A stretch of 39,652 nt of DNA, taken from contig LCOP01000001.1 of NCBI GenBank assembly GCA_000996605.1, positions 1-39,652 on the forward strand, written 5' to 3'. This DNA comes from Parcubacteria group bacterium GW2011_GWA1_47_8. GTDB taxonomy: Bacteria > Patescibacteriota > Minisyncoccia > Phycocordibacterales > UBA1550. The notes below the pieces were generated by a model. The model worked only from the letters and a program-made list of their open reading frames with translations, was not told where the DNA came from and did no database searches. A program made the translations under genes and the position numbers. Below are positions 1-39,652 of the stretch, piece by piece; position 1 is the stretch's first letter, and every line of letters begins with the position of its first letter.

Positions 1-2
1 TT

Positions 3-260
3 GAAGAAAAATTTACTTTTGTAGAGACCGCACCTGACTGCGGTTGTTTGGCATGGGTGTGGAAAAGTCAGGTTGCGGAGTTTCGTAATTCAAAGTATTT
101 TAAAACGCTCGCGAATGCGGGGCTTGCGGTGGCGCGGCTCGAGGAATGGCTCTCGCACCGCAAAAGCGAAAAAGGTCCACGCAAAGACGCGGAGGACCGC
201 GCGCGGATGGAGATACCCCTCTTTCTCTTTTTGGAAATCGAGAAGCATGCGGTAAGATAG
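3..260 (+). CDS. C-terminal part of a probable class I SAM-dependent methyltransferase (partial)
   Basis: The frame is open from the window edge. YFKTLANAGLAVARLEEWLSH...GPRKDAEDRARMEIPLFL resembles the C-terminus of a methyltransferase family as I recall it. The first ~95 nt do not look like that family. Confidence 0.5.
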   Translation, partial: EEKFTFVETAPDCGCLAWVWKSQVAEFRNSKYFKTLANAGLAVARLEEWLSHRKSEKGPRKDAEDRARMEIPLFLFLEIEKHAVR

Positions 261-267
261 AGATAAC

Positions 268-1254
268 ATGCTCGCCAACCTCATTGGGTTCATTTTAGGC
301 TTTTTTGCGCTTGTGGGCGCAGGGCTTTTCTCGTATACATATCTCGAGCACACGATAGGTCCGCGGACGACAAGCGAGATTGTTTCTGTGCAGACGACGA
401 AGGCAACTACTACGCCGGTTCGCCCGGTAAGCACTACGACGAAAATACACACACCTGCGCTCAAGGTTGTGACGACGACGGTGGTAAAAAAAGTAAACAC
501 GGTAGCGACATCGACGAACGAACAAATTATTGCACCAGGACCACTTCGCAAGCCGGTGTCTGTTGTTTTGCAAACATCGGCAAGCACGCTTTCGTTAAAT
601 GGCGTACTTTTTTATACCAACAAAGCGCGCGCGGAGAACGCCGGGCTTCCGCCACTTGCGGAGAATGCCACGCTTGACCGCGATGCGCAGATGAAACTCG
701 ATGATATGTTTGCCAAGCAGTATTTTGCGCATGAGTCGCCGACAGGGGTGGGGCCGGGCGACTTGGCACGGAGTGTCGGATATACATTTATTGTCGTGGG
801 AGAGAATCTTGCGCTTGGGGATTTTGACGGCGATAAGGGGCTTGTCGACGCATGGATGGCGAGTCCGGGGCACCGTGCCAATATTTTGAATGCGCAGTAC
901 CAGGAGATTGGGATTGCGGTTGGCAAGGGAATGTACGAGGGGCGCGAGACGTGGCTTGCGGTGCAGAGCTTTGGCGTGCCGCTCTCGGCGTGTCCGGCGA
1001 TTGATACGGGGATGAAAGCTCAAATAACCACGAATAGCACCGAGATTGCAGCCATGCGCGCCGTACTCAATGATCAAAAAACGCAAATCGATGCGACACC
1101 CCAAAATGACCCCAACTATAATGAGTATGTAGCGAAGTTTAATGCGCTGGTGCCGATTTATAATGCGATGGTTGAAACAAATCGTGTGCTTGTTGCTACA
1201 TTCAATACACAAGTGCAGGCATTCAATGCGTGCGTGAATGCGGTGACGCATTGA
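268..1254 (+). CDS. CAP (SCP-like) domain secreted/membrane-anchored protein
   Basis: N-terminal TM helix, Thr-rich linker, CAP motifs YFAHESP, GENLA and WMASPGHRANIL, and a C-terminal coiled coil. Confidence 0.9.
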   Translation: MLANLIGFILGFFALVGAGLFSYTYLEHTIGPRTTSEIVSVQTTKATTTPVRPVSTTTKIHTPALKVVTTTVVKKVNTVATSTNEQIIAPGPLRKPVSVVLQTSASTLSLNGVLFYTNKARAENAGLPPLAENATLDRDAQMKLDDMFAKQYFAHESPTGVGPGDLARSVGYTFIVVGENLALGDFDGDKGLVDAWMASPGHRANILNAQYQEIGIAVGKGMYEGRETWLAVQSFGVPLSACPAIDTGMKAQITTNSTEIAAMRAVLNDQKTQIDATPQNDPNYNEYVAKFNALVPIYNAMVETNRVLVATFNTQVQAFNACVNAVTH

Positions 1255-1305
1255 AAATCGTCCGCGAATTACGAGAAGCGCTTTTCTTTATGGTATTATA
1301 TCGCC

Positions 1306-2025
1306 ATGCCTACCCTTATTTTTGATATTGAAACCATTGGCGAGGATTTTGACACGCTTGATTCTGCGACGCAAGACACGCTCACACGCTGGATCAAAAA
1401 AGAATCCGGTGATGATGACAAGGGATACGAGCGCGCACTTGCCGACGTGAAGGACGGACTTGGGTTCTCGCCGCTCACGGGACGGATTGTTGCGATCGGT
1501 GTACTCGACGACGAACGCAACAAGGGCGCGGTGTATTTTGACGCGCCGAATGCGCGCGTCCCCATCTCCGACCTTGAAGAAAAGGGAATCAAATACAAAG
1601 TCCTCGGCGAAAAAGAAATGCTGGAGCATTTTTGGCGCGGTGTCGCCGAGTACGATGCATTCGTGAGCTTTAACGGACGCGGGTTTGACGTGCCGTTCCT
1701 CATGGTGCGCTCAGCGGTGCATGGTATTCGCCCGACCAAAGACCTCATGTCCAACCGCTATCTCGGAAGCCAAGACTATGAGTCCAAGCATATCGACCTC
1801 CTTGATCAGCTTACCTTTTACGGAGCGGTGCGTCGCAAAGGGAATTTGCATTTGTGGTGCCGCGCGTTCGGTATCGAAAGCCCTAAAGCCGCGGGCGTGA
1901 CGGGTGACGACGTGAAACGACTTTTTGCCGAAGGGAAATACGAAGATATCGCGCGCTACAATGCGGGCGACCTCCGTGCGACGCGTGATCTCTATCATCG
2001 TTGGCGGGATCACATGGCGTTTTAG
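1306..2025 (+). CDS. RNase H-like / PolB-type 3'-5' exonuclease domain protein
   Basis: ExoI FDIET, ExoII FNGRGFDVPFL, ExoIII YNAGD. Confidence 0.85.
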   Translation: MPTLIFDIETIGEDFDTLDSATQDTLTRWIKKESGDDDKGYERALADVKDGLGFSPLTGRIVAIGVLDDERNKGAVYFDAPNARVPISDLEEKGIKYKVLGEKEMLEHFWRGVAEYDAFVSFNGRGFDVPFLMVRSAVHGIRPTKDLMSNRYLGSQDYESKHIDLLDQLTFYGAVRRKGNLHLWCRAFGIESPKAAGVTGDDVKRLFAEGKYEDIARYNAGDLRATRDLYHRWRDHMAF

Positions 2026-2031
2026 GGAATA

Positions 2032-2176
2032 GAATTTAGAATTTTGAATGTGGAATATTGAATAGCACTCTAAATTTTCCAATTTGACCTCATAGTACTA
2101 AATCGGAGATTTTAAAATAATTAAATGGATGAATCGATTTTATTCGATATTCTACATTCCATCTTCAATATTCCAC
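2032..2176. repeat. Inverted pair of degenerate heptamer (GAATNNN) tandem arrays
   Basis: Five GAATNNN units at 2032-2066 and five NNNATTC-like units at 2139-2173. gtggaatattgaa (2050-2062) is the exact reverse complement of 2164-2176. Confidence 0.75.
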
Positions 2177-2198
2177 CCTCCCGTGCTACCATACCTCT

Positions 2199-3008
2199 AT
2201 GTCCGACTTCTACAAACCGCACCGCAAGCCCGATTGGAACTACGGTGGTCCGCGCTGGCGCCTCTCTCGGTCAAAGATAGACCTCTTTGAACAGTGTCCG
2301 CGCTGTTTTTATATCGACAACAAGCTCGGTACGGCGCGTCCGTCGGGCTTTCCGTTCAATTTGAACAGCGCCGTCGACCATCTCCTCAAGAAAGAATTTG
2401 ACATTCATCGTGCGGGGAAAACCGCGCATCCGCTCATGAAACAGTACGGGGTGGATGCGGTGCCATTTGACCACGAAAAGATGGGTGTGTGGCGCGAGAA
2501 TTTTAAAGGAATTGACTACAAGCACGAGGCGACGGGATTTACGATTTCCGGTGCGGTGGATGATGTGTGGGTGAACCTGGCGGGTGAGCTTATTGTGGTT
2601 GACTACAAAGCAACAAGCAAGGACGAAGAGATTACGACGCTTGATGAGGATTGGCATATTGGCTACAAGAGGCAAATGGAAGTGTATCAGTGGCTCTTGC
2701 GCAGGAACGGATTTAAGGTTTCCGATACGGGGTACTTTGTGTACGCAAACGGCATCAAGGATAAAAAGGCGTTTGACGGCAAGCTTGAGTTTGATGTTAC
2801 GTTGATCGCATATACGGGGAATGATGCATGGGTTGAAAAAACAATTCTCGCCATTAAAAAGTGTCTCGACACGAATGAGATCCCCGAAGTCGGCGCGCAC
2901 TGTGACTATTGCACCTATCGCAAAGCCGCACGTGACGTGCAGACGGAGTTTCGCGCCGCACAGGCAAAGTCCGTGTCCGCAGGCAAGAAGGACGCACTTT
3001 TTGATTAG
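2199..3008 (+). CDS. PD-(D/E)XK nuclease, Cas4/AddB-like, stand-alone
   Basis: SRSKI..F..CPRC, G.VDD, VDYKAT, QME.Y, and C-terminal CDYC. Confidence 0.85.
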   Translation: MSDFYKPHRKPDWNYGGPRWRLSRSKIDLFEQCPRCFYIDNKLGTARPSGFPFNLNSAVDHLLKKEFDIHRAGKTAHPLMKQYGVDAVPFDHEKMGVWRENFKGIDYKHEATGFTISGAVDDVWVNLAGELIVVDYKATSKDEEITTLDEDWHIGYKRQMEVYQWLLRRNGFKVSDTGYFVYANGIKDKKAFDGKLEFDVTLIAYTGNDAWVEKTILAIKKCLDTNEIPEVGAHCDYCTYRKAARDVQTEFRAAQAKSVSAGKKDALFD

Positions 3009-3108
3009 TCTATCGATTATTTGTTATTGTTGTATGTTGGCTCTTCCAGAAGACGCTGGGAGGAAAAAGTAAATTAAAAGGGAGAATAAAGGATGAAACA
3101 TACCTTCA

Positions 3109-3585
3109 TTGCTGTATTCGGGCGGTCCGGTTTCAACGGCGACGGCATACCTTTTGAGAGAAGAGCGTAAAGAATGTAAGGTTACTCTCTTTATGTTTTC
3201 AGACCCAAGGGTTCCGGAATACGATATGGAAAAGGTGACCGCGGTCGCCGTGGCTCACGCCTTCGGAGCGGAACACGGCGTAAAGGGAATGCTCTATGGA
3301 GAGGAAAATGATGTGAATGTCCTCTTTGCGTATGTCGCGGCAGGGAAGTATGCCTATGATCATGGAATACACGATGTGGTATGGGCAGTGCACAAAGGAA
3401 ATTTCAAGAGGGTAAATGTGTATCTTGATACCCTTAACACCTTTATGCGAGCGGCAAGGTTTTATGTTGTCGTCCGTGCCTCGTTCGTCAATGACTCACG
3501 AGCGAGTATCCTCTCGCGAGGAGAACAAACGGGAGCCCCACTGCACCTTTTCAATCAGTTCGACGAAGAGAGCAAGGCGGCATAA
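3109..3585 (+). CDS. Degenerate QueC/PP-loop-like protein, possibly frameshifted at the 5' end
   Basis: LLYSGGPVST resembles the PP-loop SGGxDS but lacks the Asp. The SD-preceded ATG at 3093 is in a different frame. Confidence 0.4.
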   Translation: MLYSGGPVSTATAYLLREERKECKVTLFMFSDPRVPEYDMEKVTAVAVAHAFGAEHGVKGMLYGEENDVNVLFAYVAAGKYAYDHGIHDVVWAVHKGNFKRVNVYLDTLNTFMRAARFYVVVRASFVNDSRASILSRGEQTGAPLHLFNQFDEESKAA

Positions 3586-3622
3586 TTCCCCACACAAAAA
3601 AAGACAATAGAAAATCTGGTAA

Positions 3623-3658
3623 GCCCCACTTTGCAGTATGCAGAGTGGGGTGTTTTTT
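3623..3658 (+). terminator. Rho-independent terminator
   Basis: ccccactttgca-gta-tgcagagtgggg hairpin followed by a T tract. Confidence 0.75.
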
Positions 3659-3812
3659 AAACCCATCAGCCTTTCAAATTCCTTCTTCGTATGCGACAAT
3701 GTGAGGAATACTTGTCCCGTTAGAAGTTTCGTCACAATCAGTCTTTACTTAAGATGGGAAAGTCGGTAGTATAATAGTATTTTAGGATTTCAATAATCGA
3801 ACTTCTAACGGG

Positions 3813-4661
3813 ATGAAAAAAGAACATACCGCGTGGGTGATAAAAACATCGGGCGAGCGGGAGCCGTTTTCCTTGGCGAAGCTACGGCACTCGCTCCGTC
3901 GTGCGGGCGCCGACGAGGAAATCATCGAATCTGTCGTGTCGCATGTGCTTCCCGAGCTTCGCGACGGTTTGTCGACATCAGAAATCTATCGCCACGCATT
4001 CACCATCCTCAAGAAAAAGCGCTATGTGGTCGCGGCGCGGTATAGCCTCCGCCGTGCGGTGCTCAACCTCGGGCCGAGCGGATTCCCCTTCGAGAAGTTT
4101 ATTGCCGAGATTTTGAAAAAGAAAGGCTACCAAACAAAAACGGGCGTCGTCTTGCCGGGATTTTGCGTTACGCACGAAGTTGATGTGCTTGCAGAAAAGG
4201 ATGACCGACATATTTTCGTCGAGGCGAAGTTCCACAACCAGCTGGGGATCAAGAGTGATGTCAAAGTCGCGCTCTATGTGTACGCGCGGTTTCTTGATTT
4301 GCAAAAAGGGCATGATCATCGTGAGGATAAAACCCCCAAGATTCACGAGGGTTGGCTCGTCACCAACACAAAACTCACACATGATGCTATTGCGTACGCA
4401 CAGTGTGCGGGACTCAAGCTTATTGGCTGGGACTATCCGCACGAAGGGAATTTGCAAGACTTGATTATGGAAACCAAAGTTCACCCACTGACGTGCCTCA
4501 CGACGCTGAGTGCCTCCCATAAGACGAGTCTCTTGAATCAGGGAATCGTTATGTGTACGGATTTACAGAAGAAAAATCAAGAACTCAAAGCACTGGGCTT
4601 CTCTCCTGAAAAAATTGCCGGCGTGATGAGTGAAATTGACGCGGTGTGTCAGGAGTTTTAG
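3813..4661 (+). CDS. ATP-cone domain plus restriction-endonuclease-like (Mrr-type PD-(D/E)XK) protein
   Basis: N-terminal VIKTSGEREPFS..KL (ATP cone), then GFPFEKFI, EVDV and VEAK nuclease motifs. Confidence 0.8.
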   Translation: MKKEHTAWVIKTSGEREPFSLAKLRHSLRRAGADEEIIESVVSHVLPELRDGLSTSEIYRHAFTILKKKRYVVAARYSLRRAVLNLGPSGFPFEKFIAEILKKKGYQTKTGVVLPGFCVTHEVDVLAEKDDRHIFVEAKFHNQLGIKSDVKVALYVYARFLDLQKGHDHREDKTPKIHEGWLVTNTKLTHDAIAYAQCAGLKLIGWDYPHEGNLQDLIMETKVHPLTCLTTLSASHKTSLLNQGIVMCTDLQKKNQELKALGFSPEKIAGVMSEIDAVCQEF

Positions 4662-4693
4662 TTTTTACACGTTTTTGATATACTTACATCACC

Positions 4694-5209
4694 ATGGAAT
4701 TCATCGACGCCCACACCACCGACATTATTTTGAAGCTCGTACTCGCGCTTTTGCTCGGCATGTTGATTGGTCTCGAGCGCTCTATCGCAGGCAAGACTGC
4801 GGGGATGCGGACGTACGGATTGGTTGCCTTGGGGGCGGCGCTTTTTTCCATCGTCGGTATCCTCGCTTCGGGCGGCTACGAATCGGCGGTGGCGCTTACC
4901 AACTCAACGCGTTTTGCGTCGCAGATTATCACCGGCATCGGGTTTATCGGCGCGGGGTTGGTTATATTTAAACAAGCGCGCGTGAGCGGGGTCACGACTG
5001 CCGCCGGTATTTGGATTGCGGCGGGGGTCGGCATGGCGGTCGGGTACGGGTTTTATACACTTGCTATTGCGGCGACGGTTCTCTCGCTTTTCTCGCTTAC
5101 GATATTGTGGTTCGTCGAGAATCGTCTGACGAAGTTTGTGCGTAGCTCGGTGTTCCCCGGACAGCAAAATGATACCCTGCACAAAGAGCTCGATGACCGT
5201 GAAGACTAA
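4694..5209 (+). CDS. MgtC/SapB family membrane protein
   Basis: GLER...KTAGMRT, IITGIGFIGAG, GVTTAA.IW. Confidence 0.9.
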   Translation: MEFIDAHTTDIILKLVLALLLGMLIGLERSIAGKTAGMRTYGLVALGAALFSIVGILASGGYESAVALTNSTRFASQIITGIGFIGAGLVIFKQARVSGVTTAAGIWIAAGVGMAVGYGFYTLAIAATVLSLFSLTILWFVENRLTKFVRSSVFPGQQNDTLHKELDDRED

Positions 5210-5319
5210 TATATCAATATTTTATGTCCTATATCATCCTTTTCGCATCACTCCTTCTTATCCTCGTCATCGCGAAAGACCTCCGTTCGTGCAAACGACA
5301 AAATAAGTGCAAATAATCT

Positions 5320-5742
5320 ATGTGGCTTTTTTACGCATTTTTTTCAGCATTTACTGCGGCATTGGTCGCTATTTTTGCGAAGCTGGGGCTCAAAGACATT
5401 GATTCGACGCTCGCTACCACGGTGCGTGCGGTTATTATGGCGGTGTTTCTTGTTTCGTTTGCACTTGCCCTCAAGAAATTTGATGGGTTTACTGTGGCCT
5501 CATTCACGGGGCGCGAGTGGGTGCTCATTATTCTCTCGGGTATTGCGGGGGCGTTCTCTTGGCTATTCTACTTTTTTGCACTCAAGTCTGGGACCGCATC
5601 GCAAGTCGTCGCGATTGATAAATTAAGTGTGGTAATGGTTGTCATACTTGCGGTTGTCTTTCTCGGAGAAACGCTTACATGGAAGACGGGAATCGGTGCC
5701 GCGCTCATGACGGTTGGTGCGATTTTGATGGTGTTGACATAA
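5320..5742 (+). CDS. EamA/DMT family small transporter
   Basis: Five hydrophobic helices; SWLFYFFALK.G.AS.V..IDKLS motif. Confidence 0.88.
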   Translation: MWLFYAFFSAFTAALVAIFAKLGLKDIDSTLATTVRAVIMAVFLVSFALALKKFDGFTVASFTGREWVLIILSGIAGAFSWLFYFFALKSGTASQVVAIDKLSVVMVVILAVVFLGETLTWKTGIGAALMTVGAILMVLT

Positions 5743-5791
5743 GCCATTGTCGTTTTGTAAAGTAACATAGTTGTATTAAGATAAGTAAATT

Positions 5792-7567
5792 ATGGACTCA
5801 CGCGAAATTAGAAGTCGATTTTTGAAGTTTTTTGAGAAGCGGGGACACGCAGTCATTCCTTCGGCGCCACTTGTGCCCGAGAACGATCCATCCGTGCTTT
5901 TTAACACCGCTGGCATGCAGCCGCTCGTGCCATACCTCATGGGCGCGCCACATCCACAGGGTAAGCGTCTCGTGAACGCACAAAAATGCGTGCGCACGCA
6001 AGACATCGATGAAGTGGGGGACAATACGCACGACACCTTCTTTGAAATGCTCGGCAATTGGTCGCTTGGGGACTATTTCAAAGAAGACGCGATCAAGTGG
6101 AGCTATGAATTTTTGACGTCCAAAGAAGAAGGGCTTGGTCTCGACCCTAAGCGGCTTTATGTTACTGTATTCGAGGGTAACAACGACGCGCCGCGTGATA
6201 ATGAAGCGTTTGAGATTTGGAAAAAGTACGTTCCAGAGAACCGTATTTATTTCATGCCTGCAAAGTCCAACTGGTGGAGTCCGGGCGACAATGGTCCGTG
6301 CGGTCCCGATACGGAAATGTTTTATGATGTGACCGAGCGCGGCTTGGGCGACATGACCAAAGAAGAATACATGGCGGCGGATGATCGTCAAGATGTCGTC
6401 GAGATATGGAACGATGTTTTTATGGAATATGAGAAAGAGGGCGGCAAGGTTGTGGGAAAGCTTGCGAGTAAGAATGTTGATACCGGTTCGGGATTGGAGC
6501 GCGTGGTCATGATGGTGCAGGGTAAGAATAACATTTTTGATACGGATCTTTTTGTGTCGGTGATGGGGAAGATAAAAGAACTTGTCGGTGGTGAAATCCG
6601 CGACGTGCGGGCATCGCGGATCGTTGCTGACCATATTCGTACGGGGGTTATGATAATCGCCGATGGCGTGCGTCCGGCAAACACCGATCAGGGGTATATT
6701 TTGCGAAGGCTTCTTCGCCGCGCGGTGCGTTATGCCGACGTACTCGGTATCGGGCACAACATGCTTGCTGGACTCGTCCCGATCATTGCGGAGAAATATA
6801 CGGGTGTGTATGACAATGTTGCTGCGCAGGCGACATTCATCGCCGACGAGATTCGCAAAGAAGAAGAGAAGTTCAGGCAGATGCTTGAGCGGGGGATGAA
6901 AGAATTTGCTCACATAAGCAAGCGCGGGGGAGTTTCTGCCGTTGACGTATTTCAACTTTTTTCAACCTACGGGTTTCCTTTGGAAATGACCGAAGAGCTT
7001 GCAAAAGAGCAGGGGATTACGGTCGACCGCGCGGGGTTCGAAGCGGAGTTTAAAAAACATCAGGACCTTTCGCGTACGAGCACTGAAGGGAAGTTTAAGG
7101 GAGGTCTGGCAAACAACAGTGAAAAGACAACCGCACTTCATACGGCAACACACCTCATGCTCGCGGGCTTGCGCAAATATCTGGGCGATAGCGTGCACCA
7201 AGCGGGATCGAACATCACTGAGGAGCGCACGCGGTTTGACTTCACGTATCCGGAGAAAGTTCCGCGTGATGTGCTCGATAAAGTGGAAGCGTACGTGAAC
7301 GAAGCGATTGGCAAACACTCGATCGTGAAGATTGAGCAGATGAAAAAAGAAGACGCGAAAGCGGCGGGTGTCGAGGGGAGCTTTTGGGAGAAGTATCCGG
7401 ATGTGGTGAACGTGTATTCGGTCGTCGTTCCCGACAGCACCACCTACTCCCGCGAGCTCTGTGGTGGTCCGCACGTCGTGCAAACGGAGGGTATGGGAAA
7501 GTTTAAGATTGTCAAAGAAGAAGCTTCATCCGCCGGCATCCGCCGCATCAAAGCGGTGTTGGAATAA
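5792..7567 (+). CDS. alaS: Alanine--tRNA ligase (short form without C-Ala domain)
   Basis: LFNTAGMQP, HDTFFEMLGNWS.GDYFK, DTGSGLER, editing motifs HTATH and ELCGGPH; ends right after GIRRIKA. Confidence 0.97.
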   Translation: MDSREIRSRFLKFFEKRGHAVIPSAPLVPENDPSVLFNTAGMQPLVPYLMGAPHPQGKRLVNAQKCVRTQDIDEVGDNTHDTFFEMLGNWSLGDYFKEDAIKWSYEFLTSKEEGLGLDPKRLYVTVFEGNNDAPRDNEAFEIWKKYVPENRIYFMPAKSNWWSPGDNGPCGPDTEMFYDVTERGLGDMTKEEYMAADDRQDVVEIWNDVFMEYEKEGGKVVGKLASKNVDTGSGLERVVMMVQGKNNIFDTDLFVSVMGKIKELVGGEIRDVRASRIVADHIRTGVMIIADGVRPANTDQGYILRRLLRRAVRYADVLGIGHNMLAGLVPIIAEKYTGVYDNVAAQATFIADEIRKEEEKFRQMLERGMKEFAHISKRGGVSAVDVFQLFSTYGFPLEMTEELAKEQGITVDRAGFEAEFKKHQDLSRTSTEGKFKGGLANNSEKTTALHTATHLMLAGLRKYLGDSVHQAGSNITEERTRFDFTYPEKVPRDVLDKVEAYVNEAIGKHSIVKIEQMKKEDAKAAGVEGSFWEKYPDVVNVYSVVVPDSTTYSRELCGGPHVVQTEGMGKFKIVKEEASSAGIRRIKAVLE

Positions 7568-7720
7568 ACTTGGGTTTACATAGGAAACATAGGAATTGCC
7601 TATGTAAATGGATGGTGTGGTGTAATACTATGACTGAAAAGTGGGTTTGGCGAGGTTAGTAAAAAGACGGCCGCAACATCCTTGTTGAGGCCGAGCACTG
7701 TTCTAGGCAGGTGCTAACCC

Positions 7721-8166
7721 TCACTCTGTTTTTTCTGAAGTTTTTCGAGCGCGTGAATCATCGTGGAGATTATCTCTCGCGCGATTTTCATTGCGGTATC
7801 CTCGGTCGCATTCCCCCTGATCCATCGTTCGTATCCCAATAAGACCATCTTGGAACCACGCGACCCGTTCGGCGATGGTACTCTCTGGCACTACAGAGTA
7901 TTTTGCAAGGGCGCAGTCTATCACTCCCCACGTCGGATAGCGATAGGCGGATGTTTCGTCCGTGTTGTGCGGAGGTCGAAGGGGGAGCTCATATTTTATC
8001 TCCTCAAGCAATCTCATGAGGCCGCCGCTGTTGTAACACGTTTTCCCGTCCTTTTGAAAGTGCGAGCTTTTTCCCCGCGTACATGCGCATCGGCACGATA
8101 AAGCGCTTGGAGCGCATTCATTAAATATTTACTACTCAGTGATCTGTGTTTTCTTGCTGGGGACAT
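7721..8166 (-). other. Two small overlapping hypothetical ORFs (8166-8014 and 8017-7721) or one frameshifted gene
   Basis: The ATG at 8166 has a purine-rich upstream sequence and its stop overlaps (ATGA) the 98-aa ORF. No recognisable motif. Confidence 0.25.
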
Positions 8167-8286
8167 TTCCCACCTTCCTGCTCCAGGGGAGCGTTTGAGC
8201 CTAATGAGATACTACGTCAAGAATCCCGGGAAGTAAATACCTCAAAGCATTTGCGTCGTTCCTCTCTTGGCGATATACTATAGGTA

Positions 8287-9468
8287 ATGAAATTCTCCTT
8301 TCTTCAAAAACAAAAGCAGAACAAATCACTGACACTTTTGATCGATATTGGTTCAGCGAGCGTGGGTGTTGCGCTTACAGAAATCCACGAGGGGAAGCCG
8401 CCACAAATTCATAAATCGGTTCGCGAGACCATCCCGTTCCATGACGTACTGTCTTCTCCGCGCTTTTTAATCGCGATGAATCACGCGCTCATGCGCGCCC
8501 TTGCCCGCGTCCAAGAGGAGACAAAAGAGTTTGGTGCACCAGTGCATATCGTATGTACTCTTGCCTCCCCGTGGTTTATTTTGAAAAGTCGCCACCTTCG
8601 CATCGAGCGCACGGTCGCGTTTGAAATCACTGAACGTACCCTCGCCGAGTTTCTTCTCGAAGATATAGAGAAACTCAAGGAGGAAATTAAAGACATTTTG
8701 CCCGCTCCACAAATAGAGATTATAGAAAAGCACGTCATTCGGGTGAAGTTGAACGGATATGAGGTCAAGAATCCGTACGCACAAAAGACAACCCATGCGG
8801 AGGTAGATGTCGTGACGGGAGTTTCTTCGAAGCGGGTCATCGAGAGTATCAAGCATGTCCTCGGCAGTTTTTTCCAAAACGAAACGATTCGTTTTGGCGC
8901 GTTTCCTGTCGCGGCGTTTAGTGCGATACGCGATGTTTTTCTCCATGAAGAGAGCTTCTTGTTCCTCGATATTACTGGAGAGGCAACCGACGTTTCTCTG
9001 GTGCGGGACAATCTCTTGATGGGAACTGTGTCGTTTCCGTACGGAAAAAACTTTTTTATTCGAAAACTATCCGCGGGGCTCCAAGCGCCGCAAGAAGATG
9101 CCGTATCGACATTTGCAATGTTTCTCTCCGGCACCTTGGATCAAAAGAAGCATGGGCGGGTGAAGGGGATTGTCGAAGCGAGTTCTGCAGAGTGGCTGGC
9201 GTCATTCGAAAATGCCCTCGGAGAACTTTCGAGAGAAGGGGCGCTTCCACATAAAATATTTTTTTCTTCAGATGATGACATCGCCAAAATATTTTCTAGT
9301 TTGATACAAGAGGCAAAATCAACCCTGCTTCGCGGAGAGAAATTTGAAGCACAATGCCTTGATCAATTTATTGTGGCGCGGTTTGTTTCTTTTGATACCG
9401 GGGTGGTACGGGATCCGTTCATTGTCATTGAGGCACTTTTTGCACAGAAGCTTTTTGTGCAAAAGTGA
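8287..9468 (+). CDS. FtsA/PilM-like actin-fold protein
   Basis: LLIDIGSASV phosphate-1 motif, FLDITGEATDV phosphate-2-like motif, and F.YG..F. Confidence 0.65.
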   Translation: MKFSFLQKQKQNKSLTLLIDIGSASVGVALTEIHEGKPPQIHKSVRETIPFHDVLSSPRFLIAMNHALMRALARVQEETKEFGAPVHIVCTLASPWFILKSRHLRIERTVAFEITERTLAEFLLEDIEKLKEEIKDILPAPQIEIIEKHVIRVKLNGYEVKNPYAQKTTHAEVDVVTGVSSKRVIESIKHVLGSFFQNETIRFGAFPVAAFSAIRDVFLHEESFLFLDITGEATDVSLVRDNLLMGTVSFPYGKNFFIRKLSAGLQAPQEDAVSTFAMFLSGTLDQKKHGRVKGIVEASSAEWLASFENALGELSREGALPHKIFFSSDDDIAKIFSSLIQEAKSTLLRGEKFEAQCLDQFIVARFVSFDTGVVRDPFIVIEALFAQKLFVQK

Positions 9469-9490
9469 TATACTGAATATATTATTTATT

Positions 9491-10852
9491 ATGGATGGCA
9501 TTATACGAAAACCAAAAAATGAAGTCCTCGGACAGGATAATTCCGCTAAGCGTCCGCCGCTTATCCTTGAGTCTTCCTTGAAGCAAGGAACTCCGGTAAA
9601 AGGGCTTGAGCGTATCGAACAGAATCCTTTTTTTGACCGTATCAATATGAAGCCTCGAGGAGAGCCGCAGGCAGTGAAGACTACGTCCCCGAAACAGTCT
9701 CGTTCGTATGGATTATGGTGGGCGCTCGCGGTGACAGTGCTTCTCAGCGCGGGGTTTGCGGTCGCAACGTACTTCTCAAGCGCGACGATAGAGCTTGTGC
9801 CGCTTACCAAGAGTGCCAATCTTGACCATGAATTTACCGCAAGTCTCGTCCCTCTCTCTGGTGACCTCGGGTTTCAATTAGTGAGCCTCACCGAAGAGAC
9901 GTCAAAAGATATTCCCGCAACTGTCTCGAAAGATATCAAGCAGAAGGCTTCCGGTAAAGTCGCTATTTTCAATGCATATAGTACCAAAGAACAACGTTTG
10001 GTAAAAAATACTCGTCTCGAGTCGTCAGACCACAAGATATTTCGTATTGACGAATCAGTTGTTGTCCCGGGGGCAAAGATTGTCGGTGGCAAGGTTGTCA
10101 CGCCCGGGTCAGTCGAGGTGCTCGCGTATGCGGATGCCGCCGGCGAAGAGTATAATATCGGACTTGCAGACTTTACTATCCCCGGGCTCAAAGGTGACCC
10201 ACGGTATACAAAGTTCACCGCGCGGTCAAAGCCGGATTCGCCAATCAAAGGGGGATTTTCAGGTTCTGTAAAGGTCCCTACCGATGAAGCCGTCGCGGGA
10301 GCAGAGAAAGACCTGAGAGAAGAACTTAAAAAAAACGTGGTTGAAAAAGCGCGCGGACAAATTCCCGAGACTGCGGTATTTTTCCCCGGAAGCATGGTGC
10401 TTAAGTTCGAAGAAATTCCGCTCTCTCTTTCTATGTCATCAGGGGATACCGCACACCTCCGTATGCGCGCGATTGCTTCCGTTTTCTTTTTTGATAAAGA
10501 AATTCTTACGAAAAAAATTGCACAAGTGGCACTTCCTGAATTCAAAGACAATATGTTAACACTTTCAAATATTGCAACACTGGTATTTACATTCGGCACT
10601 TCTGTCGATACCGTAGTCCTTACTGATCTAAAAAATATCCGCTTTACCCTTGTGGGAACACCACTCTTTGTCGGGCAGATTGATACCCAGAAGATTGCCA
10701 GCGACCTTGCGGGCAAGGATAAGGCAACCGCAGGAAAGATCATCGCCGCCGATAGTAATGTGAAAAGCGCGAATACCGTCATTCGACCGCTTTGGAAAAC
10801 AACATTTCCTGCCGATCCCACAAAAATTTCAGTAAAGATTGTTGCGGAATGA
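9491..10852 (+). CDS. Membrane-anchored hypothetical protein with a beta-rich extracellular region (baseplate-J-like segment)
   Basis: Start moved to ATG 9491, in frame with the ORF call, to avoid overlap. One TM helix; ASGKV.IFN...QRLVKNTR, VVVPG and A...GEEYNIG..FTIPG resemble baseplate-J-like CPR proteins. Confidence 0.65.
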   Translation: MDGIIRKPKNEVLGQDNSAKRPPLILESSLKQGTPVKGLERIEQNPFFDRINMKPRGEPQAVKTTSPKQSRSYGLWWALAVTVLLSAGFAVATYFSSATIELVPLTKSANLDHEFTASLVPLSGDLGFQLVSLTEETSKDIPATVSKDIKQKASGKVAIFNAYSTKEQRLVKNTRLESSDHKIFRIDESVVVPGAKIVGGKVVTPGSVEVLAYADAAGEEYNIGLADFTIPGLKGDPRYTKFTARSKPDSPIKGGFSGSVKVPTDEAVAGAEKDLREELKKNVVEKARGQIPETAVFFPGSMVLKFEEIPLSLSMSSGDTAHLRMRAIASVFFFDKEILTKKIAQVALPEFKDNMLTLSNIATLVFTFGTSVDTVVLTDLKNIRFTLVGTPLFVGQIDTQKIASDLAGKDKATAGKIIAADSNVKSANTVIRPLWKTTFPADPTKISVKIVAE

Positions 10853-10875
10853 TGCGAATATGGGTGGAGCAAGTA

Positions 10876-11309
10876 TTTTCCAATCCCTAAATTACACCCA
10901 AATGGTATCATACTTTGCTGTTAATTTCTCTGAATAATTTCTGTCTTTCGACAAAGACTTTTTGTGCGGTCTCGAAGTGAGTCATGCGTTTTGTTTCCGC
11001 GAGAAGTGTTTCTTTAGTGATTCCTTTCCGTAAATACTAGACCAGTCCTGCAATAGCAACCCGTGCAAACACCGCCAGAATTGTACCGAAACTTGCCGAG
11101 CGCAGTGTCCACCAACTCATACGTTCCTTCTTTATTGCTTGTGCTTTTAAATCTGACCGTATTCCCGAGTTTGATAAACTCGGCAAGTTGTTCCACACTT
11201 ACCAAATGGTCGTCTTTCATATCTATGGTATTCACCGCTTCGGGAGCTCTTTTGGGCTCCTTTTGCGTTGGAATCGTATCTCATTTAGGCGTGATTGTGT
11301 GTTGGAGAA
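10876..11309 (-). mobile_element. Internally deleted IS/integrase (DDE-type) remnant with imperfect terminal inverted repeats
   Basis: N-terminal fragment 11235-11014 (IDMKDDHLVSVEQLAEF...FRY) and, in another frame, a C-terminal fragment YLRKGITKETLLAETKRMTH...RQKLF ending at 10908. Imperfect IRs at ~10876-10908 and ~11278-11309. Confidence 0.6.
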
Positions 11310-11426
11310 GACAGATTCTTTGAAATTATACGATTTTATGTATAATTATAAGAGTCATCTTAAAAACAGTCTTTTTCTTGAGAAAAAGAAGAAGGTATTT
11401 GAAAAATACCATAAATTAAAAAATAT

Positions 11427-11500
11427 GCAGTCGTAGCTTAGCTGGTTAAAGCACCACCTTGTCACGGTGGGGACCGTGGGTTCAAATCCCATCGACTGCG
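11427..11500 (+). tRNA. tRNA-Asp(GTC)
   Basis: Cloverleaf: acceptor GCAGTCG/CGACTGC, anticodon arm CCACC-TTGTCAC-GGTGG, TTCAAAT T-loop; CCA not encoded. Confidence 0.96.
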
Positions 11501-11543
11501 CAATGCAAAACACCCCCGGAAATTCCGGGGGTGTTTTGCATTG
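11501..11543. terminator. Perfect long hairpin, likely bidirectional terminator
   Basis: caatgcaaaacacccccgga...tccgggggtgttttgcattg. Confidence 0.8.
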
Positions 11544-11619
11544 CATTGAAAAAAATGCGCAAATAGTGTATCGTGTCGGGGTGCTGGAAAAGTTTGAGGT
11601 TAAAGATATTAAGTCGTTA

Positions 11620-11687
11620 TAGCTGTTTTGGTAAGTTTACCGCATCGTCACGCCGTGCTTATTGTAGCTGTTTTGGTAGGCTTACCG
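11620..11687. repeat. 23-bp imperfect direct repeat (2 copies, 45-bp period) upstream of tRNA-Thr
   Basis: tagctgttttggtaagtttaccg (11620-11642) and tagctgttttggtaggcttaccg (11665-11687). Confidence 0.7.
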
Positions 11688-11735
11688 GGTTACCACGCAG
11701 TTTATACAGAGCGAATATAGGGAAAGATTCACCTC

Positions 11736-11808
11736 GCCGTTGTAGCTCAGTTGGTAGAGCACGTTCTTGGTAAGAACGAGGTCTCCGGTTCAATCCCGGA
11801 CAACGGCT
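11736..11808 (+). tRNA. tRNA-Thr(GGT)
   Basis: Acceptor GCCGTTG/CAACGGC, anticodon arm CGTTC-TTGGTAA-GAACG, TTCAATC T-loop. Confidence 0.96.
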
Positions 11809-11836
11809 CACGCAAGTTTTTTGTAAGATTAATTAT

Positions 11837-11912
11837 GCCACCTTAGCTCAGTTGGTAGAGCATCTCACTCGTAACGAGAAGGTCCGCAGTTCGATTCTGC
11901 GAGGTGGCTCCA
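11837..11912 (+). tRNA. tRNA-Thr(CGT), CCA encoded
   Basis: Acceptor GCCACCT/AGGTGGC, anticodon arm TCTCA-CTCGTAA-CGAGA (A31-C39 mismatch), TTCGATT T-loop. Confidence 0.94.
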
Positions 11913-11949
11913 AAAAGAAAAAACACCAGATGATGTTCCTTGCGGATTA

Positions 11950-12432
11950 TTATCTGGCGCTTGATTGAATCTGCGGAATAACTTTGGGCGTGGTTTTTTT
12001 AAAAAGAATATTTTTGAAAATTTTTCTATGCGTAGGGAGAAAATCCACTAGCCCTAGTATTTCTCTCGGGGAGAGGAGCTTTGTTTCAAGGAGAGCATCC
12101 CCGTCTTTGATGAGACCCTTCGAGATTTCAATGAAATCTTCTACAATCGCGCCGTATATATAAAGAAAGTGGTTGCCCTTGTCTATCGGATCTAATAATT
12201 CACGCAGGCAGTTCTCTCCCACCACTTGTGATGTTTCTTCCCATAGTTCGCGTATTGCTGCTACTAGGGGCGATTCACCATGCTTGATATGCCCTGCGGG
12301 GAATTTCCATTTTGGCCGCAAGTGTTTTGTATTCTGCACCACGAGAACCTTGCCTTCTTTGTGATTGTACAAAATTATCAATACCGCGCCAGGGTCATCA
12401 TATGGGTCTCTATTTTTCACCGTTACCTCCAT
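11950..12432 (-). CDS. Nudix hydrolase
   Basis: Nudix box GHIKHGESPLVAAIRELWEET. Confidence 0.88.
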   Translation of the reverse strand: MEVTVKNRDPYDDPGAVLIILYNHKEGKVLVVQNTKHLRPKWKFPAGHIKHGESPLVAAIRELWEETSQVVGENCLRELLDPIDKGNHFLYIYGAIVEDFIEISKGLIKDGDALLETKLLSPREILGLVDFLPTHRKIFKNILFKKTTPKVIPQIQSSAR

Positions 12433-12542
12433 TTTTTACACATTGAAAGGTCAATTAATGACTAAAAAAAATTATGGCATATTTTGTATAAAAAAGCAAA
12501 TTTCTGCCACTCGGTCGCCTCTGCTATACTGGGGCAATGCAA

Positions 12543-13424
12543 ATGACGAAAGAGGATATCAATAGTAAAATCGCCGAACTTGAAGCGGCAATGGTGACCG
12601 CGGACTTTTGGTCCGACAAAGCGCGCGCGCAGGCGACGATCCGCGAAATCCACGAGCTCAAGGAAAAGCTCGCCGGCGTGGGTAAATATGATCGCGGCAA
12701 TGCCGTCATGACCATTTTCTCGGGGGCGGGGGGGGATGACGCCGAGGACTTTTCCAGTATGCTCCTCCGCATGTATACGAAATTTTTTGAAAAACACGGA
12801 TTCTCGTGGACAACGGTGCATGAAAACAAAAATGACCACGGCGGGTATCGCAACATCACACTCGAGATTCATGGCAAAAGCGTGTATGGCATGCTTAAAA
12901 ACGAATCCGGCGTGCACCGACTCGTACGCATCTCGCCGTTCAGTTCCAAAAAGTTGCGACACACGTCGTTTTCCATGGTGGAAGTTATCCCCGATTTCAA
13001 ATCGCATGGTGATGATATCGGGGTTTCTGATCGCGATATTCGGGTCGAGTTCAGCCGTTCTTCGGGGCCGGGCGGGCAGAATGTGAACAAGCGCGAGACG
13101 GCGGTGCGCGTCGTGCACATACCCACGGGGATTGCCGTGCATGTGGAGACCGAGCGTTCGCAGGAGCAAAATCGTGAGCGCGCGGTGCAAATCCTCAAAG
13201 GCAAGCTCTACAAAAAACGTGAAGAAGAGCGCAAGGCGGCGGAATCAGGAATGTACATTAGTAAAACAACCGACATCGAATGGGGAAATCAAATCCGCTC
13301 CTACGTCGTTCACCCCTACAAGATGGTCAAGGATCACCGCACGGGAGTAGAGACCGGAAACGTGGACGCCGTGCTCGAAGACGGGGAGATTGAGGCGTTC
13401 ATTGAAGCGGAGAGGGAATTGTAG
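12543..13424 (+). CDS. prfB: Peptide chain release factor 2 (shortened domain 1)
   Basis: GAGG, ESGVHRLVRISPF (SPF motif), GPGGQ and WGNQIRSYV. Start is 12537 or 12543. Confidence 0.93.
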   Translation: MTKEDINSKIAELEAAMVTADFWSDKARAQATIREIHELKEKLAGVGKYDRGNAVMTIFSGAGGDDAEDFSSMLLRMYTKFFEKHGFSWTTVHENKNDHGGYRNITLEIHGKSVYGMLKNESGVHRLVRISPFSSKKLRHTSFSMVEVIPDFKSHGDDIGVSDRDIRVEFSRSSGPGGQNVNKRETAVRVVHIPTGIAVHVETERSQEQNRERAVQILKGKLYKKREEERKAAESGMYISKTTDIEWGNQIRSYVVHPYKMVKDHRTGVETGNVDAVLEDGEIEAFIEAEREL

Positions 13425-13428
13425 GGTA

Positions 13429-13470
13429 GAAAGTAGAATATGGAATATGGAATATTGAATTTTGAATAGA
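13429..13470 (+). repeat. Degenerate heptamer tandem array (GAATNNN x6)
   Basis: gaaagta gaatatg gaatatg gaatatt gaatttt gaataga directly after the prfB stop. Confidence 0.75.
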
Positions 13471-13507
13471 AACACACACGGGGGGGGCGCGGCTTCGGAT
13501 AAGGGGA

Positions 13508-14188
13508 ATGATTTACTTCGACAATGTCTCAAAGGTCTATCCCGACGGAACCAGTGCGCTCGACGGGGTGACCTTTTCGGTCGACCAAGGAGAGTTTATT
13601 TCCATCGTGGGACACTCCGGTGCGGGAAAGACGACACTTATCAAACTTCTCTTGGGGGAAGAGCACCCCACGAGTGGGTCGGTTTCTTTTGATTCCGTCG
13701 ATATCCAAAAAGTTCGCGCTAAAGATATGCCCACTCTTCGACGCCGCATCGGTGTTATTTTTCAAAATTTTCGCTTATTGCCGACAAAGACCGCGTATGA
13801 AAATGTGGCGTTTGCCATGGAAGCGGCGGGCAAGACCGACGAAGAAATCGCCTCCGACGTGCCCCACGTGCTCGAGCTCGTCGATCTTTCCAAGAAAATG
13901 TGGAATTTCCCAAGGCAGCTCTCTGGCGGGGAGCTCCAGCGGGTCGCTATTGCGCGCGCAATCGTCAATCATCCGGATCTTATCATCGCCGATGAGCCGA
14001 CGGGGAATCTTGACCCGGTGAACACGTATGAAATCATACAAATCCTCAAAAAGATCAATGACATCGGAACGACCGTTATCTTGACGACACACAACAAAGG
14101 CGTGGTCGAGGCATTGGGAAAACGTGTCATTACCATGGATCACGGCAAGGTGGTCCGTGACGATGCTACGGGGAAGTACGCCTTGTAG
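13508..14188 (+). CDS. ftsE: Cell-division ABC transporter ATP-binding protein FtsE
   Basis: GHSGAGKT, LRRRIGVIFQ, LSGGE.QR, ADEPTGNLD; lies upstream of ftsX. Confidence 0.93.
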   Translation: MIYFDNVSKVYPDGTSALDGVTFSVDQGEFISIVGHSGAGKTTLIKLLLGEEHPTSGSVSFDSVDIQKVRAKDMPTLRRRIGVIFQNFRLLPTKTAYENVAFAMEAAGKTDEEIASDVPHVLELVDLSKKMWNFPRQLSGGELQRVAIARAIVNHPDLIIADEPTGNLDPVNTYEIIQILKKINDIGTTVILTTHNKGVVEALGKRVITMDHGKVVRDDATGKYAL

Positions 14189-14240
14189 CCATGAGTATAT
14201 AGTCTGCGACGGTGATGTGATAGAATAAATAAAAATCATT

Positions 14241-15170
14241 ATGCTCTGGGTAAACACAAAAAGAATCATTAAAGCGGGGTTCATCAACTTTTGGCGAAAC
14301 GGCAGTGTTTCGCTCTCCGCGGTCTTTGTCATGGTTGTCGCCTTGTTCATGATTGGCTCGACATTTCTCCTAACCGCATTTTTGGGCACCGCCCTCAAGG
14401 ACCTCGAGAATAAAATAGATATTAATATTTATATTGCGGTCGGTACCAAGGAGTCCGAAATCATGGATCTCAAACAGCGCCTCGAGGGTTTGCCCGAGGT
14501 GGAGACTGTTTTGTATGTTACGCGCGAACAAGCACTCGAGAATTTTCGCGAGTTACATAAAGATGATCACCGAATCATTCAGGCGCTCGATGAAGTGGGT
14601 GATAATCCGCTCACTGCAATCCTTAATGTAAAAGCAGAGGAGCCTTCGCAATACGAAGGGATCTCTAATTTTTTACAAGGAAAGAGCGCGCTCGTTTCCG
14701 GAGCATCCTCAATCATTTCTAAGGTGAATTATAATGACAACAAGATTGCTATCGATCGTTTGTCGCGGCTTATCGAAGGGGTAAAAAAGCTCGGGAGCAT
14801 CATTACCGCGCTTCTCATCGGTATTTCGGTGCTCATCACATTCAATACGGTCAGACTCGCTATTTTTATCGCGCGGGATGAGATCAGCGTGATGCGTCTT
14901 GTGGGGGGCGGCAACCACTATATTCGTGGACCGTTCCTTGTCGAGGGGGTCATCTACGGCCTCGTGGCTGGACTACTCACGATGATCCTTTTTTATCCAG
15001 TCACATACTGGCTGAAGAATGTGACGCAGGGGTTCTATGGCGGAATTGATTTACTTCAGTATTTCGTCGCGAACTTCGTAGATATTTTTCTCATTACCGT
15101 ACTTACCGGTATGGTGCTCGGGGCGGTCTCGAGTTACCTAGCCGTCCGCAAGTATTTATCCGTCCATTAA
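14241..15170 (+). CDS. ftsX: Cell-division permease FtsX
   Basis: Four TM helices, NT.RLAI...EI..MRLVG...YIRGPFL.EG. Confidence 0.93.
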   Translation: MLWVNTKRIIKAGFINFWRNGSVSLSAVFVMVVALFMIGSTFLLTAFLGTALKDLENKIDINIYIAVGTKESEIMDLKQRLEGLPEVETVLYVTREQALENFRELHKDDHRIIQALDEVGDNPLTAILNVKAEEPSQYEGISNFLQGKSALVSGASSIISKVNYNDNKIAIDRLSRLIEGVKKLGSIITALLIGISVLITFNTVRLAIFIARDEISVMRLVGGGNHYIRGPFLVEGVIYGLVAGLLTMILFYPVTYWLKNVTQGFYGGIDLLQYFVANFVDIFLITVLTGMVLGAVSSYLAVRKYLSVH

Positions 15171-15198
15171 TCACGAGAGTTATCCGCATATCTTTGCC

Positions 15199-16854
15199 AT
15201 GAAGAAAAAATCGCGAAAATATATTTTTGTTGTAGGGGGGGTTATTTCCGGCGTCGGCAAGGGGATCACCGCATCGTCCATCGGCAAGATTCTGCAGGCG
15301 CACGGGTATTCGGTGACGGCGATAAAGATCGATCCGTACGTGAATGTCGACGCCGGCACCATGAACCCAACCGAGCACGGGGAAGTTTTTGTATTGAATG
15401 ACGGCGACGAGACAGATCAGGACATGGGGAACTATGAGCGCTTTTTGGGTATGTCGCTCTCGCGCGATAACTATATGACCACAGGGCGTGTGTACTTGTC
15501 GGTCATTGAGAAAGAGCGCGCGCTTGCGTACAATGGCCGGTGCGTCCAGGTGGTACCCCATATTCCATACGAGGTAATCGAGCGCATTGAGAGGGCAGGG
15601 GAAAAGGCGAACGCCGAGGTCGTGGTCATCGAAGTCGGCGGCACGGTTGGTGAATATGAGAACATTTTGTTTCTCGAGACCGCGCGCATGATGAAGATAA
15701 AAAATCCCGCCGATGTGCTCTTTGCTATCGTTTCGTACCTGCCGACACCGACGACGGTGGGTGAGATGAAGACCAAGCCGACCCAGCACGCGGTGCGCGC
15801 GCTCAACAGCGCCGCGATTCAACCTGACTTCATCATTGCGCGAAGCAATACTCCCATCGACACCAAACGCAAGGAAAAACTTGCGCTCTTTTGTAATGTG
15901 ACGCCCGAGAGTGTCATTTCCGCGCCCGATGTGGAGAGTGTCTACGATGTGCCTATTAATTTTGAAAAAGATGACCTTGGAGAAAAGATTTTGAAGAAAC
16001 TGGGACTTAAGTCGCACGGCAGGAACGGTCGCTGGCATGAGTGGGAGGGGTTTGTTCGTAAAGTGCATCGCGCCAAAGATACTGTCCGCATCGCCATCGT
16101 CGGCAAATATTTTGATACGGGGGATTTTATGTTTGCGGATTCGTACGTGTCGATCATCGAGGCAATTAAATACTCCGCGTACCATGCGGGCAAGAAGCCC
16201 GAGCTCGTGTGGCTCTCGGCGACGGAGTTTGAGGGGAAAAAATCATCGCTTGCCGAACTGAAAAAATTTGACGGCATTCTTGTGCCCGGTGGGTTCGGCT
16301 CGCGCGGTGTGGAGGGGAAACTCGCCGTCATCCGTTACGCACGTGAGCACAAGATTCCGTACTTCGGTATCTGTTATGGCATGCAACTTGCGGTTATCGA
16401 GTATGCGCGGAACGTACTGGGATTTAAAGACGCAAACTCGCGCGAGATCGACCCCAAGTCAAAACACATCGTCATCGACATCATGGAAGGACAAAAGGAA
16501 AATATCGAAAAAGGAAACCTCGGCGGGAGCATGCGTCTCGGTGCGTATGAGGCAAAACTTAAAAAGGGAACCATTGCACGCGGCGCGTATGGCGTAGACA
16601 CAATCATTGAGCGCCACCGTCACCGCTTTGAGGTTGCCCTTGAGTATGTAGAAGCGCTCGAGGCAAAAGGCCTCGTCTTCTCGGGGTGTTCCCCCGACGG
16701 CACACTCATGGAAATCGCGGAGCTTCCCAAATCCGAACACCCTTTTTTCCTCGGTACTCAATTTCACCCCGAATTCCAAGCACGCCCGCTCGACCCGCAC
16801 AAACTTTTTTCCGCATTTGTAAAGGCGGCGATAGAGCGGAAGAAAAAACGTTGA
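15199..16854 (+). CDS. pyrG: CTP synthase
   Basis: GGVISGVGKG, KIDPY.NVD.GTM.P.EHGE, GICYGMQ, QFHPEF. Confidence 0.98.
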   Translation: MKKKSRKYIFVVGGVISGVGKGITASSIGKILQAHGYSVTAIKIDPYVNVDAGTMNPTEHGEVFVLNDGDETDQDMGNYERFLGMSLSRDNYMTTGRVYLSVIEKERALAYNGRCVQVVPHIPYEVIERIERAGEKANAEVVVIEVGGTVGEYENILFLETARMMKIKNPADVLFAIVSYLPTPTTVGEMKTKPTQHAVRALNSAAIQPDFIIARSNTPIDTKRKEKLALFCNVTPESVISAPDVESVYDVPINFEKDDLGEKILKKLGLKSHGRNGRWHEWEGFVRKVHRAKDTVRIAIVGKYFDTGDFMFADSYVSIIEAIKYSAYHAGKKPELVWLSATEFEGKKSSLAELKKFDGILVPGGFGSRGVEGKLAVIRYAREHKIPYFGICYGMQLAVIEYARNVLGFKDANSREIDPKSKHIVIDIMEGQKENIEKGNLGGSMRLGAYEAKLKKGTIARGAYGVDTIIERHRHRFEVALEYVEALEAKGLVFSGCSPDGTLMEIAELPKSEHPFFLGTQFHPEFQARPLDPHKLFSAFVKAAIERKKKR

Positions 16855-17027
16855 CATTTTTTTAATACTGAATTATTGTACGAGAGGATCCGCACAGGAG
16901 CGGATTTTGTTGTTTTGATTTTTCAATTTTTTAGCCACAAGAAAGAAGAAGATGAAAACCGGAGCATTGGTAGGGCGTACAAATCAAGGAGATAGGATAG
17001 ATCCTCAGTGGTTCATTTCCATGGTCA

Positions 17028-17306
17028 ATGGAAGTTCCAGACTGGATGAAGACCGGAGTCCACCATCGGAGAACATCTAAAGCCCCACTGCACTCGTCGG
17101 GAAGAGCTCACCCCGTTTATTTTTACGGGATTGAGGATGGTCATGGTAAAACTCACTCTATGAAAAGCTCGTTTGATCTTCCTGCGGTATTCTGTGTCGA
17201 GAAGGACTCTCACAAGGATCGGACGTACAAAATCGTAGACGGCACGCCCAAGACAGACCTTCACGACGAGGATGACTACGAGATTATTCCTAATTTTGAA
17301 GACTGA
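17028..17306 (+). CDS. Small hypothetical protein (possibly frameshifted from ATG 16952)
   Basis: 92-aa ORF followed by a terminator hairpin; an upstream out-of-frame ORF (16952-17080) overlaps it. Confidence 0.35.
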   Translation: MEVPDWMKTGVHHRRTSKAPLHSSGRAHPVYFYGIEDGHGKTHSMKSSFDLPAVFCVEKDSHKDRTYKIVDGTPKTDLHDEDDYEIIPNFED

Positions 17307-17346
17307 GTTCCTGACTCAAAAAACTAAAAAGTATTGAAAGAAATTA

Positions 17347-17393
17347 TGAACGACTCGCCGGCAAGTATTCGCCCGCGGGTCGTTTTTCTTTTT
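17347..17393 (+). terminator. Rho-independent terminator
   Basis: aacgactcgc...gcgggtcgtt stem followed by a T tract. Confidence 0.6.
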
Positions 17394-17413
17394 GGGTAGC
17401 AGTTTCGATTTTC

Positions 17414-17442
17414 TTGAAAATACCGCCCATTTTTGCTACTAT
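17414..17442 (+). promoter_or_regulatory. Sigma70-like promoter for tRNA-Gln
   Basis: TTGAAA, 17-bp spacer, TGc-TACTAT. Confidence 0.55.
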
Positions 17443-17484
17443 CCGTAAGTGTTCGAAGGCTACCATAGTCTTTGGAGCATACCT

Positions 17485-17555
17485 TGCGAGATCATCTAGC
17501 GGTAGGATGCAGCTCTCTGAAAGCTGTCACCTTGGTTCGAATCCAAGTCTCGCAG
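17485..17555 (+). tRNA. tRNA-Gln(CTG)
   Basis: Acceptor TGCGAGA/TCTCGCA, anticodon arm CAGCT-CTCTGAA-AGCTG, TTCGAAT T-loop. Confidence 0.95.
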
Positions 17556-17728
17556 CAGCCATGTGAGATAGACCGAGGCTTACATATCAACATATTTTAG
17601 AGTTCAAAAGTACGCACCCGTCATGGGCTCGAACTTTCCTCAAAAAAGTGAAGAGATGTAAAACTTCGATCGGAATCTCCAATTGGTACTATTCCGTAAA
17701 TTGCATACCTGCTGAGCGCAGTATTCAG

Positions 17729-17762
17729 AGCATAAAAGCACCCAACCGGGTGCTTTTATGCT
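17729..17762. terminator. Perfect inverted repeat, bidirectional terminator-like
   Basis: agcataaaagcaccc-aacc-gggtgcttttatgct. Confidence 0.75.
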
Positions 17763-17792
17763 TATACGGTCAAAAATGATAAAATTGATTTT

Positions 17793-18551
17793 ATGGAATT
17801 CAAACAGTCTACTTTTGGCGACATCATAGAAAGTGAACGAGAAATGTTTTTGACCGCATCAGATCGCTATGGCGACTTTTTTATAAATGCTTCCGAGTTT
17901 AATGTACTACTAAACGAGTTTATTAAATCAGTTGATCCAGATCGATTTATATTTGCTATGTTTCTTTCGCAAATAAGGAAACACGCGACGCTCGCGTTGC
18001 TTTCCGCAGTACGTCTTCATCACGTGCAAACTTCAATGAACCTAAGACAGGTTCTTGAGGCGGGGTCGTGTGCGGCATATGCCATAGCAAATATTGGAAA
18101 AGAAGATTTTGCAGACTTTGATGAGAATGGCTTTTTGGATCCTTCTCAAAAACTCACGAATAAGAGATATAAGTGGCTCGAGGAGAACTTCCCAGCTGGG
18201 TCTACGGCTATCTTGAATATGAAGAAAACCATCAACAATTCTTCGGCACATGCGAATATTGTCTATGCACATAACAATTTTAGATTTGATGAAAAGACTG
18301 GGAAATTTTCTACACCATTTTTCGACATAGAGGACGAGTACTGGGTCAAAACGGATTTGTGGTCTATTGCTAATATAATTATGGGTTTGGTTGATCTGTT
18401 TTATGGAGTAAACAAAGATAGAAATGTTATCAAATTTATAGATGACTTTGTGCCACGATTGAAGGCTTTAGAAAAAGAGAATCATCAACTTAAGGCAATA
18501 ATGATGGGAACAGACCGATTCAAAAAGATTCAAGAAGCAAGTGGTCAGTAG
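17793..18551 (+). CDS. Hypothetical helical protein (DUF5677/HEPN-like pattern)
   Basis: LRQVLE followed later by SSAHAN, an R..LE / S...H pattern; family assignment is tentative. Confidence 0.6.
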   Translation: MEFKQSTFGDIIESEREMFLTASDRYGDFFINASEFNVLLNEFIKSVDPDRFIFAMFLSQIRKHATLALLSAVRLHHVQTSMNLRQVLEAGSCAAYAIANIGKEDFADFDENGFLDPSQKLTNKRYKWLEENFPAGSTAILNMKKTINNSSAHANIVYAHNNFRFDEKTGKFSTPFFDIEDEYWVKTDLWSIANIIMGLVDLFYGVNKDRNVIKFIDDFVPRLKALEKENHQLKAIMMGTDRFKKIQEASGQ

Positions 18552-18555
18552 GCTG

Positions 18556-19884
18556 TTATTTGAGAAGCGATATCTGTTTTTCTTTGAGCACCAACTTGCT
18601 TCGCAGATGACTTAGCAACTCTCGCTTCTCGTATATAGATCGCTTTCGTAGAATGTGCTTCGCGTAGTTTCTGATGTCGATATCCTTGATTTTCACTTTC
18701 TCCATTACTTCTCGTCCAAGCACTGATTCTTGGAACTCATTGTGTTGCTCAATCTCGGCTTTAATCTTGTCTTTCATTCCGATCTCGTCGAGCGATACTA
18801 TGTCAAGGATGTTGGCGAGTTGTTCGACCAGATCCTCCTCTCGAATGTATCCGCATGGGCAGTTCTTGTCCTTGAATTTCGTGCATCCGTAGTACACATA
18901 CCTGTTTGTCGTCCCATCTTTGAGCTTCTTAAATTTCTCATCAGCCGTCACTCCCGATCCGCAGAGTCCGCAGGTAATCATCTTTGTGAAGGCAAACTCC
19001 TTGTCTTGGGCTCTCACTCCATAGTCATTCGTAATCTTGTTCTGTACTTGAGCGTATAAATCTTTGGTTATGATCGGATCATGCTTACCGACGTACCATT
19101 GTCCACCACCTTTCGGGTATTCAAACTCGCCATAGTAAAAAGTGCTTTTTAGAATTATGTAGACATTGCTCAGCGTGAGAGGTTTTCCATGTTTTGTCTT
19201 GAATCGTATATCCTCAGCTAGCCATTTGAATAGTTTTCGACCAGACCATCCATCATACGCAACTTTTTCGAACATTTGTTTGATCACGCCAGCTCGTTGT
19301 TCATCAAGAACCACTTCGCACTTTCTGTTTCTATCTGAATGACTCAGATATCCAGTCGGAGGCACTGATGGCCAGAGTCCCATCTCACACCGCGCCCGAA
19401 GTCCTCGCTTCACATTGACCATCTTGTTGTCATTCTCAAGTTTTGCTTGCGACCCAAGAATCATCAGGAGGAATTTCTCGTTCGGGTTGTTTGTGAACTT
19501 CTGTCCGTAGGTGCGTATCTCGTGGAGCAGTTTCTGATCCATCAGGTCTACCACCGATCCAAGGTCTCCGGCGTTTCTCGACAGGCGATCGGGTGCCCAT
19601 GTCAGAATGCCATTGAATTTACCTTGCCTGATTTCGTTGATTAGTTCGTTGTATACTGGCCTCTGCCCAACCTCTTTGGAAGAGTGCGACTCTCGCTTGA
19701 TCTCGACTATTTCAAGCCCCTCGCGCTCGGCGAGACTAATCATCTCCCTTACCTGCGACTCTATTGATAATGCTTGCTTGTCCTCTTGCTCCGTTGATTT
19801 ACGGGCATACAGACAGTACTTAATCGTTGGTGGGGTTACCTCTGGTGCCATCCCCATCGCTGGCTTTTGTGTTGTTTTTTCCAT
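18556..19884 (-). CDS. Large serine recombinase (resolvase, recombinase and Zn-ribbon domains)
   Basis: YARKS catalytic Ser, DRLSRN, PPTGY, HDPII, and CGLCG...YYGC...CPC zinc ribbon. Confidence 0.95.
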   Translation of the reverse strand: MEKTTQKPAMGMAPEVTPPTIKYCLYARKSTEQEDKQALSIESQVREMISLAEREGLEIVEIKRESHSSKEVGQRPVYNELINEIRQGKFNGILTWAPDRLSRNAGDLGSVVDLMDQKLLHEIRTYGQKFTNNPNEKFLLMILGSQAKLENDNKMVNVKRGLRARCEMGLWPSVPPTGYLSHSDRNRKCEVVLDEQRAGVIKQMFEKVAYDGWSGRKLFKWLAEDIRFKTKHGKPLTLSNVYIILKSTFYYGEFEYPKGGGQWYVGKHDPIITKDLYAQVQNKITNDYGVRAQDKEFAFTKMITCGLCGSGVTADEKFKKLKDGTTNRYVYYGCTKFKDKNCPCGYIREEDLVEQLANILDIVSLDEIGMKDKIKAEIEQHNEFQESVLGREVMEKVKIKDIDIRNYAKHILRKRSIYEKRELLSHLRSKLVLKEKQISLLK

Positions 19885-19951
19885 ACAACACAAGGAATGA
19901 CGCATACCTCTCTAGGAGTCCAGAGCGTCCTAAACGCCCTAAGTTGGTAAC

Positions 19952-21490
19952 TTATGAGTCAGAATATGGTCTATTGCTCGCTGGAAACATACCCCTTTTC
20001 CTGAGAGGGGTCGGATTGTCTAACCATGCTGGTCTAGGAAAAGTACCAGCAGTTCCTCCTGACCTATTATTTTCAAGTGTCTTGACTACGAGATATGCAA
20101 AAGCGTCTGCAAGGTCATCATGCCTTTCTTTTCCAAACCCTAACAACTGCTGAATGAGTTCTTCGCATCCTGTGTGCGGGAAGAACACACGAGTGTCCTT
20201 CATCATGGGAGTTGCAAGACGCAAACGCGCCGCTTTATCGCTCCCTTTGGTCGGAGCGGCTTCGACATCATACTTGCTCTGTTCCAGAAGCTGGACGAGT
20301 GCTTTTTGATACGCCACATCCTCTATATAGAACTTCACACGCGAACACTTCTGCAGGTGGAGTGCATCCAAAGATTTGATGCGATCGACTTGAGCTGGAA
20401 ATGTGAGACGTTCATTTATGGGATGAGGCTGGATGTAAATTTTGAGGTTCTTTCCGTACCCATAGATATATCCAATGACCATGGCGGTATAGTCAGCGGA
20501 CTGTTTCTCACTAATCGCAAGATCAACCCCGATAGCTATCGTCTGGGGTTTACCACTCGGCAGGTCATCATAGCGATGTATCCATTCAGGGTGAACAACT
20601 CGCTCTGCGGTGGAAATGATCTTGAGTTCATATTCCCGATACCACGCGATATCATCCATAGTCTTTTCTTTTTCTTCCCTGATACTTTCTGGTGTCGGAT
20701 ATTTCCCCGGCCACAGAGGGTTTCCGTGTTCATCAATGATCGGATACTCACGATACGTTCCGTGCATTCGCTCCATGTCGCCATTTTCGATTTTCATCTG
20801 AAGGCGCTTCAATACCGAATCTTCGTGCAATAGGTTTCCTACTGCGATAATGCGAGTTCGCTTGTCTCCAGCTGGGATAATTTCACTTGTAAGCCAGTTA
20901 AAAACCTTGTCCCTGCCTTCTCGAGTTTTAACCGAGTTCGTATCTTCAATGTCGTCGAGAATAATGAGATCGGGACGATGCTCATCATGACGCATACCGC
21001 GAATGCTCTGCTCAGTTGAGCTGATCATGATCTTCACGTTCAGTCTTTTGATAATGAGAGCGGTCGCATTACCCAGGCTATTCTTTTCTTCTTCAAACGG
21101 CCCGAGGTCTTTCCGCAAAAGCTCGTTATTGAGGAGTTGATTTTTGATGTTTGAGAGATACTGTCGAGACTTCTGCTCGGTCTGTCCGCAGATCACTATA
21201 AACTTCCGCTGTTGCACGCCTAAAATCGACCACAGAACATACGCGGTAGTGATGATGGTCGATTTGGCAGATCCTCGGAACGCGACGATAACCGCGAGCT
21301 TGATCGCATCGTCTTCAAGAATGCGGAATATCTCCTCATGGAAAGGAGCTGTCTCGTATTCCATGTATCGATGGAAATAGATGGGAAAGAAATGCTCAAA
21401 ACTCTTTTGAACGACGTTCTTTCGCAGTACTTTATCAATGAGAATCTTCTCGAATAGATCCTCGACTCTATTTTTCTTTTTTCTTGCCAT
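19952..21490 (-). CDS. Phage terminase large subunit
   Basis: Walker A AFRGSAKST, IRG...RPDLIILDD Walker B, nuclease IGVDLA...ADYTA and HDDLADA. Confidence 0.92.
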   Translation of the reverse strand: MARKKKNRVEDLFEKILIDKVLRKNVVQKSFEHFFPIYFHRYMEYETAPFHEEIFRILEDDAIKLAVIVAFRGSAKSTIITTAYVLWSILGVQQRKFIVICGQTEQKSRQYLSNIKNQLLNNELLRKDLGPFEEEKNSLGNATALIIKRLNVKIMISSTEQSIRGMRHDEHRPDLIILDDIEDTNSVKTREGRDKVFNWLTSEIIPAGDKRTRIIAVGNLLHEDSVLKRLQMKIENGDMERMHGTYREYPIIDEHGNPLWPGKYPTPESIREEKEKTMDDIAWYREYELKIISTAERVVHPEWIHRYDDLPSGKPQTIAIGVDLAISEKQSADYTAMVIGYIYGYGKNLKIYIQPHPINERLTFPAQVDRIKSLDALHLQKCSRVKFYIEDVAYQKALVQLLEQSKYDVEAAPTKGSDKAARLRLATPMMKDTRVFFPHTGCEELIQQLLGFGKERHDDLADAFAYLVVKTLENNRSGGTAGTFPRPAWLDNPTPLRKRGMFPASNRPYSDS

Positions 21491-21893
21491 GGTTTCGAAG
21501 GGATGAAAGCTTCAATGCTTCCCGTATCAGTTTCTTTTGCTCCTTAGTGAGTGGTTCGTCTTTGCTTGATACTGAACCAGACAGCTCAAGCTTGTTGCTG
21601 TACCGAGAATTGTGAGTTGAGAGATACAATCGGATTGCCTCAATCTTTTTGTCTCCGATAAGAGAGAAGAGTTGGTTCTCGGCAATGTCAGACATAAACG
21701 TTCTGCCCTCAACAAGAGCTTCGTCGACCTTTTTTTCGAACTTTCCGCTTGCTTTGATCCATCGGTATACAGTTGCTCTGGCAATGCCAACTTTTTGGCA
21801 GGATGTCTCGATAGTTGGGGTACGCTTCAACTGTTCAAGGAATGCCTTTTTGAGTTTGTTCTGACGAGCTTTGATGGTGTCGCGCCTGCTCAT
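21468..21893 (-). CDS. Putative terminase small subunit (HTH protein)
   Basis: HTH SCQKVGIARATVYRW, then AENQL and AIRLYL; overlaps the start of TerL. Confidence 0.7.
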   Translation of the reverse strand: MSRRDTIKARQNKLKKAFLEQLKRTPTIETSCQKVGIARATVYRWIKASGKFEKKVDEALVEGRTFMSDIAENQLFSLIGDKKIEAIRLYLSTHNSRYSNKLELSGSVSSKDEPLTKEQKKLIREALKLSSLRNHGKKKEK

Positions 21894-22648
21894 ATCTTTT
21901 TGGCTTTAAGCCCGGTTAACTTCTGGAATCGATCAATAATGGTCTGGCAATATTCTGGATCAAGTTCGACGCCGATGCAGACGCGCTTTGTCTGTTCACA
22001 CGCGAGCAATGCCGTACCTGATCCGAGGAAGCCGTCATACACCACATCTCCGATGCGTGTGCTGTTGAGAATTAGTCGACGAATGAGATCCAGCGGTTTG
22101 GTCGTCGGATGCATCTTGCTCTTGTTCGGTTTTGGGCAAACCAAGACACTCTTATCTTTTGACTTTAGAAACTCATGAACGCCGTACCAGCCGTACGCAA
22201 TAAGCTCGTGCTGGGGAGCATAATCCATGCGACCAATCACTGCGTGAGTTTTGACCCATATCAGAAGCTGTCCAAATTTGAGACCGGTCTCAAGCATTCC
22301 TTCACGAAGCGCAAAGACCATCTTGTCCGAGTTGAAGATATAGAAGCTATTTTTGCGCTCAAGGTGTGGAAGTACCGCCTCGATCCAGTCGCGGGTGAAC
22401 TTTCGGTACTCCTCATCGCTTTGGAGGTGGTCTCCCGCGATTACTTTGTTCTTCGCTAGCGTTTGGAAGCCCTCTTTGCTTTCGGTTACCGCAACGCCAT
22501 AAGGAGGATCAATTACTACCGCCTTGATTTTGCGTTTTCCAACTAGCTTGGCAACCATGTCCTTGTTGCGAGAATCTGCGCAGAGAAGGAGATGATTGCC
22601 AAGGCGAAATGCTTCTCCATATTTAATTAAGTTTGGTGACTTGTTCAT
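21890..22648 (-). CDS. DNA N6-A/N4-C methyltransferase (beta class)
   Basis: DPPY, HPTTKP, DGFLGSGT. Confidence 0.93.
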   Translation of the reverse strand: MNKSPNLIKYGEAFRLGNHLLLCADSRNKDMVAKLVGKRKIKAVVIDPPYGVAVTESKEGFQTLAKNKVIAGDHLQSDEEYRKFTRDWIEAVLPHLERKNSFYIFNSDKMVFALREGMLETGLKFGQLLIWVKTHAVIGRMDYAPQHELIAYGWYGVHEFLKSKDKSVLVCPKPNKSKMHPTTKPLDLIRRLILNSTRIGDVVYDGFLGSGTALLACEQTKRVCIGVELDPEYCQTIIDRFQKLTGLKAKKI

Positions 22649-23900
22649 GTGAGATTTTCTTAAAGCGATTAATAATGACCTGACAAAATACTGGCTCCAT
22701 TTCGCAAAGGTACGCGGTCCGTTTAAGTTGTTCGCACGCCGAGAGGATGCTTCCTGATCCAGCCGTCAGATCAAGTACGACATCGCCAGGACGAGTGCAA
22801 CGGCGCAATGCCTTCTCGTGGAGAGTCGGGCTTTTTTGAGTCGGATGTTGATATTCAGAACTCGGCAATCGCTTCACGAGCCAGATATTGAAGAGGTCGA
22901 GTATGTCGTCGGTAAGGCGGTTGCCTGTGGTAACTTCTTTATTCTGAATCTCATTCAAGTTCTTGATCTTGTCGTTAAGCCAAGGACGGCCAACAGTTCC
23001 GTACACGCAAAATTCGGTTACCTTGTTGAATGCAACTTTTGGTGTGGGTGATTGATTGTCCTTAATCCAAATGCAAAGACGCTTGGAATCAATACCAAGC
23101 TCTCGATATGCTTTTTGGAATAACCACACATAGCGTTCGTCGCACCAGAACATCACGTGAGTGTCTGGCTTCGCTACCGATAGCGCATTCTGCATTACTG
23201 ACTTCACGAATGTCTCGTATTCCGCATCAGACTTGCTGTCGTTAGTGGTACCACCGTACTTGCCTTTGTTGCCGACACCCTTGTTGTATGAGAGGCCAAT
23301 GTTGAACGGCAAGTCATCATTGATGAGGTCTACTTTTACATTGCCCATCAACTTTTGAACGCTCTCAGTTTTGGTCGCGTCTGAACAAAGTAAACGATGA
23401 CGTCCAAGAGCGAAGTAGTCTCCGTGCTTGATGCCAGTATCCTTTGCTTTTTCAACCTCCTCATCCTCGTCGAATTCGTCGTCACTGATCTCTAGGTTGT
23501 CGTCATAAATATTAGACAAGTCGAGAGAATCAAAACCTGCCGTGAGAAGCTCTCCGAGGTCGAACTCAGCGGCGAGCTTCTCGAAGTCCCACGATCCACC
23601 CGAACGATTCGAGGTAAGGAGATAGTCACGGAACTCTGCTTCCGTGAGTGGTCTATTCGGCACCCGTACTTCAATTTCTTCTTCACCTCTACCAAGAAGG
23701 GAGAGCGCAAGTACCCTCTGGTTGCCAGCCACCAAGGTGCCGTCCGTGTTGATGCACGGAAGCTCGGCGACATTGAATTTCTTGAGACTGCGCTTCAACC
23801 CCTCAAGCTGGGTTTCTGATAGTGTGCGAGGATTCTTTTCGTAGCGAATAAGATCTTTCACTTTTCGGCGTTCCGTACGCCACTCTAATTTCTTTGCCAT
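22623..23900 (-). CDS. ParB-like N-terminal domain fused to a DNA methyltransferase with variant motifs
   Basis: YEKNPR and LVAGNQR (ParB-like). DLPF replaces DPPY; also HPTQKS and DLTAGSGS. Confidence 0.85.
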   Translation of the reverse strand: MAKKLEWRTERRKVKDLIRYEKNPRTLSETQLEGLKRSLKKFNVAELPCINTDGTLVAGNQRVLALSLLGRGEEEIEVRVPNRPLTEAEFRDYLLTSNRSGGSWDFEKLAAEFDLGELLTAGFDSLDLSNIYDDNLEISDDEFDEDEEVEKAKDTGIKHGDYFALGRHRLLCSDATKTESVQKLMGNVKVDLINDDLPFNIGLSYNKGVGNKGKYGGTTNDSKSDAEYETFVKSVMQNALSVAKPDTHVMFWCDERYVWLFQKAYRELGIDSKRLCIWIKDNQSPTPKVAFNKVTEFCVYGTVGRPWLNDKIKNLNEIQNKEVTTGNRLTDDILDLFNIWLVKRLPSSEYQHPTQKSPTLHEKALRRCTRPGDVVLDLTAGSGSILSACEQLKRTAYLCEMEPVFCQVIINRFKKISHEQVTKLN

Positions 23901-23932
23901 AGTTGTGTGATTAATAATTGATAATCAGTACA

Positions 23933-24163
23933 ACAAAAACACCAACCGCAGTGGTTGGTGTTAGTGCATAAGAAAAGGAGGCAGAGATACTTAACGAATG
24001 CAACAACAGCAACCGATTTGGTTGTATTGTTACCTTCGTCAAAGACCCCTTGATCAGAATTTAAAACTTCTGTCCGGCAAACTCCCTCGACTCATGAACG
24101 TGATAGACGTTCATCCGCGTATCTCAACGCGCATAAGGCAATACTTTATGTTTTCAATGTACT
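23933..24163 (-). ncRNA. Candidate structured leader/ncRNA upstream of the methylase-terminase-recombinase operon
   Basis: Hairpins at 24132-24150, 24116-24131, 24094-24114 and 24055-24072, a long stem at 23983-24050 whose G-U pairs favour the minus strand, and a terminator-like hairpin at 23938-23962. Candidate promoter TTGCAA (24197-24192) / TAAACT (24175-24170). Confidence 0.55.
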
Positions 24164-24287
24164 ACATACAGTTTAGTACGCAGGGGGAAAATTGCAATAG
24201 ACTCTTAGGATCGTTGTCTACAGCTGTAGACAACCGAGCTACACAAATCTCCAAAAGTAAGCTGGAATGGAGCTGTAGCAATTTTTT

Positions 24288-24296
24288 TGCTATAAT
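24288..24296 (+). promoter_or_regulatory. Extended -10 promoter
   Basis: Perfect TGnTATAAT (tgctataat). Confidence 0.7.
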
Positions 24297-24318
24297 TTAT
24301 TCACAGCTGAATATCAGT

Positions 24319-24510
24319 CGACCTAACCCCTTTGGAATCCCCAAAGGATATGGTCGCAAAGCCCGCTAGAGATCAAAGGACTCCCAGTCAGAGTCACTCT
24401 AGCGGGTCATATCGGGAAACCGGTATGGGTATGGCCGAAAGGTTGTATCGCAATGGCTGGGAGCCTTTTGATTATCTGAAGGTTTCCGTCGTTCAAAAAC
24501 CCGCTAGAGA
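24319..24510 (+). ncRNA. Candidate structured RNA / switch in the 5' leader of the nuclease gene
   Basis: A 19-bp helix (24372-24390/24454-24472) encloses two GAAA-tetraloop hairpins (24408-24427, 24428-24449). CTCTAGCGGGT (24397-24407) is complementary to both 24361-24371 and 24499-24509. Confidence 0.7.
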
Positions 24511-24514
24511 ACAT

Positions 24515-25117
24515 ATGTATAAAAGAATTCCCGTGAGTAAGCTCACGGGCACTGAACAATTTAAGAATGTAGGTTCCAAGAAATTCTCCGTGCAGGAGTT
24601 TTGGAGTTATGGATTTTCCAACCTCAACTCAAATGTCCTGCGAGGAGCACTCGCAGAATTTATCGTGGAGAACGCACTTCGGGGGAGTGAGCAAATAGAT
24701 GTTCGCAATCCATGGGGCGACTCAGACGTTATCGCGCCAGATGGAAAAAAGATTGAGGTGAAGTGTTGCTCGTATATTCAGGATTGGGATCAGAATGATT
24801 TTTCAAAAATCCTCTGGAGCGGGCTCAAAGCCAAGACCCTCTATTGGTCTTCAGCAGTTAGTGATTTCCCGAGAAGTCCTGCCGATTATAAATCGGATAT
24901 TTATGTACTCGCGCTTTTCAAACACCAAGACCACGCCACGCTCGATATCCTTGATATGAACCAGTGGTGTTTTTACGTACTTTCAAAAGACCGAATTAAA
25001 GAGTTATCCAAAAATGGGAATAGTATCTCGCTCATTCGCCTAGAAAAATTTGATATTACCCCAGTCGGCTTCACTGAAATCTCCAAAACGATAGCCGACA
25101 TTCCAGCTCTAAATTGA
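24515..25117 (+). CDS. Restriction-endonuclease-like PD-(D/E)XK protein
   Basis: RGALAEFIV...DSDV...IEVK motif. Start moved to ATG 24515 because the upstream in-frame extension is the structured leader. Confidence 0.7.
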   Translation: MYKRIPVSKLTGTEQFKNVGSKKFSVQEFWSYGFSNLNSNVLRGALAEFIVENALRGSEQIDVRNPWGDSDVIAPDGKKIEVKCCSYIQDWDQNDFSKILWSGLKAKTLYWSSAVSDFPRSPADYKSDIYVLALFKHQDHATLDILDMNQWCFYVLSKDRIKELSKNGNSISLIRLEKFDITPVGFTEISKTIADIPALN

Positions 25118-25165
25118 CCTTTCTTTTTGTCTCAAAATGGTGTAAACTAATGGTAAGTTAGCTTT

Positions 25166-25366
25166 ATGCCAACAAATCACGACAAAAACCTTTCCGCCCT
25201 CCCCGATATCCTGACACTCCAACAGGCGTGTGATGTTTTGAATTGCCATCCAAACACACTCCGCAGTTGGGACAACAAAGGTATTTTGAAGGCAATACGC
25301 TTTGGAGCACGGAGAGATCGTCGTTATCGTAAGGAGGATATTTTGAAAGTGCTCAATCAGAAATAA
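25166..25366 (+). CDS. Excisionase/MerR-like HTH DNA-binding protein
   Basis: LTLQQACDVLNCHPNTLRSWDNKG...RRY. Confidence 0.85.
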   Translation: MPTNHDKNLSALPDILTLQQACDVLNCHPNTLRSWDNKGILKAIRFGARRDRRYRKEDILKVLNQK

Positions 25367-25370
25367 AAAT

Positions 25371-28316
25371 ATGAAGATTACCGATCAACACGCTAAATAT
25401 TTTGCATACGAGCTGACGAAGCGTTGTTCTTCCAATAGTTTGGAGAAACTTTCCTCTACACTTTCAAACGCTCAAGTTGATCTGAACCCTCATCAGATTG
25501 AGGCGGCACTTTTTGCTTTCAGGTCACCGCTCTCAAAAGGTGCGATTTTAGCCGACGAGGTTGGACTTGGTAAAACTATTGAGGCAGGACTCGTTCTCTC
25601 TCAAAAATGGGCTGAGAGAAAGAGAAACATTCTTCTAATCGTTCCTTCAAGTTTACGAAAACAATGGAACGACGAGCTATCGGAGAAATTCTTTCTACCT
25701 TCAATAATTCTTGAAGCAAGATCTTTTAATCAATACATAAAAGATGGAAATCTGAATCCATTCAATCAGGAGGATAAAATCATCATCTGCTCATACCACT
25801 TTGCTCGTTCCAAGTCTCCATATATCAAACAAACAAAATGGGATTTGGCAGTAATAGATGAGGCACACCGCCTCCGTAATGTATATAAAACAAGCAATAA
25901 GATTGCGCGTGAAATTAAAGATGCGCTGACCGAAGTCCCCAAGATTCTACTTACCGCAACCCCACTTCAAAACTCCCTACTCGAACTCTACGGACTGGTG
26001 AGTATCATTGATGATCACGTGTTTGGTGATCTAAAAAGCTTTAAAGCAAATTATGCACGGGTTTCCCGCGAGCAAGATATTTACGAAAATGAGCTCGGTC
26101 TTGTTGAGCCAAAACAAGAAATGTTTGTCGATTTACGCAACCGCTTAAAGCCAGTCTGTATTCGTACACTTCGTCGCCAGGTACTGGAATATATCAACTA
26201 TACGGAACGAAAACCTATCACGCAGGATTACGTTCCTACCGAACAGGAAGTTGAGCTTTATGACGGAATGTCTGAGTATCTTCAGCGAACAAAACTATAC
26301 GCACTTCCTTTTAGTCAGCGCCAACTCATGACTCTTATTTTGCGAAAGCTTTTGGCATCGTCTTCTTTCGCTATCGCCAGCACTTTGGATAAATTGGTAT
26401 ATAAACTCGAACAGCTAATCGTAGATACAAAAGCAAAAATACCTACTCAAGATGGTGGCATCGCCGGTATCGAACAAAACTTTGAAGCTTTTGAGGAAAT
26501 GTCCGACGAGTGGATTGATGACGAGGAGGGTGAAGATGATAAAGAAGAGAAAGAACAGAAGGCTCTTACAGAGAAAGATATTGTGCTCATGGAGCAGGAA
26601 AAAGCCGATCTAGAAAGATTCCGTAATCTAGCACAGAAAATATATACGAACTCCAAAGGGGACGCTTTGCTTACTGCCCTCAAAAAAGGTTTTGAAATGA
26701 CCGCCGAGCTAGGTGCTAAAAAGAAAGCAATCATTTTTACTGAGTCCACTATTACACAACGATACCTAGCAGAAACTCTTCTGGGTAATAATGGTTACAA
26801 AGACAAAATCGTTTTGTTTAATGGTTCAAATAACGACGATAAATCAAAAGAGATATACAAAAACTGGCTCGCAAAAAATAAGGACACTGACAAAATAACA
26901 GGATCAAAGACAGCCGACACCCGAGCGGCACTCATCGAATATTTCAAAGACGAAGCAGAAATCATGATTGCGACCGAAGCGGGAGCTGAGGGCGTGAATC
27001 TGCAATTCTGTTCATTGGTTATTAACTACGACTTACCGTGGAATCCTCAACGAATTGAACAGCGTATAGGTCGTTGCCATCGTTACGGACAGAAGCATGA
27101 TGTTGTCGTAATCAACTTCGTAAACAGAAAGAACGCCGCAGACCAACGTGTCTATGAACTGTTAGATCAGAAGTTTAAATTGTTTAAGGGTGTATTCGGT
27201 GCAAGTGACGAAGTGCTAGGTTCTATTGAATCAGGTGTTGATTTTGAAAAGCGTATTGCGGGAATCTATCAGACATGCCGTACAGCCGATGATATCAATA
27301 CCGCCTTCGATAAGCTTCAGGAAGAGATGGACGAAAGTATACAGAGTAACTTATCTGATACACGTCAAAAACTTCTGGAAAACTTTGATGCTGAAGTTCA
27401 CGAAAAGCTTAAACTCAACCAAAGAGAGAGTCAGTCATACCTTGATACCTATGAACGCTGGCTGTGGGACGTTACTCGTTACTACTTGGGGGATAATGCT
27501 GACTTTGCCGAGCATGAGTATTCTTTTTCTCTCAAAGTAAATCCTTTTCAAAATGAGGACATAGATCCAGGTCCATACAAGATCGGTAAAAATGTGGAAG
27601 ACGCGCACGTCTATCGCCCCGGGCACTCCTTGGCACAAAGAATATTGAATGAGGTTAAAAACAAACAGATTGAGTCTGCTGAGATTGTTTTTGATTATTC
27701 AAATCACTCGTCTATTATTTCCGTACTAGAACCACTTGTCGGTAAACATGGAACCTTAAAAGTTTCTAACTACACTGTTGAGGCTTTTGAAAAGGAAGAT
27801 GCGGTTGTCGTGTCTGCGCTCGATAATAATGGAGAGCCTATTGAAAGAGACATAATTAAGAAACTATTCTCGCTTTCTGCTCAATCAGTTACACCTAAAG
27901 CGCTGTCACCTGAAGAGTCCACGAAGCTAGATGAGCTTGAGCAACAAACTATCTCTATAATTTCTGGGCAGATCGCAGAAAGAAACAGTGAGTTTTTTGA
28001 TGACGAAGTAGATAAACTCGATAACTGGTCAGATGATGTAAAGAAAGGTCTCGAGCTTGATCTAAGGAAGCTTGATATTGATATCAAGACAGCCAAAACA
28101 AATGCCAAAAAAATTGTTAATCTTGAGGAGAAGCTCAAGGCTCAGCGGGAAATCAAGGATTCCGAGAAAAAACGTAATGAGATGCGTAGAAAGTTATATG
28201 AGGCACAGGACGAGGTAGAGATTAAAAAAGAAAAGTTACTGGAAGGAATAGAAGCTCAGCTAAAGCAGAAGTCACAGATAGAAACATTATTTACAATCAG
28301 CTGGAAAATCATTTAA
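25371..28316 (+). CDS. SNF2-family helicase associated with type III R-M
   Basis: LADEVGLGKT, DEAH, LTATP, EGVNLQ, YDLPWNP..EQRIGR..R.GQ. Confidence 0.93.
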   Translation: MKITDQHAKYFAYELTKRCSSNSLEKLSSTLSNAQVDLNPHQIEAALFAFRSPLSKGAILADEVGLGKTIEAGLVLSQKWAERKRNILLIVPSSLRKQWNDELSEKFFLPSIILEARSFNQYIKDGNLNPFNQEDKIIICSYHFARSKSPYIKQTKWDLAVIDEAHRLRNVYKTSNKIAREIKDALTEVPKILLTATPLQNSLLELYGLVSIIDDHVFGDLKSFKANYARVSREQDIYENELGLVEPKQEMFVDLRNRLKPVCIRTLRRQVLEYINYTERKPITQDYVPTEQEVELYDGMSEYLQRTKLYALPFSQRQLMTLILRKLLASSSFAIASTLDKLVYKLEQLIVDTKAKIPTQDGGIAGIEQNFEAFEEMSDEWIDDEEGEDDKEEKEQKALTEKDIVLMEQEKADLERFRNLAQKIYTNSKGDALLTALKKGFEMTAELGAKKKAIIFTESTITQRYLAETLLGNNGYKDKIVLFNGSNNDDKSKEIYKNWLAKNKDTDKITGSKTADTRAALIEYFKDEAEIMIATEAGAEGVNLQFCSLVINYDLPWNPQRIEQRIGRCHRYGQKHDVVVINFVNRKNAADQRVYELLDQKFKLFKGVFGASDEVLGSIESGVDFEKRIAGIYQTCRTADDINTAFDKLQEEMDESIQSNLSDTRQKLLENFDAEVHEKLKLNQRESQSYLDTYERWLWDVTRYYLGDNADFAEHEYSFSLKVNPFQNEDIDPGPYKIGKNVEDAHVYRPGHSLAQRILNEVKNKQIESAEIVFDYSNHSSIISVLEPLVGKHGTLKVSNYTVEAFEKEDAVVVSALDNNGEPIERDIIKKLFSLSAQSVTPKALSPEESTKLDELEQQTISIISGQIAERNSEFFDDEVDKLDNWSDDVKKGLELDLRKLDIDIKTAKTNAKKIVNLEEKLKAQREIKDSEKKRNEMRRKLYEAQDEVEIKKEKLLEGIEAQLKQKSQIETLFTISWKII

Positions 28317-28321
28317 CAATT

Positions 28322-29983
28322 ATGAGCAATAACAAACAAAAACTAGAGCTTACATGGATCGGGAAAAACAATCCCGAGTATGATATTGCCAATATTGAAC
28401 CGCGCATTTTAGAAGAGCGGACTGATTTATCGTATGGCGACAAAGATACCGAGAATATGATTATTCACGGTGATAACCTCCTGGCTCTTAAAGCTCTTCT
28501 ACCAGAATACGAAGGTAAGGTGAAATGTATTTATATTGATCCACCATACAATACTGGTAATGCTTTTGAGCATTACGACGACAGTGTTGAGCATTCCACA
28601 TGGCTCTCACTTATGAAGCCGAGGCTTGAATTGCTAAGGGCCCTTTTGGGTGACGATGGAAGTATTTGGATTTCAATAGATGAAAAGGAAGCCCATTACC
28701 TAAAAGTGTTGTGCGATGAAGTTTTTGGAAGAAATAATTTTATTATTCAAACAACAATTAAAAGGGGTTCGGCAACAGGTCATAAAGCAATTAACCCCAC
28801 CCCTGTTCAGGTTTGCGACCTAATGTTGTGTTATGCAAAAAGCAAAGAAAATTGGATTTATAAGCCAGTTTATCAAGAGCGAGATTATGACAAAGCATAC
28901 TCTCAGTATATTGAAAACTATGAAGAGGGTTTTGAAAACTGGAAATTTGTTTCACTTAAGGAAATTCTTAAAAAAGATAATCTTAAAATAGAGACGGCAT
29001 TAAAAAACTTTCCCGAGCGCATTATAAGATTTGCGCAACCAGATTATAAGGGAGTTGGGCAAGAAACAAGGGATTATATCGATCTTTCTAAAAAAGAACC
29101 GAGTAAGATACACAAACAATCCAGAGAGGGCTACCCAGATATTTATTTGATAAATGGAAACAGAATTTTGTTTTACAAAGACAAGATGAAAGAAATAAAT
29201 GGGTCATTTGTGACGGCAGAACTTGTAACTAATCTTTGGACTGATATGAACTATCAAGGAATTGCAAGCGAAGGAGACGTGGTATTCCTAAAAAGTAAAA
29301 AACCAGAGCTTCAAATAAAAAGGATTTTAGAAATGTCTACTCAATCAGGAGATACCGTTCTCGACTCATTCCTTGGTTCTGGAACAACTTCAGCCGCCGC
29401 CCACAAAATGAATAGAAAATATATAGGTATTGAAATGGGAGAACATGCTTACACACATGTACACAAAAGGATGAAAAATGTTGTAGACGGCATTGATCAA
29501 AGTGGAATAAGCAAAGCTATGAAATGGCAAGGTGGGGGTGGATTTAAGTTTTATGAACTTGCGCCAAGTTTCGTAGTGATTGATGAATTTGGTAATCCGG
29601 TGATTGATAGCTACTACAATGACACTAAGCTCATCCGCGCGATGTGTAAGCTAACCAACTACACGTTTGCCCCAAGCCCTGCTGTCTACTGGAAGCACGG
29701 TAAAGGCCAAGGCAACAATAGTATTTATGTAACAACCCAGATGCTTTCTGTGGCAATGGTTCAACAGATTGTGAGTCATCTTGGTGCAAACGAGACACTC
29801 CTCATCTGTCCAAAGAAATTTGAACCTGGATGTGAGAAGGTAGATAACCGTATCACTATCAAAAAGATACCGCAGTCAATTTTGAAGGCGTGCCAATTTG
29901 GAAAGAAAGAATACCTGCTTCCTATCAAAGAACGAGCGATGGAAGAAGTTGACGAAGACGAAGTTGATTCTGACGAAAACTAA
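28322..29983 (+). CDS. mod: Type III R-M methyltransferase (Mod)
   Basis: KLELTW.GK, GDNL, IDPPYNTG, DSFLGSGTT, GGGFKF. Confidence 0.93.
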   Translation: MSNNKQKLELTWIGKNNPEYDIANIEPRILEERTDLSYGDKDTENMIIHGDNLLALKALLPEYEGKVKCIYIDPPYNTGNAFEHYDDSVEHSTWLSLMKPRLELLRALLGDDGSIWISIDEKEAHYLKVLCDEVFGRNNFIIQTTIKRGSATGHKAINPTPVQVCDLMLCYAKSKENWIYKPVYQERDYDKAYSQYIENYEEGFENWKFVSLKEILKKDNLKIETALKNFPERIIRFAQPDYKGVGQETRDYIDLSKKEPSKIHKQSREGYPDIYLINGNRILFYKDKMKEINGSFVTAELVTNLWTDMNYQGIASEGDVVFLKSKKPELQIKRILEMSTQSGDTVLDSFLGSGTTSAAAHKMNRKYIGIEMGEHAYTHVHKRMKNVVDGIDQSGISKAMKWQGGGGFKFYELAPSFVVIDEFGNPVIDSYYNDTKLIRAMCKLTNYTFAPSPAVYWKHGKGQGNNSIYVTTQMLSVAMVQQIVSHLGANETLLICPKKFEPGCEKVDNRITIKKIPQSILKACQFGKKEYLLPIKERAMEEVDEDEVDSDEN

Positions 29984-29984
29984 T

Positions 29985-32795
29985 ATGTCTACTTTTATGA
30001 ACCGAGAACAAGCCCTGCAATACATAACAAACGCAATGAGTTTGCGAGATCCTCAAGAAAAAAGCTTGGTGTTTTTTGCTGACTACCTAGAAGGAGATGC
30101 TGGCAAAAAGGTATTGGCGAGAATGAAGAAAGAAAATCGTGGAAGCGTCGAGGATATTGAGGCTTCGACCAAAGAGTACTCTCAAGCAATACCCGACCTG
30201 AGACAGTTTCAATCTTTCGAACGAACCTTCCCTGCATATACCTTTGCACTGGCTACTGGTGTGGGCAAAACTCGTCTTATGGGTGCCTTTGTAGCGTATC
30301 TCTACCTTGTTTACGGTATACAGCATTTTATGATCGTTGCCCCGGGCAATACCATCTATCGCAAGTTGGTAGATGATTTCAGCAAAGCCAACAATCCCAA
30401 GTATGTTTTTCGAGGAATTGAAGAGCTTACGACTTCGAATGTAAAAGTTATCACCAAGGACAACTATGCCCAAAGCCAGATGGCGCAACTTTTTGCAAAC
30501 AAGATAGAAATTAACATTTTCAATATTCAGCAATTTGCGCAAAAGGATATAGAGAAAGAAAAAGGTATTACCAAGTTTAGTGAAATGCTCGGGGAATCAT
30601 ATTTTGAATATCTTAGTTCTCTCGATGATCTTGTTGTATTGATGGATGAATCGCACCACTACCATGCCGATGCGGCAATGGGTTCGCTTGACCGTATAAA
30701 CCCTTTGTTTGGACTTGAATTTACTGCTACGCCCTATCTTGCTCCGACGAGTACAAAGAAAGGCACGGGGCTTATTCTCAAGAAAAATATCTTCTACGCA
30801 TATAATCTTGGAAATGCTATTCGGGACGGGTATGTAAAAGATCCGTGGGTAGGCACAGAAGCCGATGTTGATTTTGGCCAGTGGGATGCGGAGTCCATAG
30901 AAACCGATGCTCGTAAACTACAGCTCGCCGCCTTTTTTCATGAACGCACGAAAGTTGCTTTGAAAGAATACGCTATTGAAAACAATAGACATGAAGTAAA
31001 GCCCGTCATGCTTGTTGTGGCAAAGGATACTGCCCACGCGAGTGCATTGCGTATGTTGATTGATAGCGAACAGTTTAGAGGTGGTGCGTATAAGGGCAAG
31101 GTAATCGAAGTTCATACAAAAACAAAAGGCGACGAAGCGGATGAGACAATTGAAAAGCTTATATCACTTGAACACCCAGATAACATCGTGGAAATTGTCA
31201 TCCATGTAAATATGCTCAAGGAGGGGTGGGATGTTGCTAATATTTATACGATTGCACCAATAAGGTCTTCGGTGGCACAAATTTTAACTGAGCAAACAAT
31301 TGGTCGCGGACTTCGCCTGCCCTACGGAGAAAAGACGGGAAATAAAAATGTTGATCGTGTAATGATTGTTGCCCATGACAATTACGCAAAAGTGATTGAG
31401 GAGGCACAACACTCCAAGCTTATTCAGCCGTCAAACATTGAAAGCATTTCGACTGATGACACAAAGGTGGTAAGAGAAGTTATTGAAGTGCAATCTGTTT
31501 TTGTCACTAATATTCAAGAGCAAATCAAAGCGAGCGGAAGTCTCATGCAGGAAATTGAAGCGCAGGCAACAAAAGCAGTTAATGCTGTCATGTCGGAGGA
31601 CACTCCAGAAGATGTGAAGATAGCGACAATACAAAACAAAGTGCGGGAGATAGTCGAGATAACAGCGAAAAATGAAGCGGTAAAAATGGGTTCTGTCGAG
31701 GTTGGAAGTACCGCATACGAAGAAGGGTCTTTGTTTAATATTTTGAGTGAACCTGCAAAGAAAGAGCTTGAAGATATTGGGCGTGTTTCGAGACAAACCA
31801 TCGAGGTTCGTAACATTCCTATTCCTAGGTTAATGCTTACGCCTCATTACGGTGAACTCACGATTGATAATTTTGACTTAGATATAACAAAATTAAGTAA
31901 ATTTGCTACGGACGCCTCGATTCTTGAACAGGCGTTACAAGGAAAGGAAGAGAAGGACTTATTCGGCGTAGCTTATCAAGGTCATCGCGAGACTGAGCTC
32001 ACTCGTGTTTCAAGTCTCGGTGAAGGCCGTGCGCAAAGCCCAGAAAATACTATCATCTCAGCTCTCCTTGATTTTCCACTTGTTGATTACGATGAGCAGA
32101 GAGAATTATTGCTCAAACTTTCAAATCAGGCGGTTGCATACTACAAGTCATTTGTTAGCGATACAAGCGCACTCAAAATGATGGTGGAAAATAATTTTCG
32201 CCAGATTGCCAAAGAGATATACGATCAGATATTAACCCACAAAGAGTTTAAGTCTGAGAGTTATTTGGAGTCTAGTATTCGTGAGCCAAAACCGTACTTG
32301 GAGCAATACAATATTTCACGAAGCTTCGATGAGAAGCCTGTTACTTTGGAATCTCAACTTGATCGTTTCTCAAGAGATAAAATCTATACAGGATTTAGCA
32401 AAGCGTGTCACTCAATGTACAGATTCGATTCTTCGGATGAAGTACGGATGGCGTACCTTCTTGATAAAGAACCGTCGGTAGAAGATTGGCTTCGCCCCGC
32501 TCCAAATCAATTTGAAGGACTCTACTGGCGTGATGCGGAGGGAAACTCACAACACCGTTATGAGCCAGATTTCGTAGTGGAGTTCAAGAATGAAATTGTG
32601 ATGATTGAAGTTAAGCCAGGTGTAGAAGCAAAAAACCTAGACGTACAAGAGAAAAAGAAAACCGCTGATAAGTATTGCGAGCTTGTTTCAAAGAATGTTG
32701 GCAAATACGGGATCACCAAGCCGTGGCGGTATGTCATTACCCCTACGGAAAAAATCACTGTTAGTTCTACAGTGGAAGGGTTATTAAAGCTATGA
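29985..32795 (+). CDS. res: Type III R-M restriction subunit (Res)
   Basis: LATGVGKT, DESHH, LKEGWD, EQTIGRGLR and C-terminal YEPDF...IEVK. Start at ATG 29985. Confidence 0.92.
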   Translation: MSTFMNREQALQYITNAMSLRDPQEKSLVFFADYLEGDAGKKVLARMKKENRGSVEDIEASTKEYSQAIPDLRQFQSFERTFPAYTFALATGVGKTRLMGAFVAYLYLVYGIQHFMIVAPGNTIYRKLVDDFSKANNPKYVFRGIEELTTSNVKVITKDNYAQSQMAQLFANKIEINIFNIQQFAQKDIEKEKGITKFSEMLGESYFEYLSSLDDLVVLMDESHHYHADAAMGSLDRINPLFGLEFTATPYLAPTSTKKGTGLILKKNIFYAYNLGNAIRDGYVKDPWVGTEADVDFGQWDAESIETDARKLQLAAFFHERTKVALKEYAIENNRHEVKPVMLVVAKDTAHASALRMLIDSEQFRGGAYKGKVIEVHTKTKGDEADETIEKLISLEHPDNIVEIVIHVNMLKEGWDVANIYTIAPIRSSVAQILTEQTIGRGLRLPYGEKTGNKNVDRVMIVAHDNYAKVIEEAQHSKLIQPSNIESISTDDTKVVREVIEVQSVFVTNIQEQIKASGSLMQEIEAQATKAVNAVMSEDTPEDVKIATIQNKVREIVEITAKNEAVKMGSVEVGSTAYEEGSLFNILSEPAKKELEDIGRVSRQTIEVRNIPIPRLMLTPHYGELTIDNFDLDITKLSKFATDASILEQALQGKEEKDLFGVAYQGHRETELTRVSSLGEGRAQSPENTIISALLDFPLVDYDEQRELLLKLSNQAVAYYKSFVSDTSALKMMVENNFRQIAKEIYDQILTHKEFKSESYLESSIREPKPYLEQYNISRSFDEKPVTLESQLDRFSRDKIYTGFSKACHSMYRFDSSDEVRMAYLLDKEPSVEDWLRPAPNQFEGLYWRDAEGNSQHRYEPDFVVEFKNEIVMIEVKPGVEAKNLDVQEKKKTADKYCELVSKNVGKYGITKPWRYVITPTEKITVSSTVEGLLKL

Positions 32796-32826
32796 TCAAA
32801 AATATACTCACAACATTGGGCACCTA

Positions 32827-35358
32827 ATGGTTATGAATTACTTAAAATTAAAAATTAAGAACTATTTATATCGCTCCAAATCTTTTTGGACTACAAAGAA
32901 ATGGTTTGAGGATAAACCGATATTTTCATTGTGGAAAGGAGTGTATCGTAGTCGCTATGAGTTCAATAGGTTTAGGGATTATAAAGATATTCTTACACCC
33001 ACTCTCGTCTCTTTTGGAACAGCGGTTTTGTATTCTGTATTTATAATTTTTATTCTAGAGCTTGGTAACCATTATTACCCGACGGGTTTAAAATACGATA
33101 AAGAAGCAGTTGACACCTTTCTGTCTGTTATAGCGAGTATTTCCGGTGTATTTCTGGGTTTGTATTTTACTGCCATATCTGGCATTGCTAGTAGCTACCT
33201 TTTGCGCGCACCTCAAAATGTTAAACAATTTTTTCTTACAGAACCCAGAGGACAACAGTATGTTAGAACTATAGAAATCACAGGAATCGTTAGTGTTTTT
33301 TATATTGTTTTTAAGTCATTCGGATATCAGATTCATCCAATAGGTTTGGCATTTCTATCCCTACTTGTAGCATACATAATTATTAGGTTTTGGCAGGTTG
33401 GAACAAATGTTTTTTATTCACTGGAGCCACAATTTGCGTTGACCTGGATTACCAGAGACATATTTTTTTCTACAAAAAGTATTGCCCCACCAGGTTTACA
33501 GTGGAATAAGTCAGCAATACAAAATCACCACAGGGTAATGGTCTCAGGAAAGTTTGCTTTGATAAAAAACTTGATTCATTTCGGCAAGTCAGAGATGAGG
33601 GTATCTGATGAGCAGTTGGTGGCAGCTATGGGATATATCGGTGGCCTATTGGTTTCTTATGCAGATTTCAAAAAAAAGATTCCCACTAGTAGCTACTGGT
33701 TTGAAACAAAAAATGAATTTCAAGACTGGACGCTCGCGGGATCATCGCAAATTGCTATTGCGTTGAGTACAGGAACCCCCCTTCAACCTAAAAATGTTCG
33801 GAATTACACGTGGTATGAACAAGAAGCTTTAAATATTGCTGTTCAAATTTTTGAATCCTTCTCAGATGCTAGAAAAATACTCTCAAGTGCTCGAGGTCTT
33901 GATATATTAGTTGAAGTTGTGGAGGTTTATGCACAAGATTTTGATGTAAAAGGAGCAGAACTATTGTTTAAGAAAATTAAGGTTGTTAGCGACCATCTCT
34001 ACACAATACAGGCAAATAATACTCAACAGCAGTTGTTTAAGGAGCAACTATCGTTTGTAGATGCCCAAGGAAGACTTGCGATATCAGCAATGTTGGGATT
34101 GATGAAGTATCTCGACAGTCACTCTTGTGAAGACATAGCAAAACGTATCGCTGGGATTGACTGGTTAGCTGATAAGAACATCTATCTCACAGGTCTACCT
34201 GGCGCAATGCTACCCCGACTCGAGTCCTTGTCTAATGATTTACGAAATGAGAAGGAGATTGAAGGAAACTTGATTTCTGCAGATTGGTATATAAAAACGT
34301 ATTGCTTTCAGCAGTATCTTTTCTCCTTGCAGGGTTACTTCAACTTTATAAAATCACTCCACTCCGACCATTTTCAATCAAGCCTCGATAGATTGTTATC
34401 CGCGCAGCAATTACCGCTTGCGGTGCATCTGATTCAAAGGTGGAAAGAATTTTCGGCAAAATATCGAAGAATGATATTTGACCTGAAAAAACACATAGAT
34501 TGTTCTAATTCACATCGTTTATTAGGAGACCTTCCTTGGATTGAGTTTGATTTTGAAAAGGAGAAGCAGGTTGCTTTGGATCGAGAGAAAGATGTAACGG
34601 ATAAAATGATTCAGCTCTTACCACAATTGAAAACTCTCGCTACTGGTGACGATCTGCCTGACTACTTTGGCCAAGCTCTCACAGAGGGCGTACAGGCTTG
34701 TTATGAAGCTTGTGAGGATAACGACCATGAGAGATTGGGAAAGATCCTTCCTGCAGTTTTTGATGCATCTTTAGTAGCTTACGACAGATTGCGTGAAAAG
34801 GTGAAAGATTGGAGCCAAATTGATAGTAAATTGATATTTTCAAGTGAACCGTTGGAAAATCTCTTTGAAATCAGCGGATACGCAAAACTCTATTCTGAGC
34901 TATATCAAAACCCCGAACTTTGGAGCGTGGTCGAGCGTTTATGGAATATATATTTTCAAGCTGTTGATGCCAAACAAGTGATTCAATTTATCGCTACAAT
35001 GAGTAGCTATCGAGATGGTGTCTTCCAGATAATGCCACAAGCTATGTTAAGAAGTAACTGGCAGATTGGTTTTGAACATAAATTGAGAGAACGTGGCATA
35101 CCGGTGTTTCCAGATAGTGGGAGTTATGATTCCGTAAATGGACGCAGACAGCCAACTCACACAAGTCCTGTAATACGAGTTCTTGAGCGGTCAGGTGGTT
35201 TAAGATTGATGGCTTCGGCAAGAGACATTTTCTTTGCTACGTATTTATCAAGTCTCCCTGCTGCGGAAGGAATAGAGCTTCCCGACAGACACAACTTCAA
35301 GGAATCAATTCAAGAGGAATCGCAAAATCCTAACCAAGAAATAGATGAAGATGAATAA
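32827..35358 (+). CDS. Large hypothetical membrane protein (about 4 N-terminal TM helices plus a helical C-terminal region)
   Basis: Hydrophobic segments at roughly aa 58-190; 843-aa uninterrupted ORF; no catalytic motif recognised. Confidence 0.8.
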   Translation: MVMNYLKLKIKNYLYRSKSFWTTKKWFEDKPIFSLWKGVYRSRYEFNRFRDYKDILTPTLVSFGTAVLYSVFIIFILELGNHYYPTGLKYDKEAVDTFLSVIASISGVFLGLYFTAISGIASSYLLRAPQNVKQFFLTEPRGQQYVRTIEITGIVSVFYIVFKSFGYQIHPIGLAFLSLLVAYIIIRFWQVGTNVFYSLEPQFALTWITRDIFFSTKSIAPPGLQWNKSAIQNHHRVMVSGKFALIKNLIHFGKSEMRVSDEQLVAAMGYIGGLLVSYADFKKKIPTSSYWFETKNEFQDWTLAGSSQIAIALSTGTPLQPKNVRNYTWYEQEALNIAVQIFESFSDARKILSSARGLDILVEVVEVYAQDFDVKGAELLFKKIKVVSDHLYTIQANNTQQQLFKEQLSFVDAQGRLAISAMLGLMKYLDSHSCEDIAKRIAGIDWLADKNIYLTGLPGAMLPRLESLSNDLRNEKEIEGNLISADWYIKTYCFQQYLFSLQGYFNFIKSLHSDHFQSSLDRLLSAQQLPLAVHLIQRWKEFSAKYRRMIFDLKKHIDCSNSHRLLGDLPWIEFDFEKEKQVALDREKDVTDKMIQLLPQLKTLATGDDLPDYFGQALTEGVQACYEACEDNDHERLGKILPAVFDASLVAYDRLREKVKDWSQIDSKLIFSSEPLENLFEISGYAKLYSELYQNPELWSVVERLWNIYFQAVDAKQVIQFIATMSSYRDGVFQIMPQAMLRSNWQIGFEHKLRERGIPVFPDSGSYDSVNGRRQPTHTSPVIRVLERSGGLRLMASARDIFFATYLSSLPAAEGIELPDRHNFKESIQEESQNPNQEIDEDE

Positions 35359-36391
35359 CTTTATTAAAAAATCCAAAGAATTTATAAAGTCTTTCTTAAA
35401 AGACCCACTCTTTTTGAATAGATGGGAAGAGTCATGGTACTCTCGTCGCCGTGATGATAATCAGTTGTCAGTAAGAATTTCTGGACGTCATAGAAGAAAA
35501 GCCTATCCATATTACGGAGATTCCCATCTGTTTGTTGAAGATATGTACACGGGAATTATGCCCTTTATGATTTACAAGGGGGAAAGAGAAAAATATCCAG
35601 CAAGAATTGAACCAGCTACTACAACTCAAAAACAGAGGATAATTGCTAGCGGTATTTCCCAGCGAGATCACACATTCTTTTTAGAAGACGCAATATGTGA
35701 ATTTGTTAGAACAACTGCCCACATTCTTTTTTCTGATGGCGTAGCGTTTTACGAGATTGTCTACAAGAAAAATGAGGTGGGCGAAATTGAGAGTTTTGAA
35801 TTTGAGTTATTACAACCTTTTTACCTGTTCCGTTTTTGGAAAAACTATTACCAAGTTGTACCGTGGTGGGAAGCAAAAGAATCTCGCATACGTGCCCAGA
35901 TAGTAAAAATACCCGCTGAAAAGATTCTGCGCATTGATTTTCCAAAGCGATACGGAGGAAAACGAAAGATCTACTCTTTGCTAAAGCGTTTGTATCAATT
36001 AAGTAAAGAATTGATACCTGAATTTCAAATGCAGGCTATGGGTAAGAATGAGAATATCGGCTTTAATCTAGATGAGTTTAGTAAGGCAAAATATTTGGAG
36101 ATTGCAAAACTTACCACCCAGTATGGGTGGAACCAGCGTCAGCGTTCAGATAAATATATTACTGAGTATTATTCAATGATCCGTTTTCTACGTGAAAAAA
36201 AACTAGAAGCAACTATTAGAACCCATATTATTGCATCTCTAAACGAAGTTCTTAATCGTCCTCCTTTAAATCTCAACGCTACGATAATTATTGAGAACTT
36301 GTTTTCTGTTGAAAAGGTTGGGGAGCAAGAAAGGCTCTTAGAAAAAGGAAATGTTAAGTTTATGGATCTTTTTAATTCACTCAAAATTTAA
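35351..36391 (+). CDS. Hypothetical protein with a phage portal-like sequence pattern
   Basis: EF......LFSDGVAFYEIV...GEI...LLQP, KIPAEKILRI...YGG and EIAKL...IIASLNEVL parallel HK97-family portal motifs. The start overlaps the upstream stop. Confidence 0.55.
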   Translation: MNNFIKKSKEFIKSFLKDPLFLNRWEESWYSRRRDDNQLSVRISGRHRRKAYPYYGDSHLFVEDMYTGIMPFMIYKGEREKYPARIEPATTTQKQRIIASGISQRDHTFFLEDAICEFVRTTAHILFSDGVAFYEIVYKKNEVGEIESFEFELLQPFYLFRFWKNYYQVVPWWEAKESRIRAQIVKIPAEKILRIDFPKRYGGKRKIYSLLKRLYQLSKELIPEFQMQAMGKNENIGFNLDEFSKAKYLEIAKLTTQYGWNQRQRSDKYITEYYSMIRFLREKKLEATIRTHIIASLNEVLNRPPLNLNATIIIENLFSVEKVGEQERLLEKGNVKFMDLFNSLKI

Positions 36392-36414
36392 TCGTTACTA
36401 ATATCAAACCATAT

Positions 36415-37119
36415 ATGCGTAACGAAAAAATCAACTCAAAGATTGTCACTCTCTGGAATAAGTATTTTCAGAATGACCAAGATGTATACGCTCCGCTTTT
36501 CTACGATGAATTTAAGAAGGGCGGTTTGCTGTTTGTCGGCATGAATCCGTCTTTCAGTGCAAGAGGATTTAAGACGATTCTTCAGAATACAGAATATAAA
36601 GACATGGATCCCGATACATTCTTCAAATGGAGCAACATATCTTCCAATCCTAAGTTGATAGATGACTGCATCAAAGTAGAAAACTACGCATACCAAAACT
36701 ACTCGCTGTACTTCGGTCGTCCTGTTGAAATAGCCAAGAATGTTGGCCTCGATTGGCAACACATTGATCTCTTTCTCTACAAAGAAACGTCGCAGACTGA
36801 TTTCATGAATCGTGTCCGAAGCAAGGGTGTTTTGAACGAGTTTGGTATGGATCAGATAAAATTGTTTGAGGACATTTTAGTTCAAATTGAACCTCGCTGT
36901 GTCGTGGTCAGCAATGCGACTGGCTCGGAAATACTACGCGAATATATAAAGAGTGATCTTTCGTGGGATGCAGAGCGGGGCTTTCACTGGTTCACAAGAG
37001 GAGGCAAGAAAATTCCAATGTTCTTCTCCTCAATGCTGAGCGGACAACGTGCCCTTGATCGCTGGTCATACGAGCGACTTGTGTGGCACATAGGGCAAGC
37101 GGTGAATATCTCAAAATAG
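36415..37119 (+). CDS. Uracil-DNA-glycosylase-fold protein
   Basis: LLFVGMNPS motif A and IEPRCVVV strand typical of the UDG superfamily. Confidence 0.6.
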   Translation: MRNEKINSKIVTLWNKYFQNDQDVYAPLFYDEFKKGGLLFVGMNPSFSARGFKTILQNTEYKDMDPDTFFKWSNISSNPKLIDDCIKVENYAYQNYSLYFGRPVEIAKNVGLDWQHIDLFLYKETSQTDFMNRVRSKGVLNEFGMDQIKLFEDILVQIEPRCVVVSNATGSEILREYIKSDLSWDAERGFHWFTRGGKKIPMFFSSMLSGQRALDRWSYERLVWHIGQAVNISK

Positions 37120-37121
37120 AT

Positions 37122-38267
37122 ATGGAAGATACCCTAGATACAGCAAAAAATGAGAAGCTCGCGGCGATATTTTCTAAATTAGAAAAACCCACTACTTCAG
37201 ATTGGATGTTGGGTCATGAGTATTCATTTACCAAAGTAAGTATTTCGACTTCAGTACCGGAGGCATATTTACTGAAGCACGTTTTCGCTGATAGTTTGGG
37301 TTTCCCCTGTGACTACATGCCGATGGAAAAAGTTTTGTGGGAAATCTGCTTCATAATAAATGGAATTCTATGTAAGGTTGTAAGTCATAAATTCGGGCAT
37401 CGCTTATACATAGGTTCTGCTGATGAGGATACCGTTTCAAAGACCACAGACTATCTTGTTGGAATATTTAATTCTGCGACAGCCTTCCTCTCTACGCTTC
37501 TTAAGGATTACGCAGACATAGAAATAAAGAAAGGCAATGTCAGTATTGATAACCAGTATTCTAGCTTACGAGCTACATATGACTATTTCAGGGATGAAGC
37601 AAAGAAAAAACGAGCTGAGAAAGTGGAGATTACTCCGAAGGAATCGGCCAATCAATTACTACCAGGATGGAACGCTGAGATGGAAAAATTGAGACATGCC
37701 TCCTATCTTGACCAAGGAGCATACTTTGCCTTTTTCGGATTACTCGAACACGTACTAGTTCTCTTTTTGGCATTTAATGATTTTGATCCAAAAACAGAGC
37801 ATCTAAAAGAATTCATTTTTCGTCCCTGGGCTGACAAGTATAAACGGGCATTTAATTTAAGATCTGACAAAGAGGCAGATCGTCACTACCAGTTACTTAT
37901 TGCTATTTCAAGAAAATATAGGAATCCTCAGGCACACGGGATGTTTAATAAAGAAGGCAGAAGCATGGCTTTCTTTTTAGAGGGTACAGGTTTATTGTCG
38001 GCACATTTTTCAAATGAGGAGAGTAATATTCCTCAATGGGTTCGTGGTGATGGAAAGGAGCTTGAGGAGTTGGGTGATTTTCTTTTATGGCTTGAAGGTC
38101 ATACTACATACAAAGTTCCAATGCAGATTATTAAGGGAGGTCTCAGGATACATTTTTCAGAAGAAGGTCGGCAAATATACAAAGATTTAATGAACGACGG
38201 CGATGCATCAGAATTTGTGGAGCATGAAAATCTGATAGCTGATGATCATGGGAATATGGATTGGTGA
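37122..38267 (+). CDS. Hypothetical protein with a HEPN-like motif
   Basis: FFGLLEH followed later by RNPQAH (RxxxxH). Start at ATG 37122. Confidence 0.6.
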   Translation: MEDTLDTAKNEKLAAIFSKLEKPTTSDWMLGHEYSFTKVSISTSVPEAYLLKHVFADSLGFPCDYMPMEKVLWEICFIINGILCKVVSHKFGHRLYIGSADEDTVSKTTDYLVGIFNSATAFLSTLLKDYADIEIKKGNVSIDNQYSSLRATYDYFRDEAKKKRAEKVEITPKESANQLLPGWNAEMEKLRHASYLDQGAYFAFFGLLEHVLVLFLAFNDFDPKTEHLKEFIFRPWADKYKRAFNLRSDKEADRHYQLLIAISRKYRNPQAHGMFNKEGRSMAFFLEGTGLLSAHFSNEESNIPQWVRGDGKELEELGDFLLWLEGHTTYKVPMQIIKGGLRIHFSEEGRQIYKDLMNDGDASEFVEHENLIADDHGNMDW

Positions 38268-38306
38268 TATAAAGTATCCAAAATAAAAACAATACCAAGT
38301 TTTTAC

Positions 38307-38633
38307 TTACTCGCGTCTCCCAAGCTCTTTACCGAGTGGCCCTTCAATTAGTTCAGTGATGGTACCTACCAAACGAGGCCACGGCATAATACCTCTATAC
38401 CAAAGAAGCATGTTATCTGTCCTAAGTCGGAGAAGCTTCAGGAACTTCTGCCAAGTAAACCCTAGAGGCTTTAACTCATACTTCCATTGGCCCCAGAGGT
38501 ACTTTGGGAGCTGATTACCTGCCCAGACGACATAAGAGTCCCAGTCAATCGTGGGATCGCTAAAGGTGGTATTTTTTAGCTCTTGCATCCAAGCTTTTAC
38601 CTCCTTAGGTTCTGGTGGGGTAGTTATCTTCAT
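38307..38633 (-). CDS. Small Trp-rich hypothetical protein
   Basis: 108-aa ORF in a region not occupied by another gene. Confidence 0.6.
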   Translation of the reverse strand: MKITTPPEPKEVKAWMQELKNTTFSDPTIDWDSYVVWAGNQLPKYLWGQWKYELKPLGFTWQKFLKLLRLRTDNMLLWYRGIMPWPRLVGTITELIEGPLGKELGRRE

Positions 38634-38685
38634 ACCCCAAGTATATAGGGTATGAAGCAGAAGTCAATAAAGTCAAACTCATTGT

Positions 38686-38762
38686 AAATGAGACAGTGAC
38701 CGAGACGGGTGTTTTGTGTCTCATTTGTAACATTCACAAAAACACCCCACAGACCGAGACGG
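38686..38762. repeat. Nested direct and inverted repeats near the right island end
   Basis: gaccgagacgg x2 (38698, 38752); inverted pairs aaatgagaca/tgtctcattt and gggtgttttgtg/cacaaaaacaccc. Confidence 0.65.
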
Positions 38763-38895
38763 CTCGTCTAAGGAGTAGAAGGGATGCTAAAATGTTCTTA
38801 CAAGGCCTCACCCCACGTATTTGAGACCGCGACAGTCAGTCCGCGGTAAAGTTTGTTGCATTTTATTGTGTAATAATCTTTGAAATAAATGGCTC

Positions 38896-38925
38896 CTGAC
38901 CCTATTTCGGACTGACCCTATTTCG
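38896..38925. repeat. 14-bp tandem duplication ctgaccctatttcg
   Basis: Two copies separated by 2 nt. Confidence 0.75.
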
Positions 38926-39027
38926 TGAGAAAAATCCCAAGTTGGAATTTGCGACATATTTGGCAGTGATAGCGGGGAAGTAAAATAAAACTTTCTTTGC
39001 GTTAGTATTGGTGGTAAACTAAAGATT

Positions 39028-39600
39028 ATGGAAAAAATCTCTGTGCTTCAGAATCAACCGAACATAGAAAAAGAGGTACGAATTGAAACAGTTGAACGGC
39101 AGGAATGTGTTGTTTTTATTGATGCTATAAAAAAAGATACTATTGATACGTTCCCTTTTTTATCAGAAGAAGAAAGAGATACTTTTTCAAAAAAACTGGA
39201 CTTATTAAGTGAAAATAACGAAGTTATCTCTAGTCCTGTTATTTTAATAGGACGCCTCCGTTCAATAATTGCTACTTTAAATAACAGTCATACAAAATTA
39301 GAAGAAGATGTAAAAGAAAAACAGTACTGGCTTGAGAACCCAATACGGTACAAAGCTGGTACATTTTGGGTAGATATAGAAAGTGGAACTTTTGAAGTCG
39401 TTAGTTTAAACGGTGTTTCAATCACTAATCTGGTCACAGAAAAGAGAAAAGAAATAGGAGGTGGTACGGATGACTGGCAAATTAATCTAGCCTTGGGAGC
39501 TATCATGACTTCGAAAAATGAATCTGGTGTTACTGTTGAGATAAAAAACAAGAACGGTAAAACTCGTTTCCCTGCGGTCTCTGCCGCAGGGACATTGTAG
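39028..39600 (+). pseudogene. Probable truncated S41-peptidase-like N-terminal fragment
   Basis: LRSIIATLNNSHT and VVSLNGV resemble S41/PDZ N-terminal parts. AT-rich coding sequence switches abruptly to a GC hairpin (ccctgcgg...ccgcaggg) just before the stop. Confidence 0.35.
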
Positions 39601-39652
39601 GAAAGTCTGAAAACCCTCGGTTTTCAGGTATACTGAGCCCATGACACAAAAA

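Follow-up and report, generated by a model that had tools for sequence, protein, structure and literature searches.

LOOT RNA as a putative bistable leader of variable cargo genes on mobile elements of Patescibacteria

What is the structured RNA that appears to precede a nuclease gene on an integrated element of Parcubacteria group bacterium GW2011_GWA1_47_8, and how might it act on the genes behind it? The locus lies in the window, by which we mean the whole analysed stretch of 39,652 nt (contig LCOP01000001.1, assembly GCA_000996605.1). A preliminary description, made from the sequence alone, had outlined a leader with a 5' hairpin, a long helix and an 11-nt strand with two possible partners, and all of its coordinates hold on re-check. 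The Rfam search that it had proposed identified positions 24320-24449 (+) as a LOOT RNA (RF03000), a family that it had not recognised: the match scores 76.9 bits against a gathering cut-off of 46.4 (E = 6.2e-13) and spans the whole covariance model (positions 1-121 of 121), and the scan of 24000-24800 returned zero other Rfam families at E <= 1. We consider, with a probability of roughly 60%, that LOOT is a cis-acting, bistable leader that gates the start of a cargo gene, a reading in which we infer transcription, steric exclusion, blocking of the start, and the assignment of ON and OFF to the two states.

LOOT derives from the motif collection of Weinberg et al. 2017 and is named in both the Rfam 14 and the Rfam 15 papers, at least in the parts of these sources that are available in full text. 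In such parts, the Rfam 14 paper (PMC7779021) labels it a "metagenomic-based RNA", two covarying pairs are added to it in Rfam 15 (PMC11701678), and 28 "cross-covariations" are noted for it in PMC7657543; the accessible main text of Weinberg et al. (PMC5737381) does not discuss LOOT, which the supplement may describe. The RF03000 entry in Rfam gives the type "Gene; sRNA" and assigns no function. A literature search for LOOT returned only the Rfam papers and PMC7657543, and a search for the candidate phyla radiation together with structured RNAs or riboswitches gave nothing relevant among the matches listed. LOOT was detected in 43 of 151 relatives and, in a sample taken across the phylum, in 30 of 151 genomes; its hosts are tiny-genome bacteria, roughly 20-25% of the sampled genomes carry it, and the relatives' records are named Patescibacteria or CPR. 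Our comparisons draw on approximately 70 LOOT relatives, with 72 loci for counts of R2 and of energies, 58 in the alignment, and 64 for the promoter motif.

The features of the leader are collected in the table. The window has the LOOT layout of P1 with a conserved internal loop, a long variable P2, and two adjacent hairpins of which the first is GAAA-capped. The 5' hairpin of the preliminary description corresponds to P1 (an extra pair 24319/24356 is possible), and the two adjacent GAAA-capped hairpins that it placed inside the long helix (24408-24427 and 24428-24449) are P3 and P4. P1, the hypervariable P2 and the two 3' hairpins are common to the Rfam model and the window; the model, however, stops at P4 (24449 in the window), so that it lacks S2b, S2c and R2, and S2a appears there as part of a local hairpin, the inner P2, in which 24379-83 pairs with 24391-95. 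Outer P2 stems of 9-14 bp were detected by script in all 58 loci analysed. In the 58-locus alignment, 96.3% of cells in P3 are paired, and all eight of its pairs show change on both sides.

Features of the LOOT locus in the window
Feature	Position	Strand	Basis
Promoter region: palindrome TAGCAA/TTGCTA, overlapping the extended -10	24276-81 / 24287-92	+	sequence
Conserved ACAGCTGAATA, 6 nt after the -10	24303..24313	+	family consensus ACAAYTGAATA
P1 hairpin	24320..24355	+	Rfam alignment; pairs 82-92% paired (58 loci)
P1 internal loop CCUAA / AUGG	24322-26 / 24350-53	+	columns invariant or >=90% conserved in alignment
R1, GCCCGCTAGAG, 5' strand of hypervariable outer P2 helix	24361..24371	+	Rfam P2
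S2a, 5' strand of long-range helix S2	24372..24390	+	alignment, folding
R1', CTCTAGCGGGT, pairs with R1 or R2	24397..24407	+	sequence, duplex energies
P3 hairpin, GAAA loop 24416-19	24408..24427	+	loop >=90% conserved
P4 hairpin, GAAA loop 24437-40 here, loop varies in relatives	24428..24449	+	last element of Rfam model
S2b, 3' strand of S2, beyond the Rfam model	24454..24472	+	covariation
S2c, alternative partner of S2b	24475..24493	+	hairpin 24452-24493 in minimum-free-energy fold
R2, ACCCGCTAGAG, copy of R1, ends 5 nt before ATG 24515	24499..24509	+	sequence, relatives
First operon gene, 200-aa PD-(D/E)XK-like nuclease	24515..25117	+	conserved residues, weak fold matches

Conservation in LOOT is highest at the letters CCUAA...AUGG of P1 and at the GAAA that caps P3, a combination shared with the GAAA tetraloop and 11-nt receptor of the P4-P6 type, the canonical receptor being given as CCUAAG / UAUGG in the available text of PMC2615604. 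The P1 internal loop resembles this receptor and would probably dock with a tetraloop. Where the canonical receptor closes with a G.U, LOOT has A/C or C/U combinations, which by eye change together.

The extended -10 element TGCTATAAT reported upstream of the leader was confirmed at 24288-24296. The motif that follows it recurs with three or fewer substitutions in 64 of 72 loci. Of these 64, 58 have a TANNNT hexamer 4-9 nt before the motif, with a TG extension in 44, and a palindrome of at least 6 bp accompanies it in 30 of 64, compared with 5.6% of shuffles. A sigma-70 scan did not list the promoter of the window because the scan requires a -35 match. This extended -10 promoter, which would be LOOT's own, would yield an approximately 212-nt 5' leader of the nuclease operon, the transcript probably beginning at ACAGCTGAATA. 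Contigs of one RNA library (X19) pile up on 24290-24482, as do those of three DNA libraries, and such contigs show neither strand nor ends.

The operon led by LOOT opens with a PD-(D/E)XK-like nuclease, behind which come a DrmD-like helicase and a restriction-modification pair of type III. The operon extends over more than 14 kb of the window and is located on an integrated element, whose proteins include an HTH protein at 25166-25366 and a TerS-like HTH protein at 21468-21893. With regard to the ends of that element, no convincing direct repeat was found in 17000-39652, and the contig ends at the end of the window. The nuclease gave zero matches in Pfam, PHROG, PADLOC and PDB sequences. Residues E52, D69, D71, E81 and K83 are invariant in 16 sequences, the AlphaFold2 model has a mean pLDDT of 72.6, and the best Foldseek matches (NhoI, the N-terminal domain of Eco15I, PvuII and I-Ssp6803I) are all PD-(D/E)XK enzymes and all weak (E from 2e-3, TM 0.45/0.55). 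A conserved mRNA hairpin (24530-24549) lies within the nuclease gene.

The preliminary description had set against its own RNA reading the possibility that 24332-24514 is translated as an N-terminal extension of the nuclease, which would then begin at a TTG and measure 261 aa. The frame is indeed open from 24332 in the window and in one of 15 homologous loci (L067); in the other 14, however, in-frame stops separate LOOT from the ATG. In addition, conservation of the protein starts only at M1-Y2-K3 of ATG 24515, the stretch is matched by a covariance model for RNA and its variation is compensatory, and Pfam matches neither the 261-aa nor the 200-aa form, which leaves translation of the leader with a nearly negligible probability. 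A separate open reading frame at 23998-24369 was rejected as spurious, its only tblastn matches being pieces of 15-46 aa at or beside LOOT in other loci.

The long helix S2 is conserved in relatives although it lies outside the Rfam model. In the window, 18 of the 19 positions of 24372-24390 pair with 24454-24472, and the remaining one (24380/24464) is an A.C mismatch, as had been described. When pairs were counted and compared with shuffles in a structure-blind MAFFT alignment of 58 loci, the 19 pairs of S2 covaried: 89.8% and 88.6% of cells were paired, and 15 of 19 pairs were changed on both sides. Even the mismatch is maintained, being unpaired in 48 of 58 loci. For the whole LOOT structure, the observed values were reached by none of 500 shuffles, and slid controls were paired at 36-51% in comparison with 85.4% observed. 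The mean duplex energy of S2 over 72 loci is -24 kcal/mol. The preliminary description had also assigned the structure to the + strand, and our folding data agree: the + strand folds at -85.9 kcal/mol (z = -5.75; 0 of 200 shuffles as good), whereas the - strand folds far worse, at -68.5 kcal/mol (z = -2.42; 4 of 200), and many G.U pairs are conserved, such as a U.G in 56 of 58 loci at one pair of S2.

Further comparative data concern the word shared by R1, R1' and R2. As described previously, the 11-mer CTCTAGCGGGT can pair either with GCCCGCTAGAG (11 pairs, one of them G.U) or with ACCCGCTAGAG (11 Watson-Crick pairs). Among relatives, 40 of 72 loci repeat 8 nt or more of R1 exactly, on the same strand and 25-125 nt past the Rfam end, compared with 0.33% of 4860 cross-locus controls; a looser scan, which allowed G.U pairs and admitted related words in the control, found copies of 9 nt or longer in 31 of 58 loci versus 10.7% of controls. 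An ATG follows 1-13 nt after R2 in 38 of the 40 loci, in which R2 takes the form of at least 17 different words. Upstream of the same nuclease gene, the three strands covary as a triple through six different words (loci with LOOT plus the nuclease, together with the window), and R2 lies 2-5 nt before a conserved ATGTATAAA in 12 of 15 such loci. Of the readings offered by the preliminary description, the translational switch is the one that these comparisons of sequence favour. A hypervariable helix strand kept in three matching copies amounts to an unusually clean natural compensatory-mutation experiment, and to our knowledge, a hypervariable switching word in three copies belongs to no described riboswitch class.

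The three copies could alternatively act as DNA, either as recombination or cassette-exchange sites for a neighbouring serine recombinase or as operators. Such a recombinase is directly divergent from LOOT in nine of the 11 loci that have one, the same LOOT and R word stand before different genes and the same gene after different LOOTs, and the junction falls just past R2. Against this stands the strand-specific structure, with its GAAA loops, its receptor-like loop and the conservation of its G.U pairs; in the available DNA, a recombinase is absent from most LOOT loci, and we know of no serine-recombinase att site built from three 10-mers in direct-inverted-direct order. We regard a DNA role as highly improbable. 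LOOT might also be a constitutive structural leader that does not switch, giving 5' protection, enhancing translation or acting in cis on RNA polymerase, as in processive antitermination by HK022 put or EAR RNAs, for the sake of long cargo operons. Such a role would suit an element that has its own promoter, heads a long operon of diverse cargo, folds compactly with a probable contact between tetraloop and receptor, and in some loci has terminators downstream, but it leaves unexplained why a third copy of the word is retained at the start codon through so many words and why S2b has two alternative partners, and we think it quite unlikely.

In the bistable leader that we prefer, state 1 (ON, the Rfam fold) would have R1 paired with R1', S2a in its local hairpin and S2b with S2c, leaving R2 and the start codon single-stranded. 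In state 2 (OFF), S2a and S2b would form the 19-bp helix, and the freed R1' would pair with R2, 27 nt beyond S2b, and so bury positions -16 to -6 relative to the AUG; masking of R2 may thereby block ribosome loading at a start that lacks a Shine-Dalgarno sequence. By computation, mutually exclusive structures that link LOOT to the start site or to a terminator are present. Because R1 directly abuts S2a, and R1' is a mere 6 nt away from S2a, R1:R1' should not persist alongside S2, an exclusion that is a geometric argument and not a computation: a partly melted S2 could form a pseudoknot alongside P2.

The two states are close in predicted energy. In the window, the constrained minimum free energy was -86.1 kcal/mol with R1:R1' forced and -85.9 kcal/mol with R1':R2 forced, and the duplex energies were -20.3 (R1:R1'), -20.0 (R2:R1'), -25.9 (S2a:S2b) and -21.4 kcal/mol (S2b:S2c). 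Across loci, and with no null model for either value, the R1:R1' state minus the R1':R2 state averaged -2.9 +/- 2.8 kcal/mol (n=40), and the P2 state minus the S2 state averaged -0.6 +/- 4.1 kcal/mol, 50 of 72 loci lying within 4. Nested models favour the ON state on average because R2 is usually 1-3 nt shorter than R1. The hairpin formed by S2b and its spacer surpassed shuffled spacers (z < -2) in 28 of the 40 loci with R2 and in 17 of the 32 others.

The apparent steric incompatibility of R1:R1' and S2 within one molecule, while both covary, is what a self-associating RNA of a packaging module would lead one to expect, with S2 formed within and R1/R1' between molecules to yield locus-specific dimers or rings. 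This idea had been raised earlier by analogy with phi29 pRNA: both are structured RNAs of 120-170 nt that have packaging genes nearby and complementary segments which could pair between molecules. TerS-like genes lie near LOOT in 22 loci and TerL in five (83 other loci searched), but most loci show no terminase in the available DNA; moreover, LOOT is the sole Rfam family matched, with no covariance-model match to pRNA, and its complementary segments are tied to a start codon, a link that has no place in packaging. Self-association for packaging is in our view very unlikely.

The output of the proposed switch seems to differ among loci. R2 is absent from 32 of 72 loci, and therefore the translational module is not universal. 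A terminator-like hairpin was found between S2b and the gene in none of the 40 loci with R2 and in five of the 32 others; by eye, the 5' arm of the terminator overlaps S2c in L018 and L040. In L046, a U run directly follows the S2b:S2c hairpin, so that the logic of the switch would be reversed there. The loci without R2 in cis and the five terminators, together with the Rfam type and the finding that a genome may hold up to three LOOT copies, each with its own R word, are also compatible with a stand-alone sRNA, processed or terminated and possibly acting in trans, whose locus-specific seed R1' is masked by R1 and whose target R2 sits on the neighbouring mRNA. We consider such an sRNA unlikely, if the least so of the alternatives. 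R2 lies on the same strand, a short distance downstream, at the start codon of the next gene, and none of the 40 loci that have it carries a terminator-like hairpin between S2b and the gene. The A-run and U-run at the end of S2 covary as a helix and are non-U in one subclass, and are therefore not a fixed terminator tail. Furthermore, the 10-mer CCCGCTAGAG or its complement, present three times at the locus, has just two further matches in the 840-kb genome, close to the chance expectation of about 1.6.

The genes behind LOOT are very diverse. In all 58 loci analysed, LOOT is followed by an open reading frame of its own strand, and these frames fall into at least 37 unrelated BLAST clusters. 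Pfam matched 12 of the 20 representatives scanned and left eight without a match; the matches comprise Imm_superinfect, T5orf172, N6_N4_Mtase, HNH, SNase, UDG, MethyltransfD12, DUF5655, Trypsin_2, FemAB, DUF2726 and a Zn ribbon. The genomic role of LOOT would be that of a leader of variable cargo genes on elements with serine recombinase, terminase and methylases. Because this mobile-element cargo is so diverse, LOOT is not a nuclease-specific antitoxin, and the suggestion of an RNA antitoxin or cofactor of the nuclease was not borne out. Toxin mRNAs of the hok type fold back and form alternative long-range pairings, and the proposed LOOT switch resembles them in that competing long-range pairings within the same mRNA would gate a potentially harmful gene; unlike hok, LOOT has neither an antisense RNA gene nor a small hydrophobic toxin, and it also precedes clearly non-toxic genes.

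A parallel may also be drawn with riboswitch expression platforms of the sequestor/anti-sequestor kind. As in these, a conserved structured 5' domain has 3' strands (S2b and R1') that can each take one of two mutually exclusive partners, with the start region covered by one of the pairings, and output modules vary by locus: some loci have R2, others a terminator, and others again a start codon immediately after S2b. Metabolite riboswitches, however, reside in 5' UTRs of genes that share a pathway or function, and the genes downstream of LOOT do not (37 clusters in 58 loci), which argues against a classical metabolite riboswitch; nor does LOOT have a candidate ligand. More tentatively, and well short of an even chance, LOOT may be the sensor of an unrecognised class of cis-regulatory RNA that is confined to mobile elements and prophages of Patescibacteria and braced by a tetraloop-receptor contact. 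Such a class would use at least three interchangeable outputs (a copied start-masking "address word", a terminator, and direct occlusion by S2), would gate defence, superinfection-exclusion and nuclease cargo, and would respond to a cue other than a pathway metabolite, for example, an element-encoded protein, the infection state or an ion level.

Although Rfam has listed LOOT since release 14, the family had neither host nor function nor mechanism attached to it; the present data offer a host range, a genomic role and a testable mechanism in which each strand has two partners. The hosts are mostly uncultured, but a portable RNA that governs their mobile defence genes would lend itself to work in vitro. 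If the proposed reading is true, the LOOT switch would join the small number of regulatory mechanisms described for Patescibacteria/CPR.

The structured leader in the window adds a member to an orphan family already known: positions 24320-24449 of the + strand matched LOOT RNA (RF03000, Rfam release 15) across the full 121-position model, scoring 76.9 bits where the gathering cut-off is 46.4. An Rfam search had been proposed in the preliminary description, and all the features listed there were found in the sequence where it had placed them (see the table). A likeness to pRNA, also raised there, was not supported: no Rfam family other than LOOT appeared at E <= 1 in 24000-24800. The + strand fold (-85.9 kcal/mol) reached z = -5.75 and was equaled by none of 200 shuffles, whereas the - strand was not far better than its shuffles (z = -2.42). 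In the part of each paper that concerns LOOT, the family is called a "metagenomic-based RNA" (figure legend, Rfam 14, PMC7779021), is given two additional covarying pairs (Rfam 15, PMC11701678), and is assigned about 43 pairs, six helices and 28 "cross-covariations" (Rivas, CaCoFold, PMC7657543); it is not discussed in the body text of Weinberg et al. 2017 (PMC5737381). The Rfam consensus pairs 24362-24371 with 24397-24406 as the outer part of helix P2, draws the 5' strand of the long helix as a small local hairpin, and ends at the second GAAA hairpin, so that the long helix and the third repeat lie outside the family as described.

Features of the leader RNA and of the surrounding element
Feature	Position	Strand	Basis or content
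Extended -10 element, TGCTATAAT	24288-24296	+	sequence
5' hairpin (P1)	24320-24355	+	sequence
Long helix S2 (strands S2a and S2b), 18/19 pairs	24372-24390 with 24454-24472	+	sequence
Two neighbouring GAAA-capped hairpins within the long helix	24408-24427 and 24428-24449	+	sequence
11-nt strand R1', CTCTAGCGGGT, complementary to 24361-24371 (R1) and 24499-24509 (R2)	24397-24407	+	sequence
Phage-like integrated element	17485-39652		recombinase, TerL, TerS-like HTH, methylases, LOOT, defence cargo

At the predicted promoter, an inverted repeat (TAGCAA ttttt TTGCTA, 24276-24292) overlaps the -10 element with its 3' arm; arms of at least 6 bp occur at the equivalent site in 30 of 64 loci (L002-L080 among the LOOT or nuclease loci compared) versus 5.6% of shuffles, with arm sequences varying by locus, and the palindrome could be an element-specific operator or an upstream terminator. 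A 123-aa ORF (23998-24369) overlapping the promoter and P1 was rejected and is probably not a gene, tblastn having found only pieces of 15-46 aa, which at other loci lie at or beside the LOOT match. Contigs from one RNA library cover 24290-24482, and DNA libraries pile up likewise on conserved LOOT cores.

The 19-position helix claimed earlier held up in a structure-blind MAFFT alignment of 58 loci (-20 to +45; the three weakest or truncated matches, L059-L061, left out). Pairing was kept at 89.8% in the outer 8 pairs and 88.6% in the inner 11, and 15 of the 19 pairs changed on both sides, one of them occurring as C-G 26, G-C 16 and A-U 14 times. For the whole structure, the observed values were reached by 0 of 500 shuffles, and sliding the partners by 1-3 columns lowered the paired share from 85.4% to 36-51%. 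The single mismatch is itself conserved (unpaired in 48/58 sequences), and the A-run and U-run at the outer end change jointly to other sequences in one subclass, so that this end is a helix and more than a terminator tail. Such covariation marks S2 as a real helix. The local hairpin of Rfam was kept less well (65-73% paired); outer P2, which is hypervariable and was scrambled by MAFFT, was 68% paired, and a script applied to single-sequence folds recovered an outer P2 stem of 9-14 bp in 58/58 loci. Conservation in the family is highest at CCUAA/AUGG in P1 and GAAA in the loop of P3 (one of the two 3' hairpins), which look like the 11-nt-receptor/tetraloop contact described in PMC2615604; this putative contact would, we infer, brace one of two leader states.

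The 11-nt two-way complementarity, whose third repeat (R2) ends 5 nt before the ATG at 24515, recurred at other loci. Exact R1 copies no shorter than 8 nt, 25-125 nt past the Rfam end, were found in 40 of 72 loci (58 relatives and 14 nuclease-linked loci; L071 dropped as a duplicate of L070), compared with 0.33% of 4860 cross-locus controls (pairs sharing no 6-mer). Seventeen distinct words occur among the R2 loci (counted from the locus table), and an ATG follows R2 by 1-13 nt in 38/40; in L005 it lies just 5' of R2, and in L055 a GTG within R2 was read by eye as the start. At 15 analysed loci with both LOOT and the nuclease, R1, R1' and R2 jointly take five words besides that of the window, and R2 ends 2-5 nt before a conserved ATGTATAAA in 12; the window word CCCGCTAGAG also precedes unrelated genes elsewhere. 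On these comparisons, R2 is real and a property of LOOT, not of the gene. An N-terminal protein extension encoded by the leader was not supported, as stops interrupt the frame in all but one of 15 homologous loci.

Alternative pairings were predicted with similar energies. In the minimum-free-energy fold, S2b pairs with S2c (about 24475-24493), which lies between S2b and R2; the hairpin of S2b plus spacer beat shuffled spacers (z < -2) in 28/40 R2 loci and 17/32 others. Constrained folding of the window gave -86.1 kcal/mol with R1:R1' forced, -85.9 with R1':R2 and -79.9 with S2 (nested pairs only), and the isolated duplexes gave -20.3 (R1:R1'), -20.0 (R2:R1'), -25.9 (S2a:S2b) and -21.4 (S2b:S2c). 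Descriptively, the R1:R1' state lay 2.9 +/- 2.8 kcal/mol below R1':R2 (n=40), and the difference between the P2 and S2 states averaged -0.6 +/- 4.1 kcal/mol (50 of the 72 loci were within 4).

R1 abuts S2a without a linker, and 6 nt separate S2a from R1' (6-10 nt in the few relatives read). A helix of 17-19 bp is about 50 A long; hence, full S2 and R1:R1' should be incompatible in one molecule, and R1' should be able to reach R2 because R2 lies 27 nt past S2b. Most likely, the leader has two coherent states and would act as a switch. In one, R1:R1', the local hairpin and S2b:S2c would form, leaving R2 and the start free; in the other, S2a:S2b and R1':R2 would form and bury positions -16 to -6 of the nuclease start, which is without a Shine-Dalgarno sequence. 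This logic extends partly to loci that lack R2: their S2b-gene interval holds terminator-like hairpins in 5/32 cases versus 0/40 for R2 loci, and several have a start codon about 10-25 nt after S2b (by eye). The terminator 5' arm overlaps S2c in L018 and L040 (by eye), so that S2 formation would free it; L046 is an exception, with a U run after S2b:S2c itself.

The downstream gene encodes a 200-aa protein with invariant E52, D69, D71 and E81-x-K83. Its model (pLDDT 72.6) best matched NhoI, the Eco15I N-terminal domain, PvuII and I-Ssp6803I, all weakly, and assignment as a nuclease is thus plausible but unproven. A perfect 8-bp hairpin, CCCGTGAG/CTCACGGG (24530-24549), spans codons 6-12, 13 nt past the ATG; it is predicted to be stable (-9.6 to -14.5 kcal/mol) in 13/17 homologues, and the third positions of its Pro and Thr codons change jointly (C-G, A-U, U-A, G-C), which makes it an RNA structure conserved at synonymous positions. 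Nuclease identity is 60-81% across the 19 encoding loci (L066-L084). In 16 of them a LOOT precedes the gene on its own strand, and one of the remaining three is without upstream DNA; this suggests horizontal spread of a LOOT-nuclease cassette. Most of the records carry the names of different Patescibacteria/CPR groups (Nomurabacteria, Parcubacteria, Taylorbacteria, Paceibacterota, Saccharibacteria, Levyibacteriota, Kerfeldbacteria or Patescibacteria), and one (L083) is labelled Gammaproteobacteria. These titles make Patescibacteria/CPR the most likely phylum, and by extension probably that of the window.

LOOT was found in 43 of 151 relatives (40 above the cut-off; at most 3 copies per genome), in 30 of 151 genomes evenly sampled across the phylum (those listed mostly 0.6-1.3 Mb), and in 0 of 14 control genomes; the genome of the window (840 kb, 53 contigs, 91% complete) has one copy. 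In IMG/VR, a P3 pattern matched 4 contigs, 3 of which carry LOOT above the cut-off. The entry L062, 11108-13546, an IMG/VR contig classed as viral, has LOOT with an R word identical to that of the window and also encodes TerL, TerS and a serine recombinase. Its type III restriction enzyme shares 87% identity with that of the window across 813 aa.

Behind the nuclease in the window come an HTH_17 protein, a DrmD-like SNF2 helicase (1e-214), the methyltransferase (2e-149) and restriction enzyme (4e-130) of a type III pair, and four cargo ORFs without a family match. Upstream, on the opposite strand, two DNA methylases, a TerS-like HTH protein, a large terminase (PHROG 38, 5e-80) and a large serine recombinase adjoin a tRNA-Gln. 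Past 25 kb, G+C is about 0.40, down from about 0.47; no flanking direct repeat was found in 17000-39652, and the window reaches the end of the contig. The chromosomal part holds a tRNA cluster (Asp-GTC, Thr-GGT, Thr-CGT; 11427-11912). Backbone homologues flank LOOT elsewhere: the recombinase at 11 loci (directly divergent in 9), the TerS-like protein at 22 and the methylases at 15-23. The genes behind LOOT form 37 clusters among 58 loci, and 12 of 20 scanned representatives have Pfam matches, which include superinfection immunity, T5orf172, SNase, HNH, UDG, DNA methylases, trypsin-like peptidase and FemAB. With such diversity, the suggested RNA antitoxin to the nuclease was not supported; the translational switch proposed with it fares better, being supported by unusually strong three-way covariation, and goes beyond what the Rfam model covers. 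Diverse genes behind a recurring backbone argue that LOOT is the leader of a variable cargo slot in a family of integrative, phage-like elements.
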